From the NCBI GenBank assembly GCA_963664705.1, contig OY761556.1, positions 2,208,001 through 2,272,000 of the forward strand: a stretch of DNA of 64,000 nucleotides, given 5' to 3'. How positions within the stretch are numbered: the first letter of the stretch is position 1; every line of letters starts with the position of its first letter. The DNA is from Acidobacteriota bacterium. GTDB taxonomy: Bacteria > Acidobacteriota > UBA6911. Under the pieces are notes generated by a model. That model was not told where the DNA came from. It saw only the letters and a program-made list of their open reading frames with translations, and made no database searches. This document shows, piece by piece, positions 1-64,000 of the stretch. Both the position numbers and the translations under genes were made by a program.

Positions 1-810
1 TATCTCCTGAGCCACGGCGACACGAAACACCTGATGCTTCTTCCCGCGACCGTGGAGGAATGTTTTATCTTTGCACAGCTTGCATTCAATCTTGCGGAAC
101 GATTTCAGACGCCGGTCTTCTGCCTGAGCGATCTGGATCTTGGGATGAACCACTGGATCGCGGACGAATTCCAATATCCCGACGACATTCCCATTGATCG
201 GGGTAAGGTCCTCTCGGAAGAGGATCTCCGGCAGATGGGCGGATTCTCCCGCTACCGCGATGTGGATGGAGACGGGATTCCTTTTCGTACGCTTCCGGGC
301 AACAATCATCCGGGCGCCGCCTATTTTACCCGTGGAAGCGGACACGATATCGAAGCGGAATACACCGAACGCCCGGAAAGATATTCCGCGATCGTGGACC
401 GCATCGCACGCAAAATTCACGCGGCGGTAACTTCCCTCCCGCAGCCCGTTGTCTCGGGCTGCGTTGCTCCGGTCGGGATCATTGCCTATGGGAGCACGCA
501 TCACGCCATCGCCGAATGCCGTGATCAATTGCGCGAAGAGCATGGAATACCGACAGATTATCTGCGCATTCGCTCGCTGCCTCCCGCGGAAGCGGTCCGG
601 GAGTTTATTGACCGGCACGAGCGCATCTACCTCGTGGAACAGAATCGGGATGGGCAGATGCGGTCCATCCTCGCCATGGAGTTTCCAGGCTCCATGGGCA
701 AGCTTCAATCCGTCCTGCATTATGACGGGATCCCGATCGACGCGCGATTTATAACAAATGCCATTCTTGAATATGAAAAAAATGGAACCGGTGATGGAAA
801 AAGCGAGTAA
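1..810 (+). CDS. korA: 2-oxoacid:ferredoxin oxidoreductase alpha subunit, 3' part (truncated by window edge)
   Basis: Frame open from base 1 (YLLSHGDTKHLMLLP...); LAERFQTPV, RGSGH and VEQNRDGQM motifs; followed by the beta subunit gene. Confidence 0.9.
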   Translation, partial: YLLSHGDTKHLMLLPATVEECFIFAQLAFNLAERFQTPVFCLSDLDLGMNHWIADEFQYPDDIPIDRGKVLSEEDLRQMGGFSRYRDVDGDGIPFRTLPGNNHPGAAYFTRGSGHDIEAEYTERPERYSAIVDRIARKIHAAVTSLPQPVVSGCVAPVGIIAYGSTHHAIAECRDQLREEHGIPTDYLRIRSLPPAEAVREFIDRHERIYLVEQNRDGQMRSILAMEFPGSMGKLQSVLHYDGIPIDARFITNAILEYEKNGTGDGKSE

Positions 811-1840
811 CCGATCGAAAGTGCGCGGGCCGAATCACATCGGACTGACGATGCAGGACTATGCCGGCAGGGCTTCCACGCTGTGCGCCGGCTGCGGGCA
901 CGATGCCATCACCAGCCAGATCATCCGGGCCTTCTTTGAGTATGGAATCGATCCGCGTCGCGTCATCAAGCTATCCGGAATAGGCTGTTCGTCAAAAACA
1001 CCCGCCTATTTCTTAAGCCGCGCCTTCGGACTCAATGCCGTGCATGGACGGATGCCCTCGATCGGAACCGGCGCCATTCTCGCCAACCGGAATATGATCG
1101 CCATTGGCGTGAGCGGCGATGGCGATACGGCCTCGATTGGAATCGGGCAATTCATGCACATGCTGCGCAGAAATGTCCCCATGATTTACATCATGGAAAA
1201 CAACGGAGTGTACGGGTTGACGAAGGGGCAATTCTCCGCAACGGCGGAAGAGGGATCCGCGCTGCGCACCGGCGTGTCCAACGAACTGCCGCCCATCGAT
1301 TGCTGCGTGCTCGCCATGGAGCTCGGATGCGGCTATGTGGCGCGGTCTTTTGCCGGCGATCCCAGGCAGCTGCTGGCGCTTTTGAAGGGAGCCATCGGTC
1401 ACAAGGGAACCGCCTTCATTGATGTTCTATCCCCATGCGTTACCTTCAACAATCACGAGGGATCCACGAAGAGCTATAAACGGCTCAAGGATTCGGAAGA
1501 GCTGCTTCACGAAATTGGCTTCATTCCCTTCTTCGAGCCGATCTCGGTGGAATACCCGGCCGGTGAAGGAAAAATCGTGCGGCTCCATGACGGATCTCAT
1601 CTGACGCTCAGCAAATTGGAGAAGGAATACGAGCCGACGGATAAGGCGCAGGCATTGAACCGTATTCATGAGGCCAACAGCAAAGGAGAAGTCCTGACCG
1701 GGCTTTTCTATATCAATACGGACAAGCCTGATTTCACGGATCTGCTGGAAATGCACGATGAGCCGCTGGCAACCCTGCCGCCAGAACTTATTCGTCCCTC
1801 GCGCGAATCCCTGGCAGAAATCATGAATGATCTAAAATAG
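794..1840 (+). CDS. korB: 2-oxoacid:ferredoxin oxidoreductase beta subunit (TPP-binding)
   Basis: CAGCGH, SGIGCS, HGR, GDGD...NNGVYGLTKGQ and SPCVTFN motifs; start uncertain (782 or 794). Confidence 0.92.
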   Translation: MEKASNRSKVRGPNHIGLTMQDYAGRASTLCAGCGHDAITSQIIRAFFEYGIDPRRVIKLSGIGCSSKTPAYFLSRAFGLNAVHGRMPSIGTGAILANRNMIAIGVSGDGDTASIGIGQFMHMLRRNVPMIYIMENNGVYGLTKGQFSATAEEGSALRTGVSNELPPIDCCVLAMELGCGYVARSFAGDPRQLLALLKGAIGHKGTAFIDVLSPCVTFNNHEGSTKSYKRLKDSEELLHEIGFIPFFEPISVEYPAGEGKIVRLHDGSHLTLSKLEKEYEPTDKAQALNRIHEANSKGEVLTGLFYINTDKPDFTDLLEMHDEPLATLPPELIRPSRESLAEIMNDLK

Positions 1841-1864
1841 GGAGTCTTTTGAAATATTCGCAAT

Positions 1865-1899
1865 TTGCCCCCGGCCCGTTCTGAGCGGGCCGGGGGCAA
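1865..1899. terminator. GC-rich hairpin after korB (probable terminator)
   Basis: TTGCCCCCGGCCCG pairs with CGGGCCGGGGGCAA; no clear U tract. Confidence 0.55.
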
Positions 1900-1987
1900 T
1901 GGGATCGTCACTACCTAATGTAGCATTGGCCGGGACGCCTAACGCCACCTATTATTTGCCTGAGAAAGCCGGAAGCGCGATGCATCT

Positions 1988-2231
1988 CCGCCCCAGCGGG
2001 GCGGTCAGAACGTAGCCGGGGGTGAAGCGAAGCGAACCCCCGGATAGCATGAAATTTAAAGGAGCCCCGGAGGGGGCGAAAGATATTTTCGTTCCTCTAC
2101 ATAACCTAAAGCTGAACATTGGAGCGGGGCTCACTGTTTCTGCCGCCCTTTCAGGGCTCTTTCTCGCGCTTATCTCCACCGGGGGTTCGCTGCGCTTCAC
2201 CCCCGGCTACGCTCTTTCGGCCCTCCGGGCC
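1988..2231. repeat. GTAG-type REP-like inverted doublet (REPIN/BIME-like)
   Basis: 2011-2043 CGTAGCCGGGGGTGAAGCGAAGCGAACCCCCGG is the reverse complement of 2179-2211 with one mismatch in 33; each arm is itself a hairpin and is flanked by small GC hairpins. Confidence 0.8.
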
Positions 2232-2253
2232 CTGGACTTTGGACAAAAACAAA

Positions 2254-3627
2254 TCATGTTTTAGCGAAAATGGTTAGATTTTGGGCCATTTTCGCATAAA
2301 TGGGCTCCTTGACAGACGTTTCAATGATTTCTGTGCGTAGCAAGGTCAGTAAATCGAGCAAAGAAACGCGTGAACTGTTCGATCGCCATTTCGGAAGAGG
2401 GATGCGACAAAAATCGCGACCGGGCCCGAAACAATGCAACCCTGCCAGCAAAAGCATGGAATACGAAGCTACTGTCAAGGCCGGCTGTTTCGATACGGAC
2501 GACATCGACCAGACCTGAGCCTGTCCGACGCTAAGCACAGTTTTTTCGTCTCTATGATTGACTTCGATTTGCCAACGATCAAAGTAGCTTTGGATCAAGT
2601 CTCGGACGGGGCTGTAGGTGTCGGTCGACAGCAAATAACCTGGCTGACGAAAATTTCGGGAGGCATTGGGCGAGAGCTTATATGGTATGGGTGCAATAAC
2701 AATTAATCGCAATTGCCGAGTGCCTGCCCCACGTCGCCAAAGAACGGCTTCCACTATCTTGTAACGAATACGGCGTCTTCTTTGGCCCATCCAGATTTTG
2801 CACCATTTAAAAACAGCGCGCTGGGAATCGAGGACATCCTTAGGAGAGAAGATGTCGATACTATATCGCCGGCCACTGCCCTCGGGTGCAGGGAAACACA
2901 GGCGGGCGTCCTTCCGACATCGTGTCAGCAACTCTGTCCGGTCGAGAGGGTTTTTATAAAAACAGCGGTTACAGAAGCTCGCATCTGCGACGATTCGCAA
3001 TGTGCGATTTGTTGCCTTCATCTTGTCTAACTGGTTCCGGTAGTTTTGAATCCATTCCAACGATTGTGTGGAAAGATTATTAGCATTTTTCAATCGCCTG
3101 TATTCTTCTCGCTGCTGGTCACTGGCACGGATCCCGGGTTTCTTTACGACGGGTACGTGTCTAAAGGCCACTGGATAACCCCGCGCAGAGAATTCACCCT
3201 CGCAATGGTGCGGAAACAGCAAGGATCCTTGCAGAAACCGAAGCCCCCAAATCATGTTTACTTGAAACGGAGGCGACAAAGGATCTCTTTGCCAGCTGGC
3301 CCCTGGGATTTTTTTTCCGCTCTTTACTATCCGAGTGTCATCTACTGCTAGAACCACAGGCTTGTTCGGATATCGATTCAGATATTCTTCAGAGATCCTG
3401 TCAAACAATGCCTGCTCGTCCCAATGACTACGCGAGTAAAACTTGTAATCTGCGCTCCAGTCTTCCTGATTCCGCCCTTGCACACAGATCATCTGCGAGA
3501 TCGTCCTTCGACCCAAGGCCGAAGGCCACGTCAAAGCGTGGTCAATTCCTCGCTTCAGTGTCCGTGCTTGCTTAAAAACATCCTTCCAACTCTGCTCCAA
3601 CAAGGAACGGTAGAAGGGCAGCAGCAT
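2254..3627 (-). CDS. DDE transposase
   Basis: LAVDDT and IVADASF acidic motifs plus Y-x2-R-x3-E-x6-K (YFDRWQIEVNHRDEK); ATG 3627 follows AAGGAG; lies inside the TIRs. Confidence 0.9.
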   Translation of the reverse strand: MLLPFYRSLLEQSWKDVFKQARTLKRGIDHALTWPSALGRRTISQMICVQGRNQEDWSADYKFYSRSHWDEQALFDRISEEYLNRYPNKPVVLAVDDTRIVKSGKKIPGASWQRDPLSPPFQVNMIWGLRFLQGSLLFPHHCEGEFSARGYPVAFRHVPVVKKPGIRASDQQREEYRRLKNANNLSTQSLEWIQNYRNQLDKMKATNRTLRIVADASFCNRCFYKNPLDRTELLTRCRKDARLCFPAPEGSGRRYSIDIFSPKDVLDSQRAVFKWCKIWMGQRRRRIRYKIVEAVLWRRGAGTRQLRLIVIAPIPYKLSPNASRNFRQPGYLLSTDTYSPVRDLIQSYFDRWQIEVNHRDEKTVLSVGQAQVWSMSSVSKQPALTVASYSMLLLAGLHCFGPGRDFCRIPLPKWRSNSSRVSLLDLLTLLRTEIIETSVKEPIYAKMAQNLTIFAKT

Positions 3628-3629
3628 GA

Positions 3630-3983
3630 TCACTCTCCTTGCTTCAGAGCAAAGACGTTCTTGTCCGTTCGCAGAAAGCGATCGTGGCGACGTACCTTTT
3701 TCACTAAGGATGAGACCACGGACTCTCTATCCAGTTGTTTACCAAAGACCTTCTCAATACGTTCCAGGATTTCCGTAATATGTAGCGGCTTGCCTGCCCG
3801 TTGAAGTATGTCGTATACCATATCGATCTGTGACATACTCCCTGCCGTACGCTGCTCTTTCACGGAATCGGGATTCTTTAACTTTCGAATTGCACGTAGC
3901 TGGGCATCGAGTGCCACCTCGAAGGCATTAAGCACAGCGAGTTGGATCGGATCTTGTAGTTCTAGCGGATCTAGTTTCTTCAT
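3630..3983 (-). CDS. Small winged-helix (HARE-HTH-like) protein inside the IS
   Basis: IDMVYDILQRAGKPLHITEILERI...FLRTDKNVFAL pattern; GGAGG RBS; stop abuts the transposase start. Confidence 0.7.
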   Translation of the reverse strand: MKKLDPLELQDPIQLAVLNAFEVALDAQLRAIRKLKNPDSVKEQRTAGSMSQIDMVYDILQRAGKPLHITEILERIEKVFGKQLDRESVVSSLVKKVRRHDRFLRTDKNVFALKQGE

Positions 3984-4161
3984 GGCATTAACCTCCGTTG
4001 CAGAGATAATGCCACAACTGCGTATGTATGTATAGCAAATAACAACTTAACATACGCAAATGTCCAAAGTCCAGGGCCCTCCGGGCCTGTTGCTTCACTC
4101 GCGTCGCAGGGCTTAGAGCAAATAATAGGCAGCATTAGCCGGGACGCCGGCGCTACCAGTA

Positions 4162-4668
4162 TCAACTGCTGCGGTAATTGCCGAATTTCAGATCCACGCC
4201 GAAATCCTGCTCTTTGATCTTGTGCATCACAATCTGCAGGTCATCGCGGGATGGAGATGAAAGACGCACCTGTTCGCCCTGAATCTCTGACTGAACTTTC
4301 TTCATCTTAAGTTCTTTAACGAACTTTACGATGGCGCGGGCCGTCTCAATCGGAATTCCCTGCTGCAGATCGATCTCCTGGACAACGGTGCCGCCAGCCG
4401 CCGTCTGCACTTTTCCCATCTTCATGTTTCTGAGCGGGACCTGCCGCCTTACCATTTTTTCCTGCGCGACATCCCACACCGCCCGCAGCTTAAATTCATC
4501 GGGCGCGCGCAGCACGAGCTTGTTTTCCCCTCGCTGGAAATCGATATTGACGTTGAGACCCTTGAAATCGTAGCGCTGGCGAATCTCCTTCATCGCCTGG
4601 TTGACGGCGTTGTCGACTTCCTGCAAATCACACCCGGTTGTTATATCGAAAGACTGGGTCGCAGCCAT
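4162..4668 (-). CDS. yajQ: YajQ family nucleotide/c-di-GMP-binding protein
   Basis: SFDI...QEVDNAVNQA.KEI.QRYDFKG, QGI, IQGEQVR, RDDLQ, FGNYR. Confidence 0.92.
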   Translation of the reverse strand: MAATQSFDITTGCDLQEVDNAVNQAMKEIRQRYDFKGLNVNIDFQRGENKLVLRAPDEFKLRAVWDVAQEKMVRRQVPLRNMKMGKVQTAAGGTVVQEIDLQQGIPIETARAIVKFVKELKMKKVQSEIQGEQVRLSSPSRDDLQIVMHKIKEQDFGVDLKFGNYRSS

Positions 4669-4693
4669 GAATTATTCTCCTTATGGAATGCTC

Positions 4694-7435
4694 CTAGCGG
4701 GATGGGGCGCCCGGCTTCTTATTCAGTTGATCCAGAACGCTTCCCAACCGCTTGATTTCCTCGCCATATTTCGCCCAGTCTCCCTGCCTCTGCGCCTGAA
4801 TTGCGCGATCATAGGCCTCCCGGGCCTCCCGGAGCAGTGTCCCATTTCCGCCCGGAACCACGGCTTCCGTCTGGGCCGGGGCGGAGGCAGCGGACGCGGC
4901 AGTTCCGCTGCCGGCTGACTCTTCGGGCACAACGCTGTTGAAAATTTTGCCTATGGCAGCTTCGAGCGTCTCTTCCATCGCTATTTTGTTTTCGTAAGCA
5001 ACCACCACACGCTTCAGTTCAGGAATCTTTCCGCTCTCCGAACGAAGATACAGCGGCCGCACATAGAGCAGTCCCTCTTCAATGGGGATAACCAGCAACT
5101 GTCCCTGTATGACCTGGGAACCGCGCTGATCCCAAAGCGAAATCTGCCGCGAGATTTCGGCATCCTGATTGATGCGGGCGACAATCTGCCGCGGCCCGTA
5201 CACAAGCTTCTGTTTCGGGAAAGTGTAGACGAGCAGCTTCCCATAGTTATCGCCATCGCTCCGGGCAACCATCCAGGCAGACAGGTTGTCTTTTCTATCC
5301 GGAGTGAATGGAAGCATGAGGATGAATTCCTCCTGCTTTTCCTGCGGCAGCCGCATGATGGTGTAATACGGGGCCATGGAATTTTCGCCGCCGCCGCCCG
5401 AGATCACGGGAATCTGCCATTTATCTTCTTTGTTATAGAAGATCTGCGGACTGGTCATGTGATAGGTCGCATAGACATAGGTCTGGACTCCGAAAATATC
5501 CTCGGGATAGCGCAGATGACGTTTCAGGTCCGGGGACATTTGCGAGAGCGGCCGGAAGATGCCAGGAAAGATCTTCTGATAAACCTGGATCATCGGATCT
5601 TTTGGATCCGCGATATACATATCCACGCTTCCATTATAGGCATCCATGACTATCTTGACTGAATTCCGAATGTAATTGCCGATTCCGCGGGTTTCGGTGG
5701 AATACGGGTAGCGGTCCGATACGGTGTATCCGTCCTGGATCCAGAACAGCTTGCCCTCCGATACAACGATATAGGGATCGTGATCAAGAACGAGGAACGG
5801 AGCGATCCGGCTGATGCGCGTTTTGACATCGCGGTGATACAGGAATCGGCTCTCGGTGCTGACCAGCGGAGAAAGGACGATATTGGCATCCCTGAAATAA
5901 AGTGCGAACAGGAGCTTGCGCATGAATGAACCGACCGGCACGCCCCCCGTCCCCTGGTAGTTGGTGTATACGTTGGCTTCGCCGGATGGATAATCGAACT
6001 CCTTCTGACCCGATTTGACGATGGCATACCCTCGCGTAAGCTCACCAAAATAAATCTCGGGGCGATCCGTCTTGAATATGGGCGACGAGGAAACCGGCGG
6101 GATATTCTGCACCAGCAATTCCGGCAGGCCTTCGGATGTCATTCGGTTGACCGGCCCGAGCGCAACACCGTATCCGTGCGTATAGCTCAACCGCTCATTG
6201 ATCCAGTTGCGCTCCGGCAGGCTGCCGGAATTCAGCTCGCGCGCGGAAATCATGAATTGCTGCAATTCGTTGTTCAGCAGATAACGATCGTTGTCGACGG
6301 CAATGAAGTCATAGTAAGTGCGGATTTCCTGAATCTGCTTAAGGGCATCGAGAAGCGGTTCGTGATCCCATAGCCGGATGCTGTGAATTGTGGCGATGTT
6401 GTTCTGGATATCCTGCGGGGTGAGATCCTTATCCCCCGATAAATTTCGTTCCTCAACCTGGGAGATGCCATAGGCCTGCAGGCTGAAATCGATATTATGC
6501 TGAATCTGCGGAGCCTCTTTCCCGAGTTCATTGGGAGACACGATAAACTTCTGGATCAATGCCGGATAAAAATTCCCAGCAAACATCACTACCAGGTACA
6601 GGGCAATAGCCAGGATTCCCGGCCGATTCCCGGAGGCAAAGGCATTGGCGATCCACAGCACCGCACCAACGACCGCCGTTCCGGCCAGCAGTGAAAGCAT
6701 GGGCAGCCGCGCATGCAGGTCGGCGTAATTGGCTCCGGTGAACACGCCATGATCCCCGAACAGGATTTCATAGCGATCCAGGTAAGCACTGACAGCCAGC
6801 AACAGGAAAACAAGAGCGGCGAGGACCGAAATATGAACGCCGGTCCGGTTGCCTCGCATGGCATCGCGCATCTTCCGCCAGGACAGCGTGCCCTTAAAAT
6901 AATAAAGAACCACCACACCGATCAGGGCCACAAAGGCCAGGAGCAAGCCCATCCGGACGAGGTCATCAAAGAAAGGCAGCGAAAAGAAATAAAAGGACAC
7001 ATCCTTGGAAAACACAGGATCCGTGGTCCCGAAAGGAACACGATTCATCCACCGCCAGACCGATTCCCAATTGCCGGCCCCCGCCGTGGCAATCAGCAAC
7101 CCTACACCGGCCGCTACCAGCCCGGCGATACGCTGCACGGTATTCGAGGCGACCGTATAAGCCGTGATCTGGCCGGTCGGGGTCGGGATCCCGATCTGTA
7201 TCAATCCCGGTCCTTTGTTTGCATACAGAAAATTGATGTACAGGAACAGGAAACTAACCAGGAGCAGCCCGGAAGCCAGCATGCTCTTGGCATACAGAGA
7301 CGTCGTGAAAACGGCCGCCTTGCCCAATTCGGCGAACCACAAAAAGTCGAAGTACATCTCCAACGCAAAAGACAAGCCGCCAAACAGCACAAAGAGGGCC
7401 AAGATGATGATCATCAGAGTGATTCTTTTGCGCAT
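4694..7435 (-). CDS. UPF0182 family membrane protein
   Basis: N-terminal TM helices; TDPVFSKDVSFYFFSLP, IRLWD, YTHGYG, NYIRNSVK, HLRYPEDIF; ATG 7435 with AGGAG. Confidence 0.9.
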   Translation of the reverse strand: MRKRITLMIIILALFVLFGGLSFALEMYFDFLWFAELGKAAVFTTSLYAKSMLASGLLLVSFLFLYINFLYANKGPGLIQIGIPTPTGQITAYTVASNTVQRIAGLVAAGVGLLIATAGAGNWESVWRWMNRVPFGTTDPVFSKDVSFYFFSLPFFDDLVRMGLLLAFVALIGVVVLYYFKGTLSWRKMRDAMRGNRTGVHISVLAALVFLLLAVSAYLDRYEILFGDHGVFTGANYADLHARLPMLSLLAGTAVVGAVLWIANAFASGNRPGILAIALYLVVMFAGNFYPALIQKFIVSPNELGKEAPQIQHNIDFSLQAYGISQVEERNLSGDKDLTPQDIQNNIATIHSIRLWDHEPLLDALKQIQEIRTYYDFIAVDNDRYLLNNELQQFMISARELNSGSLPERNWINERLSYTHGYGVALGPVNRMTSEGLPELLVQNIPPVSSSPIFKTDRPEIYFGELTRGYAIVKSGQKEFDYPSGEANVYTNYQGTGGVPVGSFMRKLLFALYFRDANIVLSPLVSTESRFLYHRDVKTRISRIAPFLVLDHDPYIVVSEGKLFWIQDGYTVSDRYPYSTETRGIGNYIRNSVKIVMDAYNGSVDMYIADPKDPMIQVYQKIFPGIFRPLSQMSPDLKRHLRYPEDIFGVQTYVYATYHMTSPQIFYNKEDKWQIPVISGGGGENSMAPYYTIMRLPQEKQEEFILMLPFTPDRKDNLSAWMVARSDGDNYGKLLVYTFPKQKLVYGPRQIVARINQDAEISRQISLWDQRGSQVIQGQLLVIPIEEGLLYVRPLYLRSESGKIPELKRVVVAYENKIAMEETLEAAIGKIFNSVVPEESAGSGTAASAASAPAQTEAVVPGGNGTLLREAREAYDRAIQAQRQGDWAKYGEEIKRLGSVLDQLNKKPGAPSR

Positions 7436-7647
7436 GATGCTCCTGTTTGCATAAGCACGGTTAAAATATCGTACACTCACAATTGCCGGATGGGATCATA
7501 CATCAGGTTGTAGGCACATTGGCAACTGGATCATGAATTTGGATCGAGAATCGAAGGCCCTTGATTTTGAGGATCAGGCTAAGTATGGTTCAATCTTGTT
7601 TTCAGGATTGTATTCTTCGCAGTAATCTACCGAAAGGACACGCCCCG

Positions 7648-8178
7648 GTGACAGGCAGCCAACCTGATATTCGCAAGAGGACAGCCAAGCCCACTGCCTC
7701 CAGCAAGATCGTCAAGAAAGTATGGATCAAGGCTTCGAAAGAAGTCGTTTATAGCGCTCTGATAGAGCCGAAAGAGCTCGTCCAGTGGTTTTGCGATCGA
7801 GCTTCCTTGAATCCGTGCGAGGGGGGCGAATTCGTGGCGTCCTGGCGTGGACAAAAGACCGGCCAGAAGGGACGCGCCATCATTAAACAGCTGATCCCTG
7901 GATCAGCGCTCGACCTGCTTTGGACAGACGATGGAAGCGGAGTTCAGGAAAAGGGAGCCAGCCACACTCTGTCCTACGAGATCCAGTCCAAGGCGGAAAT
8001 GACCGTGCTGATCATGACGGACAAGGATGATTCCATCTCCGACGAGGAAACCGTGGAGTTTCTCGACAAGGGTTGGAATTCCGTGCTTCTGGACCTGAAG
8101 GATTACTGCGAACGCAAGGAGCGCACGCTGAAGCTGAAAAACCACCCCGGCTCACAGAGTGAGATCGACTCGGAATGA
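7648..8178 (+). CDS. SRPBCC/AHSA1-domain protein
   Basis: IKASKEVVYSALIEPKELVQWF...GGEF...GWNSVLLDLKDYCE; GTG start after AAGGA (start uncertain). Confidence 0.75.
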   Translation: MTGSQPDIRKRTAKPTASSKIVKKVWIKASKEVVYSALIEPKELVQWFCDRASLNPCEGGEFVASWRGQKTGQKGRAIIKQLIPGSALDLLWTDDGSGVQEKGASHTLSYEIQSKAEMTVLIMTDKDDSISDEETVEFLDKGWNSVLLDLKDYCERKERTLKLKNHPGSQSEIDSE

Positions 8179-8179
8179 C

Positions 8180-8995
8180 ATGGCCAAGGCTCTATCTGTC
8201 CTGCTGCTGTTCCTTTTCCTGAAGCCGCTGCCGGCGGCGGATCTGAAAAGCGCCGCCATTCAGGAATGGAACCGCTATCTGCAATGGGCCAACACAAAAG
8301 TTCAGAAGGAAGAATCTGATCCTGCCCTATTCCTGATACAGAATGCCCTGCCGCCTTCTGAACGGGCGGAGGTCCGGCGCCAGATCGAATCCGGCGGCAT
8401 CTATATCGCCCGAAGAACCGGAGTAATTCCCAAGGGGGGTCATTTCGATGTCCCGGATTCGGAAATCCACCACTGGTGGGGAACGATTCTCCTCAGGAAT
8501 ATAAAGCTGACGCAGTTGCTGGAATTCCTGCAGGATTATGATCACCATGCGGGCAAATTTTCTGAAGTGGAAAAATCACGCCTGATTTCCACAAATGGAA
8601 ACAATTACCGGGTGTATTTTCGCTTTCGACGATCCAAGTCCTTTGTAACCGTTGTCTACAACACAGAGCAGGATTGCGTATACGAAAACCGCGGCGAAGG
8701 GCGAGTTATCAGCAATAGTGTTGCCACAAGAATTGCGGAAGTGGAAAATCCCGGGACTCCATCCGAAAGGGAAAAGCCCATCGGACGCGATAGCGGATAC
8801 CTCTGGCGGCTTGTGAGCTGGTGGAGATATGAACAGCGTGGCAGCGACGTGGTCGTCGAACTGGAATCGGCGAGCCTGAGCAGGGATATCCCGCTCGTGG
8901 TCAATTTTATCCCCGGCCTCAGCCATTACATCCGATCAACGCCCAGGGAATCGCTCGAATCTGTTCTGGCCAGTGTTCGACAGTATGCGAAGTGA
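8180..8995 (+). CDS. Exported hypothetical protein (possibly START-like fold)
   Basis: Signal-peptide-like N-terminus; EIHHWWG, GYLWRL.SWW and ESASLSRDIP motifs; coupled to the upstream gene. Confidence 0.65.
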   Translation: MAKALSVLLLFLFLKPLPAADLKSAAIQEWNRYLQWANTKVQKEESDPALFLIQNALPPSERAEVRRQIESGGIYIARRTGVIPKGGHFDVPDSEIHHWWGTILLRNIKLTQLLEFLQDYDHHAGKFSEVEKSRLISTNGNNYRVYFRFRRSKSFVTVVYNTEQDCVYENRGEGRVISNSVATRIAEVENPGTPSEREKPIGRDSGYLWRLVSWWRYEQRGSDVVVELESASLSRDIPLVVNFIPGLSHYIRSTPRESLESVLASVRQYAK

Positions 8996-9147
8996 CGTTG
9001 CCAGGGCTCGGACCGTCGGACGTAGTGCTTCCACAAAAAGCGCCACGAATTTCACGAACGGGTTTGTTATCGCCCCGCTGCGACCGCCGGTGTCTCGCCG
9101 GCAAGAACGCGGCTACTTCCATGGCACGGATGACGCTCCAGTAGAAT

Positions 9148-9837
9148 CTATTTTGTCCTGGTCGGACTGATTCGCGTCAATTCATCCAGGAATATCTTTG
9201 CATCCTTTGGAACCGAATCGGATTGGTACATCAGAAGATTCCGCGGCTCAACCGGTTTCCCATAGAGTGTCTCATTCGACGATTTATCCGGACGAATGGT
9301 TCCACCCTTGATCACCAGGCCGCCAAACAGGCCGCGCGAACGCGCATAGGCAAGAATTTTCGCGGACATCCACGCGTCGGTTTCTGCCGCGGCCGTCCTG
9401 CCCACCGGGCCGGCTGCCACGGAAGCGTCTCCCCCTAATGTGAATTTGCTATCGAGCAGGCTTTCGAGTCCCGAGAGATTCATAATCACAAGAACCAGGT
9501 CGACGGACTGCGCACCAATCTGCAATCCGAAGCTTCCGCCTTCCAGCCGGAACATGGACGGAGCGCTCCAGGGTCCATCTCCACGGTTGGTTCGGCAGGA
9601 CATCAGCCCGCGGCCATAATTCGCGCCGAAAATAAACCCTCCCTTTTTCATGCCGGGGATCACGGCAACGCACACGCTCTTGTTGAGCAGATCGGTGGGA
9701 ATACCACTGTCCGGAGCATCGTGGATTTCGCGCAGTACAATCGCTCCGCGCACCACGCGGTCATTTACGGGGTTTCCGGCAACCACGAGAGAAGGAATCA
9801 ACAGTCCGAATGCAACCAGAAACAGTAGTTTCTTCAC
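9148..9837 (-). CDS. Ysc84/SYLF lipid-binding domain protein, exported
   Basis: VAVIPGMKKGGFIFGANYGRG, GGSFGLQIGAQSVD, SVAAGPVGR, YARSRGLFGG; GTG after GGAGG. Confidence 0.88.
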   Translation of the reverse strand: MKKLLFLVAFGLLIPSLVVAGNPVNDRVVRGAIVLREIHDAPDSGIPTDLLNKSVCVAVIPGMKKGGFIFGANYGRGLMSCRTNRGDGPWSAPSMFRLEGGSFGLQIGAQSVDLVLVIMNLSGLESLLDSKFTLGGDASVAAGPVGRTAAAETDAWMSAKILAYARSRGLFGGLVIKGGTIRPDKSSNETLYGKPVEPRNLLMYQSDSVPKDAKIFLDELTRISPTRTK

Positions 9838-9966
9838 GGCGCCTCCTGAACGCATCACAAAAGTGAATAAAACAATAGGGTACCACACGAGGATTGCACA
9901 TCAACCCGGAAGACACGAAGGCTCAAAGCACATCTTTGAGCCCGGATCGGTTGAGAACAGATTCAA

Positions 9967-10995
9967 TTAGGCCGGGGCCTGGCAGGGTTTCTTGGCCTTG
10001 GATTTGAAGGAGAAGAACTCGGAAACGTTTTCGCGCAACAGCTGCGGGAATGGCTTGTCCAGATAAGAACGTATCGAGACATAGCATTGGTCGCAAGTGT
10101 TGTTCTGCGTGAATTCCCGGACCATGCGATCCTGTTCATGCAATCCATAGCGCTTGAATTGCATGGAGCAGGGCTGCAAGGCGCCGTCGCTGGTAACGAC
10201 GAGCCAGCGCAACCCGGCTTTGCACGAAGGGGCTCCGCCCTTGCGGAAATATTCCTGCGTGGAATCCAGTGTCGTTTCGTTATTTGTGATCCAATGGGAC
10301 TCGTTCATGCGCGCCTTCAACTGTCTGAGACCGTGATCGAGTGCGCGCTGCTGTTCTTCCGTTGTGATGAAATAATCCCTGCAACCCGTACGGCGGGGAG
10401 AATAGGCGCTGAAATTGATGTTGACGCCCCATTCCTTGGCCTTATCCGCGCAGCCATTGATTTCATTTACATTCCAGGCTGTAATGCAGTTGTTCATGAC
10501 GATGTCGTCATAGCCCAGCGCCGAGACCTGGGGAACCACCTCGCTCAAATGTTTGTACAGACCGGGAAGTCCGCGGAAGTCATCATGGCGCTCATCCGGA
10601 AAATCGAGACTTACGCAGAATTCATCGATACCGGCTTCCCTCAGTTCAAGATAGAGATCCTTGGTCATATGCGACCAGTTCGATACCAGGATTGTATAGG
10701 GAGTTCCCGACTGCCACTTGATATTGCGAACGACCTCGGTCAGATCTTCACGCATCAACGGCTCGCCTCCGGAGACCTGGACAACGCAGGGACGCAACAC
10801 TTCCATGTATTTCCGGTATTCCGCAGGCTTCAGATCCTTGGACATATCCCTGGGTCCGCCGTGATCACAGTGCTTGCAATAAGCGGTACAGGAGTCCGTA
10901 ACCTCAAAAGAGACAACAATGGGCCGCTGCGCCAGCCAATTTAAAGATCCTTGAGCAATGATCCGTAATGACTCTCCCAACGGCACTCGACGCAT
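9967..10995 (-). CDS. Radical SAM protein with Cys-containing C-terminal (twitch/SPASM-like) region
   Basis: CTAYCKHC (CxxxCxxC), SGGEPLMR, C-terminal CKAG...PC...CDQC; ATG after AGGAG. Confidence 0.85.
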   Translation of the reverse strand: MRRVPLGESLRIIAQGSLNWLAQRPIVVSFEVTDSCTAYCKHCDHGGPRDMSKDLKPAEYRKYMEVLRPCVVQVSGGEPLMREDLTEVVRNIKWQSGTPYTILVSNWSHMTKDLYLELREAGIDEFCVSLDFPDERHDDFRGLPGLYKHLSEVVPQVSALGYDDIVMNNCITAWNVNEINGCADKAKEWGVNINFSAYSPRRTGCRDYFITTEEQQRALDHGLRQLKARMNESHWITNNETTLDSTQEYFRKGGAPSCKAGLRWLVVTSDGALQPCSMQFKRYGLHEQDRMVREFTQNNTCDQCYVSIRSYLDKPFPQLLRENVSEFFSFKSKAKKPCQAPA

Positions 10996-11078
10996 GCACT
11001 CTCTCCTTTTGGTTTTAATAGACAGAGGATCGTAACAGATCCTCACGCAGGAATGCAAGCTTGTATGACAATCGTCGC

Positions 11079-11106
11079 TCAGAATTCAGGAGTCAGAAAT
11101 CAGAAT
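11079..11106. repeat. Heptamer tandem repeat (TCAGAAT-like x4)
   Basis: TCAGAAT TCAGGAG TCAGAAA TCAGAAT; related inverted units (CTCCTGACT) near 11150-11197. Confidence 0.5.
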
Positions 11107-11239
11107 CAAAATATCCCTTGTTCTTGATGCCAGAGATTTTGTTCGAGGATCCTGACTGACCGAAGTGATTTTGTTGCCATTCTCCCTCCTGACTCCGGAC
11201 GCGGCAATTGGTAGAGTTACAGATGAGAGGAGTGTGACG

Positions 11240-11710
11240 ATGGACGCAAAAGCTGAAGCTGAACAGAAAAAAGCAGAAGAACCCAAGAAGTTTTCCATAT
11301 CGCTCGAATCTATTCAGGACTACGAATTCCGCGTGAAGTTTGATCCAACCCAGATCCCGGACATTGTCATCGATGAGCCCATACCGCTGGGACACGACAA
11401 AGGCCCGGACCCGGCTCGTCTTCTCGCATCGGCCGTCGGCGGGTGTCTGAGCGCCAGCCTGCTGTTTTGCGCACGAAAACTGCGCCTGGATGTGCGGGGG
11501 GTGCATACGGACGTTACGGTAACCCATACACGCAACGAGAAGGGACGGTTGCGTATCGGCAAAATCGATGTGGAGATCGATCCGACCATCGGGGAGCCGG
11601 ACGAAGGGAAACTGCAGAGATGTCTCGATCTGTATGAAGATTTCTGCGTGGTAACGCAGAGCGTTCGCAAAGGACTGGATGTTTCCGTGAACGTAAAAAA
11701 GAACTCCTGA
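11240..11710 (+). CDS. OsmC family protein
   Basis: DEP..LG...GPDPARLLASAVGGCL...FCVVTQSV; AGGAG RBS. Confidence 0.85.
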   Translation: MDAKAEAEQKKAEEPKKFSISLESIQDYEFRVKFDPTQIPDIVIDEPIPLGHDKGPDPARLLASAVGGCLSASLLFCARKLRLDVRGVHTDVTVTHTRNEKGRLRIGKIDVEIDPTIGEPDEGKLQRCLDLYEDFCVVTQSVRKGLDVSVNVKKNS

Positions 11711-11735
11711 CTCCGGTCACTTCTGACAACTTACT

Positions 11736-12536
11736 ATGCTGATCATCTTCATCATCGGGATTCTGGTTGGAGCGTTCGGCGCATTGCTGGGAATCGGTGG
11801 CGGAGTGTTGCTGATACCCCTGCTGACCGGACTTTTGGGCGTTCCGATCAAGACTGCCATCGGAACGAGCATCCTCTGCGTTATCGCCACCTCCTGTGCG
11901 GCGGGGGCTGTCTACGTCGGACGCGGGCTTACCCATAACAAGCTGGCGATGGTGCTGGAGATGGCGACGACAGCGGGGGCGCTGACCGGCGGCATAACCG
12001 CCATTGTGATCAGCCCTCACCTGCTCTCCCTGATTTTTGGCCTTATCCTGCTGTATGTGGCCTACAGTATGCAAAAGCTTCCGCGGGAGGATCAGGATGT
12101 TTCGCCGACGGGTCTGCTGGACACAAGTTATGTGGATCCACGCACAGGCAACATGGTCAGCTATGGCGTTCGCAATCTTCCGGCCGGCATGGGCTCCAGT
12201 TTCCTGGCCGGAAACGTCTCGGGACTTTTGGGAATCGGCGGGGGGATCATCAAAGTTCCCATTATGAGCCTGGTGATGGGAGTGCCGCTGCGTGCTTCTA
12301 TTGCGACCAGCAACTTCATGATAGGGATCACGGCGGCGACAAGCGCGATCATCTACTATTCCCGAAGCCTTATCGATCCAACGATTGCCATCCCCACAGC
12401 CCTTGGCGTTCTTGCGGGAGCTCAGATAGGAACGCGCCTGGGGGCGCGGCTGCGAAGCCAGAAGCTCAAACTGGTATTTCAGTTGCTCCTGCTCCTATTC
12501 GCGGTCCAGATGGTTTACCAGGCAATGAGAGGCTGA
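11736..12536 (+). CDS. TauE/SafE family (sulfite exporter-like) permease
   Basis: Two GxLGIGGG repeats; hydrophobic; ATSNFMIGITAA. Confidence 0.9.
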   Translation: MLIIFIIGILVGAFGALLGIGGGVLLIPLLTGLLGVPIKTAIGTSILCVIATSCAAGAVYVGRGLTHNKLAMVLEMATTAGALTGGITAIVISPHLLSLIFGLILLYVAYSMQKLPREDQDVSPTGLLDTSYVDPRTGNMVSYGVRNLPAGMGSSFLAGNVSGLLGIGGGIIKVPIMSLVMGVPLRASIATSNFMIGITAATSAIIYYSRSLIDPTIAIPTALGVLAGAQIGTRLGARLRSQKLKLVFQLLLLLFAVQMVYQAMRG

Positions 12537-12537
12537 C

Positions 12538-12999
12538 ATGCGGAAGGGCAAAGGTTTGTCGGTTCCAGTGGCGCGGGAGAACGGGAATCCCGACCAATCG
12601 GTGGATGTTGCCGAGCCAATCGGCATATTAGAAATTGCAATCGATTCTGAAGAAGAGGCCAACGCACGGCGGGAACTCAATGATGTCGTCCACAAAATGC
12701 TGCTTCTCGGGCTGATCCTCAGCACCGCAATTCTCTTCGCAGGCCTGGCATTGAGCGGGATTAAGCATCAGCCTATTCCATCCCATGTGTCCGATTTTAG
12801 CGCGCTCTATCAAGGATTGAAGACGTTATCTCCTCCAAGCGTCCTGAGCCTGGGGATCCTGTTGTTGATTGCTACGCCCGTGCTGCGCGTCTTCGGGTCG
12901 CTCGTGGAGTTTGTTTTGAAAAGAGACTGGCATTTTGCTTTGATCACCGCAGTAGTTCTGGGCATTCTGGGCATCAGCCTTTTCTATGGGCAAGGTTAG
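12538..12999 (+). CDS. DUF1634-like membrane protein
   Basis: LGILLLIATPVLRV motif; usual neighbour of TauE genes. Confidence 0.75.
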   Translation: MRKGKGLSVPVARENGNPDQSVDVAEPIGILEIAIDSEEEANARRELNDVVHKMLLLGLILSTAILFAGLALSGIKHQPIPSHVSDFSALYQGLKTLSPPSVLSLGILLLIATPVLRVFGSLVEFVLKRDWHFALITAVVLGILGISLFYGQG

Positions 13000-13062
13000 A
13001 CATCCCCCGCATTTGCCCGCGATCATCCCCCCAAGGCTTTGTTTTACTCCGGGGAGGAAACC

Positions 13063-14121
13063 GTGGAGAATCAGAAAAACGACCGGCGTGAGCTGGAAAT
13101 CTTTTACGAAATCACGCGGGACATTAATGACGGTTTGAGCCAGCAAGCCGTCCTCGATTCCATGCTGGGTCGCATTGTGGTGGACCTGGGATACAAAGCA
13201 GCCACCCTGCGCCTGCTGGATGAGGAAAGGCGGACGCTCAGGCTGAAAGCGTTTTATGGATTAAGCACGATATATTTATCCAAGGGGGATGTGGATCTCG
13301 ACAAAAGCGGCATCGATCGGGCTGTTCTGGCCGGCCGCATCACCGCCATACGGGATGTCAAAACCGAGAGCGGATTCCAGTATTGCAAGGCAGCAGAGGG
13401 AGAAGGACTGACCAGCATGCTTGCCGTGCCTTTGGTTCTTCATGGAAGTGCCATCGGAGTGCTGCACGTTTACACGAAGGAAGCGCACGATTTCGGCGAG
13501 GACGAGCAGGCATTCCTTTCCGGCATCGCCACGCTCGGCGCGCAGGCCATCCGTCGCACTCATTGCTTTGAAGCCTTTCACCGCATTGCGCACCAGGTGA
13601 ATTCAAGCCTGGAAGTGATGCAGGTATTGAGAACGCTGCTGCTGGAATCGGTGAAGGAACTGAATGTGCGCGCCGGCTCGATTCGATTGCTCGGGCCGCG
13701 GAAGAGGATTCTGCATCTCGCCGCTTCCTATGGACTCAGCGAAGAGTATCTGAAAAAAGGCGAAATTGAACTGGCCCAGAGCCCGGTGGATCGGAAGGTG
13801 GTCGAGGAAGCGCGTCCCGTTGCTATTTCGGATATCGGCAGCGAAATCGGGTTCCAATATGTTCGCGAGGCGGAACGGGAGGGCATTCGTTCCGTCCTGG
13901 TGATTCCACTGCTGCGACAGGACAAAGCCATCGGCATCATGCGCCTGTATTCGGGACAGGTGCGTCGCTTTGCTCCCGAGGAGATCAGCCTGGCTGATGC
14001 AGTCGCGGATCTCGGAGCCGTAGCCATCGACAACGCGCGCTTGCACGAAATGCTTAAAGACAGGCTGGAAGCGCTGAAAGAGGACTCAGACGGCTGGTAT
14101 CGGTTCCTGTCGATGGGGTGA
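13063..14121 (+). CDS. Tandem GAF-domain protein without an output domain
   Basis: Two repeats of L.A.YGLS..YL.KG.....S..D...EG..S.L..PL......G....Y; GTG after GGAGG. Confidence 0.82.
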   Translation: MENQKNDRRELEIFYEITRDINDGLSQQAVLDSMLGRIVVDLGYKAATLRLLDEERRTLRLKAFYGLSTIYLSKGDVDLDKSGIDRAVLAGRITAIRDVKTESGFQYCKAAEGEGLTSMLAVPLVLHGSAIGVLHVYTKEAHDFGEDEQAFLSGIATLGAQAIRRTHCFEAFHRIAHQVNSSLEVMQVLRTLLLESVKELNVRAGSIRLLGPRKRILHLAASYGLSEEYLKKGEIELAQSPVDRKVVEEARPVAISDIGSEIGFQYVREAEREGIRSVLVIPLLRQDKAIGIMRLYSGQVRRFAPEEISLADAVADLGAVAIDNARLHEMLKDRLEALKEDSDGWYRFLSMG

Positions 14122-14352
14122 GGGTGGATTCGCGGAGAACGCCACCGTCCCGCCTAATGCCATTTACCTTTTTTCGAGGGGGGGGCTTTCGCCCCTTCAG
14201 CAGCCCGCCCACCGGTGGTGTTCCAAACATCAAGGGAACTCGATTTATTTTTTGCTTTTTCTCTGTTTAGTTAAATACTTGGAACAAATATAGTTATGAT
14301 TCCCGATTTGCATCGAGCGCCTTAGGAGGGCTCTTTTGATCCCCGAACCTAA

Positions 14353-14403
14353 CCCCGGGCTCGCAAGCTCGCCCGGGGCTACTATCTATCGCGCCTCCGG
14401 CGC
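14353..14403. repeat. Single REP-like element (large hairpin, CTAC, small TCC-loop hairpin)
   Basis: CCCCGGGC...GCCCGGGG-CTAC-N8-GCGCCTCCGGCGC; same layout as 2179-2231. Confidence 0.6.
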
Positions 14404-14502
14404 TGGATCTTTGTTCCATCAGAGTGTCTCGCCGACAAGGAGCGTGGCCGCTTGCATGGCGCTGATGCCGCCGGGACGACGCCGGTCCCGGCGGAACCCC
14501 AA

Positions 14503-15273
14503 TCATTTCCCCCGGTTCAATTCATAGATGATCTTCAAGCCCTGAAGCGTCAGCCACGGCTCGATGATATCGATGCTTGCGGTTTCCTTGGCAATGAATT
14601 CCACAAATGAGCCGGTGCCGATGGTTTTCATATCCGGTCCGAGTTCGGCGCGAAATCGCGCAACCATTCCATCCACAAGCCCGACATACCCGTAAAGCAA
14701 TCCCGACTGCAGCGAATGTACGGTATTCCGCCCGATTGCGGAGGGCGGCCGGGTAATCTCGACGCGTGGAAGTTTGGCGGCGCGCCGGAAGAGGGCATCG
14801 GACGAGATACCGATGCCCGGGGCGATGGCTCCGCCCAGGTATTCTCCGCTCGCGGATATTGCATCAAAAATGGTTGCGGTGCCGAAATCCACGATGCAGG
14901 CAGGTCCGCTGTGGATGCGTCGCACGGCCGCGGCATTGACCACACGGTCCGCACCCACCTGCTTCGGATCCTCATACCGCAGCGGGATCCCCGTTTTGGT
15001 TCCGGCATCCACCACGAGCGGAGCGGTATTCAGGTAGTCGCGGCATGCGCGTTCGAAGGTTCCGGTCAGTGGCGGCACGACCGAGGCGATGGCGATTTCG
15101 TTAATTTCATTGGAACCGACCCCGACGCTCTCCAGCAGTTGCACCAGGAAAATCCCATATTCATCGGCGGTGCGTTCATTGTCAGAGGCAAGGCGCCATC
15201 GCGGACCAAGCTTCTCGGATTTGTACAGACCGATGGTAATGCTTGTGTTCCCAATATCCACTACCAGCAGCAT
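14503..15273 (-). CDS. coaX: Type III pantothenate kinase
   Basis: VDIGNT, VGADR, VDFGTAT, GGAIAPG, LTLQGL. Confidence 0.95.
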   Translation of the reverse strand: MLLVVDIGNTSITIGLYKSEKLGPRWRLASDNERTADEYGIFLVQLLESVGVGSNEINEIAIASVVPPLTGTFERACRDYLNTAPLVVDAGTKTGIPLRYEDPKQVGADRVVNAAAVRRIHSGPACIVDFGTATIFDAISASGEYLGGAIAPGIGISSDALFRRAAKLPRVEITRPPSAIGRNTVHSLQSGLLYGYVGLVDGMVARFRAELGPDMKTIGTGSFVEFIAKETASIDIIEPWLTLQGLKIIYELNRGK

Positions 15274-15307
15274 AGTCCCTCCGCTTTTCGTTTTGTGCCC
15301 TGATTTC

Positions 15308-16138
15308 CTAGAGCAGAAAATTATCGATCAGGCGTGCTTTGCCGATCCGGACTGCCAGAGACAGCAATACGTGATGATCGATCTTCTGAAGTTCGCAAAG
15401 AGTCTCGGGATCGGCGGCGGAGACATACTGTTCGGAAGCCAGAGGTTCCGATTGCACCACCGATCGCATGCGGTGACGCAGCGTTTCCGCGTCGCGTTCC
15501 CCTTTATCGTATTGTTCCCTGGCCGCGCTCAACGCTCGATAAAGCACGGTTGCCGCGGCTCGTTCCGCGGGATTCAGGTAAGCATTCCGACTGCTCAAGG
15601 CCAGGCCGTCGGGTTCGCGCACCGTGGGGCACACGACCAGTTCAACCGGAAAATCCAGGTCCCTTGCCATGCGCCTGAGCACCGCGACCTGCTGTGCATC
15701 TTTTTGTCCAAAGTAGGCTCTATCGGGTTGGAAACAGTTGAACAGTTTGGCAACGACAGTAGCGACTCCGCGAAAATGCCCGGGCCTGGAGTTCCCCTCC
15801 AGCGGCAACTCCAATTCCTCAACCCGAATCCAGGTCTGAAAACGGGGCGGATACACGCACTCTGCGGCCGGAGTCCACACAATATCCACGCCGAGGCTCT
15901 CCAGCAGGTCGAGATCCTGCTGCAGAGTACGCGGATAGTTCTTTAAATCCTCCCCGGGACTGAACTGGGTTGGATTGACGAAAATGCTGGCTCCCACATG
16001 AGCACAATCCTGCCGTGCCGCCGTTACAAGCGACGCGTGCCCCGGATGCAATGCGCCCATGGTAGGGACCAGCCCGAAGGTACCCTGCATCGACGCGCGG
16101 GCCTTTCTCAGCTCCGCAAGGCTTTCGATTACCTGCAT
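15308..16138 (-). CDS. panC: Pantoate--beta-alanine ligase
   Basis: PTMGALHPGH, FVNPTQF, RPGHFRGV, FGQKDAQQ, GLALSSRN, RLIDN. Confidence 0.96.
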   Translation of the reverse strand: MQVIESLAELRKARASMQGTFGLVPTMGALHPGHASLVTAARQDCAHVGASIFVNPTQFSPGEDLKNYPRTLQQDLDLLESLGVDIVWTPAAECVYPPRFQTWIRVEELELPLEGNSRPGHFRGVATVVAKLFNCFQPDRAYFGQKDAQQVAVLRRMARDLDFPVELVVCPTVREPDGLALSSRNAYLNPAERAAATVLYRALSAAREQYDKGERDAETLRHRMRSVVQSEPLASEQYVSAADPETLCELQKIDHHVLLSLAVRIGKARLIDNFLL

Positions 16139-17031
16139 TGTTTTTGATTGCTCCTGTTGAAATGAACCGCAGCCTGAACCATCTGCCACAGGGTGTCGTT
16201 AACCGGCGTGGGAATACCCATACGCCGTCCCTCCGTCACGATAGCGCCGTTGATGGCATCGCATTCTGTCTGAGCACCGCGCAGTATATCCTGAAGCATG
16301 GAGGAGTGGTTGGCAGCCGTCTTTTCGGCAACTTCACTGACACGGACCGCCGCGTCCGCAAACGGCAACCGGATATTTTTTGCTTCGGCCACAGCGGCGC
16401 ATTCGGTTGCGGCGCGGATCATCAGGCCTCGAGCGCCCGGGTGTGTGAGCAATTCGCCATTGGGAACCCGCAGCAGCGCCGTGAGGGCGTTGATGCCGCA
16501 ACTGATGGTCATCTTGCCCCAGAGAAGGCTGTCGGCCTCGCCGGAACTGCTTGCATGGCATTCCAGTCCGGCGGTTTGAAACAACCGAATCACCCACTCG
16601 GGGGCAACCATGTGGGTAGGCCCTGAACCACCTGCTTTGACATGTCCCGGCCCCAGGAGTGTTGCTCCTTCTGCCGTCGATCCGGGAAATGCCCGGGGCC
16701 CCAGCAATTCGATGTTTCCAAGTCCGTTTTGAAGGGAGATCGCAATGCCTTCGGGAGCCAGGTATTGGGAAAGGACGGAGGCAATCTGTTCCGTTTGGTA
16801 CGACTTGACGAGGATGATTGCCAAATCCACGGGAGCCAGCGCAGCGCCCAGCAGGTCAGCATGGACGCGGGCATTGTATGATTCCCGCCCGTTCTCATAA
16901 AGAATGCCTCGGGCCTGGATGGCTTGCACCGCCTCGCTCCAGGTGCCCAGCATCGTTATTTCCGAAACGCGGGACAGGCGTGCCGCGAAATGGCAGGCCA
17001 TGGCGCCGGTACCGAAGAGAACGACTCGCAT
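16129..17031 (-). CDS. panE: 2-dehydropantoate 2-reductase
   Basis: GTGAM Rossmann motif, VKSYQ, LQNGLG, WGK...N.LTAL, SSMLQD, TE.DAING. Confidence 0.92.
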   Translation of the reverse strand: MRVVLFGTGAMACHFAARLSRVSEITMLGTWSEAVQAIQARGILYENGRESYNARVHADLLGAALAPVDLAIILVKSYQTEQIASVLSQYLAPEGIAISLQNGLGNIELLGPRAFPGSTAEGATLLGPGHVKAGGSGPTHMVAPEWVIRLFQTAGLECHASSSGEADSLLWGKMTISCGINALTALLRVPNGELLTHPGARGLMIRAATECAAVAEAKNIRLPFADAAVRVSEVAEKTAANHSSMLQDILRGAQTECDAINGAIVTEGRRMGIPTPVNDTLWQMVQAAVHFNRSNQKQCR

Positions 17032-17052
17032 CCGTCTTCTCCGTACGATGGT

Positions 17053-17967
17053 TTAGTGGTAGCGAACCTTGTCGTCAGACTCGATTTCCGGCTCCAGGAA
17101 ACTGATTTCCCGGATGAGATCTCGCAGCGCCTGAGGATCCATGGAATTACCGTGTTCGGCCGCGGGGAAGCGTCCTTCCTTCACATCCTCGATATATTCG
17201 TGGAAGGCTTGTTCCATGGCCGAAAAGAGGTCGGCATATTTTTTGACGAAGCTGGGCGTAAACCGGTCGAAGAGGCCTAACAGGTCGTGGGTTACCAGGA
17301 TCTGTCCGTCGCAGGCGCTCCCCGCTCCGATCCCGATCACTGGGATCGACAGGCGTTGGGAGATCAATTGTGCAACCTCAACGGGCACGGCTTCGATCAC
17401 CACGGAATAACAGCCCACATCTTCGAGGATCAGTGCGTCCTCGATCAGCGTTTTGGCGGCTTCGGTGGATTTTGCCTGGACTTTCCAACCGCCCAGCTGG
17501 TGAACGCTTTGAGGCGTCAGACCAAGATGCCCCATTACGGGGATACCCGCCGCGACAATGGATCGAATCGCACGCGCCCTTTCACGTCCGCCCTCAAGCT
17601 TAACGGCGTCGACGCCCCCCTTTTGCATAAGGCTGCCGGCGTTTCGCAGCGCGTCGGCGGAGGACACCTGGTAGGACATGAACGGCAGATCTGCGACGAG
17701 ATGAGCACGGGACACGCCACGCCTCACAGCCCGGCTGTGGTGAATCATGTCCTGCATCGTAACGGGAAGCGTGTTCTCGTATCCCAGCACAACCATTCCG
17801 AGCGAATCGCCCACGAGAATGCCGTCGATCCCCGAACGATCCAGAGCAACGGCGGTCGGGTAGTCGTAGGCAGTCAGAAAGGTAATCGGCTCGCCGTGCG
17901 CTTTTTTGGATAGAAGCGTTTGGATTGTAACTTTGCCCCTGGACGGGGTCGAAGGTATGGTGGACAT
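17053..17967 (-). CDS. panB: 3-methyl-2-oxobutanoate hydroxymethyltransferase
   Basis: [47 protein letters not shown]. Confidence 0.96.
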
Positions 17968-17996
17968 CGGCTATCTTCTCCAGTTTTCGAGTAAGA

Positions 17997-18064
17997 TGCC
18001 TGTTCCGGTCATCTGGCATAAAACAGGCAGCACCGTCTCGGTCGCAAAGGATCCAAGCGGCGGT
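17997..18064 (-). ncRNA. pan-motif-like cis-regulatory leader RNA (two hairpins) upstream of panB
   Basis: Minus strand CCGCUUGGAUC-loop-GACCGAGACGG folds as a stem with two bulged As; second hairpin UGCCUGUUUU...GGAACAGGCA; lies between a TAGAAT -10-like box (18068-18073) and panB. Confidence 0.75.
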
Positions 18065-18202
18065 ATTATTCTAAGCAACTGCTTTCGATTTGAAAAGAGC
18101 CATTTGCCCATCGGGCTGGACGGACGATGCCGGATGCCCGCTTCCCGCGCGAACCCGAGTCAATGTATGCTATTGTATCTGCTTGATAATGGAGAGGTAG
18201 AC

Positions 18203-19225
18203 ATGAAGGCACTGATCAAGAAAGAGGCGAAACCGGGGTTGTGGCTCGAAGATGTCCCAGAACCGAAAATTGGGATCAATGACGTATTAATCAAAGTGGA
18301 TCGTACCGGGATCTGCGGCACGGATCTCCATGTTTATGAGTGGGATGCCTGGGCGCGTCAGACTATACCGGTCCCGCTCGTTGTCGGACATGAGTTTGTC
18401 GGAGAAGTGATAGAAGTCGGCTCCAATGTCGCCGATTTCCACCCGGGGAATATCGTCAGCGCCGAAGGACACGTCGTCTGCGGCCGCTGCCGCAACTGCC
18501 TTGCCGGCCGCCGCCACCTTTGTAAAGATACGCAGGGGATCGGCGTCAATCGTCCCGGCGCCTTTGCCGAATACATTTCAGTCCCCATGACCAACGTCTG
18601 GCACCATAAGGAAGACATCGACCGCGACGTGGCCTCCATTTTTGATCCCTTCGGTAATGCCGTCCACACTGCCCTGTCGTTTGACGTGCTGGGCGAGGAT
18701 GTCCTGATCACCGGCGCGGGCCCTATCGGGATCATGGCGGCGGCCGCAGTAAAACATGCCGGAGCACGATTTGTCGTGATCACCGACATGAATGAATATC
18801 GGCTCGAGTTGGCCCGGAAAATGGGCGTGACTCTTGCCCATAATGTAAAAAATGGCACTCTGCGCGATGTCCAGAACCAGTTGGGAATGAAAGAAGGCTT
18901 CGACGTCGGTCTGGAAATGTCGGGTAATCCCGTAGCCTTCCGCGAAATGATCGACAATATGTGTCACGGCGGCAAGATCGCCATGCTGGGGATTCCGTCA
19001 CAGCCGATCAACATCGACTGGAACAAGGTGATTTTTAACATGCTCACGATCAAGGGGATCTACGGTCGCGAAATGTATGAAACCTGGTACCAGATGACCG
19101 TCATGCTGGAAAGCGGACTGGATATCAAACCTGTCATTACACACCGGTTCCACTATACGGAATTTCAAAAGGGCTTTGAGGTGATGCAGACGGGACAGTC
19201 CGGCAAAGTGGTTCTGAAATGGTGA
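18203..19225 (+). CDS. tdh: L-threonine 3-dehydrogenase
   Basis: [26 protein letters not shown]...[22 protein letters not shown]; GGAG RBS. Confidence 0.95.
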
Positions 19226-19293
19226 GTCAGGTAGTGGGTAGTGGGCAGTAGGCAGTGTGTAGCGCAACTGCCCACTACCTACTGCCCACTGAC
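19226..19293. repeat. Inverted arrays of heptamer repeats (GGYAGTR) forming a long hairpin after tdh
   Basis: GGTAGTG GGTAGTG GGCAGTA GGCAGT ... ACTGCCC ACTACCT ACTGCCC ACTGAC. Confidence 0.7.
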
Positions 19294-19326
19294 ATAAAAA
19301 AATATTCAGTATCTTCTCGCAATACA

Positions 19327-19355
19327 TTGACAATAAGCCCTTATGTTGTTAGCTT
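19327..19355 (+). promoter_or_regulatory. Sigma-70-type promoter of tRNA-Asn
   Basis: TTGACA (19327-19332), 17-bp spacer, TG-n-TAGCTT (19350-19355). Confidence 0.7.
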
Positions 19356-19374
19356 ATTGCTCACACCATTTTGC

Positions 19375-19449
<75 letters not shown>

Positions 19450-19591
19450 TAAATCCAATATTCACAATCCTTTCATTCTTTGCGTTTGTGGCGCATTTCA
19501 ATTGCGTACCTGGAACTTTTTCGCGCGTCCGTTTGAATTGGGCCAGGAACCCAGGATTTCAGGTAAGCCAGCGTTGAAGGACCGGCAGATA

Positions 19592-21100
19592 ATGGCAGCT
19601 TCATCTCCTAAAATGGCGCATGCATCCCATACCGTCCGTCTGGAACGGTTGTTCCTGGTGCTCCTGATAGCCTCCGCTTTTCTGTTTCGCTTCTGGGGGT
19701 TGTCCAGGATGCATTTCTGGGACGAAAACGTATACCTGCTCAACGCCGAATACATTTACTCTGGCCATGCGGGCTACACGGAGATCGACAGCCGGCCGCC
19801 GCTGCTCTCTATCCTCTTCGCCCTCGCGTTTAACATCTGGCACAGCGATTATGCGGCGGCCCTGGTAACGGCTTTGCTAAACGCGCTCGGCCCGGCATTC
19901 CTTTACCTTGCCGGCCGGAGGATTTTTGGCAGGGCGGCAGCAGCCATCGCCGCGCTTCTATTGGCATTCGGACCGTTTTTCACAGGGATCTATCAGGGAC
20001 AATCGGGAGATCTTTTTACGAACGGCAACGGTCACAGCATTATGACCGATGGCCCGGCTCTCACGCTCATTATCCTCTCCCTGCTGCTTCTGATCCGGGC
20101 TCTTGAAAAACAGACGATTCTGCGTTTTGCCTGTGCCGGATTCAGCTTGGCCCTGCCCATTCTCATGCGCTTCGGATCACTGTCGAGCATGGCCATGCTC
20201 TCGCTTATGCTCCTCGCCGCGAATCGGCGGCTGCGGGCTATCCTGTCCGGTGCCGCAGGTTTCGTGCTGGGTATGGGACCCTACCTTGTCTGGTCCCGCG
20301 TTTACTACGGCGGCTTTTTTGAAACGCTCCGGCTGGGCTGGGTAAATCTCGAAGGACCCGCCGAACCATTCTTCTATTATGCAAAGAATGCTCCTGTGGT
20401 TTTTTCCTGGCTTGCTATCGTGGGGCTGTGTCTCTTTTTGTTGCGTGAGGCATACGGCTTTTGGGTTGGTAAAAAGGAATTGGGAGCAGAACCATCGTCG
20501 GTTTTTGAGCAGGATCAGCGTCGATGGAAGAGATTTCTGCTGCTATGGACTTTGGGCGTCTTTATCTTTTTCAGCAGTATCAGTCACAAAGAGGCCCGGT
20601 ACGAGATTCCACTGGCAGCGCCGTTGCTTCTTCTCGCCGGCTGCGGCCTGGCTTCCCTTGTCGAGTTTAAGAAAAATGGCTGGCGGATTGCGGGTGGCCT
20701 TATTCTTTTCGCGGCACTGGGCGCCAATTCCTGGCCAATATATCATCGGTTTGATACCGGCTTCTTTGACCATTCCATATCGCAGGAAATGGTTGTGTCG
20801 GACTATCTCAAGCAAAACTTCCCCGCATCCACCATCCTCTATACCAACGTAAACTATCCGGATTTCGCCTATTATACGAATATGAAGGTGCTTGCGCTGC
20901 CGGAGACAGGAGAAGCGCTCTACGAAAGAATTTCGAAGCTTCCATCGGATGGTATCCTGATCGCGTACAAGATAGACGACAGCGGCAACGATGCCGAGGT
21001 TGAGCCGCAGATTTCGTACCTGGATGCGAACCGGCACTTCACGCGCATCCGTGAATTCCCTACTCTGATCCTCTATCAATATCGTGCATGGACTGAATAA
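19592..21100 (+). CDS. GT-C glycosyltransferase (ArnT/PMT, family 39/83-like) membrane protein
   Basis: RFWGL....WDE..Y, RPPL, multiple TM helices, KEARY; start uncertain. Confidence 0.8.
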   Translation: MAASSPKMAHASHTVRLERLFLVLLIASAFLFRFWGLSRMHFWDENVYLLNAEYIYSGHAGYTEIDSRPPLLSILFALAFNIWHSDYAAALVTALLNALGPAFLYLAGRRIFGRAAAAIAALLLAFGPFFTGIYQGQSGDLFTNGNGHSIMTDGPALTLIILSLLLLIRALEKQTILRFACAGFSLALPILMRFGSLSSMAMLSLMLLAANRRLRAILSGAAGFVLGMGPYLVWSRVYYGGFFETLRLGWVNLEGPAEPFFYYAKNAPVVFSWLAIVGLCLFLLREAYGFWVGKKELGAEPSSVFEQDQRRWKRFLLLWTLGVFIFFSSISHKEARYEIPLAAPLLLLAGCGLASLVEFKKNGWRIAGGLILFAALGANSWPIYHRFDTGFFDHSISQEMVVSDYLKQNFPASTILYTNVNYPDFAYYTNMKVLALPETGEALYERISKLPSDGILIAYKIDDSGNDAEVEPQISYLDANRHFTRIREFPTLILYQYRAWTE

Positions 21101-21157
21101 TTCGACAAGCTTGTCGTCACCGGGAGCGTTCCCTGCAAAACTCTGCCCGTTGAAGCT

Positions 21158-23005
21158 TTAGCGAAGGCTGGTGCCGGAAGCCGACGCCCCTGCTATCAGC
21201 AGGATCTGACGGGGCTCCTTGAATCCGCTGATCGTTTTAACAGTAGAAAGCGTTGCTCCATCCAATAGATAGACATTATCGGCATCAAAGTTGACGGCAT
21301 ACCTGTTATCCGGCGTATACAGACAATGTGCCAGCCATTTCTGATCCAGCAGCTTCTCATTGGTGGCCAGATCCACCACTTCCATGCGGTACGATGCTTT
21401 GCTTGTGAAACCTATGTGGGAGCCGACGACATACAGAACCGGCTTCTGACCTGAAGCGGTTGGAGGCATGAATCCATAGTGGGAATTGAATGGAAGCCTG
21501 ATGGAAGCAATTTTTTTATAGCTCTTGAGATCGACGACAAACACGCGCGCCAGCATCATCATATAGACGTACTGATCGGAGCGATCCACGATAGAGGTCG
21601 CGTATTGGATCGTCGGTCCCTGCGGCACAAAGGCCGGAGCAATCGGGACGCCCGCAATGGCGGATCCGGCGCCGGCAATGCCACCGGTAACCATGGCAAC
21701 CGCCATGATGCTTCCGAAGGCTCGCAAACCGGAAATAATGTCGATCATGCCCTTCACTTTGAAATTTTCGAGATCGAGCACCGAGGACTCATCATCATTT
21801 GCGTATCCGAGAGCCGCGGTGCTTTCCTTTGAATCCATGGCCAGGGTGGAGGGCGGGCGGTCCTTGCTGCCATTTTCCCAAAAGCCTCTCGTCCGGTGCG
21901 GCGTTGGTATGCTGCCCACCAGTTTCAGCGTGTCCAGATCAATGGCCTGCACGGAGTCATAGCACACGAGATATAACCGATGGGTTTTCGGCGCCAGATT
22001 GGCCTGCATGATGATGTCGGGAATCTCAATCTCCGCTTTCAGTTCCTTCTTCGCAAAAGCAAACAGCGTGGACTTCCCTGTTTTCCCAATACGCGAAATC
22101 AAGGTTAAACCCGTGGCCGGATCCGTCAGCGCATCGACAAGGGAAAACCCGCCATCAATGCTCTGCACCAGTCCGCGCTGGGCGGCAGAAACTATGTGCA
22201 GATGCGCCTGCCCGGGCTCCTTGATTTTGTTGCCATCGTCCGCCAGAACAAAAACATGATCGCCATCGACAGAAGCCGCCAATTCCCGAGGAATGCCGGG
22301 CAGAGAAAGCTCCTTGGAGTCCGCAAGATTGGCGAGATTGAACAGGAGCAGATTGTGACCGGCGCTGGTCTTTTTGTCCTGCGTTCTCTTCCCGTAAAGA
22401 ACTGCCGCCCGATCGGAAGATACTCGGAGAATGGGATCCACTTCTCCCGGCTTGCACGGCAATGTCTGACGGCCGGAAATTGCTCCTTTGGCAATGTCTA
22501 TCTGCACTATTTCCGGATTTTTATCCTTCACGCCCCAGGCCAGCAAAGTTATAAAACGGCCGGAACTGTCCCACATGGCATTGATTTCTGCCTGCGGCCA
22601 TAGAAGAAAAGGATGGGCGACCGCATTCCAGCCGATATCGTCCAGCCGGGCGATCCGTTTCATATCCCGAGTATCCAAAATACTCAGAGAGTTGGGCTTT
22701 CCAAACCTGATGATGGGCAGCCCCTTTTGCCTTCGCTCCGCAAGCCGCTCTTTGTCGTCATACTCAAAAACCAGAAGCCTGGAACCATCGGGGCTCAGAG
22801 CCATCAGGGTTGGCGTTTTTTCCAAAACAACAGTTTCCGAAATCGTCCCCCCGGGAAGCGCTATCGATTCCACGCTCTTCTTTTCCGCATCCAAAACATA
22901 TGCTCGGAACTCTTCAGGATTTCCCAATAAAAACTGCGCATTCATGGGCAGAACGAGCGCAAGGACAATTACCGCACATAGTATTTGCCTGGTTCTGACG
23001 GACAT
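21158..23005 (-). CDS. Exported YncE/YVTN-like beta-propeller protein
   Basis: Signal-peptide-like N-terminus; repeated SPDG/TPD and V..IDL.T.K.V..I blade motifs; start uncertain. Confidence 0.7.
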   Translation of the reverse strand: MSVRTRQILCAVIVLALVLPMNAQFLLGNPEEFRAYVLDAEKKSVESIALPGGTISETVVLEKTPTLMALSPDGSRLLVFEYDDKERLAERRQKGLPIIRFGKPNSLSILDTRDMKRIARLDDIGWNAVAHPFLLWPQAEINAMWDSSGRFITLLAWGVKDKNPEIVQIDIAKGAISGRQTLPCKPGEVDPILRVSSDRAAVLYGKRTQDKKTSAGHNLLLFNLANLADSKELSLPGIPRELAASVDGDHVFVLADDGNKIKEPGQAHLHIVSAAQRGLVQSIDGGFSLVDALTDPATGLTLISRIGKTGKSTLFAFAKKELKAEIEIPDIIMQANLAPKTHRLYLVCYDSVQAIDLDTLKLVGSIPTPHRTRGFWENGSKDRPPSTLAMDSKESTAALGYANDDESSVLDLENFKVKGMIDIISGLRAFGSIMAVAMVTGGIAGAGSAIAGVPIAPAFVPQGPTIQYATSIVDRSDQYVYMMMLARVFVVDLKSYKKIASIRLPFNSHYGFMPPTASGQKPVLYVVGSHIGFTSKASYRMEVVDLATNEKLLDQKWLAHCLYTPDNRYAVNFDADNVYLLDGATLSTVKTISGFKEPRQILLIAGASASGTSLR

Positions 23006-23296
23006 AAGGAGGACGCTCCTTTCGCGTGCTGAATCCTGCAACAAAACACATGGGGCTTGGTTGAATGGCACAATTACCCCGGCCATGGACCGAACCGCCG
23101 GAGATGGAAAGGAAGCGCATCCCCGTAGAGATAGGAGATTGCATTCAGGCTTGGCTTCCGATTGAAGATCTGATTGTAAAGCGAAATACGCCCTATATAA
23201 AACAGGAATCTAATATTCTACCCATAGCTCACTTTGAATGCTTACCGATTGATTGTAGGGGATAATCTTGATTTGCCAGCCCGGCCTCCCCAATAG

Positions 23297-23344
23297 TGTA
23301 AACAAATGCGACATCCAGTACACCAGTTGTCGGATAGTTTTACA
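23297..23344. promoter_or_regulatory. Pair of inverted 17-bp enhancer-like boxes (PEP-CTERM-box-like)
   Basis: TGTAAACAAATGCGACA (23297-23313) and TGTCGGATAGTTTTACA (23328-23344), about 100 bp upstream of a sigma-54 site. Confidence 0.7.
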
Positions 23345-23443
23345 AATATTCCTGTTCCCATGCCAGGAATTGGACAATATCATTAAGATGCAAACTACTT
23401 ATTTTCAATATTTTATCAAATATATGCAATGCCTGATAGCGTG

Positions 23444-23458
23444 TGGCACATATATTGC
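23444..23458 (+). promoter_or_regulatory. Sigma-54 (-24/-12) promoter
   Basis: TGGCAC-ATATA-TTGC, exact consensus spacing. Confidence 0.85.
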
Positions 23459-23529
23459 GTTTAAGAGAAGAAAGTTATTTTTACCTTTGGTTTTTTGGTT
23501 GAGAGCTTTGCTTTTCGGGAGGAGGAGAA

Positions 23530-24264
23530 ATGAAGAGATTCTTTATGTTGATGGTATTGGCTATCTTAACCGTCACAGCGGCGCAGGCAGCCACGATTTA
23601 TTTTGGAGAGGACTTGAATAACAGCAATAGCGTGCCGCTAGCGTCTTACCCAAACGCTTCCGCAGCTTCTGCCAGCTTCTTATCAAATCTGGTAGGCACT
23701 GGGACGGAGACTTTTGAGGGCATATCGGGATCCGCGCCGGTTACGCTTACATTTCCAGGAGCAGGCACTGCAACATTGAGCGGATCCGGGTCAATAGTGA
23801 GTGTAACACCCGGCTCCACCAATGGATTTGGGCGTTATGCGATTTCCGGTTCCAAATATTGGGAAGTTGAAGTCAATAGCTCAACTACGCCTGCATTTAC
23901 TATTAGTTTTTCAGATCCTGTTGCCGCTTTCGGGTTTTTTGGTGTTGATATTGGTGACTTTGGCGGCCAAATCGGTTTAACCTTTGCCAACGGCACAACA
24001 CAAACCTACCTCGTTAACAATACCGTAGGCTCAGGCGGCAGCATTGATGGCTCAGTTCTTTTTTGGGGCATTATCGATACGCAAAATCCTTTCACCAGCG
24101 TATCCTTTACTGACACCAACATCAGCGATGTTTTCGCATTTGACAATATGACAATCGGTTCTGTAGAACAGGTCAATCCCACTGTCCCAGAACCAACATC
24201 GATACTTCTCCTCACCACCGGTATTATGGGAATCGGCCTGGCCGCATGGCGCAGAAAGAAATAG
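23530..24264 (+). CDS. PEP-CTERM sorting domain protein 1
   Basis: Signal peptide, Ser/Thr/Gly-rich body, VPEPTSILLLTTGIMGIGLAAWRRKK tail; GGAGGAG RBS. Confidence 0.93.
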   Translation: MKRFFMLMVLAILTVTAAQAATIYFGEDLNNSNSVPLASYPNASAASASFLSNLVGTGTETFEGISGSAPVTLTFPGAGTATLSGSGSIVSVTPGSTNGFGRYAISGSKYWEVEVNSSTTPAFTISFSDPVAAFGFFGVDIGDFGGQIGLTFANGTTQTYLVNNTVGSGGSIDGSVLFWGIIDTQNPFTSVSFTDTNISDVFAFDNMTIGSVEQVNPTVPEPTSILLLTTGIMGIGLAAWRRKK

Positions 24265-24395
24265 GACGCCATCTCCAATAGGATTCTTCAGTGATTTAAA
24301 AAGGCCGCTCATCGCAGCGGCCTTTGTTTTTTGGATTTACCTTTTCGCCGCACCTCCTGCCTGATTTCCCTGCGTTGTTTTCATAACCAATGCCG
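24181..24395 (+). repeat. Direct repeat copy A (PEP-CTERM tail, terminator, downstream spacer); copy B is 26042-26256
   Basis: Both copies are 215 bp and align colinearly, ending in TTTCATAACCAATGCCG. Confidence 0.9.
24300..24332 (+). terminator. Intrinsic terminator after PEP-CTERM gene 1
   Basis: AAAGGCCGCT-CATCGC-AGCGGCCTTT then GTTTTTT. Confidence 0.85.
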
Positions 24396-24401
24396 GCACT
24401 T

Positions 24402-24510
24402 GCCTCAAGGAATACTGGCTGTGGCAGTCGGAGGGAAAGCGCAAACCACCTGGTTCGCAACCGATTTAGACTCGGCCGCTGCGTTCTCATTGATAGCTGG
24501 AGAATAGCAG
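24402..24510 (+). pseudogene. Relic of the 3' end of the UGSC-like gene
   Basis: Aligns to 27954-28062 (shared ACCTGGTTCGCAACCGATTT and GATAGCTGGAGA) with substitutions, a 1-bp deletion and a 1-bp insertion. Confidence 0.85.
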
Positions 24511-24940
24511 CAAAGCGTCTTGTGCTAGTTGTATGTTGAGGCCCACGGGAGCTTCGCTGTCTCTCCGATGCTTCTATTGCGAAGCCCTTCGAAGTGCGGG
24601 GCATCAAGCCGCCGCGCTCCACCGCTCCCATCGGGCGTGCCCAATGCGCACTTCCCAAAAACCCCGGCACTGTCCCCGAGCCCACTTCCCTCCTCCTTCC
24701 CGGAACAGGGACACTTGGGATAGGTCTGGCGTCATGGAGAAAGAGAAGCTAATTCCTTTCTTCCTAAAATCAATAAATGAAATGGGCTGCTCTCATAAAA
24801 GTGGCCTTTTTTAAGTTTTAACCTAGTCTGGCCTTGCCCCAATATAGCTCCCAAGGCATTCTCACCAGCCATTTTTATATATCTTATTGATTTTATTACA
24901 CATGACTCAATCTGATCACCGAATACCCGCCAAAATGTGG

Positions 24941-25055
24941 TGTCGGGATAGCTTACAATTATTCGTGAAGCGAATGAACAATGGAACTATCTTATTTTCT
25001 TTAGTTTATATAGATCGAATTCAGGGCAGGCCATCAGGTGTTGGTTTCTTTTACA
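24941..25055. promoter_or_regulatory. Two 17-bp enhancer-like boxes upstream of PEP-CTERM gene 2
   Basis: TGTCGGGATAGCTTACA (24941-24957) and TGTTGGTTTCTTTTACA (25039-25055) match the 23328-23344 box. Confidence 0.6.
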
Positions 25056-25238
25056 ACCGACAACTTTAGTAGTATGCTTGTAAGATACTGATAAATAATA
25101 TTTTATTCTGATTTTCCCAAAGATTTCCCTCTATCAAATCTACCATCCCCCGTCGCCGGTCAAATCAACAACAGTATGTACTTTATTTACAATATATTAC
25201 CTCGCATTGCCTCAAGTTAGATTCAAACAAAAGCTATT

Positions 25239-25254
25239 TGGCATGCAAGTTGCA
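25239..25254 (+). promoter_or_regulatory. Sigma-54 (-24/-12) promoter
   Basis: TGGCAT-GCAAG-TTGCA. Confidence 0.8.
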
Positions 25255-25354
25255 TTTATCAGGTTGAATCTCGCAATAATGAAATTCGGAATTTATTGCG
25301 CAAATTGTGTCAAACCAGCAAAGAATCTTGGCTGGAAGAGGGGGGAATAAAGCG

Positions 25355-26125
25355 ATGACAAAATTGGCCATAGCGTTATCAGTGGTAGTGCTTTTAACAA
25401 CAGCGGCAATTGCGGCACCAATTCCAGCTGGCTATACCTGCACCGGAAACTGCGGCACAATGGGAGCAAGCGGCGTTGTAACGCTCTCTCCCTACGGCAG
25501 CGCTGCTTACATGTATATTTCCACCGAAAGCGGCTTGGGTGGAGTAGGGGGAACCCCTACCGGCGGAGTGGTCGGAACCAATGGTACGCTGCTCGTGTCG
25601 CCTGTTTTCTCAGCCAATGTCGATGACATATTGGCCTTCTACTTTAATTACGTAACCAGCGATGGCAGTGGGTATCCCGATTTCGCATGGGCAGCCGTGG
25701 CGGATCCATCGCTGACAAGTGTAACCTATCTGGTCACAGCTAAAACGCTCCCTTCCGGAAGCATTATTCCCGGTCAGGGAATGCCAGCCATTGATGCAAC
25801 TCTTACGCCTCCCTCAGTTCCAATCATTGGTGGAGGGCCATTATGGAATGCTCTTGGTGGTTCCTCGGGCTCATGCTGGGCGGCTGGTTGTGGCTATACC
25901 GGCTGGGTTTTGTCCGAATACAAAATTCCTACGGCGGGCGACTATGTTCTCGCATTCGGCGTTATGAACGCCAACGATTTAGCCTATCAATCCGGTCTTG
26001 CAATTGATGGCGCCACCATCGCCGGCAAGCCCATCGAAGGCACAGTTCCAGAACCGACATCGCTGCTTCTTCTCGGCACCGGCCTGAGCGCAATCGGCCT
26101 GGCCGCATGGCGCAGAAAGAAATAA
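25355..26125 (+). CDS. PEP-CTERM sorting domain protein 2
   Basis: Signal peptide MTKLAIAL..., FYFNYVTSDG.GYPDFAWA core, VPEPTSLLLLGTGLSAIGLAAWRRKK tail. Confidence 0.92.
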   Translation: MTKLAIALSVVVLLTTAAIAAPIPAGYTCTGNCGTMGASGVVTLSPYGSAAYMYISTESGLGGVGGTPTGGVVGTNGTLLVSPVFSANVDDILAFYFNYVTSDGSGYPDFAWAAVADPSLTSVTYLVTAKTLPSGSIIPGQGMPAIDATLTPPSVPIIGGGPLWNALGGSSGSCWAAGCGYTGWVLSEYKIPTAGDYVLAFGVMNANDLAYQSGLAIDGATIAGKPIEGTVPEPTSLLLLGTGLSAIGLAAWRRKK

Positions 26126-26256
26126 GGCACCATCTCCAATAGGATTCTTCGCTGATTTTCAAAGGCCGCTCATCGCAGCGGCCTTTGTTTTTTTGACATA
26201 CTTTTTCGCCGCACCTCTTGCCTGGCTTCCCTGCATCATTTTCATAACCAATGCCG
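26042..26256 (+). repeat. Direct repeat copy B (see 24181-24395)
   Basis: Colinear similarity to copy A including the terminator. Confidence 0.9.
26161..26194 (+). terminator. Intrinsic terminator after PEP-CTERM gene 2
   Basis: Identical hairpin AAAGGCCGCTCATCGCAGCGGCCTTT plus T tract. Confidence 0.85.
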
Positions 26257-26310
26257 AAAGCTCTTTGATCCGGCTCCGCCAAAAGCTAAGATCGCCGTTG
26301 GAGGACGGTT

Positions 26311-28059
26311 ATGAAACGAAACGGTGCGCTCATTGCTGCCATTCTCTCGATCACAGTCCTATCGATTGCGGTCCCCAGCCCCTCGCAACAAAGCCCAAAT
26401 ACCTTGATTACAGTCCTGAACCCGGCCGTGGCCAACCGACTCGCCGAAAGGCTTCCCCTGGCCCCGCGCCTGGGCACGCTGCAAAACAAAACCATCTATA
26501 TGGTCGATATCAACTGGGGAGGCCCCGAAGCCGCCCTGAGCATCTTTGAAGAAATGCAGGGATGGTTCGCCAGGAACATGCCCACGGTGAAGACGGTTAT
26601 CCGAATGAAACGGGGCGGATATGAAACCGACGATCCGGCCTTATGGAAGGAAATCAAGGAGAATGGAGGAAGCGCGGTCATTCTCGGCGTTTCCGGCTGA
26701 GATGGTTGTACGTCGGCCTTGAGTCGACATGCCCGAACCCTCGAACAGCAATTCAGGATCCCAACGGTCGGCATCGCGGGAAACAATATTGTCGGCTATG
26801 CCACCGGCTATGATTTTCTATATTCCAACGGATGCCCCATCCGCTACATCGCCCTCCCCTTCCCGGTCGCCGGCCAGCCCAAATCCGTGCACAGGCAATA
26901 TGTCGAAGGCAAGGATCTCGTTTCCGGCAAGCAGACCATGCAAGCGGTCGTGGATGCTTTAACTCTTCCGTTAACGGACAATGAAAAAATCAAAGGCATC
27001 CCGCCCGAAGCCAAGGCCGAGCCGAGATTCCTCCGCCCCGATACAGAGGAAAAACTCCAGCGCCTTTTCAAAGACCAGGGCTGGACAGACTACTATCCTG
27101 TTACCCTTCCCACCGAAAAAAGAGTCGCGCAAATGCTCCGGGCCAGCAGTCATAAGCCCGACGAAGTCGTGAAGGTGGTCACCTGGCCCGGCGGCGCCAG
27201 GCCGTTGACCGTCGAAAAGGCCGCGATCTGCGCCGTTATGGCCGGAGCCAGGCCGGAATATTTCCCAGTGATCCTGGCGCTTGCAACCACCGTGCCCTTT
27301 GGCAATTCCACTACGTCAATGGCAAACATGATTGTGGTTAATGGGCCCATCCGCAATAAAATCGGCATGAATTCCGGCGGCCATGCATTGGGACCCTACA
27401 ACGAAGCCAACTCCATCATCGGGCGCAGTCTTACTTTGATGTCCAAAACCGCCGGCGGCCTTCGCAACCGCATCACCACCTGGAGCTCACTGGGAAATAA
27501 TCTCCAATACAACAATCTCTGCTTTGCCGAAAACGAAGAGGAGCTCCCGGCCGGATGGGACCCTCTTCATGTGGGCATGGGATTCCGCCCGGAAGAGAGC
27601 GTGGTTACGGTGGGAGTCGGCTGGAGCTCCATATCGAGCGTGGGATCGGTTCAGCATCTATATCCCCCGCAAATGCTGATCCGGGATTATATGAAATCCC
27701 TTTCAGCCCAAGGCTCCTCGGCTACGATCCTCATGGATCCTACAGTCGCGGCGCTTCTCAAGAATGCTCACGGATTTCAATCCAAGCAAAGTTTATCTCA
27801 ATGGCTGTCCCAGAATGTGGAGAAGACTGCGGAATCATACTGGGGGAATGCGGTAGTCGCCAGCGTCAGCGCTTCCCTGGCCATGCAGGGCCTGGAACCC
27901 TATGCAACGTGGAAGAACCTTCCTGCGGCGGCGCTGATCAAGCCCTTTAACCAGCCGCAAGGAATACAGGTTGTGGTAGTCGGTGGGAAAACGCAAAGCA
28001 CCTGGTTCGCAACCGATTTCAGGCTCGGCCGCGGCGTTCTCGTCGATAGCTGGAGATAG
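26311..28059 (+). CDS. UGSC-family-like putative selenoprotein, 582 aa, Sec at codon 130 (TGA 26698-26700), with signal peptide
   Basis: ORFs 26311-26700 and 26719-28059 share a frame; readthrough gives VILGVSG-U-DGCTSAL (UxxC); GGAGG RBS only at 26311; C-terminal GWTD..P..LPT, TVEK.A..AVMAG and VNGPI motifs. Confidence 0.82.
26704..26739 (+). promoter_or_regulatory. Candidate bacterial SECIS hairpin
   Basis: GTCGGC-CTTGA-GTCGAC stem-loop (26712-26728) starts 11 nt after the TGA; extendable by GTA/TGC and GGTT/AACC. Confidence 0.55.
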
Positions 28060-28148
28060 CAGGCCTTGTGCATCGCAGCCTCGGGGACTAGCTTTGCCTT
28101 CCAATCATCGGCCACTTTTGTCCCCGAAGCTATTCATTGGCAAAGCCT

Positions 28149-28460
28149 CTATTTGGATACCTTGATTGTGGCTTCCTTGGGAAGCGCCAATCCCGATGCA
28201 ACCTCAATGGCTTTGATGATCCCTACCGGGACGGGACAAGCGGCATGAAAACAGTGCTTTTGACCCATCTGGAGCGTCTGCGGAATTGCACGCTTGCAGG
28301 AGATCTCCTGGTAGGGATTCACCTCGGCAAGTTCTTTGGCCAAATTTTGAATAGCCTGGCAATCGCTTGTAATGCTCAGTTTACACACCTTCCCTTCCAT
28401 TGTCGCTTCGACTGTTGCGGTGTGCCCACAAATTCCCGCACTGATTTCCGTCTTGGCCAT
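28149..28460 (-). CDS. DUF6951-like small Cys-rich protein
   Basis: I.AGICG....V.A, ITSDC, C.HAACPVP.GIIKA.EV..GLALP; ATG after GGAGG. Confidence 0.75.
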   Translation of the reverse strand: MAKTEISAGICGHTATVEATMEGKVCKLSITSDCQAIQNLAKELAEVNPYQEISCKRAIPQTLQMGQKHCFHAACPVPVGIIKAIEVASGLALPKEATIKVSK

Positions 28461-28683
28461 GCCTTTCCCTCCATACACGCAAGCGTCTTTGTTACCCCTG
28501 TAATAGTCTGTTTTCATTATACAGGCATTTCCCTCGCCCGGAGCTTTTATCTTGCACGGAAAGGAATGCCGGCGCTTCCAGCAGATCCTCAATCAAACAA
28601 ATTTCTTTTCCGGTAGGCGATTTCCCGCCATTTGCGTTCTTGGTTAATGGAGCACTCATGCAACGCAGAGAAGGGAGATCCCG

Positions 28684-29115
28684 GTGTCTGATGCACTGAT
28701 AACGTCCACATTGCAGGCCCAAACAATCAGGCAGACCTTCAGCAACGTAATAGCGGGCCGCCGAAAACAGCTCACTCTTGATGGCATCGATGCGCTTCCA
28801 CAACTTCCCGGGTTCCGCATCCGTTCCCATGATCCCTACGGCCCCCTGCCCGAAATTCAAATCAGGGACACGGGAGATCGGGAGCCTATTTTGAATGCGG
28901 TCAAACAGGAGGCGGCGCGGCTGTGTGCCATTGTATGGATTCGAGATGATATCGCGACCCTTTTCCCGGGATGCCGATTTCTCCTGCCCACCAAAACAGA
29001 TGAAGGCCCCCTTGTAGGAATGAGATTTGCAGGAATCACCGTTCTGGCAGAGCATAAAAATTGCTGGGAGGCGTATCACAAACTGCTCGACGCCGCAGTG
29101 GATAGGATTTTGTGA
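28684..29115 (+). CDS. Hypothetical protein
   Basis: 143-aa ORF, GTG after GGGAG; no recognisable motif. Confidence 0.5.
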   Translation: MSDALITSTLQAQTIRQTFSNVIAGRRKQLTLDGIDALPQLPGFRIRSHDPYGPLPEIQIRDTGDREPILNAVKQEAARLCAIVWIRDDIATLFPGCRFLLPTKTDEGPLVGMRFAGITVLAEHKNCWEAYHKLLDAAVDRIL

Positions 29116-29233
29116 CCCTCCGAATTGAACTGCGAATTTCAAACCCACGTGTGTCAAAAATGTAAATCGCAGGCGGCGTGCTTGGACTATACTAGAAGCG
29201 TGTCCGAGGATTAGGACACGTTCCCGGACCGCT

Positions 29234-30511
29234 ATGCGACAATCAGATAATGGTGATCCATCCAGGCGAAGGGCTATCCTCCGGATCTCGATTACGGACA
29301 TGATTGGCCTGCGCGTCCGCACAAAAGACGCCGGCAAAACCCCGCCGGAGTTCCTCTATCAATCACTGCCTGAACGCGGAATGTCCCTGCTGGCATCCAT
29401 TCCATTGGGAACCGCCACCATTTCCATTCCGCAGCAGCATGGCTGCTACCCGATCTCCAGATCCCTGCCTGCACCCGGAAATGGGCTAGTCATTACCTAT
29501 GCCCGCCGGGAAAATGGACGATATGAAGCTGCCGCGGTTCTGCACGGCACGGAATCCTATGCTATCGATGAATTCCACTCCAAAGCCTGCCGTTGGGTGG
29601 AAGAGCATGCCGGCAACCTTCAAACACTTCCCGGCCGCTTCGTCTATTGCTCGCCCTCGATTGAGGAATGGGGAGTCATCCTGCGGGACGGCGGATTCGC
29701 CGTCTATGACCCTTCGTTTATGCGATTCGACCTCACTGCGGAGATAATTCAAGGGCGATGCATGCCTGGCGCCAGCGGCGTAATCATGCGATTGCCGGCA
29801 TGCCCGGAAACTCTCTCGGGCACAGGGGACTCTCTGCCCGCTTTTACACCGGTCGAACTCACCATGGATCCTCAGCCGGATCCTGCCGGGGCATGGATGA
29901 GCTTTGCTGAATGCCAGCGATTGAGGGCGCTCCAGTCCCGTCCTCCGGAGAAAATAATCCGCCCGCTGAAGGAATGGATCCAGACGCTCACCAATGAAGC
30001 CGGCTTAAAGAGCTGGACTTTTTGCAAAGGCATGTTCTTCGGAGATCACGCGGAGTGGTGGGGCGAAGGAAATCGGCGACGCACCATGCATGAGGGCATT
30101 GATTTTACGCAGGGGCAACTGCAGGACGGCTCCCGGCGAAGTATCCCGGAAGGAACACCGGTCCGGTCCATTGCTCCCGGAGAGCTTATTACAGTTCTCG
30201 ATGACTTCCTGAACAAGACGCTGGTCGTGCGGCATCCGGATATCCGCGACGAAGCCGACAACGTTTTGCACACACTTCTCAGCCATATCCAACCGGTGGA
30301 GACGTTGGCTCCGGGACCGGTTGCCCGGGGACAGCTGCTTGGACATGTCCTGAGGTCAAAAAACGTTGGAGCCCCTCCGCACCTTCATCTGTCAGGCGCA
30401 TGGATTCCGGAGTCCATTTCAGCAAACAGCATCACGATGGACATGATCAACGCGGCATTCATGCCCATCGTGCTGATCAACTTCAACTGCCTTCTGGATG
30501 CAGGGAAATAG
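29234..30511 (+). CDS. M23-family peptidase-like domain fused to an unknown N-terminal domain
   Basis: HEGIDF (HxxxD), GTPVRSIAPG, V.RGQLLG, PHLHL (HxH); start uncertain. Confidence 0.65.
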   Translation: MRQSDNGDPSRRRAILRISITDMIGLRVRTKDAGKTPPEFLYQSLPERGMSLLASIPLGTATISIPQQHGCYPISRSLPAPGNGLVITYARRENGRYEAAAVLHGTESYAIDEFHSKACRWVEEHAGNLQTLPGRFVYCSPSIEEWGVILRDGGFAVYDPSFMRFDLTAEIIQGRCMPGASGVIMRLPACPETLSGTGDSLPAFTPVELTMDPQPDPAGAWMSFAECQRLRALQSRPPEKIIRPLKEWIQTLTNEAGLKSWTFCKGMFFGDHAEWWGEGNRRRTMHEGIDFTQGQLQDGSRRSIPEGTPVRSIAPGELITVLDDFLNKTLVVRHPDIRDEADNVLHTLLSHIQPVETLAPGPVARGQLLGHVLRSKNVGAPPHLHLSGAWIPESISANSITMDMINAAFMPIVLINFNCLLDAGK

Positions 30512-30589
30512 CAGGCACCGTTTGAAGCCTTCCAGGGATTCGCGTTTTGAAATCGGCCACGATTCCCGGGATTTCGAAGGAGAGACACG

Positions 30590-30979
30590 ATGCAATCCTT
30601 GTCCATACGAACTCAGAAGCATACGCAGTTTCTCGATATTACGAGCCAGGTTCAGGCTGCCGTCGCAGGCAGCGGGATGAAGGACGGAGTCATCACGGTC
30701 TTTATCCCTCACACGACGGCTGGAATTACCATCAATGAAAATGCCGATCCGGATGTCGTTTCCGATATGGCGGAAGCACTGGGAAACGCCATCCCCTGGG
30801 AGGCCGGATACCGGCATTCCGAGGGCAATTCCGCGGCGCATGTCAAAGCAAGCCTCATGGGATCCTCGGTTCAGGTTATCGTCGAAGCCGGCATTTTACG
30901 ACTTGGGACCTGGCAGGCTATCTATTTTTGTGAATTTGACGGACCGAGATTGCGCAATGTCTGGGTTCAGGGTGGATAA
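30590..30979 (+). CDS. yjbQ: YjbQ family (secondary thiamine-phosphate synthase-like) protein
   Basis: PHTTAGITINENADPDV, H.EGNS.AH.K, LGTWQ.IYFCEFDGPR. Confidence 0.92.
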   Translation: MQSLSIRTQKHTQFLDITSQVQAAVAGSGMKDGVITVFIPHTTAGITINENADPDVVSDMAEALGNAIPWEAGYRHSEGNSAAHVKASLMGSSVQVIVEAGILRLGTWQAIYFCEFDGPRLRNVWVQGG

Positions 30980-31078
30980 TATCGATCAATGTATTGCGGA
31001 TTACGCGCCGACGTTGATACGATAGGCTGCAATAATATAACTCGCACTCAATGATGTTTTACCAGGAGGTTATGACAC

Positions 31079-32485
31079 ATGGCCGGGATTTTTGGCTCTG
31101 TTTCCAAAAAAGGAAGCTGTACGCAGGCGCTTTATTATGGGATCGATTACCACTGCCACCTCGGAACGGATTACGCAGGCATGGCGGTGTTTGGAGATAA
31201 AGGGATCGAGCGAAAGATCCATGACATTCGCGGGGAAAATTTCAGACCCAAGTTCCAGCAGGATTATGCGCGGATGAGCGGCAAGTACGGCATCGGCGTG
31301 ATCGGCTACGACATTCAACCCGTCGTGTTTTCATCGCGCCATGGCCTGTTCTCCATTGTGATGAACGGCAATATTGCGAATCTGTCGGAAATAGTCACCA
31401 CGCTGCAGAACCAAGGCTCCAACTTTGCGGAAGTCCAGCCCGATTCCAGCATCAGCCCGGCAGAGGTCGTGGCTGAATTGATCAGCAAAGCCGAGAACCT
31501 GGAGGCCGGCATTCAATCCGTCTTCAGCCATATCCGCGGGTCGGCATCCATACTGGTCCTGACCAAAGACGGCATCTATGCCGCACGCGATCTCTACGGT
31601 CATTCAGCTCTGGTGATAGGAGAAAGCGAAGAGGGCTTTGCGGTGACCACGGAAACGACCGCCTTCCCCAACCTTGGGTTTGCCCCGATTGCCGAGCTTC
31701 TGCCCGGAGAAATCGTAAAGATCAATGAGCAGGGGATCGAGAAAAGGCACGAAGGAGATCGCGAAAAAGCGAGAACATGCGCCTTCCTCTGGGTGTACAC
31801 CAGTTTCCCCGCAACATCTATCGAGGGCATCAACGTGGAAGGAGCCCGCTACCGGAGCGGCTCGCTTCTGGCCAGGCGCGATAAGGCTGCCGGATTTACG
31901 GCCGATATTGTCGCCGGAGTTCCGGACAGCGGAGTCGGGCACGCGATAGGATATGCCAACGAGTCGGGAATCCCTTATGCCAGGCCAATCGTCAAATACA
32001 CGCCATCCTGGCCAAGAAGCTATATGCCTTCCGATCAGTCCACGCGTGACCTGATCGCAAACATGAAGCTCATTGCCATCCCGGAATTGATCCGGGGCAA
32101 ACGCATCGTCATCTGCGATGACTCTATTGTGCGCGGCACGCAGCTCCGCAAAATGATCAAAGATAAGCTTCTGGCTCACGGAGCCAAAGAGGTGCATCTC
32201 CGAATCGCCTGCCCGCCGCTGATGTTTCCGTGCATTTTCAACCAGTCCACACGAACGACAAAAGAACTGGCCGCGCGAAAAGCGATCCGCATCCTGGAAG
32301 GAGAAGACATCCAGAGCACCGGCGAATATATCGACAACAAATCAGCCGGGCACGAAAAAATGGTGGAAACAGTGGCGAAGGAGCTTGGAGCAAATTCGCT
32401 GATGTATCAACGCCTCGATGACATGGCCGCGGCAATCGGGCTGCCGACGGACCGTCTGTGCACTTATTGCTGGATGGGGAAATAA
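31079..32485 (+). CDS. purF: Amidophosphoribosyltransferase-like protein lacking the N-terminal Cys
   Basis: NGNI.N, RD.YG, GVPDSG, DDSIVRGT PRPP loop, ACPP..FPC, LCTYCW; begins MAGIFG after AGGAGG. Confidence 0.85.
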   Translation: MAGIFGSVSKKGSCTQALYYGIDYHCHLGTDYAGMAVFGDKGIERKIHDIRGENFRPKFQQDYARMSGKYGIGVIGYDIQPVVFSSRHGLFSIVMNGNIANLSEIVTTLQNQGSNFAEVQPDSSISPAEVVAELISKAENLEAGIQSVFSHIRGSASILVLTKDGIYAARDLYGHSALVIGESEEGFAVTTETTAFPNLGFAPIAELLPGEIVKINEQGIEKRHEGDREKARTCAFLWVYTSFPATSIEGINVEGARYRSGSLLARRDKAAGFTADIVAGVPDSGVGHAIGYANESGIPYARPIVKYTPSWPRSYMPSDQSTRDLIANMKLIAIPELIRGKRIVICDDSIVRGTQLRKMIKDKLLAHGAKEVHLRIACPPLMFPCIFNQSTRTTKELAARKAIRILEGEDIQSTGEYIDNKSAGHEKMVETVAKELGANSLMYQRLDDMAAAIGLPTDRLCTYCWMGK

Positions 32486-32493
32486 TGGATTGG

Positions 32494-32540
32494 GGACACG
32501 GAAAGTATAAAGAAATCTTTCCGTGTCCTCCGTTTTTCTT
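32494..32540. terminator. Hairpin terminator between convergent purF and XDH-like genes
   Basis: GGACACGGAAAG...CTTTCCGTGTCC followed by a T-rich tract. Confidence 0.7.
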
Positions 32541-32555
32541 CGGCGTTTTTCCCGC

Positions 32556-34994
32556 CTAGGCTTTGCCGAGCGCCTTCAAAACAGAGTCCGGTGTGACCGG
32601 ATAGCTGTCGACCCAGACCCCCAGCGCATTATGGACGGCAGGCACGAGCAGTGCCGGAACCACGGTGGCAACATCTTCTGCAATTCCGATGATTCCGTAC
32701 GGGCCATATCCCATGCCGGTTTCAACGAGATCAGTGTTTACCGATCCGATGTCCTCGATTGTGGCGATTTTGTAATCCAGAAGGTTGCCGTTGAGCATGA
32801 CACCGGTGGCCGGATCGTGAATCACCTCTTCGCTGCGGCCGCGTCCTACGGCCATATAGGTTCCGCCGTACTGCTGCCCCTCGCAGCCCTCCCAGCTCAC
32901 GACTTTTCCCACGTCATTGACATTTACAACCTTGGTGACCTCAACCTCGCCTGTCTCCGGATCCACCTCGACTTCCATAAAGTGCGCCTGCCGGCACAGT
33001 CGCAGACGCTGGCTGGCATAGGCTCCCTGCTGCACTTGCCAACCGTAGGCAAAGAGCGGTTCCGTAAAGTTGCTCCGCTGGGCGCCCTTTCCCATTTCCG
33101 GCTGCGTGGTGATCGGCCCTTCGCCGCCGGCGGGCCCCACCAGTTCCGCGATCGTTTTTCGAATGGAGGGATCTTTCCTGACGAATATGATGCTGTCCTT
33201 GATGTCCAGGTCTTCCGGGGTCATTCCCGGAAAAACCGGAGGGAAGCTTCCCCGGATCGTCTGCCCCTGGGGTTTGGTGGCCAGCTCCAGAATTCTGCTG
33301 CGAAGAATTCTCGCGGCATTCCGGACGGCAAATCCGTTGACAGACATATTCGTGGAAGAGTCCGGGGTCATGGTAAAAAAGCCAGGATCCGTATGGGGAC
33401 GATAAAACACATCTTCCATTTTCAGCCCAAGCTCATCCGCGGCAATCTGGCAATAGGCTGTTTCAGCGTTTACACCGATATCGCATCGCATGCCCAGGAT
33501 GTTGGCGGTGCCGTCATTCCGCTCAATTCGTATCGCAATTTCACTCGATCCGGAAGAATCCTCCCACTCGTGAGTCCAGGCAAAAGCCATGCCGTGCATT
33601 TTTCCGTTCGGCAATCTTCTGGCGCCGGCGGCATGCCATTTGCCGTCCCAGTCGATTGCAGTCTTCCCTTTCTCCACACATTCCTGGAGACTGTCTCTGA
33701 CCTGGAATCCCATCGCGGCTTTCTGCTCATTCAGCCAATCTATGTCGTGCCCCTCGGCTCCGTCATTCTTGAGCGCAATCTCGACGGGATCCATCCCGAG
33801 AGCTTCCGCGACACGGTTGGTAATCAGCGTAAGCGTCAGGCAGTTTGAGTTCTGCTCACATCGAGTCGGAACATTGGGTCCTTTGTTCACCTGGATTGCT
33901 TCCAGCTTCGCGGCAATATTTTGAATTTTTGTATTTTCGCCAAGATGATGGAACGCGCCGAAAACGGGGAACCATTGATTGGCAACCATCGCTTTCCCCT
34001 CGACAGCGGTGATGGTTCCATCCTTTTGAAATCCCACTTTGATCCAATAGATTCCTTCGTCCATCTCGCCGCCGTAGAAATCTTCTCTGCGGTCGAACAC
34101 CCACTTCACCGGCCGGCCGGTGCGTTTGGCAATCATGGACGCACAGAAGTACGGTCCCATGTTCCACGAACAATGGCTCCAGCCGCCAAAGCTGGCTCCC
34201 TGATAAAGACAATGGACTTGGACTCGGTTCATAGGAACACCGGACCATTCCGAGATTGCCTTCTTGCTGATGAGCGGGTGCTGGTGTTTCAGCCAGAATT
34301 CAGGATATTCGCCGTTCCAGCGAACCACGCCACACGGCCGTTCCGGCCCCATCCAGGTATTGGCGGTGCGCGTCACTTTAAACTCGATCGTCTGATCCGC
34401 TTCGGAAAATCCGCGGACAACATCCCCGTGCTTTTCGACATCGAGGAATCCTTCGTTGTAATGATTCCCGTCCGGAGACATTTCGGGATTTGCCAATGGT
34501 GCGTCCCTCAGGGCTGCCTTCTCCGGATCAATCACAAAGGGCCTTTCGTCCCACTCAACCTCAATCAAGCTCAGCGCTTCATCCACAATTTGCTCGGTAT
34601 CCGCGGCAACCATGACCCCAACTTCCTCTCCCTGGAAGTAAGCGGTATCCGGCAGCACGGTAACCTGGTTCGGCACATGCCCACCCAGGTTGGCCAGTTT
34701 GGGAATCTCCGGATCATCGTAGCGCAGCACCGCGCGGACTCCTGGATAGGATTCGGCCTTACGGGTGTCCATGCTTCGAATCCTTGCACTCGGATAAGGA
34801 GAGGTGAGGAATTTGGCATGCAGCATTCCAGGGAGTTGCAGGTCAATTGTATACACGGCGCGTCCGCTTGCCTTTTCATAGCCATCCAGACGCCGGACTC
34901 CGCGTCGGCCTATGGCAGCGTAGTCCTGCAGCGGGAATTGGTCGGAATTCAGATTGTCCAGCGTTTCCGCGATCTTGCGCATTTCTTCGTTCAT
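32556..34994 (-). CDS. Xanthine dehydrogenase/aldehyde oxidase family molybdopterin-binding subunit
   Basis: RLDG.EKASG.A.Y..D..LPGML.A....SP, GASFGG, QIAADELG, EVEVDPETGEV, EGQ..GG, L.DYK; ATG 34994 after GGAG; no 2Fe-2S or FAD domain. Confidence 0.9.
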   Translation of the reverse strand: MNEEMRKIAETLDNLNSDQFPLQDYAAIGRRGVRRLDGYEKASGRAVYTIDLQLPGMLHAKFLTSPYPSARIRSMDTRKAESYPGVRAVLRYDDPEIPKLANLGGHVPNQVTVLPDTAYFQGEEVGVMVAADTEQIVDEALSLIEVEWDERPFVIDPEKAALRDAPLANPEMSPDGNHYNEGFLDVEKHGDVVRGFSEADQTIEFKVTRTANTWMGPERPCGVVRWNGEYPEFWLKHQHPLISKKAISEWSGVPMNRVQVHCLYQGASFGGWSHCSWNMGPYFCASMIAKRTGRPVKWVFDRREDFYGGEMDEGIYWIKVGFQKDGTITAVEGKAMVANQWFPVFGAFHHLGENTKIQNIAAKLEAIQVNKGPNVPTRCEQNSNCLTLTLITNRVAEALGMDPVEIALKNDGAEGHDIDWLNEQKAAMGFQVRDSLQECVEKGKTAIDWDGKWHAAGARRLPNGKMHGMAFAWTHEWEDSSGSSEIAIRIERNDGTANILGMRCDIGVNAETAYCQIAADELGLKMEDVFYRPHTDPGFFTMTPDSSTNMSVNGFAVRNAARILRSRILELATKPQGQTIRGSFPPVFPGMTPEDLDIKDSIIFVRKDPSIRKTIAELVGPAGGEGPITTQPEMGKGAQRSNFTEPLFAYGWQVQQGAYASQRLRLCRQAHFMEVEVDPETGEVEVTKVVNVNDVGKVVSWEGCEGQQYGGTYMAVGRGRSEEVIHDPATGVMLNGNLLDYKIATIEDIGSVNTDLVETGMGYGPYGIIGIAEDVATVVPALLVPAVHNALGVWVDSYPVTPDSVLKALGKA

Positions 34995-35181
34995 TGGCTG
35001 CTCCGGATTTGTTGCCACAATATGACAAATGCCTTCGCAAATTCCACTGTATTCGTTATCCGCTTGAAATGGGAAAAGTCCCTGAGGCGATCGGATCGTC
35101 AAGGCATAAATCGTGAAATGCCTTTGACTTGGACCGGCGTCCATTTTAGCATTAGGGCACAGGTATAGGGAGGACAGGTGA

Positions 35182-35583
35182 ATGCCGCATAATGATAAAG
35201 ACGATTCGAAACAGACGGTTTCCAAAACGATCTCGCGCCGAGACTTCGCAAAAGGCTCGATGGCCGTGGTGGGGGCCTACTCCTCTTTTGCCCAGGAACC
35301 GCCTCCGCCTCTGTCCGATGCGGCCAAAGAAATAAAGCTCGAACTATCCGACGATGTGCAAAAGGTTCTAGATGAAAGGCACATCACCGAGGAGGATATC
35401 AAGCGGGTGATTGAAAATGCCGAGAGTACCGGGCTGAAGCTCTACCTGCCGGGAACGCAGAACTTCCTGTCAAAGCTGCGGATATACCAGGCATTGTTCT
35501 ATGTGGAGTATACGCTGGTGGAGAAGAATCGCTTTAAGGTTCATACGGCATATCTGCACCGATTCAAACTGGGGGAGGAATGA
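35182..35583 (+). CDS. Small protein with a twin-arginine-like leader and a domain resembling the C-terminus of DVU_1558-type oxidoreductases
   Basis: SRRDFAKG leader; V...LDERHI.EEDI..VI..AE..G...YVEY......V.TAY.HR; GGGAGG RBS. Confidence 0.65.
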   Translation: MPHNDKDDSKQTVSKTISRRDFAKGSMAVVGAYSSFAQEPPPPLSDAAKEIKLELSDDVQKVLDERHITEEDIKRVIENAESTGLKLYLPGTQNFLSKLRIYQALFYVEYTLVEKNRFKVHTAYLHRFKLGEE

Positions 35584-35584
35584 C

Positions 35585-35770
35585 ATGGCCGACTGGTATT
35601 GCTTTCAGGATAAGGAGAAGATGGTCGAGGCCCAGGTAACCCTAAGCTATATGATGCTCTCGCAGAGAGTCCCTGGACTCAGATGCCCGGTTTGCGGCAC
35701 CGAGTATCTTACCGAAAAGACGGTCATGTCGATTGTGAAGGAAGCGGAAAACATACTCGAAGGAAAATAG
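35585..35770 (+). CDS. DVU_1557-like small redox/zinc-ribbon protein (61 aa)
   Basis: WYC....MVE..V.L.Y........RCPVCG..YL.E......EAE..LE.K; ATG after GGAGG, coupled by TGACATG. Confidence 0.75.
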   Translation: MADWYCFQDKEKMVEAQVTLSYMMLSQRVPGLRCPVCGTEYLTEKTVMSIVKEAENILEGK

Positions 35771-35779
35771 TCTCCACGC

Positions 35780-37093
35780 ATGGCCATTGCTCAAAACCAA
35801 ACCGAGAGCCTCTGTCCTTATTGCCTCCGGCAAATCGACGCGCGCAGAGTGCGCGACGAAGATTCCGTGTACCTGGAAAAATCGTGTCCCGAACACGGAG
35901 ACCTCGAAAGAGTTCTTGTCTGGAAAGATTCCCCCTGGCCTTATGAAGCATGGGACCGCGGAAGATCCAAACCGCACGCAACCGTCGCGCAATCTCAAAC
36001 GGATCCGTCCCAACTGCAGGGCTGCCCCCTCGATTGCGGAATCTGCAGCCGCCACGAACAAGCCACCTGCACGGCTATTATCGAAGTGACGCGGGAATGC
36101 AATCTGCAATGCCCGGTTTGCTTCGCCTCAGCGCCAACCGGAACCGGAGCAGGTCCGGATTTGTCCACAATCGAGGAAATGCTGATCACCGTGCGAACGA
36201 CGCGGGGAATTTGCCCTATTCAGCTCAGCGGGGGCGAACCGACGCTTCGGAATGATCTGCCTCAAATCGTGGAGCTTGCCCGAAAACTGGGATTCGATCA
36301 TATTCAAATCAACACCAACGGCATCCGCATTGCCCGGGATGAGTCATTCGCGCAATCACTCAAGGACGCAGGTGTCACCGATTTCTTTCTCCAGTTTGAC
36401 GGCCTGACCGACGATGTCTATGCACGGATTCGAGGCGCGCGACTTTTGACGGTCAAGCTTCAGGCTATCGAACGCTGCGCTCAACTAAAAGTGGGGGTCA
36501 TTCTCGTTCCAACCCTGGTCCGCGATGTCAATGACATGCAGATAGGACAAATCATCCAGTTTGCAAAAAAATGGATTCCCACGGTGAAGGGCGTCCACTT
36601 CCAGCCAATGACCTATTTGGGCCGGTACCCGGATTCACCCTGCAATAGCGAGCGTATCCTGATCCCGGAAATTCTGATAGCGATAGAGGAACAGACGGAG
36701 GGAGAGCTGCTCGCCGAAAATATGGTACCGCCTGGGTGAGAGGAGCCTCACTGCTCCTTTTCCGCCCTCTCCGTGCTGAGAGAAGATGGGATCCTGACGG
36801 CCACGACACGCTTTGACACTCCGGCGGGAGCAGTCTATTCCCACGAAAATGCTGCCGAGAAATCAAAGGACTATGTCCGCCGCCACTGGAGATATCACGA
36901 ACCCGCGCCCGACTCCCAAGACATCCTGGAAAGAGCCAAAAGTCACACTCTGTGCATTTCAGGCATGGCATTTCAGGATGCGTGGAATATTGACCTTGCG
37001 CGGCTCAGGCGCTGCTGTATTCACGTTGTTACGCCGCAAAAAAAAGTGATTCCCTTCTGCTCCTATTACCTAAATACCGGAGTCAGGCCCTGA
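35780..37093 (+). CDS. trsS: TrsS-like radical SAM selenoprotein, 437 aa, Sec at codon 320 (TGA 36737-36739)
   Basis: SLCPYC...CPEHG, GCPLDCGIC, CNLQCPVC, QLSGGEPT, HFQP; in-frame continuation PPG-U-EEPHCSF into ISGMAFQDAWNIDL.RL.RCC.H...IPFC. Confidence 0.85.
36740..36782 (+). promoter_or_regulatory. Candidate SECIS hairpin(s) after the TrsS TGA
   Basis: GAGGAGC-CTCACT-GCTCCTT (36740-36759) and CTCTC-CGTGCT-GAGAG (36767-36782). Confidence 0.5.
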
Positions 37094-37099
37094 AAAAAT

Positions 37100-38437
37100 A
37101 TGATTTATTTGGAGGGGTGGATCCGTCAGATTGTTGCACAGGTGTTGAACCGGACGGCTGTGGATCGTGCGGCCATCGATGCCTATCAATGTCTCCGGCT
37201 GCGCCAGACGCTGCGCTATGCCTATGAACGAAGCTCCTTTTACCGGCAGCATTTTAGCAGCGCCGGTGTCACTCCCGATGACATTCATGATATAAACGAT
37301 CTTTCCCGCCTGCCCTTTACGGAACCGGAGCATTTGGCCGCCTCGCCTTATCGGTTTCTTTGCATTTCCCAATCCGAAATTGCCCGCCCGCATGCTTTTG
37401 TTACCTCCGGTACAACGGGACCGCAAAAAAAAGTTTTCTGGAGCCAGCGCGATCTGGACCGGATTGTCGAGTTTATGGCTGCAGGCATTGCGACGGTTGC
37501 AGACGAAGAGGATGTTGTGCAGATCCTCCTTGCAGATGGACGCCCGTACAGCCAGGCGGATCTGCTGTACCGAGGCGTGCAAAGGCTTGGAGCCAACCCT
37601 GTGATCAGCGGTATGGATATTGGCTCGGATGAACAGCTGCGCATCCTCGAGGAGTCTCACGCGACGGTGCTCTTCGGATACACCCACCAGATCTTTCGCC
37701 TTTCAAAAGACCTTCAAAACAAAACGGACCTTGCCGCCAGGAAAGTAAAGGCGCTTTTCCTCGCCGGAGCTTACGTACCGCCATTGATGCGTCATGAACT
37801 GGAGCATATCTGGAATTGCCGGGTTCACACTCACTACGGATTGACCGAGATGGGATTGGGCGTAGCGGTCGAATGCGATGCGCATGCGGGGTATCACTTC
37901 AATGAAGCCGGCCTTCTTATCGAAGTTGTGAATCCGAAAACAGGGATTGCGGCAGCTCCCGGGGAAGAAGGAGAGCTTGTGTTTACAACGCTTGCCCGCG
38001 AAGCCATGCCGCTCATCCGCTACCGTACACGTGATCTGTCGCGAATACTCCCGGATCCGTGTCCGTGCGGCGCACACAGCCTGCAGCGAATCGACTATGT
38101 CCGCAAGCGGCTGGAATCCATGATTTCGCTTGGCGGGAAAGAAGAAATCTATCCAGCGCTGCTGGATGATGCGCTCTATGGGATTCCTGGCTTGGTGGAC
38201 TACCAGGCGGTGCTGATGCGGGGGGAGAGCCTGTCCCGGCTGAAAGTTACGGCGGATATGTTGTCGGAGAATGCCCATGCATCGGAACAGATCCGTATGC
38301 AGCTACAATCAATTCCGGCCATTGCCAGGAGCATGGCAGCCGGAAAACTGGCCCGTCCAGAGGTCTCTATTGCGGCTCCCGGCGCACTGAAATCAGCCGG
38401 TCGCGAGAAGAAGCTGATAATAGTCAACAGCCAATAG
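37100..38437 (+). CDS. Phenylacetate-CoA-ligase-like AMP-forming enzyme (DVU_1553-like)
   Basis: S.FYR, LPFT, TSGTTG..K, HYGLTEMG, GELVFTTL.REAMPLIRYRT.D, CPCG. Confidence 0.85.
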   Translation: MIYLEGWIRQIVAQVLNRTAVDRAAIDAYQCLRLRQTLRYAYERSSFYRQHFSSAGVTPDDIHDINDLSRLPFTEPEHLAASPYRFLCISQSEIARPHAFVTSGTTGPQKKVFWSQRDLDRIVEFMAAGIATVADEEDVVQILLADGRPYSQADLLYRGVQRLGANPVISGMDIGSDEQLRILEESHATVLFGYTHQIFRLSKDLQNKTDLAARKVKALFLAGAYVPPLMRHELEHIWNCRVHTHYGLTEMGLGVAVECDAHAGYHFNEAGLLIEVVNPKTGIAAAPGEEGELVFTTLAREAMPLIRYRTRDLSRILPDPCPCGAHSLQRIDYVRKRLESMISLGGKEEIYPALLDDALYGIPGLVDYQAVLMRGESLSRLKVTADMLSENAHASEQIRMQLQSIPAIARSMAAGKLARPEVSIAAPGALKSAGREKKLIIVNSQ

Positions 38438-39112
38438 TCATCTTCGCCCCGTTACCGGGTGCGGATAGTGAAATGGGACAATCACGGCGTTCGGCCAGAA
38501 ACGAAATCCTCCCGGCTTCAGTTCATCCGGGCCGCGCGGGTCTTCCGGATACGTTCGGGTATACGGCGAAACCATCAGCAGGTCTACCGGAGAATGCGCC
38601 CAACCCTTGGCATATTCCGCCTGCCATACGAGGTTGTAATTAAAAACTTTTATCTTCCACACGCCATTTTCTTTTATATACGAATTCTCATAAACGCCCC
38701 CTTCCCAGAACTGGCTGGGTATGGGGGTATCCTCCAGCCGGGTTTCATGAACGCCACCAACCATGAAGCAGCGGAAGCGTGCCTTTGCCTTCAGCCGGTC
38801 TGAAGACACATCAATGATGTCCTGCGCCATCAGGTGCTCTGTCAGGACGCCATAGGATGGGCCGTTGATATCGAACCCGGAGCCCCACATCCTGCGCGCT
38901 CCTTTCTTTCCTTTGAAAATACCGTTCAGAAAATAAACCTCGCAATCCTCTGAGAACAAATCGACAACATCCGCAAAGAGCCATTTGTCGAAGTAATAAC
39001 CATATTTGAAATGGAGCGTGCGAATCGCCTGGATGTCCTCCAGCACGCCTGTGCGGTACATCAATTCAGCGACCTGTGCTTTCAAAGCGATAACTTCTTC
39101 CTCAACGGACAT
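38438..39112 (-). CDS. SnoaL-like/NTF2-family protein
   Basis: LEDIQAIRTL...YGYYFD.......LFSED, GG.YEN.Y.KENGVWKI. Confidence 0.8.
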   Translation of the reverse strand: MSVEEEVIALKAQVAELMYRTGVLEDIQAIRTLHFKYGYYFDKWLFADVVDLFSEDCEVYFLNGIFKGKKGARRMWGSGFDINGPSYGVLTEHLMAQDIIDVSSDRLKAKARFRCFMVGGVHETRLEDTPIPSQFWEGGVYENSYIKENGVWKIKVFNYNLVWQAEYAKGWAHSPVDLLMVSPYTRTYPEDPRGPDELKPGGFRFWPNAVIVPFHYPHPVTGRR

Positions 39113-39121
39113 GGAGATCTC

Positions 39122-39967
39122 CTAACCCCGAAGTGCGGGAGGCAATGGCAGGCCAGTAAGCTTCGCGAAATCCGAGCTTTCGTGCAGCATGGCGTCCAGG
39201 TTGTCCGATAATTCAAGATATCTTCCTGATAATGTATCATAGCGACCCGAGGCAAGATCAATACATCGTTGCGCACATCTTTCCAGGTCGAGCTCAGACG
39301 CCGGGTCCGCTTTGCGTGCCTTCAGGTGTTCAATCATGTGCGGAACCCATCGCTGAGCACCGGCATCCCGCATTGTTGCCTCGGCCATTCCGGTTATTAC
39401 GAAGCCTGGATCGATCGCAAAGGCGCTGATCCCGTATTCCTTTGTTTCCATCGCGACATACTGGATCAGGCGGTTTTGCGCGCTTTTACCCAGGCAATAG
39501 GCCGACATACTGTGATCGAGCCGGTACGATCCTATGGCGGAAACGCAAATGATTCGGCCGGAACGTCTTTCGATCATGGATGGCAGCACGGAGCGGATAA
39601 ACAGGAATGGTGCCCGAATGTGCACTTCCTGGGCAAACCACCATTCTTCCGGATCAGCCGCAAAAGTCGGTGCAAAGGGCCCGGGAATTCCTGCATTATT
39701 TACCAGGATTGTGGCCGGACCGAAAAATTCCTGAGAACGGCTTACGATTTCCGCCACATCTTCGGGCCGGGTCACATCGCCGCAGACACCAAGAGCTCGG
39801 CCTCCTGCCGCCTCAATTTCCTGAACAGTCTGGTTCAGCTCCGATTGCGTGCGCGATGTTAACGTAACCATTGCGCCTTCCCGCGAAAACCTCAGGGCAA
39901 TGGCTTTGCCAAATCCGCGCCCCGCACCGGTTATGATGGCCACCTGGCCGGCAAGTTCCTGTTTCAT
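39122..39967 (-). CDS. Short-chain dehydrogenase/reductase
   Basis: TGAGRGFG, NNAG, YCLGK (YxxxK), PG.V.T; ATG after GGAG. Confidence 0.9.
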   Translation of the reverse strand: MKQELAGQVAIITGAGRGFGKAIALRFSREGAMVTLTSRTQSELNQTVQEIEAAGGRALGVCGDVTRPEDVAEIVSRSQEFFGPATILVNNAGIPGPFAPTFAADPEEWWFAQEVHIRAPFLFIRSVLPSMIERRSGRIICVSAIGSYRLDHSMSAYCLGKSAQNRLIQYVAMETKEYGISAFAIDPGFVITGMAEATMRDAGAQRWVPHMIEHLKARKADPASELDLERCAQRCIDLASGRYDTLSGRYLELSDNLDAMLHESSDFAKLTGLPLPPALRG

Positions 39968-40356
39968 GTTTCGCTCCATGGACAGAGGTCGTATATCGAC
40001 GGCTTTCGCTGCAAATGCAGGCGGATGCGCCGCAGGCTTCACACAATTTTGCAAATTAGGTCAGGACTGCCAGGAACTTTCCGACGGTCTGCTCCGTATT
40101 GCTTTCTTTCGAAAGCAGCTCCCGGCTTCTAATGTTTACGTAACAACGAAATATTTGACCCTATTGTAGCGTAGTATCTATATTAAACACAAACTGAGGA
40201 GATCGAATCATACTGGACGAGCGATAGCGGTTGACAATCACTATCGATTTGCAGCACAGTAAGCTCGCCATCCCATAATCGGAGTATAGGTTGAGCCTTG
40301 TACGTGGGATCCAACCCAAACGAGATAAATACAATCATTAGTGAAGGAGTAATCCT

Positions 40357-41148
40357 ATGCCTGGAGGCAAAAAAGCTGAAAGCGAAGAAGTTGCTGCCAA
40401 GAAGACATTCTCGAGACGCGATTTTATTGTCACCGGTAGCACAATAGCAGCCGTTGACGCACTGATCGCAACAACTCCTGCAAAAGCCGCCATTCCCGCT
40501 GCCACGCCAGCCAAGGGGACCGCGCTTCCGGAATCCAAAGGTTATCTGATTTATGACAGCAAGAAGTGTGCGGGCTGCACCACCTGTATGCTTAGCTGCT
40601 CGCTGACACACTATGGAGTTCAGAGCTTATCGCTCTCGCGCATCCAGATCATTCAAGACTCCTTCGGCAAATTCCCCACCGATATCAAGATGGCCCCGTG
40701 CCGGCAGTGCAAAACGCCTCCCTGCGTCGAGAATTGCCCGGTCGGCGCTGCCTTTGTGGACACCAAAAACGGAAATATCCGGCGAATCGACAGCAAGAAA
40801 TGTATCGGCTGCCGAACCTGCCTGGCGATGTGTCCGCAACAGCCGCATCGGACCGTCTGGAACCATGTCGAAGGCAAGTCTTCCAAATGCGATCTTTGCC
40901 TGGATACTCCACACTGGAATGAAAAAGGCGGGCCAGGAGGAAAGCAGGCTTGCGTTGAATCCTGTCCGATGAAAGCCATCAAGTTTGTAGCCCAAATCCC
41001 GGATCAGACCGAGACCGATGGCTACGATGTCAATCTGCGAAATGATCACTGGCTGAATCTGGGCTTGGTCGAAAACAGCACGATTATTCCGCCGGCTATG
41101 GCGGCGCAGGCCAAAGCAAAGAAACCCGCACCGAAACCGAAGGAATAG
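40357..41148 (+). CDS. 4Fe-4S dicluster (DmsB-like) protein with Tat signal
   Basis: SRRDF leader; CAGCTTCMLSC, CRQC...PC...CP, CIGCRTCLAMCP, KCDLC...AC...CP. Confidence 0.9.
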   Translation: MPGGKKAESEEVAAKKTFSRRDFIVTGSTIAAVDALIATTPAKAAIPAATPAKGTALPESKGYLIYDSKKCAGCTTCMLSCSLTHYGVQSLSLSRIQIIQDSFGKFPTDIKMAPCRQCKTPPCVENCPVGAAFVDTKNGNIRRIDSKKCIGCRTCLAMCPQQPHRTVWNHVEGKSSKCDLCLDTPHWNEKGGPGGKQACVESCPMKAIKFVAQIPDQTETDGYDVNLRNDHWLNLGLVENSTIIPPAMAAQAKAKKPAPKPKE

Positions 41149-41161
41149 GGAGGAAGACATT

Positions 41162-43261
41162 ATGTCAGGCGGATATACCGGTAAAATTGCACGAGTCAAC
41201 CTTACCACGAAAACAATCAGTACGATCGAGACCGCGAAGTATGAGGAATTTGGCGGCGGGCATGGGATGGGTTCTGCCATCTTCTTCGACCTGGTCGGCG
41301 ACCAGCTCCCTTTTGAGGCCTTCGATCCCAGAAACCTGATCATCATGATGGCTTCCCCGTTCTCCGGCACATTCATGCCGGGCTCCGGCCGCTGCGAAGT
41401 GCAGGGGCTTGGACCGGGCCTCTATCCGGTTGAATGGTTTGGGCACAGCAACTTTGGCGGCAGATTCACCGCCCAGCTGAAGTTTGCCGGTTGGGATGGC
41501 ATCGTTGTTGAAGGTGCCTCCGACAAGCCAGTCTGGATCAATATCGCGGACGATAAAATCAAGATTGAAGATGCCAACGGGATCTGGGGCATGGACACCT
41601 ACGATGCGCAGCAGGAAATTTCGCGGCGCGTCATGCCCAACCTCAGATACGGCGAATGGGCAGAGCTTGCCAACAGCTGCTTCACCACGCAGATTCCTGC
41701 AGTTGTCACTTGCGGCCCGGCCGGAGAGAACCTGAGCCGAATCGCCGGTCTGCTGCACGGTCCCGGTTCGCAGGCTGCTCTTTGCGGATTCGGATCGGTG
41801 TTTGGATCCAAAAAGCTGAAAGCCATCAGCGCGATCGGAACCGGCGGGATACCCATTGCCGATCCGAAGGCGTTCATGGATGCCCGTCTGTGGTTCCGAC
41901 AGTTCCAGTGGGACGTCGACAACCCGCGCGAACCCGAGAAGTTTGCGGGCCGCGGCTACTCCCTGATCAACGGAGCTCCAAGCGGCGGCAACGTCAGCAA
42001 TGGCAGTCTTCCTCTTGTGCCCGCGCGCGCTGCCGCGTGCGCCTCTTGCCCAAGAGGTTGCCGTATGCGCCTGGCTTCGGCCGACAGCAATGAATCGGTT
42101 TGCGCAGGAAGCATGTTTGCGCGCATCGGCGGCGGCGGGTTTGGCATGGCTCCGGGTGGTGCCGGCGCCAATGCAATGCCTCAGGCACTCAGCGGAAAGC
42201 TGACCCGACAGGGCAACGATTTGATGCACCGCTATGGTCTGGGCCACTGGCAGTTGATGGCTACTCAAGGCTACATCCAGTTCCTGGAACGAGCGGGAGT
42301 CTTCGGGAAAGGAAAGGAAATCGATCCCGATCTGCCACCCGCCGGAACTTTCGCCTACTATGAAGCGCTCATGAGAAAGCTGTCGCTCCGTGAAGGCAAG
42401 TTCGGCCAACTGGCCGGCGAGGCCGCCGCGAGAATGGCGGAAAAGCTCGGTCGGTACAAAGAAGATGTGAACTCCGGCAACGTGAGATTGACCTACTGGG
42501 GAACGCAAGAACACTACTCCTCCCAGGTGGAAGTCGAATGGGGCTTCGGTTCGCTGCTCGGAGAACGCGACCTGATGCTGCACCAGATTGCCAACTATCC
42601 GCTTCACTGGATGGCGGCTTCCGGCGCACCATACCTGACTGCAGAAGAAGCTTCCAAGCTTTATGCGGAAGCCATGGTTCCATACAATGACGATCGGTAC
42701 CTCGTGGATTATGGCGAAGGCCCGACCGGAGTTTACTCCGATTCCAAGGTCAAGCAGGTTGCCTGGGTCAAGCACTACGAAAAATTCTGGGTTGGCGCCG
42801 GCGGCTTCTGCGGATGGAGATGGCCCCAGTGCATCACCAACAACACCGCCGACCGGAGAGGCGCCACGCCGCAGGCAGAACCCAGGTTCTGGAACGCGGT
42901 TACCGGCAAGAAAGGTACCTTCGGGGACTATATGGCACTCGGGCACAAGATCTACACTCTTGACCGCGCCATCTGGGTCCTGCAGGGACGGCATCGCAAT
43001 ATGGAAGTCTTCCCGGATTACGTTTATGACAAACCAGCCGGCGGCGGAAGCGAGCTGCCCATGGTCGTCGACGGTGTCTGGAAGTATGACGGCGGCCGCG
43101 GTCGGAAGCTGGATCGCGAAAAAGTCGAAGACTTCAAGACGCGGTTCTATAAATTCGAAGGATACAACTCCGAAAACGGGTATCCGACCAGAGCCACTCT
43201 CGAAAAGATGAATCTCAAGAAGGTGGCTGACCTGTTGCAAAGCAAAGGCAAACTCGGGTAA
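41162..43261 (+). CDS. Aldehyde:ferredoxin oxidoreductase (tungsten-pterin AOR/WOR family)
   Basis: GGYTGKIARVNL, SNFGG.F...LKFAGWDGIVVEG, GPAGEN, GSKKLKAI, CASCPRGC, G.PT..TL..L. Confidence 0.9.
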   Translation: MSGGYTGKIARVNLTTKTISTIETAKYEEFGGGHGMGSAIFFDLVGDQLPFEAFDPRNLIIMMASPFSGTFMPGSGRCEVQGLGPGLYPVEWFGHSNFGGRFTAQLKFAGWDGIVVEGASDKPVWINIADDKIKIEDANGIWGMDTYDAQQEISRRVMPNLRYGEWAELANSCFTTQIPAVVTCGPAGENLSRIAGLLHGPGSQAALCGFGSVFGSKKLKAISAIGTGGIPIADPKAFMDARLWFRQFQWDVDNPREPEKFAGRGYSLINGAPSGGNVSNGSLPLVPARAAACASCPRGCRMRLASADSNESVCAGSMFARIGGGGFGMAPGGAGANAMPQALSGKLTRQGNDLMHRYGLGHWQLMATQGYIQFLERAGVFGKGKEIDPDLPPAGTFAYYEALMRKLSLREGKFGQLAGEAAARMAEKLGRYKEDVNSGNVRLTYWGTQEHYSSQVEVEWGFGSLLGERDLMLHQIANYPLHWMAASGAPYLTAEEASKLYAEAMVPYNDDRYLVDYGEGPTGVYSDSKVKQVAWVKHYEKFWVGAGGFCGWRWPQCITNNTADRRGATPQAEPRFWNAVTGKKGTFGDYMALGHKIYTLDRAIWVLQGRHRNMEVFPDYVYDKPAGGGSELPMVVDGVWKYDGGRGRKLDREKVEDFKTRFYKFEGYNSENGYPTRATLEKMNLKKVADLLQSKGKLG

Positions 43262-43286
43262 CCATTCCCTATAAGCCGGGTATATC

Positions 43287-43323
43287 AGGCCAGATCGGTG
43301 CAAGCCGGTCTGGCCTTTTTTTT
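43287..43323 (+). terminator. Intrinsic terminator after the AOR operon
   Basis: AGGCCAGATCGGT-GCAA-GCCGGTCTGGCCT plus T run. Confidence 0.88.
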
Positions 43324-43398
43324 CATGAATTCCCCAATTGCGCAAATGGCGTAATAATATACAAGTGAAGTTTCGATCCGACTGCTGAGGTGAGAGCC

Positions 43399-44604
43399 AT
43401 GAACAAACCAGTCTTCATAGCGGCCTATCATCAATCAAAATTCGGCAAGTTGATGAATCTCTCGATTCCGGAAATCGTAAGCAAAGCGGTGATGGAGGCT
43501 TGTACGGACATAGGGATTGAGCCGTCCGTCATCGATGTCGGATCCATCGGCGCGGTCTGCAATATGTCTCTGAACGGACAGGGCTTGCTGGCGGGCCTGA
43601 TCGCCATGGTTCCCGGCATGCAGGGAAAACCCATTGAGGCGGTTGAAAACGCATGCGCCACCGGTGGCCAGGCGATTATTTCCGTGATCCACAAACTTCA
43701 GCTCGGACTCGGAGATATTGGAATTGCCGTCGGTTTCGAAAAGATGCGTGACGACCAGGGGAATATGGATGGGAAACAGATCGGAAAAGTTCTCGGCTAC
43801 TTTTCCATTCCTGAGGAACGCGAGGGCAAAGTGTATGTCTTCCCTCACCTCTTTGCCGAAGTCATGGCCGCATATCTCGATCAGCATGGCGTCAGTGAGC
43901 GACAGCTTGCTCAAATCGCCGTCACCGAATATGCCAATGCAAGGCAGAATCCATACGCGCAGATGCACATCAACCTCACGGTAGATCAGGCGGTTACAAT
44001 CGGCGGCATCAATCGCTATATCGTAGATGGACTGCCTTTAAAAACCTACGACTGCTCCCAAATCACCGATGGCTACGCGTCCATCATCCTCACAACAGAA
44101 GCAGGCCTTGCCCAATTGGGTATTTCCAAACACGATTGCGTTGAAATTGCCGGATATGCACAGGCGACGGATCCGTTGAAGAAGGCGGGCCGCGATGTAT
44201 TGCGACCGGCGGGAGCCTATCGAGCTATGAACAAAGCCTACGAGATGGCAGGAATTTCGCCACGCGAGATCAATGTTGCGGAGGTGCACGATTGCTTTAC
44301 CGTTATGGGCGCCCTTGCGACCGAAGTCATCGGAAAGGCGGAATACGGACAGGGCGCCCGTTATTGGGAGGACGGGAAAGCGAGGCCCGATGGCCTGTGC
44401 GGCATCAACACTTCAGGAGGCCTCATCGCAAAAGGCCATCCCATCGGCGCTACGGGAATCGCCATGGTTGGATGGTGCGCATTGCAGCTCCTGGGAAAAG
44501 TGCCGACGGCACTCCAGGTCCCGAATGCCCGCGCGGCCGCCACCTTCAACATCGGCGGACCCATCTGCGCCTCCGTCTGCACGGTTCTTAAAGCGGCAAC
44601 CTAG
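43399..44604 (+). CDS. Thiolase-family protein (SCP2-type)
   Basis: ENACATGG, DCSQITDG, EVHDCF, INTSGGL.AKGHPIGATG, NIGG. Confidence 0.88.
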   Translation: MNKPVFIAAYHQSKFGKLMNLSIPEIVSKAVMEACTDIGIEPSVIDVGSIGAVCNMSLNGQGLLAGLIAMVPGMQGKPIEAVENACATGGQAIISVIHKLQLGLGDIGIAVGFEKMRDDQGNMDGKQIGKVLGYFSIPEEREGKVYVFPHLFAEVMAAYLDQHGVSERQLAQIAVTEYANARQNPYAQMHINLTVDQAVTIGGINRYIVDGLPLKTYDCSQITDGYASIILTTEAGLAQLGISKHDCVEIAGYAQATDPLKKAGRDVLRPAGAYRAMNKAYEMAGISPREINVAEVHDCFTVMGALATEVIGKAEYGQGARYWEDGKARPDGLCGINTSGGLIAKGHPIGATGIAMVGWCALQLLGKVPTALQVPNARAAATFNIGGPICASVCTVLKAAT

Positions 44605-44765
44605 GAATTCACTCAATTTCCCGATTTGCCTCCGGGAATGCCTGGTGCTATATTCCTATCAAATTGCTTTACCATGCCTTCATTCGATTCAAAGCTTTAA
44701 TGATGGAGTAGTTGACTGCGTTTGGTCTTGTCTCATGCGTCTACCCTTTTCCAGCGGAGGGGCAA

Positions 44766-45884
44766 ATGAGCTTGATTCAGGCTTGCGTCAGATCCGTTAC
44801 TCTCGCTATCGCTGCACTCGCAGCTGCCTTATCTCCATGGCCCGACGCCTGCGCTCTATCGAGTACAGACCGCGGCGATAGCGAACTGACTGTTTCCGGC
44901 ATCGTGGTGCGCGATGACGGAACACCGCCGCCTTTTGGCACCATCCTGGAGCGCGACTGCGGCAATGGATTCACAAAAGAGGGGGACGTGCAGCCATCCG
45001 GATATTTTTCTTTCTCCAGCAGCAGAAATGTTCTCTCGAATCGCGCCAAGGCTGATTTGAGCGGCAGTGTTCCATCAACCTGGGCGCTTGCCATGGAAAA
45101 AAGAGAGCAACCGCCTCCCTTTGAAATGCGCTTTTGCCTGCTGCGGGCACACCTATCCGGGTATCGATCCGCAACCGCACGCTTGCCCGCAGACCCGGGA
45201 ACCACAAAAGTCGATATCGGCAAAATAGTGCTCTACCCCGAATTGAGATCCAAGGAATCCTCGATACGCCTGACTGCGATTCAAATTCCGGCACAGGCCC
45301 GGAAGTCCTTGCGGCACGCAGTAACGTCCATGCGGAAACTCAAACTGGATAAAGCGCTGGAGGAGCTGACGTCGGCGATCAGCCTGTATCCGACCTATGT
45401 TGAGGCCTGGTACCAAATCGGGCGAGTGCACCAGTATTCCCGGCAATATTCCCAGGCGCAAAAAGCGTTTCAGGAAGCAATTGCCCTGGACCCGGATTAC
45501 CTGCCCGCCTGCCTTGGGCTCGCATCCGTTGCATGGCACCAGCAGGACTGGCCGATGATGCTGCATTGGAGTTCCCGCTGTCTGAAGCTCAGCCCGTTGG
45601 CCTCACCGGAAGCCTACTTTCTGAATGCAATGGCTCTCTACAGAATCGGCATGCTGGATGCAGCAGAGGAGATCGCCAGAAAAGGGATGAAGGTAGATGT
45701 CAAAACGGAATATAGGACATTGCATTTGCTTCTGGGAGAAATCCTGCTGGGCAGGCGTGACATGCAGGGATCCATCCAGGAACTGCGAAGCTATTTGCGG
45801 CTGGCGCCAAAGGCTCCGGATGCAGCCCAGGTCCGGGCTGTCATGGAAAACCGGGAGAAGCAGCTGATCGTCGGCAGCCGGTAG
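44766..45884 (+). CDS. Exported tetratricopeptide-repeat protein
   Basis: Signal-like N-terminus, beta-rich domain, C-terminal TPRs (AI.L.P.Y..AW..IG); GGAGG RBS. Confidence 0.75.
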   Translation: MSLIQACVRSVTLAIAALAAALSPWPDACALSSTDRGDSELTVSGIVVRDDGTPPPFGTILERDCGNGFTKEGDVQPSGYFSFSSSRNVLSNRAKADLSGSVPSTWALAMEKREQPPPFEMRFCLLRAHLSGYRSATARLPADPGTTKVDIGKIVLYPELRSKESSIRLTAIQIPAQARKSLRHAVTSMRKLKLDKALEELTSAISLYPTYVEAWYQIGRVHQYSRQYSQAQKAFQEAIALDPDYLPACLGLASVAWHQQDWPMMLHWSSRCLKLSPLASPEAYFLNAMALYRIGMLDAAEEIARKGMKVDVKTEYRTLHLLLGEILLGRRDMQGSIQELRSYLRLAPKAPDAAQVRAVMENREKQLIVGSR

Positions 45885-45955
45885 CGAGCGCCAGGCCAGG
45901 GCCTTTAAGATTAGTCGGGGTCTACCGGGAGTTCGGCCAGTAGCCCCTGTCTTCG

Positions 45956-45990
45956 TCTGGAATTTGGAATCTGAAATCTGGAATCCGAAA
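45956..45990. repeat. Heptamer tandem repeat (TCTGGAA-like x5) between convergent genes
   Basis: TCTGGAA TTTGGAA TCTGAAA TCTGGAA TCCGAAA. Confidence 0.7.
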
Positions 45991-46028
45991 TTCCGCAAAT
46001 AGGCGAGACGCCGATCGTTCCTCCTGGC

Positions 46029-48830
46029 CTAGTGAATAAGGCGCAAACCGGGAGGCAGGGACTCACCGAACACCTGCTTCTCGTCCGCCTCTCCCAGTTC
46101 TGCCAACTGTTCCACCATGAAGATCCACGTAGGGGATGCGCCTGCGGCATGGAGCTTTTCGACCACCAGTTTTCGCAAACCTTCATCCAGATCGCGTTCA
46201 CGGTCTCCGCTCATCCGGGCCAGAAGAGTGGCCGCAAAGCCGGCCGGCTCTGTTTCGCGCCAGTTCTGCTTCAACGCCTGTTCCAGCCACTGCGCCGCGA
46301 CCGCGCGGGGAATCACATTGCTGGCAGATCCGTAAAATGGCACGCGAGCGCCCAACCTTCCGACTGCCCACCAGGTCTGAATGGACTCCGATGGGCTTTT
46401 CAGCCGTTCCAGCAGCCATTCTCCCGCCTCAATCTTGTGCTCGTAATGAATCCGCTCCAACCCGCCGACCAGTCGAACCATGTTGTCATAGCTTGGATTC
46501 CGAGGTTTGCGTTTTCTGGCAGGCACCTTTGACTGCGGGCGCAACTCTTCGGATATCTCGCCAAAGAGCTTTTCCTGTGCCTGCCGGTCCAGCCCGCCGG
46601 CAATCCGCCGCCATAATATCCACCATTCAGACCACACTTGCGCTTCCTGGCTGTACTGCACGCCCTGATCATGGATGGACCAAAGCTGTTGGATTCTCCA
46701 ATCATCGAGCGGAAAACCAAATCCGGGGCGAAGACAGAATCCTGCCAGGTTAAGCCAGACACGCTCGTGGTCCGCAGATCTCCTTCGATGCCGACTCCCG
46801 CTCCAAATGGCGGAGAACAGTTCTCTCAAGGCAGCCGTCTCCCACAGAATCCGGTCGCCCAGAAAACTCTCCAGATCGCGCCGCAAATTGCGCACTTCAC
46901 GGGCATCGACATTGTGTCTGCGCGCTCCATAAACAAGGTCCACGCGATCGGCTGCCTCGCCGAAGCGCGGCGGAAGCTGTCCAGTCATCCCCAAAGCCGC
47001 TCTTCCCGCTCCTCTCAGCTGAAATTCCAGCAGCCATCGATGCTCCGGGTTCTGCTGTTCCACACAGCTCATCTGCAGCGTACCTACCTCGGTAAGAACC
47101 GCGGCCAATTGCACCGGAAGCTCTTCAGAAGCAGATTCCTTCGGGAGCACCGTAGCAATCGGCGGGAGCTGCGAAAAAGACTCTTCCTCAATCCTCGCCA
47201 GTTCGCCTGGTATATAGGTTGTATCTCCAGTAGAGGTTGCCAGATGAAATCGAACCGGTTTGCCCAGGCGAAGCGAGAACACGCGCTCGGGCAGTTGAAT
47301 TTCCCGGCCCTCTTCAATGCCGCGCGGCAATATGCAAACTCCTGTCTTCTTGGTTTCCTCCTCATCTTCGAGAAGGAGAAAGTAGCTGCGTGCGGATCCC
47401 GCGCTGATGCGGATGCCGCTGCCGTGCCGAGTCAGCCCATAGGAAACAGCTCCCCGCGCCACAGCCAGATCAGGGCTGTCGGTATCCAGCCGCCGAACTT
47501 TGCGGCCTGCCCAGTCCTGCACTACCTCAATCAGGCGCTCCGAAAGGAGCGAGCTGTTGAAGACTCCTCCATTCAGCAGGACGGCATCCGGAGCCGGGAT
47601 TCCGGCCTTAGCATCCGGTGGTCTGGCTGCTCCGGAGATTGCCATTTCGCGATTCTCATTGCCCAATGCTTCCCGGGCTACGTTTTGGTAACGACTCAGA
47701 AACGCCGCCAGATGCCTTGTCACCGCTGGATCGGCAACATAGGGGAGGCCAAATTCGACGATGCCTCCTCGCACTTTTTGCGGTCTGTCTTCGGCAGCAG
47801 CGCGCGGATAAAAACCCTCCACCAGCATTTGCTGAACCTCTTCACGCGTCAGTTCCGTGGAACGCGCACCGGCAACAAGTCTTGATCCGGCTCCCACAAC
47901 GGTAACGGTGGTTCGTTCGGGGGCATTGGGTGCCAGCAAAACCTCTTTGGCATGGCGGCATTGTTGTACCAGTTGTGACAAACTTGCGGCTCCAAGCTTT
48001 CCGCCCGCGCTCATGATCCGGCCCTCGGCAAGATGGGCCAGCGCGAGGTCCATATTATCTCCGCCCAACATCAGGTGATCCCCGACCGCAATGCGGCTGA
48101 GTTTGGGCGATTTTCCGCCGGAACCTACCTGGATCAGGGTGAAATCGGTCGTCCCCCCGCCCACATCACAAACAAGGGCCAGCCGGACGCCCTCGAGCAG
48201 CCTGTCCAAATGATGCTCATTTCGCGAAAGCCAGTCGTAGCAGGCGGCCAGGGGTTCCTCAATCAAACGAATGGCCCCCAACCCGGCGATCCGGGCAGCC
48301 TCGACCGTGAGGGCGCGTGCGCCTTCATCGAAGGATGCCGGCACCGTCAACACAATTTCCTGTTCATGCAGCGGAGCGCCGGGAAACCGGTGATTCCATG
48401 CCGAGCGCACGTAGGAAAGGTAGCTTGCGCTGGCATCCACGGGCGAAATCTTTGCAATGTCTTCATGGGCGCCCCATGGCAAAATCGCCTCGGTGCGATC
48501 CACCGCCCTGTGAGAAAGCCAGCTCTTGGCGCTGGTAACCAGCCGTCCCGGCACGCGGGAACCCAGTTCCCGAGCAAGTTCGCCGACAATACCCGGATCG
48601 CTTTGCGGCCATGGAAGCAGGCGATCCGGTTCGGCGAGTTCCCCCGCGGCGGGATGATATCGGACCGAAGGAAGCATGGGGCGAGGCGCGATCTCTCCAG
48701 GCGCAATCAGCTGCTCGATGGCAAACAATTGGACTCCAGGCTTCTCTCCCTGGCGCAATCCACCCAGGTCCACGTAGGCAACAACCGTGTGGGTTGTTCC
48801 CAGATCTATTCCGACGAGATATCGCCGCAT
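46029..48830 (-). CDS. Atypical Hsp70-family protein with C-terminal DUF3731-like domain
   Basis: GIDLGTT, TVPASFD, EEP.AA, DVGGGTTD, LGGDNMD; Trp-rich helical C-terminus ending FGESLPPGLRL. Confidence 0.88.
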   Translation of the reverse strand: MRRYLVGIDLGTTHTVVAYVDLGGLRQGEKPGVQLFAIEQLIAPGEIAPRPMLPSVRYHPAAGELAEPDRLLPWPQSDPGIVGELARELGSRVPGRLVTSAKSWLSHRAVDRTEAILPWGAHEDIAKISPVDASASYLSYVRSAWNHRFPGAPLHEQEIVLTVPASFDEGARALTVEAARIAGLGAIRLIEEPLAACYDWLSRNEHHLDRLLEGVRLALVCDVGGGTTDFTLIQVGSGGKSPKLSRIAVGDHLMLGGDNMDLALAHLAEGRIMSAGGKLGAASLSQLVQQCRHAKEVLLAPNAPERTTVTVVGAGSRLVAGARSTELTREEVQQMLVEGFYPRAAAEDRPQKVRGGIVEFGLPYVADPAVTRHLAAFLSRYQNVAREALGNENREMAISGAARPPDAKAGIPAPDAVLLNGGVFNSSLLSERLIEVVQDWAGRKVRRLDTDSPDLAVARGAVSYGLTRHGSGIRISAGSARSYFLLLEDEEETKKTGVCILPRGIEEGREIQLPERVFSLRLGKPVRFHLATSTGDTTYIPGELARIEEESFSQLPPIATVLPKESASEELPVQLAAVLTEVGTLQMSCVEQQNPEHRWLLEFQLRGAGRAALGMTGQLPPRFGEAADRVDLVYGARRHNVDAREVRNLRRDLESFLGDRILWETAALRELFSAIWSGSRHRRRSADHERVWLNLAGFCLRPGFGFPLDDWRIQQLWSIHDQGVQYSQEAQVWSEWWILWRRIAGGLDRQAQEKLFGEISEELRPQSKVPARKRKPRNPSYDNMVRLVGGLERIHYEHKIEAGEWLLERLKSPSESIQTWWAVGRLGARVPFYGSASNVIPRAVAAQWLEQALKQNWRETEPAGFAATLLARMSGDRERDLDEGLRKLVVEKLHAAGASPTWIFMVEQLAELGEADEKQVFGESLPPGLRLIH

Positions 48831-48896
48831 GTCAAATCCCTGCCAATCGATCAATTCGCTGAATTCGCAGCCGCAGGAAAATGCCCTGGAGATCCA

Positions 48897-50726
48897 TTAG
48901 TTCCCTCGAACATTGAATTCCACGGTCCAACGATCCTTCCCGCTTAAAGGCAAAGCCTCCAGCGTAAGGGTCCCAATTTCCGCCAGGCTGGCCCGAAGTC
49001 GGACGGGCACAATGTCTCCCGGATTCCGATTGTCGGCCGGCAGCGTCGCCTCGATATTCTCCAGCTCCTCGAGTTCATCCGGTTTCCAGGACTCTAACGT
49101 GGTCCCCACCGGATCCGTGCGTCGCACCGAGGAACCAAAAAATCTGAACCGCACGGGCTCCCCGACTACCAGCCCGAAGGTCTGCGGCGGAAGCTCTGCC
49201 TCACTTCCCTCTTCCATCCCAAACGGCGCCACACACAAAGCCTGAATGGGCGGCTCTATACCGGGCACTGCCGGCATGGCGCTTTCGATGCCGATATAAA
49301 AAGACCTTGCAGCGCCGCCGCGAATCCGGACGCCCCTTCCACGACGAACGTGCCCGTAATAGGCGGCTCCTTTTGAAACCGCCATATCAAGATCTACTCC
49401 CCTCAGAAGTCTTGCTTCCGGACTTCCTGCTTCACGAAGCCACTTATTCAAGGTCTGCAATGTGCGCTCGGAAAGACTCTGAGCCTTGAACACGCCGCCA
49501 TTGAACAGTACGGCCGAGGGGCGCAAAAAGCCGCCGCGCCCGGCATCCGCGAACCCGGCAAGATCCTCCGCTGCATCCACCTGCCGTGTCAGAAAAGCCG
49601 CCAGATGCTTTGTAATCGCGGGCTCCTGAGCGTATGGCAAACCGACTCTCGTGAGAGCACTGCGTGATCGTGTTACGGGCAAATCGGTGATGTCGACAGA
49701 AGGAAAAAAGCCGTTGATCAGCGTCTGCTCCACTTCCTCCTTTGTCAGTTCAGTGCGCAGCGTCCGCCCAATCAATTTGGATCCGCGACTTGGGACAACA
49801 ACCGGAAACACCGCCAGATCAGGATTCGACAGCAAAGCCTCTTTTGCAGCGCGGCAGCCATGCGTTAATGCCTGCAACTGCCAGAGGTCCATGGTGCCTT
49901 TGTCGGCAAGCTTTTCTTTGAGCAGATGTGCGAGCGCCAAATCCATATTATCTCCACCCAGGAGGATGTGGTCGCCCACCGCTATCCGTCGCAATTCGAC
50001 AGCGCCGTTGCTTTCTGTAACCGCTATGAGCGAAAGATCGGTGGTACCACCACCCACATCAACCACCAGGATGATCTCGCCGACTTTCACCTGTCTTCGC
50101 CAGTCGTTCCCGCTCGACTGAATCCAGTTGTAAAACGCGGCCTGCGGCTCTTCCAGCAACACCAGATTTTCAAATCCGGACACACGGGCGGCTTCGGCCG
50201 TCAATTCCCTGGCCGCCGGATCAAAGGATGCAGGCACCGTCAGTACGACATCCTGCTGCTGAAGCGGCGCATCGGGATGATGATGGTTCCATGCCTCCCG
50301 CATATGCTCCAGGAAATGAATGGATGCCTGAAGTGGAGAAACCGGTCCGATCTCGGCAGGTGCCTCGGGAGGTAGAATCGGGCTGCGCCGGTCCACGCCA
50401 GGATGACAGAGCCAGCTCTTGGCGCTCGACACAAGTCGAATCGGCGTTGTAATCCCCCGCACGCGCGCCAACTCCCCGGCAATAAAGCGCATCGCCGCAT
50501 TCCACGGCAACGCCAGATCGGCAGATGCGAATTCATCGGAGTGAGGAAGATAAAGAAACGATGGCAGCAGCGGCCGCTCCTCAATGGCACCCGGGGCAAC
50601 CAGCTGAGGGATTGGCATCACTTCCACCTGTATCTCCTCCGGCTTTTCTGAATCAGGCCGGACAAAAGCAATGGCACAATTCGTCGTACCTAAATCCATG
50701 CCGACGGAAAATCGCCCCTGGCTCAC
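48897..50726 (-). CDS. Atypical Hsp70-family protein
   Basis: GMDLGTTN, SSAKSWL, TVPASFD, EEPQAA, DVGGGTTD, NGGVF; GTGA overlap with the upstream gene. Confidence 0.88.
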   Translation of the reverse strand: MSQGRFSVGMDLGTTNCAIAFVRPDSEKPEEIQVEVMPIPQLVAPGAIEERPLLPSFLYLPHSDEFASADLALPWNAAMRFIAGELARVRGITTPIRLVSSAKSWLCHPGVDRRSPILPPEAPAEIGPVSPLQASIHFLEHMREAWNHHHPDAPLQQQDVVLTVPASFDPAARELTAEAARVSGFENLVLLEEPQAAFYNWIQSSGNDWRRQVKVGEIILVVDVGGGTTDLSLIAVTESNGAVELRRIAVGDHILLGGDNMDLALAHLLKEKLADKGTMDLWQLQALTHGCRAAKEALLSNPDLAVFPVVVPSRGSKLIGRTLRTELTKEEVEQTLINGFFPSVDITDLPVTRSRSALTRVGLPYAQEPAITKHLAAFLTRQVDAAEDLAGFADAGRGGFLRPSAVLFNGGVFKAQSLSERTLQTLNKWLREAGSPEARLLRGVDLDMAVSKGAAYYGHVRRGRGVRIRGGAARSFYIGIESAMPAVPGIEPPIQALCVAPFGMEEGSEAELPPQTFGLVVGEPVRFRFFGSSVRRTDPVGTTLESWKPDELEELENIEATLPADNRNPGDIVPVRLRASLAEIGTLTLEALPLSGKDRWTVEFNVRGN

Positions 50727-51265
50727 AATTCCACCTCTGCTGAAGCCAGAACGCGAACATCGTGTCCGGATGCGATCTTCGGCAGCGTGACGTTGTTTAC
50801 TCGCCAGCCACGATGGATGAGGTTGCCTGTATAGGGAGGCTTTCCGATGACATTCCCGGTCAGGCGCAGGGAGGACGCGTCAAAACCCTCCGGCAAGGTA
50901 ACGCGGCTTCCTTCTGGTTCATTCCGTATTGGAACTATCTTGAAATGATCGCGTACGGCCTTTCGACAACCCTGATGGACCACGCGCGCGGCGGCTCCGA
51001 TATCGGAATCTGAAACACCGGTGATGTCTTCCTCCAGGAAATCCACAAAGCGCCCCTCTTGCTGCAACAGTCCCAATAATTGAACTGCCGCATCCGGCAG
51101 AGCCTCCTTGAATGCAGCTTGCGGGGTCGATGGCTGGGTTCGCGGCTCCGGTTCCGGTGAAATCGACCGTTTCATCTGTGATGCAAAACCCGCATCGCCC
51201 AAAATTTTAAAGAACAGCTTCAATGCCAGCGACAATCGTTCAAAAAATGACGGATCGTTATTCAC
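50723..51265 (-). CDS. DUF2760-like protein
   Basis: QLLGLLQQEGRFVDFL.ED, IGAAARVVH.GC, LTGNV.G.PP, HRGW, AEVEL; GTG after AGGAG. Confidence 0.85.
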   Translation of the reverse strand: MNNDPSFFERLSLALKLFFKILGDAGFASQMKRSISPEPEPRTQPSTPQAAFKEALPDAAVQLLGLLQQEGRFVDFLEEDITGVSDSDIGAAARVVHQGCRKAVRDHFKIVPIRNEPEGSRVTLPEGFDASSLRLTGNVIGKPPYTGNLIHRGWRVNNVTLPKIASGHDVRVLASAEVEL

Positions 51266-51358
51266 GGCTACTCCTTTAAAAGAACAGCTCCCGGTTTTCG
51301 GTTTCCGGTTCATATGCCGGAATTGGACCAAAAGCCGGGAACTTCAAGACAGCAGGCT

Positions 51359-52330
51359 CTACCAGGCGTAGGCTTCCGGTGCTTCCCCTCCGGGGCCCGG
51401 CCAGATCTCATCCAGTTTCCTCAGAACCTCCGGGGATAGTTTCAGCTCCAGAGCCCGGGTTGCACCGGACAATTGCTCCATGGTGCGAGGCCCAATAATG
51501 GGTGAGGTTACCGCCGGGTTCTGAAGCAGCCAGGCAAGGGCAACATCTCCAGGCTGCGCACCGATCTCCGCGCACAGTGGTTCATATTTTTCCAGCTTGC
51601 TCCGGTGCTTCTCGATCAGCTTCCCGGTTCTTTCCTCGCTTCGACGCCCCTCTTTGGCTTTCTGCAGGGCGCCGCTCAGCAGGCCTCCTTCCAATGGGCT
51701 CCATGGAATCAAACCCAGCCCGTATTCCCTGCATGCGGGAATGACTTCGAGCTCAATGCTCCGGGTTGCGAGGTTATAAAGGCTCTGTTCGGAAACCAGC
51801 CCCAGAAACGAGCGCTTCTGCGCTTCGCTCTGCGCCCGCGCAATATGCCATCCAGCAAAATTGCTGCTACCCACGTACAGAACTTTTCCCTCGCGAACCA
51901 ATTGCTCCATGGCCTGCCAAATCTCCTCCCATGGAGTACTCCGGTCGATATGGTGCATCTGGTAAAGATCGATGACATCCGTTTGCATCCGCCGCAGGCT
52001 TCCCTCGCAGGCTCTGCGAATATGGTATGCCGAGAGACGGCGATCGTTCGGCCCGCTTCCCATTTCATTGTAAACTTTGGTCGCGAGAACAATTTTCTCC
52101 CGTCGCCCTCCGCCTTGAGCCAGCCATCGGCCGATGATCTGCTCGGTTATCCCTTCCCCTACCTTCCAGCCATAAACATTTGCGGTATCGAAAAAATTGA
52201 CACCCAGTTCCAACGCCTTGTCCATGAGGGCAAAGCTGTCCTGCTCTGATGTGTGCCAGCCAAAGTTCATTGTGCCAAGGCACAAAGGACTAACCTTCAA
52301 CCCTGTCCTGCCCAAGTTTCTGTATTCCAA
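51359..52330 (-). CDS. Aldo/keto reductase
   Basis: YRNLGRTGLKVS.LCLGTM, FDTANVYG, LATKV, IDLYQMH, WSPL.GGLL; TTG after GGAGG. Confidence 0.93.
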   Translation of the reverse strand: MEYRNLGRTGLKVSPLCLGTMNFGWHTSEQDSFALMDKALELGVNFFDTANVYGWKVGEGITEQIIGRWLAQGGGRREKIVLATKVYNEMGSGPNDRRLSAYHIRRACEGSLRRMQTDVIDLYQMHHIDRSTPWEEIWQAMEQLVREGKVLYVGSSNFAGWHIARAQSEAQKRSFLGLVSEQSLYNLATRSIELEVIPACREYGLGLIPWSPLEGGLLSGALQKAKEGRRSEERTGKLIEKHRSKLEKYEPLCAEIGAQPGDVALAWLLQNPAVTSPIIGPRTMEQLSGATRALELKLSPEVLRKLDEIWPGPGGEAPEAYAW

Positions 52331-52522
52331 GATCCACCTCCTGGACGGTTGCTGATTTCCAATCCTCGACGCCAATGCCGCTAAAATGAAATCATGAATG
52401 GTACCAGACTCCAAGCCTCAATTTTGGCATCTGCGCGCAGCAATTTATTCTAATACCGGATACGAATGCACAACTGCTATACTCGTCCCGCTCCAATCAA
52501 TCTGTAATCTGGAAGGGCGACT

Positions 52523-53071
52523 ATGCGCATACACTTTTTTGCCATCCGCATTCTGGCCGCATTTGCAGTTATTGGAATTTTTTCAAGCCTTCCGCAGCAC
52601 TCCCGGGCGCAAAACCAACCAATTCAGAGCCAGGAATCCAGGATTCGCACCCTTGAAGATCGGGAGGGAATCAGACAACTCCTGTTGAACTATGGACAAA
52701 CGCTGGATCGCAGGGATTTCGTGGCCTTCGCCGCCCTTTTTACCGAAGATGCCGAATATGTGGGCGGCGCGGCCAGTATTGTCAAAGGCCCGGCTGCCAT
52801 TGCAAAAATTCTTGAGGATACATTTAAAAAGAACCCAACGGGAGTGCGATCCCCGAATTTTCATTTGTTTGCCAACGAGATCATTCAGGTGCATGGGAAC
52901 GAAGCCAGGGCCGCGAGCAAAGGGCTTTTTGTGGTACCGAACGCGGCCAATGCTCCCCAGATTGAGATGATGGCATCCTATGAAGATCTCCTGGTGCGCA
53001 GCGGATCGGGTTGGAAATTCAAAAGGCGCATCGTACACGCGGAGATCCCCTATTTCCCGGCAAAGAAATAA
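52523..53071 (+). CDS. Exported SnoaL-like/NTF2-family protein
   Basis: Signal peptide; LEDRE.IRQLL..Y...LD..D...FA.LFTEDA; Y.D...R...GWKF..R. Confidence 0.8.
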   Translation: MRIHFFAIRILAAFAVIGIFSSLPQHSRAQNQPIQSQESRIRTLEDREGIRQLLLNYGQTLDRRDFVAFAALFTEDAEYVGGAASIVKGPAAIAKILEDTFKKNPTGVRSPNFHLFANEIIQVHGNEARAASKGLFVVPNAANAPQIEMMASYEDLLVRSGSGWKFKRRIVHAEIPYFPAKK

Positions 53072-53092
53072 CTCAATTCGGATTGTTCGGCA

Positions 53093-53494
53093 ATGTCAAA
53101 GCAGGGTGCCTACATTCTTTTTCTCAAGCTTCACAAAACAGCCATTATCACTGCCGGCGCACTCGGAACATGCCGGCTTGCCGCCGGATTTTATCTTTAC
53201 GTGGGAAGCGCCAACAGAGGAATCGCGCCGCGCATTGCCAGGCACCGGCGCCTTGCCGAATCAAAAACAGGAAAGATGCACTGGCATATTGACTTCCTTC
53301 TCACGCATCCGAATGTGAGGTTGGTTCGCACGAAGGAACTGGAGGGACGCAATGAATGCGCTATATCGCGCAAAATTGCATCCCTGAAAGGTATCAAAGT
53401 TCCTATTCCTAAGTTCGGCTCTACCGACTGCCGGGCGGGCTGCGCTGCGCACCTCTACCGCATGCAGTCGTTGAACATGATTTTGCCTGAATGA
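53093..53494 (+). CDS. GIY-YIG (DUF123/Uri-like) nuclease-family protein
   Basis: GAYIL, G.YLYVGSA, RI.RH, HWHIDFL, FGSTDC..GC..HL. Confidence 0.82.
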   Translation: MSKQGAYILFLKLHKTAIITAGALGTCRLAAGFYLYVGSANRGIAPRIARHRRLAESKTGKMHWHIDFLLTHPNVRLVRTKELEGRNECAISRKIASLKGIKVPIPKFGSTDCRAGCAAHLYRMQSLNMILPE

Positions 53495-53621
53495 TCCAGA
53501 GGGAACGTGGATCCTCGCTGAATTCACCGGGTCATCAGGATCGTTAAACGCATGAGATGGCTTGAAAGACTGGCACCTGTGCATAAATAGCGGGCGTATT
53601 CATTCATCGGGAGAATTCATC

Positions 53622-54857
53622 ATGGACAAAGCTACTGAGCAGCTATACCGGGAGCGTGAAAAGAGGTTTATCGATGCGGTCGAACTCAGAGTCCCGGACA
53701 GAGTTCCGAGTTCCATACATCTGAGCTATTTCCCGGCAAAATTTACCGGCATCAAATTTCGCGATGCTTACTATGATTTTCCGAAGTGGAAGGAGGCTTA
53801 TGTAAAAACGGCGCTCTGGCTCCAGCCGGATCGCTGTGAATATTTCCCAAACAGCTGCGGCAACGCCATGGCCGCCCTCGATCAAAAAACGATGGTTTGG
53901 CCCGGCCATGGAGTCGGGGATAACTCGTCGCATCAGTTTGTCGAAGGCGAGTACATGAAGGCAGAGGAATACGATCACTATTTGAATGATCAGGGAGACT
54001 TCAACATCCGGTGCATGCTGCCCCGCACCTTCGGCTTTCTGAAGCCGTTGGCTCAACTGCCACCGCTCCACAGCATGGGCAATTTCCTGCCCTTCGATCT
54101 GCTCGCATCGCCCGAATTTGCCGACATGCTGCAGAAGTTGAGCGGCATCGCCCAGGAAGCCGTGGAATGGCAGAAGCAGGCATTCGGTATGTGGACCGCG
54201 CTGAATGAGGCGGGTTTTCCAGGAAAGCCTGTCGGCATCGGCGGCGGTGTCCCTTATGACATGATCTCCGATTTCCTGCGTGGAATGCGCGGAGCCATGC
54301 TGGATATGTATCGATGCCCGGATAAGCTGATGGCCGCCATTGAGAAAAATATGGCGCAAACGGTAGCGCGCATCGCGATGGGCCCCAAAGCCACAGGATT
54401 TACCACAGCATTCATCGCACTGCACCGCGGCGCAGATGGGTTCATGTCGCTGAAACAATTCGAACAGTTCTACTGGCCCTACCTGGTTAAGCTTGTCAAT
54501 GCACTGGTGGAGGCGGGATATACGCCGGAAATATTCTTTGAAGGCGACTATACGAAGCGCCTGGAATACCTGACCCAATTGCCCAGGGGCAAATGTATTG
54601 GACGTTTTGATCGCTCCGACATGGCCAGAGTCAAGGAAATCCTTGGCGGCCACATGTGCATCCAGGGCAACATGCCCTCCTCCCTGCTTCAGACCGGGAC
54701 GAAGGAGGATGTAATTCAGTACTGCAAATGGCTCATCGATGTGGTGGGGAAAGACGGCGGCTATATCATGGGTACGGGATCGGTTGTAGACGAAGTAAAG
54801 CCCGAGAATCTGAAGGCTATGATCGACTTCACGCGTGAATATGGAGTGTATCGGTAA
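53622..54857 (+). CDS. Uroporphyrinogen decarboxylase/methylcobamide methyltransferase-family protein
   Basis: PDRVP, M.AEEYD, P.D..SD.LRG, FMS..QFE.FYWP, CIQGN.P, GGYI, PEN..AM. Confidence 0.85.
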   Translation: MDKATEQLYREREKRFIDAVELRVPDRVPSSIHLSYFPAKFTGIKFRDAYYDFPKWKEAYVKTALWLQPDRCEYFPNSCGNAMAALDQKTMVWPGHGVGDNSSHQFVEGEYMKAEEYDHYLNDQGDFNIRCMLPRTFGFLKPLAQLPPLHSMGNFLPFDLLASPEFADMLQKLSGIAQEAVEWQKQAFGMWTALNEAGFPGKPVGIGGGVPYDMISDFLRGMRGAMLDMYRCPDKLMAAIEKNMAQTVARIAMGPKATGFTTAFIALHRGADGFMSLKQFEQFYWPYLVKLVNALVEAGYTPEIFFEGDYTKRLEYLTQLPRGKCIGRFDRSDMARVKEILGGHMCIQGNMPSSLLQTGTKEDVIQYCKWLIDVVGKDGGYIMGTGSVVDEVKPENLKAMIDFTREYGVYR

Positions 54858-54866
54858 AGCGCAAAC

Positions 54867-54895
54867 GCTCCCCTGTTTTGAGTAAATAGGGGAGC
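54867..54895. terminator. Hairpin between convergent genes
   Basis: GCTCCCCTGTTT...AAATAGGGGAGC. Confidence 0.65.
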
Positions 54896-54905
54896 AGCCC
54901 CGCTT

Positions 54906-56132
54906 TTAAAAGTGTGTCTGCTGAATCAAGGTCAGAGCGTCGGCTCGCGGTGCATTCCGCTCATTGTCCCAATAAGGCGAAAGCTTTCGCAAGTTAGCCA
55001 CGATCTGTGGAAAAACCTCGAGCACCTTGTCGACATCCGCATCCGTATTGTATCGGCTGAGGCTGAAGCGGACGGACCCGTGAATCGCGGTAAATGGAAC
55101 TTTCATTGCCCGCAGCACGTGAGATGGTTCCAGCGAACCTGACGTGCAGGCTGATCCGCTGGATGCACAGATACCATATCCGCTTAGCTGAAACAGCATT
55201 CCCTCGCCTTCGATGTAATGGAACGAGATGTTCAGGGTATTCGGCAGTCTGTCGGCACCTTTGCCATTCACCTGAACTGATGGAATTTTCTCAACGAGCG
55301 ATTTCTCCAGCCGGTCGCGCAGCCTCTCAATTTCCGTTTCGTCCTTCACGCGATTTTCCATCGAGAGTTCCAGCGCTCTGGCAATCCCGATGATGTAGGG
55401 AACATTTTCGGTTCCGGCCCGCCGGCCATCTTCCTGGTGTCCGCCGAGCATGTATGGACGGCAGCGTGTGCCGCGCCGGATGAAGAGCACGCCCACACCC
55501 TTCGGCGCATGCAGCTTGTGTCCGGAAAACGACAACAGATCCACATAAGGCAGCCCCAAAGCAAGGTCGATGGGAAGCTTGCCGACTGTCTGAGTGGCAT
55601 CCGTGTGAAAAATAATCGCCGAATCCGTCTGCTTGGTAATGCGTGACAGTTGATCAATCGGAAAAATCACGCCGGTTTCATTATTGGCATGCATGATGGA
55701 GACGAGAAGGGTTTCCGGAGTCAGCGCCCGGATAAATTCCTTTACATCCAGTTTCCCATCACGATCAACACTGAGGTAGGTAATCTTGTAGCCATTCCGC
55801 TCCAGTTCCCGGCAGACTTCCAAAACCGCAGGATGCTCGACGGAGGTCGTGATGATGTGCCGACGGTTCGGATTGGCGTGAGCGGCGCCCAGAATTGCCG
55901 TGTTATTGCTTTCCGTGGCGCAGCCGGTAAACAGGATTTCTTTCGGATCGACGTGTCCGAGGCAGTCGGCGATTTTCTTGCGGGCAGCGGTCAAAGCCTG
56001 GCCCGTCTGCCGCGCCGGCTCATACATTGAGCTCGGGTTGAAATAATACTCGGTAAAATAGGGCACCATCGCTTCCACTACTTCCGGCGCCACCTGGGTC
56101 GTCGCGTTGTTATCGAGATATGTTATTTTCAT
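54906..56132 (-). CDS. nifS: Cysteine desulfurase (NifS/IscS type)
   Basis: YLDNNATT, EHPAV, ANNETG, HTDATQ, SGHKLHAPKG, SSGSACTSGSLEPSHVL. Confidence 0.93.
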   Translation of the reverse strand: MKITYLDNNATTQVAPEVVEAMVPYFTEYYFNPSSMYEPARQTGQALTAARKKIADCLGHVDPKEILFTGCATESNNTAILGAAHANPNRRHIITTSVEHPAVLEVCRELERNGYKITYLSVDRDGKLDVKEFIRALTPETLLVSIMHANNETGVIFPIDQLSRITKQTDSAIIFHTDATQTVGKLPIDLALGLPYVDLLSFSGHKLHAPKGVGVLFIRRGTRCRPYMLGGHQEDGRRAGTENVPYIIGIARALELSMENRVKDETEIERLRDRLEKSLVEKIPSVQVNGKGADRLPNTLNISFHYIEGEGMLFQLSGYGICASSGSACTSGSLEPSHVLRAMKVPFTAIHGSVRFSLSRYNTDADVDKVLEVFPQIVANLRKLSPYWDNERNAPRADALTLIQQTHF

Positions 56133-56140
56133 AGCGTGTT

Positions 56141-57094
56141 TTACACCTCGATGACACGAATCCGCTCATCAACCTGATCTTTAAGGTTTCGCTCTATCAT
56201 CATCTTGAGAGTCTGGCTTGCACCCGCGCAGTTGGAACAGGCTCCACGCAGACTGCAGTAAACCAGCGTTCCCTTGATGTCCATGATCTCTACATCGCCG
56301 CCGTCCGCTCTCAAAGCGGGACGAATGTATTCGGCAATCACCCTCTCAACCTTTTTCGCAAACTGATACGGAGAGAACTCCGGCGAAACAGGTTCTGCCT
56401 GCAACACCGGAAGCTGCACCGGGCTGGAGACTGCCGCAGCCTGGCCTTCCCATACCTGATCCAAAAGATCCTGTAGACCTCCGGGCACATGATGACACGA
56501 GGCACATCCGCCGCCGGCCTTGATGGCATTCGTAATCTGCGGAATGGTTCTCAGATTCAGTTCGCGAATCTTGCGTTTGATATAGGGCTCAGTAAGGGAA
56601 AAGCATTTGCACACCATCCGCCCCTCATCAGTCTCCTCATCGTGCATATCGATTCCGAGCTTTTTGAGATCGACGCCACGACGCTGCGCCCAGTTGTATA
56701 CGGCCGCCTCAAGAGCCTCCGCGCCCATGACCGAACAATGTATCTTCTGTTCGGGCAGTCCATCGAGATAGTCAACGATGTCCTTGTTCTGGATCTGGAG
56801 GGCGGTCAGGGGCGTATAGCTTCCCTTTTCGATGATCTCGCAAAGCGCTTCCGAGGAGGCTATCGCCGACGTGCATCCAAAGGTCAGATATTTAGCCTCC
56901 GAAATGACGTCCTGCGTCGGATCAGAGGGGTGTCGTATGACGCGGAAAGTGAAACGCATGGCGTCTCCACAGGCAATAGACCCGTGCTCTCCCATGCCAT
57001 CCGGATTCTCGATCTCGCCCAGATGCGTTCCCGGTTTTCCATGAACCGCATCCATGAACAACTGTTTCGTTTTTTCGCTGTATTCCCAACCCAT
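56141..57094 (-). CDS. nifU: Three-domain NifU Fe-S scaffold (IscU, BFD-like 2Fe-2S, Nfu)
   Basis: CGD, TFGC.SAIAS, KIHCS; CKCF...AGGGC.SC; IRP.L.ADGGD...GAC..C. Confidence 0.92.
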   Translation of the reverse strand: MGWEYSEKTKQLFMDAVHGKPGTHLGEIENPDGMGEHGSIACGDAMRFTFRVIRHPSDPTQDVISEAKYLTFGCTSAIASSEALCEIIEKGSYTPLTALQIQNKDIVDYLDGLPEQKIHCSVMGAEALEAAVYNWAQRRGVDLKKLGIDMHDEETDEGRMVCKCFSLTEPYIKRKIRELNLRTIPQITNAIKAGGGCASCHHVPGGLQDLLDQVWEGQAAAVSSPVQLPVLQAEPVSPEFSPYQFAKKVERVIAEYIRPALRADGGDVEIMDIKGTLVYCSLRGACSNCAGASQTLKMMIERNLKDQVDERIRVIEV

Positions 57095-57229
57095 GTCGCG
57101 ACTCCCTCAAATAAACGAATAGTGAAGAGATACTATACTCCTACTTGCCGACATGGGCAAATACAGGATGCAAATTAGGTTACGGGTTCCAGGCGGGATT
57201 CCCGGCTTATCCCGCAACCCTATTGGGAA

Positions 57230-57257
57230 TATTGAATCTGAAATCTTGAATCTGCAG
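57230..57257. repeat. Heptamer tandem repeat (TCTGAAA-like x4)
   Basis: TATTGAA TCTGAAA TCTTGAA TCTGCAG just past the RND gene stop. Confidence 0.5.
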
Positions 57258-57260
57258 CTG

Positions 57261-60200
57261 TTACCCCTGGTTTGCTATTGGCTGCGTTGCCTGTTTCCTG
57301 CGCGAAAATCTGAGCGCGAGGTCGTCGAGGAGCGAATATACCACCGGGACCGCGATCAGCGTCAGCAGGGTTGAAGTAATCAGGCCACCGATTACGGCTC
57401 GTGCCATGGGGGCGCGCATCTCCGAACCGGCTCCGATCTCAAATGCCAGAGGAAGCATGCCGAAAATCATAGCCATGGTGGTCATGACAATCGGGCGGAA
57501 ACGAGTTCGTCCCGCTTCTATCAGGGCGGCCGATCGATCCTTTCCTTCCAGCCTCAATCGCTTTGTGTAATCAATCAGCAGGATGGCGTTTTTCGTCACG
57601 AGCCCCATGAGCAGGATAAGTCCGATCATCGACATGATGTTCAGCGTATCCCCCGTGGTCAACAGGACCGCAGCCACGCCTATCAGGGACAGCGGCAGGG
57701 AAAGCATGATCGCGAGCGGATGAGTAAAACTGCCGAACTGGGAAGCCAGGATCAGATAAATGAACACAACAGCCAGGATGAGTGCGTCATAAATGGAGTC
57801 AAAGCTTTCCGACATATTTTCCGACTCGCCGGTAAAGGCAACCGAATATCCGGTCGGGAATTTGTAATTCTCCAGTTTTGCCTTAATATCATCCTCCACA
57901 TTCCCCATGGGACGGCCGGCAGTATTGGCCAGGACGCGGACCTCTCGCACGAGATCCAAATGTCGGATCTGGGCAGAACTCGATCCCCTTTGGAAATTGG
58001 CCACCTGGCCCACAGGAATCAGGAGATCTCCGCCACTGGAATTTTTTTTCGAGCTCAACAGGTCGATATCCCCTAGAGTGTCGATCGACTTCCGTTGCTC
58101 GTCCGAGAGCCGAACTCTTACATCATAGGAATCGCCGTCCTTGTCCTCGTATTGCGTGGCGACTTCTCCATTCAACAGCGTTCGCAGCGTCATGGCCAGC
58201 AGTTCAAGATTGATCCCAAGGTCCGAAGCCAGCTTGCGGTCTACCTGCACGCGTATCTCCGGCTTATCCCGATCCAAGCTCCTGTCAACATCCACCGCGC
58301 CGGGAACACTCCGGACTATGGCAGCTACCTCCGCAGAAACCTTGTCAATGCCCTCCATATCGAGCCCTTTGACACTGATCTGCAGCGGTCTGGAATCTCC
58401 CATATCCGCGACATCTTCAAGGCTGATAATGGCACGGCCATAATCGGTCAGCTCACTTCTCAACTTGCTGCGAAGCGCATCATCCGATAATGGGCGTTCC
58501 TTGGCCGACTTCAGCTTCACATAGATCACTCCCTCGTTGAGAGCAGAACTGGAACCGGCGCCAATAGTCGTGAAGGTATAGGCTATCCCCGGCTTGCTCG
58601 CAATATGTCGGACAATCTCGTTGGAGATCTCTTCTGTCTGCTCCAGTGTATTGCCGGGATTGGTTTTAAAACTTACCTGGAATTCGCCGCGATCATAGGA
58701 CGGCATGAAATCCTGTCCCAGTCGATCAAGGGCAAAAAGGCTGACGGCAAATACCGCCAAGGAAACGACCATGATCCAGCCGCGATGTCTCAATGAAAGA
58801 CCGATTGATTTTTCATATACATCCCGGAGTTTCATAAACTGGTTATCGAAGGATTCCAGAAGCCGCGACAGGCCGCGCCTCCGGCGGTTGGTTTCAACCG
58901 CGGGATCATACCAGCGGGAGGAGAGCATCGGGTCCATGGTAAACGATACGAACAGCGAAACCAGGACGGCGAAGGCGATGGTGATTCCGAATTCATAAAA
59001 GAACTGTCCGACAATTCCCTTCATGAAGGCGATCGGCACGAACACCGCGATAATAGAAAAGGTGGTGGCCATAACCGCAAGACCGATTTCAGAGGTTCCA
59101 AGCCTGGCCGCCTCGAAGTGATCCCGTCCGAACTGCATATGCCGAACAATGTTTTCCCGTACAACGATGGCATCGTCAATGAGCAGGCCGACAGACAAAG
59201 ACAGTCCCATCAGCGTCAGGATGTTCAGAGAAAATCCCAATACCCGCATGACGATAAACGCCGAAATAATTGAAACCGGCAAGGTAAGGCCGGTAATCAC
59301 CGTGCTGCGCCAGCTATTAAGGAACAGAAAGACAATAAAAATCGTGAAAATGGCGCCCAGGACCAGTGTGTTCTTTACATCATCGACCGATTCGCGAATG
59401 AAAAGAGACGAATCCCGAACCACGCTCAGATGAGCCTCGCCCGGCAGTTCCTGGTTCAGCTTCGGAAGCGCGGTCTTGATGGCTTCGGCAACATCCACCG
59501 TGTTGCTTCCCGACTGCTTGCGTAATTCAATCGCGAGCGCCCGTTTTTCATTGATAAGAGCCAGTGTTCTCTGCTCTTCATATCCATCGGAAATCCTGGC
59601 TATTTCTCCCAGATAAACCGGGACTCCCCGGATGGTTTTTACGATCAGGTTCTGGAACATTTCGGGATCTGTGATTTTGCCCTCTACTCGAACCAATTCC
59701 TCGACCGCGCCGCTGTTGATCTTGCCCGCGGGGACTTCCAGGTTTTCCTTTTTCAGTGCCAGCACAACTTCCGGCACAGTCAGGCTGTACGCTTTCATGC
59801 GCTCCGGGTTGAGAAAAACCTGGATCTCGCGTCGTTGGCCTCCGACAATGGAAAGCGATCCGACTCCTTCGATATTTTCGAGCCGCTTCCGAATGACCTT
59901 TTCGGTCAGAGAGGTCAGTTCCTTGGGCGAGAGCTTGGAGGAGCTCACCGACAGAGAAACAATCGGCATGTCGGCAGGGTCCATCCTCTCGATCACAGGA
60001 TCTTCCACTCCCGTCGGGAAATCCCGGCGGAGCGCACTCACTTTGCTCCGTACGTCCTGCGCGGCCGTATGCACATCCGTGCCGAGTTCAAACTCAATGA
60101 CCACAACCGAAACCCCCTCGGTGGTGGTGGAGGAAATGTGCTTGACCCCTTCAATCGGGTTGACCGACTCTTCGACCCGTTTGGTTACTTCGGTCTCCAC

Positions 60201-60374
60201 AGTTTCCGGTGCAACTCCCGGATAAATGGTCTGGACCGTTACCACCGGGAAATCAACATTCGGAAACAGGTCGATGGAAAGCTCTTTGTAGGAAAACACA
60301 CCCAGGACAACCAGGGCCACCATCATCATCGTGGCAAACACCGGCTGCTTCACCGAAAGGTCGGACAAAATCAT
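57261..60374 (-). CDS. RND efflux transporter permease (AcrB/HAE1 family)
   Basis: [34 protein letters not shown]; 1037 aa. Confidence 0.95.
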
Positions 60375-60387
60375 GAGACAAACCCCG

Positions 60388-61539
60388 CTACTTTATTCGA
60401 ACCGAAATACCATCTTTCAAAGAAGGTCCAAGCTCCGTAATCACCATGTCTCCGGCGTCGAGACCGCGTGCAATCCATACGCGATCCTGCTGGGTCCCAC
60501 CGATCTGAATGGTCAGACGTCGGGCTTTCCCCTCCCGGATGACATAGACTCCCGCCGACTCGGATCCTTCTTTTTCAGGAATCAGGGAATCACGAGGAAT
60601 GATCAGTACATTCTTTTCTCGGCCCGTTGTGATCTCACCGCGCGCATACATTCCGCTGCGCAATTCCCCGCTGGGATTGCCGATCTTCAGCTTCAGCTTC
60701 ACCGAGCGGTTATCGGATTCCACCGTGGGATTGACAGCGGCGACAATTCCCGAGAACTTTCTCTCGGCCCAGGTAGGCGTGGTGAATTCGGCGGACTGGC
60801 CGACTCGAACCGTCGCCAGCTGATACGACGGGACCACGCATTCCAGCTCAAGCTGGCTGTTATCCACCAGGGTGCACACAGCGGTCCCCGGCGAAATCAG
60901 AGAGCCCTGATCCAGCAGCTTTTTCTGGACATGCCCGGATGCCGGCGCAAAAATCCGACAATCCTTCAGCGCTTTTGCGGCAATGGCAAGAGCCGCTCGA
61001 GCCTGGTTGCATTGAGCCTCCGCCAATCGAACCTGGGAATCCGCTTCTTTGACGCCGGTCATCGCCGCCTGGTGATCCTTCTGGGTAATTCCTCCGCTGC
61101 GCAGCAGATTATCGGCCCGCTCCTTTTCCGTTTTTGCATGCTCTGCTCCGACTTGCGCCCGTTCAACCCCGGCTTGCGCCACCGAAAGCGCAGCCTGCGC
61201 CTGATCATAGGAAAGTTGGTAATTGGTCGGGTCGATTTCAGCCAGGAGCTGATCCTTCCGAACCAGGTCGCCTTCCCTGAAATGAACGGCAATCAGGCGG
61301 CCTCCGACCTCCGGTTTTACATCGACCATTGAAAGAGAGCGCAGATCCCCGGATATGGAAACCGTCGAAACCCAGTCGCTTTTCTCCACCGCGGATGCCT
61401 TGACCGTCAGTGAGTCTTCGCCGGCCGCAAGCGGCTTTTCGGGACTGTTTTCACCTTTAGAATTGCTGCAGTTCCATTGGCTGCCCAACAACAGCAACAG
61501 AAAAGGCAGAAGCAATTGACGCAAATTCCAAGTTCTCAC
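60388..61539 (-). CDS. RND periplasmic adaptor (membrane fusion protein)
   Basis: V.PEVGG.L......EGD.V.K.Q.LA, coiled coil, I.AP.SG, LRSGMYA; possible lipoprotein Cys. Confidence 0.92.
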   Translation of the reverse strand: MRTWNLRQLLLPFLLLLLGSQWNCSNSKGENSPEKPLAAGEDSLTVKASAVEKSDWVSTVSISGDLRSLSMVDVKPEVGGRLIAVHFREGDLVRKDQLLAEIDPTNYQLSYDQAQAALSVAQAGVERAQVGAEHAKTEKERADNLLRSGGITQKDHQAAMTGVKEADSQVRLAEAQCNQARAALAIAAKALKDCRIFAPASGHVQKKLLDQGSLISPGTAVCTLVDNSQLELECVVPSYQLATVRVGQSAEFTTPTWAERKFSGIVAAVNPTVESDNRSVKLKLKIGNPSGELRSGMYARGEITTGREKNVLIIPRDSLIPEKEGSESAGVYVIREGKARRLTIQIGGTQQDRVWIARGLDAGDMVITELGPSLKDGISVRIK

Positions 61540-62894
61540 CGATCCCCCTCCTGGTCCAGCACTGGACTGCCCGAAGCCAGACGCAGACGTGCCTTTGCCA
61601 CTTCATAATCATAGGTTGCAAAAATATTATTGTTCTTGGCTTCCGCGACGGCCGTCTGAGAATCGACAACATCAAGCGTGGTGGCAGCTCCATACTGATA
61701 GTTGGACTGCATCATCGTCAGCACCTTTTCAGCCTGGCTGACGCTGAGTCTGGCCGCGGCAATTGCCTTTTCCGCGGATTTCATGTCGTCATACGCCTGC
61801 TTTACTTCCAATCGGACGTCGTTTTCCATCTGAGCCAGACGCTGTTCAGCGGCATGCATCCGGGACTGAGCCTGGTAAATCAAGCCCGCTTTGCGCCCGC
61901 TATCAAAAAACGGAAGCTTAAAATTGAATGTCAGATTCCAGCTTGAAAAATCGGTATTGAAAAAATTCTTTGGTTCTCTGACGGAGTATCCGTACGCCGC
62001 AGACATATCGACACTGAGCCTGTTCTCGGCGTTGGCAAGAGAAACCGTTAATCGAGACGCCTGAACCAACCGGCGGGTAGCCGTAAGCTCCGGACGGAAT
62101 TCAACCGCATGCCGCTGCAATTCCTCCAGCGATCCCGCCGCCCAGGGCTTATAAGCAAGTGATCCATCAATCTCCGTCGGCGTATCGAGGTCTACGACGA
62201 TCAGGCTGTTGATGCGGGCGCGCGCCAATTGAACTCTGTTTTCAGACCGTATCAGTTCGGGCTCGAGATTGGCGAGATTCACCTCAGATCGCAGTACATC
62301 GACCTCAGTCGCAACGCCGTCCTTGAATCGAACACGGGCCTGATCCAGGTGGTGCAGACGCTGGCGCCGTGTTTCCTGGGTCACTTCCCGGTTTGCCTGC
62401 ATGAGCAGAAGATTCTTAAAGGCCTGGAAGACCTTGTACGTCAACTGCTGCCGGACCGCTTCCTTGGACGCAGACTTTTCCTCCAGGCTTTCTTTGGCAA
62501 GCTGAAGAGCGGTTCGCACTTTTCCTGCCGTATAGAGGGGCTGCTTCACTTCAACATTCATGTTGAACATGTTGCTGGCCGTCGGCACCAGGGCATCCTT
62601 GAATTCCTGCGGCACTTTGTCGAAGCTGGAACTATTCAAAATACTGGGATCCCGGAGCCTTAAACCATACCCCTGAAAGGTGACCTGCGGGAATGCCCCC
62701 GATCTCACTTCGGTAATCTTTCCCTTCAGCTCTTCCATTTCATACTGGGCGATATGCACCTCAGGGTTACGCGATAACGCCAGTTTCACCGCTTCTTCGA
62801 GCGTAAGCTTCTGCGCCTTTTCCTCTGCGGGGCTGGCAACAGGAACAACTCCCTGCACCAGGAGCCCCAGCAAGAGCACTCGCATCCATTTCAT
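61536..62894 (-). CDS. TolC-family outer membrane efflux protein
   Basis: LTLEEAV.LAL..NP, QPLY.AG, G.AT..DV twice, LPFFD.G. Confidence 0.92.
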   Translation of the reverse strand: MKWMRVLLLGLLVQGVVPVASPAEEKAQKLTLEEAVKLALSRNPEVHIAQYEMEELKGKITEVRSGAFPQVTFQGYGLRLRDPSILNSSSFDKVPQEFKDALVPTASNMFNMNVEVKQPLYTAGKVRTALQLAKESLEEKSASKEAVRQQLTYKVFQAFKNLLLMQANREVTQETRRQRLHHLDQARVRFKDGVATEVDVLRSEVNLANLEPELIRSENRVQLARARINSLIVVDLDTPTEIDGSLAYKPWAAGSLEELQRHAVEFRPELTATRRLVQASRLTVSLANAENRLSVDMSAAYGYSVREPKNFFNTDFSSWNLTFNFKLPFFDSGRKAGLIYQAQSRMHAAEQRLAQMENDVRLEVKQAYDDMKSAEKAIAAARLSVSQAEKVLTMMQSNYQYGAATTLDVVDSQTAVAEAKNNNIFATYDYEVAKARLRLASGSPVLDQEGDR

Positions 62895-63502
62895 CTTCTG
62901 CCTCCGGCAGCTATACCTTTCGGTAAGGCATTTTTCTTTGGACTAGCGTCAGGCAGAATCATATCTACCAGCTTTTCAGCCTTTCCCCGAGTCAGGCTTG
63001 ACCGTCCGGTAAAGAAATATTCCAATATTTCGATCAGTACCATCCCCATCAGCGCGGTCGAGATGAGTTCAGAATCCTGTGAAGAGGAATCCCGATCATG
63101 CTCTCGTATCATCTTTGCAATGGTGAATCGTTCCCGCTGGCACTCCTGAAGGAAGTTGAAGCTCGGATACTCTCCCTCCGGGGAAAACATCATGCGGAAC
63201 AGCAGGCGAACGCTATTCGGATCCTCTTTGCTGTTGTTGAATTCGGAGTAGATATACCAGACCAGCTTGTCCCGCAGATTCCCGGGAAATTCCGATAAAG
63301 TCTGAAGATTTTTTTTGGTCCGGCTGAAGATATCGAGCATCAATTCCTGATACATATGCTCTTTGCTGTCAAAGTGATAATACAGGACCGGCTTAGTTAT
63401 CCCTGCAGCCTGACAGATCTCACGAATGGATGTCCCGGCATACCCCTTCCGGGCAAACAGCCCCTTAGCCGCATTCAGTATAGCGTCGCGTGCATTTTTC
63501 AT
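62891..63502 (-). CDS. TetR/AcrR family transcriptional regulator
   Basis: IL.AA..LFA.KGY.GTSIREI...AGITKP.LYYHF.SKE. Confidence 0.93.
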   Translation of the reverse strand: MKNARDAILNAAKGLFARKGYAGTSIREICQAAGITKPVLYYHFDSKEHMYQELMLDIFSRTKKNLQTLSEFPGNLRDKLVWYIYSEFNNSKEDPNSVRLLFRMMFSPEGEYPSFNFLQECQRERFTIAKMIREHDRDSSSQDSELISTALMGMVLIEILEYFFTGRSSLTRGKAEKLVDMILPDASPKKNALPKGIAAGGRR

Positions 63503-63513
63503 AGCGGACACTA

Positions 63514-63541
63514 ACTATACCGATCGGTAAAGATTTGTCAA
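63514..63541 (-). promoter_or_regulatory. Promoter of the tetR-efflux operon with an overlapping palindromic operator
   Basis: Minus-strand TTGACA (63536-63541), 16-bp spacer, TATAGT (63514-63519); perfect palindrome TACCGATCGGTA at 63518-63529. Confidence 0.72.
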
Positions 63542-63610
63542 GGGCGATTGGAGTATTGAACATCATGGTCGCCCGTGAACATATTCCGGCGCCATGATAT
63601 GCTGGAACTC

Positions 63611-63949
63611 ATGGGATATTTTGAGGACATTCAGCGCGCGGTAAAAAAGATTCCGCACGGCAAGGTCGCAACCTATGGCAGCGTGGCCAGCGCCGCGGGA
63701 TATTCCGGAACTGCCCGCCAGGTATCCTGGGCCCTGCGTGCGCACAATGCGGTAAGGCTTCCCTGGCAGCGGGTTCTTGGTTCAGGCGGAAAGATTCTTC
63801 TACCGGGAGAGTCCGGTTTGCACCAGCGTACGCTGCTGGAACTCGAAGGAGTACATTTTCGAGGAAACCGCGTGGATATGAACCGCCACGAATTTCACTT
63901 CGGGCTTCCCAAACAATCCGACAAAAAGCGGGCCCGGCGCTCCCCGTAA
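63611..63949 (+). CDS. Alkyltransferase-like protein (Atl/YbaZ type)
   Basis: IPHGKVATYG.VA..AG....ARQV; PWQRV with Trp in place of the MGMT Cys; QR.LL..EGV; start uncertain. Confidence 0.88.
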   Translation: MGYFEDIQRAVKKIPHGKVATYGSVASAAGYSGTARQVSWALRAHNAVRLPWQRVLGSGGKILLPGESGLHQRTLLELEGVHFRGNRVDMNRHEFHFGLPKQSDKKRARRSP

Positions 63950-64000
63950 GCCGCCGGCAATTCGAGGCCGGTTATGGCGCTTCTGTCTTCAGCGTGCGCT

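Follow-up and report, generated by a model that had tools for sequence, protein, structure and literature searches.

Two open reading frames that share one frame and are parted by a single TGA raise the question of whether they are two genes or one gene in which UGA is read as selenocysteine (Sec) and, in the latter case, what the product might do. In the 64,000-nucleotide window (the whole stretch of DNA analysed here), the two frames occupy positions 26311–26700 (129 amino acids, ATG start) and 26719–28059 (446 amino acids, TTG start), and the single TGA that the initial annotation had placed between them was verified at 26698–26700. Reading through it yields a 582-residue product containing AVILGVSG-U-DGC-TS, so the G-U-D-G-C-T-S layout described there stands. 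The interval from the TGA to the TTG of the second frame holds no GGAGG-type site, which agrees with the earlier remark that the second frame has no ribosome-binding site of its own. We conclude that the two apparent genes are very likely one, with the UGA read as selenocysteine, because the TGA falls inside a Pfam domain and is conserved, the hairpin that follows it covaries and the genome carries the Sec machinery. The features of the locus are collected in the table.

Features of the selenoprotein locus, in coordinates of the window
Feature	Coordinates	Strand	Description
Tandem-duplicate remnant	24180..24510	+	upstream-region copy joined to frameshifted gene-end copy
Intrinsic-terminator-like hairpin	26160..26187	+	11 pairs, T-run; closes the upstream PEP-CTERM gene
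Shine-Dalgarno GGAGG	26300..26304	+	6 nt before ATG
Selenoprotein gene	26311..28059	+	582 codons, UGA very likely as selenocysteine; UGSC domain and 'Unknown_1' partner domain in one chain
Signal-peptide-like N-terminus	26311..26385	+	about residues 1-25; by eye, predicted to serve Sec-type export or as a membrane anchor
UGSC (PF24696) domain	26413..26985	+	residues 35-225; modelled as flavodoxin/receiver-like alpha/beta
In-frame UGA, inferred Sec130	26698..26700	+	one alignment column in 31/35 paralogues
SECIS-like hairpin	26707..26733	+	upper stem 26712-26717 with 26723-26728, loop CUUGA
Partner domain	27016..28056	+	residues 236-582; 'Unknown_1' of Zhang and Gladyshev 2008

With read-through, the UGSC model PF24696 matches residues 35–198 at 37.2 bits (cut-off 25), which bears out the kinship to UGSC-type selenoproteins suggested at the outset; the first frame alone reaches 13.9 bits, and the part after the TGA gives no match. 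In a single-pair comparison with the homologue L039 (82% identical), pN/pS is 0.10–0.11 both before and after the TGA, so the protein is conserved on either side of it. Among 80 GTDB loci, 56 had matches over residue 130; these gave 64 matches, 61 of which carry TGA at this position (5 of them shifted by one codon by the aligner) and 3 another residue, with TAA or TAG in none. The prediction that standard gene callers would split such genes is borne out by the databases, where 119 of the best 120 matches are cut products of 360–448 amino acids covering 62–77% of the query. Short-read contigs from two runs of one sample, possibly the source of the DNA, span the gene without a single differing letter; of two further runs, X6 gave no reads here and the TGA lies outside the coverage of X5.

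The stem-loop reported 11 nt after the TGA was verified as well, the upper stem (G26712–C26728) beginning after an 11-nt spacer. Taken as a single sequence it is weak: against dinucleotide shuffles the best of five windows gave z -1.25, which is not significant, and synonymous resampling gave z -1.66 (p 0.066). In an alignment of 33 homologous stretches, 31 of them distinct, 88.5% of cells are paired as against 25–43% in slid controls, and compensatory changes occur in 4 of 9 pairs, a level reached in 0 of 500 shuffles; since the fold of the query supplied the structure and the sequences are related, these figures are to be read as support and not as a probability. The hairpin window of the UGA-containing paralogues gave a mean z of -1.03 against synonymous resamplings (13 of 31 below -1.64), whereas the four Sec-less paralogues gave 0.02 to 0.96. 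Against this, one of the 22 control offsets equalled the SECIS position in stability. No hairpin was found in the tested window of five paralogues of the U-G-S-C clade (z -0.1 to +1.5). At one loop position, 27 of the 33 aligned sequences have G and 6 have U.

Two full sets of Sec machinery are present in the genome, a single contig of 6.89 Mb that is 98% complete with 6% contamination: selA, selB, selD and the tRNA-Sec gene (selC) were each found twice above cut-offs in a genome search. The two sets are 34–48% identical to each other, and selB was found in 28 of 29 other genomes of the genus. We considered a reassigned UGA or a suppressor tRNA and rejected it: TGA ends 1268 of 4110 well-scored genes, as an ordinary stop does, and a third UCA-anticodon tRNA call is 72 nt long with a broken acceptor stem. 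Contamination as the source of the doubled sel genes and of the paralogue number given below was likewise rejected, given the single contig, the divergence of the sel sets and the multiple copies in all 24 congeners; it may nevertheless account for the near-identical copies p4, p5 and p7.

Homologues with cysteine at the Sec position exist in distant branches and are missing from the query's own subfamily. For the subfamily, exact patterns in metagenomes matched at least 122 sequences with TGA and none with TGY; at the protein level, the homologue P0031 has C at this position, as do 9 of 35 long database representatives from distant branches. These Cys homologues match their records letter for letter, one cluster comprises 32 members from four sources, and a 560-residue fused Cys form (WP_358488424.1) bears the NCBI name 'UGSC family (seleno)protein'. 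The expectation of Cys-aligned homologues was thus borne out for the wider family and not for the nearest relatives. The position holds neither U nor C, or is aligned otherwise, in four of the 35 paralogues and in 22 of the long representatives (9 of these 35 representatives have C and 4 are doubled partner domains), so some members of the family presumably work without either residue.

That the TGA is a true stop, dividing two separate genes or marking a pseudogene, is very improbable: a hairpin without significance in the single sequence, the occurrence of UGSC and partner as separate genes in other organisms and a query loop lacking the G of 27 of 33 homologous sequences are outweighed by a TGA that lies within PF24696 and recurs in 31 paralogues and nearly all external matches, never replaced by TAA or TAG, by equal purifying selection before and after it, by full-length Cys versions and by the sharing of the loop variant among 5 homologues, L039 included.

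The gene is no solitary hidden oddity. PF24696 identifies 35 loci in the genome, all long fusions and 31 with one TGA; all 31 TGAs fall in one alignment column, each followed by x-x-C. The paralogues are 25–60% identical to the query, the literal U-G-S-C motif occurs in 7 of the 35 (the query has U-D-G-C), and our own clustering places the UGSC fusion in the top three gene families of the genome by size. Close to the query, a deleted tandem copy shows local gain and loss: 24180–24395 is 86% identical to the upstream region at 26041–26256, and 24402–24510 is a frameshifted version of the last 36 codons, 88% identical to 27954–28062. About 1.7 kb is missing between the two parts, and their joint is present in short-read contigs of both runs.

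Multiple copies characterize the genus, with 9–45 PF24696 matches in each of 24 genomes examined. In 16 genomes from other genera of the class we counted 0–1 UGSC matches, and in a phylum sample of 300 genomes 0–3 outside the genus, with at most 11 candidates scored per genome. Ten genomes from several phyla, picked for holding a homologue, include multi-copy sets in Desulfatiglans (16), Desulfatiglandales (13), Desulfobacterales (28), Dehalococcoidales (15 in 2.0 Mb) and Gammaproteobacteria (16), and five further Acidobacteriota with 27, 15, 14, 8 and 1 copies; genomes of three other phyla thus hold 13–28. In a FastTree phylogeny of 97 proteins, the copies of this genome spread over many clades common with other phyla, some being recent duplicates, and the query groups with L039 in a 36-member clade that includes four phyla. 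The tree is unrooted, so we claim neither a donor nor an order of events.

We then estimated the selenoproteome. An ab initio genome-wide UGA survey returned 841 candidates, mainly shadow frames, and was dropped. Of the 45 rows given by a homologue-based survey, 25 are UGSC copies, 11 were discarded as chance matches and 9 are plausibly other selenoproteins. Among the other selenoproteins, the labels of TrsS and SelD were checked in this analysis, and from their motifs we take further candidates to be MvhD-like, FdhA-like, rhodanese-like and arsenite-methyltransferase-like. Together with the 31 UGA-containing UGSC copies, the 9 further candidates bring the genome to about 40 selenoproteins. 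Published counts are 39 for Syntrophobacter fumaroxidans and highs of 43–46, 57 and 63 (PMC12013277, PMC13188914); the 31 UGSC copies alone come near the whole Syntrophobacter fumaroxidans set.

The fusion itself is not new. In Zhang and Gladyshev (2008, PMC2398784), UGSC is listed as a major family, called likely Trx-like, and shown fused to a domain named Unknown_1; the query has the same domain, Sec at the same U-x-x-C position and the same fused partner. The A-V-M-A-G...V-N-G-P block of their Fig. S1A corresponds, by eye and by alignment consensus, to query residues 308–346, although the partner Cys marked there is Ala313 in the query (A in 75 and C in 70 of 147 sequences). The query further differs from the known family in its U-D-G-C motif, its signal-like N-terminus and the 35 copies per genome. 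It scores 22.1 bits against the equivalog model NF041046, below the cut-off of 125, and is not filed there; five paralogues and WP_358488424.1 score 44–93 bits. As far as consulted, neither the 2007 paper nor the reviews of 2022 and 2026 assign UGSC a function, and in these sources it counts among the commonest aquatic selenoprotein families while having had no function assigned since 2007–2008. We found no papers on multi-copy, exported or GrdB-like UGSC in full-text, mostly non-subscription literature; BSepDB and the 2008 datasets lie outside this scope and may hold a prior record. The literature searched describes neither the 35-copy scale with its export-like N-termini and the multi-copy sets of other genomes and phyla, nor the flavodoxin/receiver-like model or the profile homology to GrdB/PrdB.

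An AlphaFold model of residues 31–582 shows two domains (pLDDT 94.9, pTM 0.92), in which U130 ends strand 3 and C133 starts the next helix. Whole-chain structure searches returned generic alpha/beta folds for the N-domain only. For this domain (model residues 26–195, for which Rossmann- and receiver-type matches were listed, without other folds being thereby ruled out) receiver, repressor/periplasmic-binding, flavodoxin-like and Rossmann-like chains matched at Z about 10, with an rmsd of 2.5–3.8 over 115–136 residues and many tied folds. One such match, 8s7v_H, a methyl-coenzyme M reductase activation chain (Z 10.1), was tied with unrelated folds and was not used. The Sec domain thus models as flavodoxin/receiver-like and not as thioredoxin-like, in contrast to the Trx-like fold stated in the 2008 and 2026 papers; no thioredoxin-clan Pfam model matched the protein. 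Of the redox domain initially proposed, the U-x-x-C motif is present and the domain does not model as a thioredoxin-type CxxC domain. The fold is a common one and by itself says nothing about function.

Profile comparison was more specific. Aligned with hhalign, the N-domain of the 31 paralogues matched the Sec regions of 18 GrdB/PrdB-like proteins at a probability of 92.8% (E 4e-7, 68 columns, U on U), and at 82.6% with the motif masked. Controls gave 0.1% for thioredoxin (five thioredoxin-like proteins of the genome), 1.4% for receiver domains and 38.6% for the best of 94 unrelated families. One of six family members scanned gave weak matches to the GrdF and GrdB models over the Sec region (E 0.013 and 0.036). 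By these profiles, the Sec domain appears homologous to the Sec region of GrdB/PrdB, the common segment with GrdB, GrdF and PrdB (TIGR01917, NF040794, PF07355) running strand-U-x-x-C-helix-...-E..G[IL]PT. The protein is nevertheless not a GrdB/PrdB member as judged by domain models: PF07355 gave no match to it at E<=0.1 and none in the genome, while the same model finds 49 of 201 genomes of the phylum. Unlike GrdB/PrdB, the query also lacks the third Cys of UxxCxxC, is predicted to be exported, sits in no grd/prd operon and carries its own partner domain in cis, where GrdB/PrdB have the GrdE/PrdA proprotein as partner. GrdB-type enzymes carry out reductive C-N cleavage with a pyruvoyl-bearing partner subunit. 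The selenolate chemistry is likely the same in the query and in GrdB/PrdB (for the latter, see PMC13188914).

The partner domain, folded alone, was modelled with a pLDDT of 96.0. Its conserved residues are D260, T268, S/T333-T334, N367, R372, E407 and W416, with S in 105 and T in 34 of 147 sequences at position 333. No Pfam family matched it at E<=0.05. With Foldseek no match reached E<=0.001, the best being to cyclic amide hydrolases with E 0.14 and TM 0.19, and of the 48,161 chains compared with VIA the best gave Z 5.6 across 74 residues. These searches prove the fold neither new nor known. PDB sequence searches gave 0 matches for the protein and one chance match (E 0.63) for a family alignment. 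We checked 8 loci in which the partner occurs without a fused UGSC domain: in 5 of these a thioredoxin-fold domain precedes it at the N-terminus (2 scoring above cut-off and 3 weakly), and a UGSC gene then follows in 3 of those. We infer that the partner is a substrate-binding module. A self-cleaved pyruvoyl site at S333-T334 was considered and left at a low probability, since Thr occupies position 333 in a quarter of the family.

The protein is probably exported, as predicted from its N-terminus. This begins MKR, an 11-residue stretch reaches a hydropathy of 2.8, and no 19-residue window of the mature part exceeds 1.4; by eye, charge and hydropathy fit a tripartite signal peptide, although the segment may instead be an uncleaved anchor. 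The N-terminus is 27% identical to that of L039 as against 85–87% in the rest, and pN/pS over the first 30 codons of this single pair is 0.81. Export-like N-termini occur in 29 of 35 paralogues (25 scored, 1 twin-arginine-like, 3 by eye), and no signal peptide was found in three Sec paralogues or in 5 Dehalococcoidia homologues. Exported selenoproteins have been described before (SaoB, SaoC and SaoX, some with proposed metal sites; bioRxiv 10.1101/2022.07.06.499078), so export alone is not new. These families likewise have signal peptides, are unrelated to the query and, in the accessible source text, show no multi-copy expansion.

Taking these results together, we tentatively propose, with somewhat less than even confidence, that the protein is an exported selenium-dependent reductase of GrdB/PrdB type acting on a small-molecule substrate. 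SelB would bind the hairpin after the UGA and insert Sec130, and the chain would be exported via the Sec translocon. The partner domain would hold the substrate against the selenolate; Sec130 would attack it, and Cys133 would resolve the intermediate, giving a selenenylsulfide. DsbD may feed an exported thioredoxin-like protein that then re-reduces the Sec130/Cys133 pair. The paralogues, differing in the xx residues and in the partner loops, would divide a range of substrates among them. The redox cycle is suggested by the fusions of the partner to thioredoxin-fold domains and by the strictly kept second Cys, found three residues after U in 31 of 31 UGA paralogues. Against a GrdB/PrdB-like reductase stand the match over 68 columns only, the absent third Cys, the Sec-less members and the Ala in place of the partner Cys. 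The genome encodes DsbD and a thioredoxin-type protein with a signal-like start and a W-U-P-Q-C motif; the link of the two to UGSC is one of co-presence in the genome only.

The UxxC motif of all 31 Sec copies and the export-like N-termini would also suit a general periplasmic thiol-disulfide or peroxide oxidoreductase with the partner as a scaffold. This would follow the 'likely Trx-like' label of 2008, and most bacterial selenoproteins are of that kind according to PMC13188914. We consider it unlikely, given that the N-domain matches receiver/flavodoxin-like folds and GrdB/PrdB and no thioredoxin profiles, that the partner has enzyme-like invariant polar residues, and that 35 divergent copies fit a variety of substrates better than one housekeeping task.

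Alternatively, the chemistry could be non-redox, that of a lyase, a hydrolase or a group-transfer enzyme, with Sec as the nucleophile, the catalytic centre mainly in the partner and the Sec-less paralogues active. The partner does occur alone or tripled without UGSC (locus L115) and doubled in proteins of 709–741 amino acids, 4 of 35 paralogues have no U, and esterase, tannase-like and SnoaL genes adjoin some paralogues (carboxylesterase 3/16, nominal p 0.017). The p-values of these neighbourhoods are uncorrected, and the thioredoxin-fold fusions to the partner together with the strictly kept second Cys speak for redox chemistry, leaving such a reaction quite unlikely.

An exported protein that binds, senses or detoxifies a metal or metalloid, with U-x-x-C as a ligand pair, is improbable. 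Of 35 TonB-dependent-receptor-like genes, 7 are no more than three genes away from a paralogue (nominal p 1.7e-4), the tied structural matches include periplasmic-binding-protein folds, and metal sites have been proposed for some exported selenoproteins (bioRxiv 10.1101/2022.07.06.499078). On the other side, no transporter gene adjoins the query gene, and the GrdB/PrdB homology and the thioredoxin fusions do not suit this role.

Extending the proposed GrdB/PrdB-like reductase from the single protein to the family leads to a broader and more doubtful reading, in which the main use of selenium in several unrelated uncultured lineages might be dozens of exported, single-chain reductases of this type per cell, each tuned to its own extracellular substrate by the partner domain and all fed by a DsbD-selenothioredoxin relay. 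Gene callers, by splitting each copy at the UGA, would have kept the family out of sight. If true, this would amount to an undescribed periplasmic reductive pathway, in genomes near the largest known selenoproteomes. The single-chain fusion, the confident model, the Cys and Sec-less variants and the dozens of paralogues bring the function within reach of bench experiments.

The gene probably forms a transcription unit of its own. It has a PEP-CTERM gene and a terminator upstream (such terminator-like sites number 3 in the region, with 3.0 expected by chance) and a DUF6951 gene on the opposite strand downstream, and is not part of an operon; a consensus scan found no sigma-70 promoter ahead of it. 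Lacking an operon partner, the gene gives no substrate clue from its context. Besides the receptor-like genes mentioned above, tungsten aldehyde oxidoreductase genes (4/22) and xanthine-dehydrogenase-like genes (4/24) show a nominal, uncorrected enrichment near paralogues. A secreted DUF4352-like family has 8 of its 9 members within three genes of paralogues, 5 of them in one recent clade and none beside the query; in the genus, 26 of 28 loci of such genes adjoin a fusion.

Besides the UGSC-fusion gene, the window holds what, judged from its sequence, is a second selenoprotein gene split by a TGA, that for TrsS. When read through the TGA, this gene scored 557.6 bits against the TrsS model, versus 428.5 without read-through (cut-off 490), and it is flanked by a DVU_1557-like gene and a member of the DVU_1553 family. 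Genes resembling GrdB/PrdB, the Sec-containing B subunits of glycine and D-proline reductase, were found in 49 of the 201 genomes of the phylum (loci L273-L292); most are short U-P-x-C forms, which gene callers would likewise cut.

The two Sec machineries of the whole genome (G000) are divergent, with 34-48% identity between them. Most congeners have one selB. One set forms a compact selB-selA-selD-selC cluster and adjoins a methyltransferase gene containing UGA. Elsewhere on the contig (C1), the product of a thioredoxin-type gene with W-U-P-Q-C and a signal-peptide-like N-terminus is a candidate periplasmic electron donor.

Leaders of the UGSC-fusion homologues are twin-arginine-like in some and lipoprotein-like in others, and the Dehalococcoidia homologues are without one. 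Because leader types differ in this way, several export routes seem to serve this one family. DUF4352-like genes, encoding proteins of 145-190 aa, directly adjoin UGSC fusions in 8 of 9 copies in G000 and at 26 of the 28 loci retrieved for the genus, with none in the flanks of 80 other loci; their product is possibly an accessory subunit for some UGSC-fusion clades.

Two copies of the partner domain are present in proteins of 709-741 aa (database representatives P0173, P0176, P0191, P0213, P0214 and P0251), and at locus L115 this domain is encoded by three genes in tandem, with no UGSC. Six members of the 29-gene family in G000 lie near UGSC fusions; one member searched against Pfam and NCBIfam gave no match. 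The unit duplicated at the tandem remnant comprised a PEP-CTERM gene 3' end, a terminator and a UGSC-fusion gene.

Coordinates of features in the window, in G000 and at fetched loci (L)
Feature	Location	Strand	Remark
TrsS (radical SAM), split selenoprotein gene	window 35780-37093	+	TGA at 36737-36739
Tandem-duplication remnant	window 24180-24510	+	~1.7 kb deleted
Two Sec machineries	G000:C1:3072623-3078309; 2046792, 3461774, 3657373, 6559014
tRNA-like sequence	G000:C1:1625651-1625722	-	72 nt, UCA anticodon, acceptor stem broken
Second tRNA pseudogene (probable)	G000:C1:2597966-2598055	+
Thioredoxin-type gene	G000:C1:3151564	-	W-U-P-Q-C
Homologues with differing leaders	L044, L069, L049, L083; G000 paralogue at C1:4058236
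DUF4352-like secreted proteins	L250:7434-7997, L251:4075-4509, L242:4676-5197, L268:12651-13130, other G000 loci		beside UGSC fusions
Large G000 family	e.g. L269:7957-8814		29 genes, ~300-aa proteins

Follow-up and report, generated by a model that had tools for sequence, protein, structure and literature searches.

The Trs system is described in its canonical form for the neighbourhood DVU_1551–DVU_1559, defined by the NCBIfam models NF045645, NF045646 and NF045663–NF045669, and its radical SAM selenoprotein TrsS is credited to Haft & Tolstoy 2025 in the excerpted text of PMC13188914. Parts of the locus reported here can also be likened to three further kinds of system: Tes/GDGT-MAS (7TOL, 7TOM), for which the excerpted text of PMC9433317 gives a substrate–sulfur intermediate at the C-terminal cluster; the assembly of lipoate, built on apo-proteins by a ligase and two radical SAM proteins (sLpl(AB) and LipS1/LipS2 on LbpA; PMC10332631, as excerpted); and the MqsR–MqsA, DUF4258–YgiT-type and BrnT toxin–antitoxin systems, where the likeness is a predicted RelE/BrnT-fold domain followed by a predicted MqsA-N-like zinc finger, with predicted binding between the two.

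The likeness to lipoate assembly, as far as the excerpt of PMC10332631 describes it, is one of logic only: a ligase, a radical SAM enzyme and a small putative acceptor with one invariant attachment residue are found near Fe-S redox enzymes. The module has a PaaK-like ligase rather than Lpl, a Tes-like radical SAM enzyme and a zinc-ribbon acceptor, and in family scans none of its genes qualified as an Lpl-family ligase, a LipS/LipA-family synthase or a GcvH-like acceptor.

A four-gene variant of the Trs cluster

Profile scans of the window (the whole 64-kb stretch of acidobacterial DNA that was analysed) bore out all five genes as an earlier, sequence-only reading had described them. The features are as follows:

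32556–34994, minus strand: gene 5, XDH-family molybdopterin large subunit, 812 aa
34995–35181, no strand: divergent intergenic region of 187 bp between the XDH gene and the module
35124–35152, plus strand: single sigma-70-like site in the 187-bp intergenic region
35182–35583, plus strand: gene 1, 133-aa small protein, leader plus NF045663 end domain
35585–35770, plus strand: gene 2, 61-aa zinc ribbon, DUF7479 / DVU_1557-type
35780–37093, plus strand: gene 3, TrsS radical SAM selenoprotein, 437 aa, UGA read as Sec320
36737–36739 and 36767–36781, plus strand: Sec UGA codon and SECIS core in trsS (span 36737–36781)
37100–38437, plus strand: gene 4, PaaK-like adenylating enzyme, 445 aa, DVU_1553 family

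The XDH length is counted from the ATG common to the orthologues, while the search queries started at residue 3. The sigma-70-like site is not significant, since one was found in the intergenic region as compared to 0.4 ± 0.6 in shuffles.

TrsS and the ligase pass their curated cut-offs (NF045646, 557.6 bits over 490; NF045666, a family named CoA ligase by NCBIfam, 358 over 300). The zinc ribbon scores 50.5 bits against DUF7479 (cut-off 27), 38.8 against NF045645, under the NCBIfam cut-off of 60, and weakly against the YgiT finger (21.5, cut-off 20.2). Residues 45–130 of the 133-aa protein match only positions 673–757 of the 759-position NF045663 model (65.2 bits, below the cut-off of 530), so the protein is not a full-length FAD/Fe-S/CCG protein; on these matches it consists of a twin-arginine-like leader and, split off on its own, the domain that ends the NF045663 flavo-Fe-S protein at the C-terminus.

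We therefore regard the four-gene form as a variant of the already catalogued Trs system: TrsS, the DVU_1553 ligase, the zinc ribbon and the end domain of NF045663 are all kept, in unchanged order. It differs from the canonical cluster in having four genes only, in the splitting-off of the end domain with its leader, in a zinc-ribbon metal motif CxxD...CxxC where CxxD replaces the first CxxC, in lacking the methyltransferase, C-GCAxxG-C-C protein, XdhC, NTP transferase and AOR, and in coexisting with a fuller cluster in one genome. What is new is the small Tat-like protein as a split-off NF045663 end domain with a predicted BrnT/RelE fold, and the zinc ribbon with a predicted MqsA fold, predicted binding to the 133-aa protein and a C-terminal lysine.

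The genes that the sequence-only reading had found missing are indeed absent from the window (AOR NF045668, DVU_1555 and XdhC were all looked for), but several are encoded in the fuller Trs cluster of the same genome (G000:C1:198070-207597): a full-length NF045663 flavo-Fe-S protein (683.9 bits), the C-GCAxxG-C-C protein (DVU_1555), an XdhC (257.1 bits, below its cut-off of 350) and an AOR. The absence of the methyltransferase and the nucleotidyltransferase holds genome-wide, where the best scores stay below the cut-offs both for DVU_1556 (96.1, cut-off 155) and for DVU_1551 (141.1, cut-off 315).

An invariant terminal lysine and the ligase

Five residues of the zinc ribbon, C6, C34, C37, E55 and K61, are invariant in 67/67 cluster copies, which come from several phyla and are 23–80% identical to the window copy. 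The stop codon directly follows the lysine in 66/66 locus copies, and the protein ends in EDK in 120/120 homologues (the best 120 of 970 matches); these were ranked by a profile that favours Lys, so that only the terminal position of the lysine counts as an independent test. The lysine is still terminal in two flavo-Fe-S/zinc-ribbon fusions (L098 and L099), against a background of K at the end of 11% of 4479 long ORFs and of 4/67 partner domains. In four loci (L101, L102, L105 and L106) the zinc ribbon and the ligase are kept without TrsS. This pattern of conservation makes the zinc ribbon a candidate for a carrier modified at Lys61, although a conserved terminal lysine could equally serve docking or a salt bridge.

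The nearest solved structure to the ligase is phenylacetate-CoA ligase (4R1L, E 5.8e-48). Its adenylation motifs and Lys437 are conserved in 68–70 of 70 ligases, whereas the Asp and Gly of the hinge motif, which serve the CoA half-reaction in such ligases, vary and do not reach 90% conservation in this set.

We tentatively propose that the module builds a small group on the C-terminal lysine of the zinc ribbon. By analogy with lipoate assembly, and with the same reserve, the ligase may acylate Lys61 and TrsS may then modify the tethered group. The PaaK-like ligase would adenylate a small acid and pass it to the terminal lysine; TrsS would take hydrogen from the tethered group, and the radical would be trapped at the C-terminal cluster, as in Tes, with Sec320 placed beside that cluster. 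The logic, and only the logic, resembles that of LysW-type carriers.

What speaks against a carrier is that the nearest solved relatives of the ligase are CoA ligases. A somewhat unlikely alternative is a soluble product: the ligase would convert a small acid to acyl-CoA or acyl-AMP, TrsS would modify it in free form, and the small proteins would serve anaerobic redox enzymes at large (AOR, AFOR, XDH or Hdr-type) in electron transfer or docking. NCBIfam labels the zinc ribbon a redox protein, and the partners of the cluster vary: AOR is the commonest outside the Acidobacteriota, while L023, L026 and L043 have CCG/flavo-Fe-S proteins and L046 has hydroxyacyl-CoA dehydratase subunits. However, a soluble product leaves the always-terminal lysine unexplained, fusions included, and fits poorly with ligases that conserve the adenylation motifs but not the hinge Asp and Gly.

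The neighbouring molybdopterin subunit

The XDH-family subunit carries Pfam domains PF01315, PF02738 and PF20256, lies below all NCBIfam equivalog cut-offs, and has 4-hydroxybenzoyl-CoA reductase alpha as its nearest solved structure (E 9.8e-44). As the sequence-only reading had noted, it lacks partners at the locus: neither a 2Fe-2S nor a FAD subunit is fused to it or encoded within 3 kb. The genome has 12 stand-alone 2Fe-2S and 10 FAD genes elsewhere, which could supply them, and the lone state is typical here (13 of the genome's 22 large subunits).

In that reading, a cofactor or substrate for a Mo enzyme, here taken to be this head-to-head XDH in particular, is produced or altered by the ligase and TrsS, and a neighbourhood survey of the four-gene form and the linked XDH clade was proposed. 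The four-gene form recurs within this acidobacterial genus (24 of 28 genomes, a sample of one lineage with genome completeness of 81–100%), but the XDH is adjacent in only seven of the 24; it lies elsewhere in ten and was not found in seven. A dedicated link is not borne out by these counts, given that the control genes are linked to the module at least as often (purF-like 10/24, AFOR 8/24). Furthermore, G118 retains purF-XDH-Fer4-AFOR at the same place without the module in between, this XDH is absent from all 61 other, non-acidobacterial loci, and neither XdhC nor a nucleotidyltransferase accompanies the module. On the other side, the Mo enzyme that goes with the canonical cluster likewise belongs to the XDH family, and adjacency falls in two separate subclades of the tree (2 changes versus 6.8 when shuffled), which fits an old linkage with several losses. 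Taken as the specific recipient of a cofactor or substrate from the module, the neighbouring XDH is an improbable candidate; we consider it fairly safe to say that it is not a dedicated client, and it is probably a syntenic neighbour and bystander.

Selenocysteine in TrsS and the relation to Tes

The in-frame UGA of trsS (36737–36739) is position 320, for which the codon is UGA in 16 of the 19 acidobacterial loci and TGC in three. Codons +10, +11, +12 and +14 are identical in 16/16 UGA loci and codon +13 varies solely at its first base, whereas the region +10 to +14 has diverged in all three Cys loci; synonymous sites are thus frozen in the UGA loci only. The genome encodes SelA, SelB and SelD over their cut-offs, with tRNA-Sec adjoining the genes. 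The SECIS stretch alone folds no better than shuffles (z = -0.01). By codon conservation, the UGA is best read as Sec rather than as a stop, and the earlier description of a Sec enzyme holds for a TrsS with what appears to be a true Sec codon.

The nearest solved structure to TrsS is GDGT-MAS (7TOL, E 6.9e-87). The alignment columns for the four metal sites (rubredoxin site, N cluster, RS cluster and C-terminal Cys residues) are conserved in 82–87 of 87 TrsS sequences, and Met396, the equivalent of Met439 of Tes, is kept in 87/87; the C-terminal Cys ligands are assigned by alignment only, against the ligand list in the excerpt of PMC9433317. Sec320 stands five residues ahead of a conserved C-terminal Cys. 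In three loci (L023, L046 and L100) TrsS is present as a tandem pair.

This likeness, together with the proposal in the excerpted text of PMC8941075 that bacterial Tes homologues are candidates for branched GDGT synthesis, raises the question of a lipid enzyme that couples alkyl tails, e.g. those of membrane-spanning lipids, in which case the ligase would activate fatty acids. We consider this very improbable: TrsS scores 364.3 bits against Tes NF045702, under the cut-off of 450, while the genome's own Tes scores 569.8, over it; TrsS is ~97 aa shorter than that Tes, with deletions in the C-terminal domain; and the position of Tyr459 is Val in 74 of 87 sequences and Tyr in one. The Tyr459 difference alone is not decisive against a Tes-like role, as Y459 variants are active according to the excerpt of PMC9433317. 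TrsS also differs from Tes in having Sec and in being encoded beside a ligase and small proteins.

The two small proteins and their likeness to toxin–antitoxin pairs

The leader of the 133-aa protein (about residues 1–37) carries S-R-R-D-F-A-K. The Tat consensus is S-R-R-x-F-L-K, followed by an uncharged stretch. An RR-x-F motif is present in 66/70 homologues of near-equal length and an uncharged run of at least 13 residues in 65/66 leaders; the usual L position holds A, T or N in 66/66, and Pfam TAT_signal matches are weak (E 0.16–0.3). TatC is encoded twice in the genome. Export through Tat has, on these leader features, something just short of an even chance.

The remainder of the protein is predicted to adopt a BrnT/RelE, DUF4258-like fold: the best match is BrnT (3u97; Z 7.9, with 74 residues aligned at rmsd 2.5), each of the 15 rows above Z 5 is a RelE/BrnT-type or CdiA/colicin nuclease toxin, and DUF4258 matches, all weak, occur in 6/32 family members. 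For the zinc ribbon, modelled as a ribbon plus one helix, an MqsA N-terminal fold is predicted, with MqsA in five of the top seven Foldseek rows (E 0.05–0.2, all > 0.001). The two matches are modest, the one with Z under 8 and the other with E above 0.001, but mutually agree. The predicted complex of the two proteins scores 0.83 versus 0.02 for the best control, the runs share 100% of contacts, and partner pLDDT is at least 85; the score mark, passed by 116/157 solved and 2/215 mismatched pairs, is only roughly valid for the alignments used here, and the score may pass through likeness to the solved MqsR–MqsA complex. The predicted interface includes the Y-x-H-R motif that is conserved in the RelE-fold domain. 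In these models the pair resembles a domesticated toxin–antitoxin pair.

That the small genes are a working pair, a RelE/BrnT-type RNase with a YgiT-type antitoxin stabilising the locus, would agree with the folds, the weak DUF4258 matches and the predicted binding, but is highly unlikely. In the surveyed loci the RelE-fold domain is mostly the fused end of a 750–800-aa flavo-Fe-S enzyme, and its identity to the listed toxins is only 7–17%. Unlike MqsA, the 61-aa partner is too small for a DNA-binding domain, its model lacking an HTH, and it has the invariant terminal lysine; the genes sit in a biosynthetic-type operon, in fixed order beside the ligase and TrsS across phyla.

Conservation and lineage of the module

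Gene order is identical in 19/19 acidobacterial loci (among the 80 loci kept). The ligase is seen in 18 of the 19, the remaining contig stopping before its position; the module of G107 has no ligase within the fetched 18 kb. The dN/dS of the module genes is 0.06–0.25 between two relatives, indicative of purifying selection. In a quick tree, the window TrsS groups in a 24-row acidobacterial clade (SH-aLRT 100), and the genome's other TrsS falls outside it and is not its sister: the lineage of the module is separate from that of the fuller cluster. AOR is found in the majority of the 61 loci from outside the Acidobacteriota; in 11 of the 24 module genomes there is no NF045668 match.

A decaying duplicate of the fuller cluster, as might be supposed from the absence of the AOR, flavo-Fe-S body, C-GCAxxG-C-C protein and XdhC encoded there, can practically be dismissed, because the module is commoner (24/28) than the fused flavo-Fe-S form (13/28), is under apparent purifying selection with its SECIS maintained, and has its own TrsS lineage. 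The four genes are almost certainly an intact, conserved and self-contained module, and the minimal core proposed by the sequence-only reading stands as a conserved minimal Trs form. Since the module is conserved and the XDH linkage weak, only one of the two findings named there as speaking against it was made, namely the weakly linked XDH, and not the decaying fragment.

Implications for molybdenum and tungsten enzymes

Returning to the lysine carrier, the RelE-fold domain would, in the full cluster, keep the carrier on the flavo-Fe-S enzyme; in the module, the same domain with its twin-arginine leader would take the carrier to the periplasm, the proposed destination in a genus that has many Tat-targeted Mo/W enzymes. 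On a bolder reading, which we hold to be rather unlikely, the Trs cluster makes a new protein-bound cofactor: a domesticated MqsR/MqsA-like pair would act as dock and carrier, the ligase would acylate the lysine, TrsS would install sulfur, selenium or a C–C bond on the carrier, and the Tat-exported edition would supply periplasmic Mo/W enzymes. In a looser view, the module may serve the many Mo/W enzymes of the genus generally.

The locus encodes a four-gene module of the Trs type

The five genes that the sequence-only reading had recognised are all present in the window where it placed them:

32556-34994 (-): 812-aa XDH-family molybdopterin large subunit, reaching no equivalog cut-off, head-to-head with the module
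35182..38437 (+): the module, four genes encoding a 133-aa leader-bearing protein of predicted RelE-type fold, a 61-aa DUF7479 zinc ribbon, TrsS and a DVU_1553-family ligase

The radical SAM frame continues through a single UGA to yield a 437-aa TrsS (NF045646, 557.6 against a cut-off of 490), and the ligase scores 358 for the DVU_1553 family (cut-off 300). The zinc ribbon, while a DUF7479 protein, is under the NF045645 cut-off, and the match of the 133-aa protein is limited to the final 85 positions of the NF045663 flavo-Fe-S protein model. A promoter scan of the locus gave no significant result, and a search of sequencing runs listed no RNA holder. In 7 of 19 acidobacterial loci (L024, L025, L027, L028, L034, L036 and L037) a convergent methyltransferase lies just after the ligase; we rejected it as a part of the module, since it is ArsM-like rather than DVU_1556-type and no such gene follows the module in the window.

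The four-gene module is genuine. We kept 80 of the 413 TrsS relatives that the search returned, and the small protein, zinc ribbon and TrsS stand in the window's order in 19/19 of the kept loci titled Acidobacteriota, with the ligase in 18; the closest relatives carry the same title, one of them being UBA6911. In a separate survey, overlapping with this set, TrsS was detected in 24 of 125 genomes of the class, every one from this genus, and the leader-bearing protein adjoins TrsS in 24 of the 28 genus genomes. Ligase presence was checked in the fetched loci only, among which the 18 kb from genome G107 shows none beside the module. As the genus genomes are kin, we do not use the genus counts as a claim of co-evolution. 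Between two relatives, dN/dS for the four genes is 0.25, 0.06, 0.15 and 0.18. In a quick tree (rooted at the midpoint, with SH-aLRT as the sole support measure, limited to hits of at least 280 residues and without a Tes outgroup) the window TrsS falls within a 24-row acidobacterial clade (SH-aLRT 100), apart from the other TrsS of its genome. Across the phylum, 5 of 301 sampled genomes gave a DUF7479 match, and in a genomic survey of the UBA6911 family (10.1101/2021.04.09.439258) the passages searched contain no molybdenum, xanthine or selenium terms.

TrsS is read through UGA as a selenoprotein

Judged by sequence conservation, the in-frame UGA of TrsS is a selenocysteine codon. Across the 19 acidobacterial loci the codon is UGA in 16 and TGC in 3; at 30-45 nt downstream, four codons show no difference among the 16 UGA loci but diverge in the 3 with Cys, and upstream codons vary freely. 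As the SECIS stretch folds no better than its shuffles, folding alone being non-significant, the evidence lies in this conservation and not in energy. Among 87 TrsS sequences, 19 have Sec at position 320 and 59 have Cys there; TrsS from the 24 module genomes has UGA in 19 and no UGA in 5. PMC13188914 lists TrsS as a known selenoprotein family. The genome (G000, contig C1) carries selA, selB, selD and tRNA-Sec as a cluster (C1:3072596-3079091), in which SelD is fused to an AhpD-like domain and next to which lies a methyltransferase with an in-frame TGA. Elsewhere the genome has a second full tRNA-Sec and an element that resembles a tRNA, with mispairing and a UCA anticodon (C1:6559014-6559112 and 1625651-1625722).

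A further window feature is probably of the same kind:

26311-28059 (+): two same-frame ORFs bridged by UGA at 26698-26700, reading G-U-D-G-C (UxxC)

Neither half matches Pfam or NCBIfam, and the pair is a probable uncatalogued selenoprotein; a comparable pair, ending in TGA, lies at C1:767840-769645.

The small proteins: an invariant terminal lysine and a predicted complex

Lys is the last residue of each of the 67 aligned zinc ribbons and one of only five invariant residues (C6, C34, C37, E55 and K61), and in 66/66 locus copies the stop codon follows directly. Of 970 database hits, the 120 best all have the ending EDK, 12 of them sharing an identical tail with aligned members; this sample covers the nearer zinc-ribbon relatives and not distant ones that may lack the terminal Lys. 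As background, a final K occurs in 11% of long ORFs and in 4 of 67 partner domains. The protein invites comparison with LysW. From this pattern we infer that the terminal Lys is an attachment site; that it serves docking is a plain alternative.

Of 70 near-length homologues of the 133-aa protein, 66 bear an RR-x-F leader; of the other four, three appear truncated at the N-terminus and the last is only 86 aa long. At one position the leader departs from the Tat consensus. The core is confidently predicted, and its best structural match is BrnT (Z 7.9, rmsd 2.5, 74 aligned), with RelE, YoeB and MqsR among those that follow; Foldseek agrees, with weak E-values. The zinc-ribbon model (pLDDT 87) best matches the MqsA N-terminal domain, also weakly. 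Its profile retrieved only generic zinc fingers from the sequences of solved structures, and an ESM Atlas search only DUF7479 clusters.

The two small proteins are predicted to bind each other: the modelled complex scored 0.83 against 0.02 for the best control, the contacts agreed to 100% and the pLDDT of the partner was at least 85. Of 157 solved pairs 116 attained the mark for complexes, as did 2 of 215 mismatched ones. This score may reflect likeness to solved MqsR-MqsA. Independent support for the pairing comes from natural fusions of the RelE-fold domain and the zinc ribbon in two fetched loci (L098 and L099), both again ending in EDK. The predicted interface includes Y-x-H-R, a conserved motif of the RelE-fold domain.

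Relation to the fuller Trs cluster

Several genes of the DVU_1551-DVU_1559-type neighbourhood (DVU_1558 and DVU_1559 included) had been described as missing. They are indeed absent from the window, but not all from the genome: a fuller cluster at C1:198070-207597, with a second TrsS of the Cys type, includes AOR (1146.7, cut-off 1100), the flavo-Fe-S protein (683.9, cut-off 530), zinc ribbon (82.6, cut-off 60), DVU_1555 (135.8, cut-off 103), ligase (448.3, cut-off 300) and an XdhC under its cut-off. No DVU_1556 or DVU_1551 member exceeds the cut-off anywhere in the genome. The fused flavo-Fe-S form is present in 13 of the 28 genus genomes, and 11 module genomes (completeness 81-98%) have no match to the NF045668 AOR.

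Elsewhere the cluster varies. Split forms without the leader, with a methyltransferase and without AOR, occur in Dehalococcoidia, Thermodesulfobacteriota and Bacillota (L023, L026, L043 and L046). TrsS-less versions, AOR-linked or stand-alone, are seen in L101-L106, and in L101, L102, L105 and L106 zinc ribbon and ligase remain together. L023, L046 and L100 carry tandem TrsS pairs, the copies falling on separate branches, each common to these loci.

A possible route through a protein-bound substrate

TrsS is nearest to the tetraether synthase GDGT-MAS (Tes), whose metal ligands and Met439 equivalent it retains; it differs in having mostly Val at the Tyr459 position and a shorter C-terminal domain. 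PMC9433317 describes C-C coupling via a substrate-sulfur bond at the C-terminal cluster, and a lipid role is proposed for bacterial Tes homologues in PMC8941075. As this genome has its own Tes gene over cut-off, TrsS need not make lipids, a caution against taking it for a lipid-synthase marker in Acidobacteriota. That Tes homologue (C1:2012343-2013947; NF045702, 569.8 against 450) and another Tes-like protein, of 644 aa and under the cut-off (C1:773185-775119), are candidates for membrane-spanning lipid synthesis.

We tentatively favour a model of which we infer every chemical step: the ligase would load an acid onto the terminal Lys of the zinc ribbon as carrier, and TrsS would then modify the tethered acid. 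The RelE-fold domain would serve as the carrier's dock on the flavo-Fe-S enzyme where the cluster is full; in the window module it would, via its leader, take the carrier through Tat. The ligase is nearest to PaaK, its adenylation motifs are conserved in 68-70 of 70 sequences, and the hinge Asp and Gly are not conserved. A free acyl-CoA route, which we consider somewhat less likely, is the rival to loading on the carrier. The carrier model resembles lipoate assembly in its ligase-plus-radical-SAM manner (PMC10332631).

The XDH neighbour is weakly linked

The sequence-only reading had the module serving the divergent XDH, and the evidence does not favour that dedicated link. An XDH orthologue (at least 69% identity) is present in 18 of 28 genus genomes, but only 7 of the 24 module genomes have it head-to-head; in 10 it lies elsewhere, and in the remaining 7 none was found (one of these last, G119, has the module close to a contig end and says little about XDH). 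Other genes are near the module as often:

31079-32485 (+): purF-like gene
40357-43261 (+): twin-arginine Fer4 subunit and AFOR-family enzyme

The purF-like gene is within 10 kb of the module in 10/24 and AFOR in 8/24, and G118 keeps the order purF, XDH, Fer4, AFOR without the module. Adjacency does recur in two subclades, which is compatible with an old linkage and counts against a weak-link reading; we nevertheless regard the link as weak, and service to this XDH specifically as improbable.

The XDH is partnerless, as described, but not special: of 22 XDH-family large subunits in the genome (24 loci by Pfam search), 13 have no partner gene within 3 kb. The genome also has four nearly identical 2Fe-2S genes whose products bear twin-arginine leaders; an FAD-subunit gene adjoins each, and two of these pairs have no large subunit alongside. 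Partners for the lone subunits are likely supplied in trans, and the gene arrangement suggests interchangeable large subunits with a shared export module.

The purF-like protein (214.6, under the TIGR01134 cut-off of 350) starts M-A-G and lacks the Cys that PurF uses at its N-terminus; its gene is found in 17/28 genus genomes. AFOR is present in 27/28, and G000 has five close AFOR paralogues, one with an in-frame TAG (C1:6583947-6586022). A two-ORF element, with the same N-termini and lengths in the window at 2254-3983 (-) and at C1:220354-222083 (+), is probably an insertion sequence.

Significance

Anaerobes widely carry the Trs cluster, and both it and its families are already catalogued. 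The literature searched, a scope outside which the primary paper (Haft & Tolstoy 2025) fell, contained no study of the cluster's function, toxin-antitoxin-like folds or terminal Lys. The invariant terminal Lys and the predicted small-protein complex offer a concrete substrate to test, and the four-gene form a small natural gene set. Should the carrier model be right, the cluster would represent a new pathway to a protein-bound cofactor, the Tes scaffold would gain a new reaction, and a toxin-antitoxin pair would have been drawn into metabolism.

What the first reader, a model, noticed from the sequence alone, without database searches (positions are those of the whole stretch)
35780..37093. 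Second recoded gene: radical SAM selenoenzyme (TrsS-like, tetraether-synthase-related fold)
Seen: TGA at 36737-36739 is in frame with the downstream ORF, giving PPG-U-EEPHCSF and restoring the C-terminal FQDAWN.DL.RL..CC.H...IPFC region; hairpins follow the TGA. The N-terminal CPxC...CPEHG and CPxDCGxC motifs are those of the Tes/MJ0619-like radical SAM group. From recall, TrsS homologues have Cys or Sec at this site and unknown chemistry. Selenocysteine in a radical SAM enzyme is rare.
Basis: partly seen in the sequence, partly recalled or inferred. Interest (0 to 1): 0.75.

Follow-up and report, generated by a model that had tools for sequence, protein, structure and literature searches.

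The report
Known selenoprotein: radical SAM enzyme TrsS
The stop codon inside this gene very likely encodes selenocysteine, which makes it an intact member of TrsS, an already catalogued family of iron-sulfur enzymes of unknown reaction, so it is a correct call but not a new kind of protein.

Summary
Confirmed. TGA 36737-36739 is in frame (U320). The read-through product passes the NCBIfam TrsS cut-off (557.6 vs 490); the truncated one fails (428.5). The genome has two selA, selB, selD and tRNA-Sec genes, plus a Cys paralogue. TGA sits at this site in 18 of 25 genomes of the genus (inferred Acidobacteriota).

The likely SECIS is the second hairpin (36767-36782). It is intact in 19 of 19 TGA genes and broken in 7 of 7 Cys sister genes. 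The first hairpin is not Sec-specific.

The fold is Tes-like (7TOM, Z 42.6). All four metal sites are kept without U320, including the labile Met. U320 lies five residues before a cluster cysteine, and 34 of 148 homologues have neither Cys nor Sec there. So it is likely a catalytic or exchangeable residue, not a structural ligand.

Here TrsS sits in a compact four-gene cassette with a twin-arginine small protein, a DVU_1557-like protein and an AMP-forming ligase.

TrsS is a listed selenoprotein family, and this scan reported a Sec-TrsS before in another genome (e1-1086135). New member of a known kind; the substrate is unknown.

The parts
35780..37093 (+). trsS gene, 437 aa when the internal TGA is read as Sec; Tes-fold radical SAM protein
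   Evidence: NF045646 557.6 bits over the 490 cut-off; model pLDDT 88.3; 7TOM Z 42.6, rmsd 2.9, 393 aligned
36737..36739 (+). In-frame TGA, inferred Sec320
   Evidence: TGA in 19 and Cys codons in 62 of 92 distinct homologues; Cys in the genome's own paralogue
36767..36782 (+). Likely SECIS core: 5-bp stem, 6-nt loop with G at position 2, 32 nt after the UGA; a weaker lower stem reaches about 36760-36791
   Evidence: 5 of 5 pairs in 19 of 19 TGA genes, 1-4 of 5 in 7 of 7 Cys sister genes; holds the only 4 fully frozen codons among 86 invariant 4- or 6-fold codons; -8.6 kcal/mol with the lower stem
36740..36759 (+). First hairpin after the TGA; not Sec-specific
   Evidence: 81% of cells paired in 18 TGA genes, 91% in 5 Cys sister genes
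35813..35896 (+). Rubredoxin-like metal site C12, C15, C36, H39
   Evidence: Aligns with Tes C9, C12, C33, H36; the three Cys in 148 of 148, His in 145
36023..36055 (+). Predicted N-terminal auxiliary 4Fe-4S site C82, C86, C89, H92
   Evidence: Aligns with Tes C73, C77, C80 and His; conserved in 146-148 of 148
36098..36121 (+). Radical SAM CxxxCxxC motif C107, C111, C114
   Evidence: PF04055; 148 of 148
36752..37060 (+). Predicted C-terminal auxiliary 4Fe-4S ligands C325 (36752), M396 (36965), C412 (37013), C427 (37058), all downstream of the TGA
   Evidence: M396 aligns with the labile Tes Met439; C325, M396, C412 in 148 of 148, C427 in 147. Which three Cys bind the cluster is inferred from conservation; the papers read say only 3 Cys + 1 Met
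35182..35583 (+). 133-aa protein: twin-arginine-like leader plus the C-terminal domain of the NF045663 dicluster oxidoreductase, standing alone
   Evidence: NF045663 model positions 673-757, E 3e-18; leader motif seen in relatives; next to trsS in all 22 Acidobacteriota loci
35585..35770 (+). 61-aa DVU_1557-like small protein (CxxD...CxxC)
   Evidence: PF24292 50.5 bits over the 27 cut-off; NF045645 38.8, under its 60 cut-off
37100..38437 (+). DVU_1553-family AMP-dependent CoA ligase, starting 6 nt after the true trsS stop
   Evidence: NF045666 358 bits over the 300 cut-off
32556..35225 (-). Divergent xanthine-dehydrogenase-type molybdopterin subunit (variable neighbour)
   Evidence: PF01315, PF02738, PF20256; beside the cassette in some relatives only
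40357..43261 (+). Twin-arginine ferredoxin and tungsten-type aldehyde:ferredoxin oxidoreductase (variable neighbours)
   Evidence: PF13247, PF02730, PF01314; near the cassette in some relatives

Best explanation
This is an intact trsS gene whose internal UGA is very likely read as selenocysteine through a hairpin 32 nt downstream, giving a radical SAM enzyme predicted to carry four metal sites like the tetraether synthase Tes, with the selenocysteine likely acting beside the C-terminal iron-sulfur cluster and not as one of its fixed ligands. Shown here: the frame, family membership, the conserved codon, the hairpin that comes and goes with the TGA, and the Sec machinery. Inferred from Tes: SAM cleavage gives a 5'-deoxyadenosyl radical, it takes a hydrogen from a substrate, and the substrate radical is held at the C-terminal cluster, which has a labile Met ligand. 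Inferred more weakly: Sec320 is an exchangeable fourth ligand or a radical or sulfur/selenium relay at that cluster, an optional improvement over Cys. The substrate is most likely a small acid activated by the neighbouring AMP-forming ligase and fed by Mo/W aldehyde oxidoreductases, with the 61-aa protein as electron carrier. Odds by step: Sec recoding about 0.97, Tes-type four-site architecture about 0.9, Sec near but not structural to the cluster about 0.6, ligase-activated small substrate about 0.35.
For: Read-through passes NF045646 and the truncation does not. Two selA, two selB, two selD over cut-off and two Rfam tRNA-Sec. TGA form in 18 of 25 genus genomes including this one; all 17 relatives with it have selA and selB. 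The frame after the TGA is as conserved as before it (61% vs 61% identity) and open for 117-153 codons in 18 of 18 genes. [quoted passage not shown] It is intact in 19 of 19 TGA genes and broken in 7 of 7 Cys sisters, which form two separate lineages (2 changes in all 200 bootstrap trees; a single Cys clade rejected, p-AU 0.006, with the site masked). The best structural match is Tes, and all four sets of ligands align, including Met439 to M396. The ligase follows trsS in 21 of 22 Acidobacteriota loci (the other contig ends there). A Mo/W oxidoreductase lies within the fetched flanks in 10 of 19 TGA loci, against 7% of random 13-kb stretches of this genome (kin are not independent).
Against: No protein or RNA evidence of Sec insertion was obtained. 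The five stem pairs never vary, so there is no covariation support, and the hairpins do not beat shuffles energetically. No coordinates were available, so the distance from residue 320 to the cluster was not measured. Position 320 is not Cys or Sec in 34 of 148 homologues, so it may be peripheral. In 9 of 19 TGA loci no Mo/W oxidoreductase lies in the fetched flanks (four of these contigs are under 9 kb), and one Cys locus lacks the ligase nearby (L121), as does the TGA locus L039. No TrsS reaction was found in the papers searched.
Confidence: 0.85

Rival explanations
1. Sec320 is a permanent ligand of an auxiliary iron-sulfur cluster or of a further metal site formed with TrsS-specific cysteines such as C97, C233 or C413.
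For: It lies five residues before the invariant C325 in a confidently modelled loop (pLDDT 90-94). C97 is in 147 of 148 homologues and has no Cys counterpart in Tes. The residue next to M396 changes with the site (A397 in 110 of 114 Cys/Sec forms, Pro in 25 of 34 others), though this is confounded by descent.
Against: All four Tes ligand sets are complete without it, and 34 of 148 homologues carry R, V, A, S, P or G there while keeping every other ligand.
Confidence: 0.2
2. The enzyme is a bacterial membrane-spanning lipid synthase that does Tes chemistry on lipid tails.
For: Tes fold and cofactors; bacterial Tes homologues in Acidobacteria were proposed as brGDGT enzymes (PMC8941075 passages); an acyl-CoA-ligase-like gene is adjacent.
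Against: It fails the Tes cut-off (364 vs 450), while another gene of this genome passes it (L011, 552). It lacks a 20-residue Tes insert before C325 and has 71 residues between C325 and M396 against 101 in Tes; that these segments form the lipid pocket is my inference. Tes Tyr459 aligns with Val. The neighbours found are redox and molybdoenzyme genes.
Confidence: 0.1
3. The TGA is a real stop: a pseudogene, or a gene split in two with re-initiation at the GTG at 36773.
For: A 106-aa ORF starts at GTG 36773, and that GTG is kept in 18 of 18 TGA genes. The genome has an intact Cys paralogue.
Against: The same stop type at the same codon in 19 diverged genes with no other stop. Codons between the TGA and the GTG keep their amino acids with synonymous changes, including the cluster ligand C325, which a split product would lose. 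The GTG lies in the hairpin loop and the codons on both sides are frozen as well.
Confidence: 0.02
4. UGA is read as another amino acid (Trp, Gly or Cys) through a changed code or the 72-nt tRNA-like gene with a UCA anticodon.
For: ARAGORN lists a third, short tRNA with anticodon TCA.
Against: TGA ends 608 of 1964 ORFs over 400 aa in the genome and ends trsS itself. The short element has a mismatched acceptor stem, matches only generic tRNA in Rfam and lies between rtcA and rtcR. No homologue has Trp at the site.
Confidence: 0.01

Closest known systems
TrsS, radical SAM (seleno)protein, NCBIfam NF045646 (Haft and Tolstoy 2025, as listed in PMC13188914)
   Same: Passes the curated cut-off only when read through; one Sec; flanked by DVU_1557-like and DVU_1553-family genes; often near Mo/W aldehyde oxidoreductases.
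   Different: Compact four-gene cassette. The dicluster FAD protein is cut down to a stand-alone C-terminal domain with a twin-arginine-like leader, and the C-GCAxxG-C-C and XdhC genes and Mop-type enzyme of the full cluster are not beside it. Whether the published Sec site is this same column could not be checked, because the paper was not held.
Tes / GDGT-MAS, tetraether lipid synthase of Methanocaldococcus jannaschii (MJ0619; PDB 7TOL, 7TOM; NF045702)
   Same: Fold (Z 42.6, rmsd 2.9, 393 aligned, 37% identity), rubredoxin site, N-terminal cluster, radical SAM cluster, and the C-terminal cluster with its labile Met.
   Different: Below the Tes cut-off; two inserts in the C-terminal domain are missing or shorter; Tyr459 is not kept; has Cys/Sec at 320 and an extra C97; different gene context.
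Other radical SAM selenoproteins (TIGR04167 family, GxxU motif; listed in PMC13188914)
   Same: Radical SAM fold with one predicted Sec.
   Different: Different family; it was not among the 25 best NCBIfam matches shown for this protein.

Membership tests
TrsS (NF045646) | Score above the curated cut-off of 490 bits | tested here: met
   557.6 for the read-through product, 428.5 for the truncation
TrsS (NF045646) | Sec aligned with Cys of non-selenoprotein members | tested here: met
   19 TGA and 62 Cys codons in 92 distinct genes; own paralogue has Cys
TrsS (NF045646) | Same Sec position as the published selenoprotein example WP_327020591.1 | not testable with these tools
   Paper not held, supplements of the review not held; an unrelated-phylum gene (L039) has TGA at the same column
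TrsS (NF045646) | Neighbourhood of DVU_1553-DVU_1558-type genes | tested here: met
   NF045666 over cut-off; PF24292 over cut-off; partial NF045663
TrsS (NF045646) | Context of a molybdopterin aldehyde oxidoreductase (recalled from the abstract, not seen in any call) | tested here: inconclusive
   An Xdh-type Mo subunit and a W-type AOR flank the cassette here, but neither passes the Mop model NF045668; such a neighbour is seen in 10 of 19 TGA loci
Bacterial selenoprotein | selA, selB, selD and tRNA-Sec in the genome | tested here: met
   Two of each
Bacterial selenoprotein | SECIS-type hairpin 16-37 nt after the UGA with G at loop position 1-2 | tested here: met
   Spacing 32 nt, loop G at position 2, -8.6 kcal/mol, specific to TGA genes
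Bacterial selenoprotein | Selenium detected in the protein | not testable with these tools
   Needs 75Se labelling or mass spectrometry
Tes (NF045702) | Score above the curated cut-off of 450 bits | tested here: not met
   364.3; another gene of the genome scores 552.1
Tes (NF045702) | Four metal-binding motifs including 3Cys+Met C-terminal cluster | tested here: met
   All align and are conserved
Tes (NF045702) | C-C coupling of lipid tails | not testable with these tools
   Needs an assay

The most novel reading that the evidence does not exclude
In this Acidobacteriota genus a pared-down, export-linked TrsS cassette uses selenocysteine as a swappable fourth ligand or radical trap at the Tes-type C-terminal cluster, replacing the labile Met during turnover. 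That would be a radical SAM enzyme whose own selenium takes part in catalysis, and the natural Sec and Cys versions within one genus, and within one genome, would allow a direct test.
Probability: 0.2. Interest if true: 0.65.

Novelty: new member of a known kind. Interest (0 to 1): 0.25.

Why it matters
Gene callers cut this gene at the UGA: 45 of the 120 best database hits are such truncations, including this one, and they lose all four predicted C-terminal cluster ligands. Correct reading shows that the Sec form is the majority in this genus (18 of 25 genomes), whereas only 1 of 20 TrsS genes in a 251-genome sample of another phylum had it. The work pins down a SECIS element by its loss in two independent Cys lineages and narrows what the Sec can be doing. 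It also warns that not every acidobacterial Tes homologue is a lipid synthase. The family itself and its selenoprotein status are already catalogued, and its reaction stays unknown.

Tried and rejected
Folding energy alone gave no support for either hairpin (z from -0.6 to 0.7). Rfam has no match over the gene. The first hairpin was rejected as the SECIS because Cys genes keep it. A sigma-70-like site upstream of the cassette is at chance level (2 found, 2.7 expected). No RNA holder was listed for the region, which says nothing on expression; the raw-read run X6 laid no reads and X5 did not cover the TGA. The ESM Atlas gave only unnamed clusters for the 133-aa protein. The primary TrsS paper could not be read, and searches for DVU locus tags found only two passing mentions of DVU1559 in the listing. 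The 88-row tree is a quick search with long-branch warnings and was used only to define the clade; four short proteins were dropped before it, and three Tes-like rows before the conservation counts. Covariation of other positions with residue 320 is confounded by descent and is not used as support.

Full report
Observation. The interval 35780-37093 is one frame of 437 codons with a single internal TGA at 36737-36739. Under the standard code it splits into a 319-aa ORF and a 106-aa ORF. The read-through product scores 557.6 bits on NCBIfam NF045646, 'radical SAM (seleno)protein TrsS' (cut-off 490); the 319-aa piece scores 428.5 and fails; the Tes model gives 364.3 against a cut-off of 450. The host is inferred to be an Acidobacteriota member from the titles of the closest homologues and an Acido-Lenti-1 RNA in the window.

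Sec machinery. The genome holds two selA, two selB and two selD genes over their cut-offs (one selD has its own TGA) and two tRNAs that Rfam calls tRNA-Sec. It uses the system heavily: 22 of 24 tblastn hits to a UGSC-type domain carry TGA at the same Cys column. TGA is still a normal stop, ending 608 of 1964 ORFs over 400 aa. A second TrsS with Cys at the site lies in a full canonical cluster at G000:198070-207597.

The site in homologues. Of 41 genomes searched, 24 have a TrsS over cut-off, all within the genus; 18 of the 25 genus genomes, this one included, have the TGA form. All 17 relatives with it have selA and selB. Across 103 loci, 92 distinct after removing duplicates, the column holds TGA in 19, Cys codons in 62 and other residues or a gap in 11 (two or three of these are Tes-like genes); the 19 TGAs are the only stops in any aligned region. 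One TGA gene comes from another phylum (L039, Thermodesulfobacteriota, with selA). In a sample of 251 genomes of that phylum it was the only TGA among 20 TrsS genes. In the protein database all 45 short hits among the best 120 end exactly at the site. Identity to the window protein is 61% both before and after the TGA. In a wider set of 148 de-replicated proteins, 114 have Cys or Sec and 34 have R, V, A, S, P or G.

SECIS. Two hairpins follow the TGA, neither unusual in energy. Comparison separates them. The first (36740-36759) is paired in 81% of cells in 18 TGA genes and 91% in 5 Cys sister genes. The second (36767-36782) is 100% paired in TGA genes and 48% in Cys genes; with three more loci it is intact in 19 of 19 TGA genes and broken in 7 of 7 Cys sisters. 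Of 86 invariant four- or six-fold codons in the gene, only four show no synonymous change in 18 genes, and all four are in this hairpin (L330, S331, V332, R334); the median top-codon share is 0.53. One is AGA, the rarest Arg codon in the genome's long ORFs. Loop size, loop G, 32-nt spacing and energy (-8.6 kcal/mol with the lower stem) fit the consensus described in PMC13188914 (passages), and GU-containing loops occur after the UGSC TGAs. The stem never varies, so there is no compensatory change. The Cys sisters form two lineages: two changes in all 200 bootstrap trees, and with the site and hairpin masked a single TGA clade (p-AU 0.022) and a single Cys clade (p-AU 0.006) are both rejected. 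The simplest reading is ancestral Sec with two reversions, each followed by loss of the hairpin; the base of the clade is unresolved, so the direction is inferred. Four Cys-form genomes keep selA and selB, so reversion was not forced by loss of machinery.

Structure and the role of Sec. The AlphaFold model (pLDDT 88.3, pTM 0.91) matches Tes/GDGT-MAS far above anything else (7TOM Z 42.6, rmsd 2.9, 393 aligned; next Z 21.6). Tes has a rubredoxin iron, an N-terminal 3Cys+His cluster, the radical SAM cluster and a C-terminal 3Cys+Met cluster whose sulfur captures the substrate radical (PMC9433317 passages; PMC13459092 section 2.1). The profile alignment maps these to C12/C15/C36/H39, C82/C86/C89/H92, C107/C111/C114, and M396 for Met439. 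C325, C412 and C427 are the inferred cluster cysteines (148, 148 and 147 of 148). U320 is none of these. It sits in a short loop where Tes has a 20-residue insert, five residues before C325. Because nearly a quarter of homologues do without a thiol there, I read it as an accessory catalytic or exchangeable residue near the cluster.

Context. The gene lies in a tight run: a 133-aa protein, a 61-aa DVU_1557-like protein, trsS and a DVU_1553-family AMP-dependent ligase that starts 6 nt after the true stop. The two small genes precede trsS in all 22 Acidobacteriota loci, and the ligase follows in 21. The 133-aa protein is the C-terminal domain of the NF045663 oxidoreductase on its own, with a twin-arginine-like leader (motif recalled). 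Most loci from other phyla show the longer cluster with Mop-type oxidoreductase, dicluster protein, C-GCAxxG-C-C protein and XdhC. An Xdh-type or AOR-type enzyme lies near 10 of 19 TGA loci, against a 7% chance rate in this genome, which has about 19 and 17 such genes. A lipid-synthase role is less likely, since a separate gene passes the Tes cut-off, although bacterial Tes homologues have been proposed for that job (PMC8941075 passages).

What is known. TrsS is listed as a one-Sec selenoprotein family credited to Haft and Tolstoy 2025 (PMC13188914 table passage). That paper was not held; its gloss 'third radical SAM selenoprotein' and the link to aldehyde oxidoreductase are recalled, not seen. 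It or its supplements may already cover acidobacterial members and the Sec position. 'TrsS' with 'radical SAM' and 'selenoprotein' occurs in one held paper; other searches (listings only) showed no functional study. PMC13326102 has no mention of TrsS (find); PMC11186832 passages added nothing used here. Earlier notes of this scan report a Sec-TrsS in another genome and several TrsS clusters.

Verdict. The observation and the Sec reading are right. It is a new member of a known family. What this work adds is modest: the Sec form dominates one genus, the SECIS is located, the Sec is placed outside the canonical ligand set, and the cassette is a compact variant. Interest 0.25.

Noticed in passing
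window 26311-28059 (+): Two ORFs join through an in-frame TGA (VSG-U-DGC) into one 582-aa gene with a weak UGSC-family match (22.1 bits, far under the 125 cut-off); 22 of 24 related hits in the genome have TGA at the same column.
   Followed up: partly
G000:C1:3072596-3078309, and 3461774, 3657373, 2046792, 6559014: Two complete Sec systems. One set (selB, selA, selD, tRNA-Sec) is clustered; the other is scattered. Whether the two SelB proteins read different hairpins is untested; completeness 98%, contamination 6%.
   Followed up: partly
G000:C1:1625651-1625722 (-), L148/L149: A 72-nt tRNA-like element with anticodon TCA and a mismatched acceptor stem lies between rtcA and rtcR; likely the tRNA-like RNA of an RNA-repair operon (recalled), not a Sec tRNA.
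   Followed up: partly
window 35182-35583 (+): Stand-alone C-terminal domain of the NF045663 protein with a twin-arginine-like leader, conserved in the genus; an apparently exported protein co-located with a cytoplasmic-type radical SAM enzyme is unexplained.
   Followed up: partly
window 35585-35770 (+): The first CxxC of the DVU_1557-like protein is CxxD in the compact cassettes, while most other lineages have CxxC.
   Followed up: partly
L011 (G000:C1:2012421-2013860) and L012 (G000:C1:773503-774909): Two more Tes-like genes; L011 passes the Tes cut-off (552 vs 450) and is a better candidate for membrane-spanning lipid synthesis.
   Followed up: partly
whole genome G000: About 19 Xdh-type and 17 AOR-type Mo/W enzyme genes.
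   Followed up: no
window 14353-14404 and 19375-19449: Acido-Lenti-1 RNA and tRNA-Asn.
   Followed up: no
L039:5989-7368: A Thermodesulfobacteriota TrsS with TGA at the same column but a different downstream hairpin, next to NADH-dehydrogenase-like and Etf-like genes (read from the sequences) and a probable methyltransferase.
   Followed up: partly
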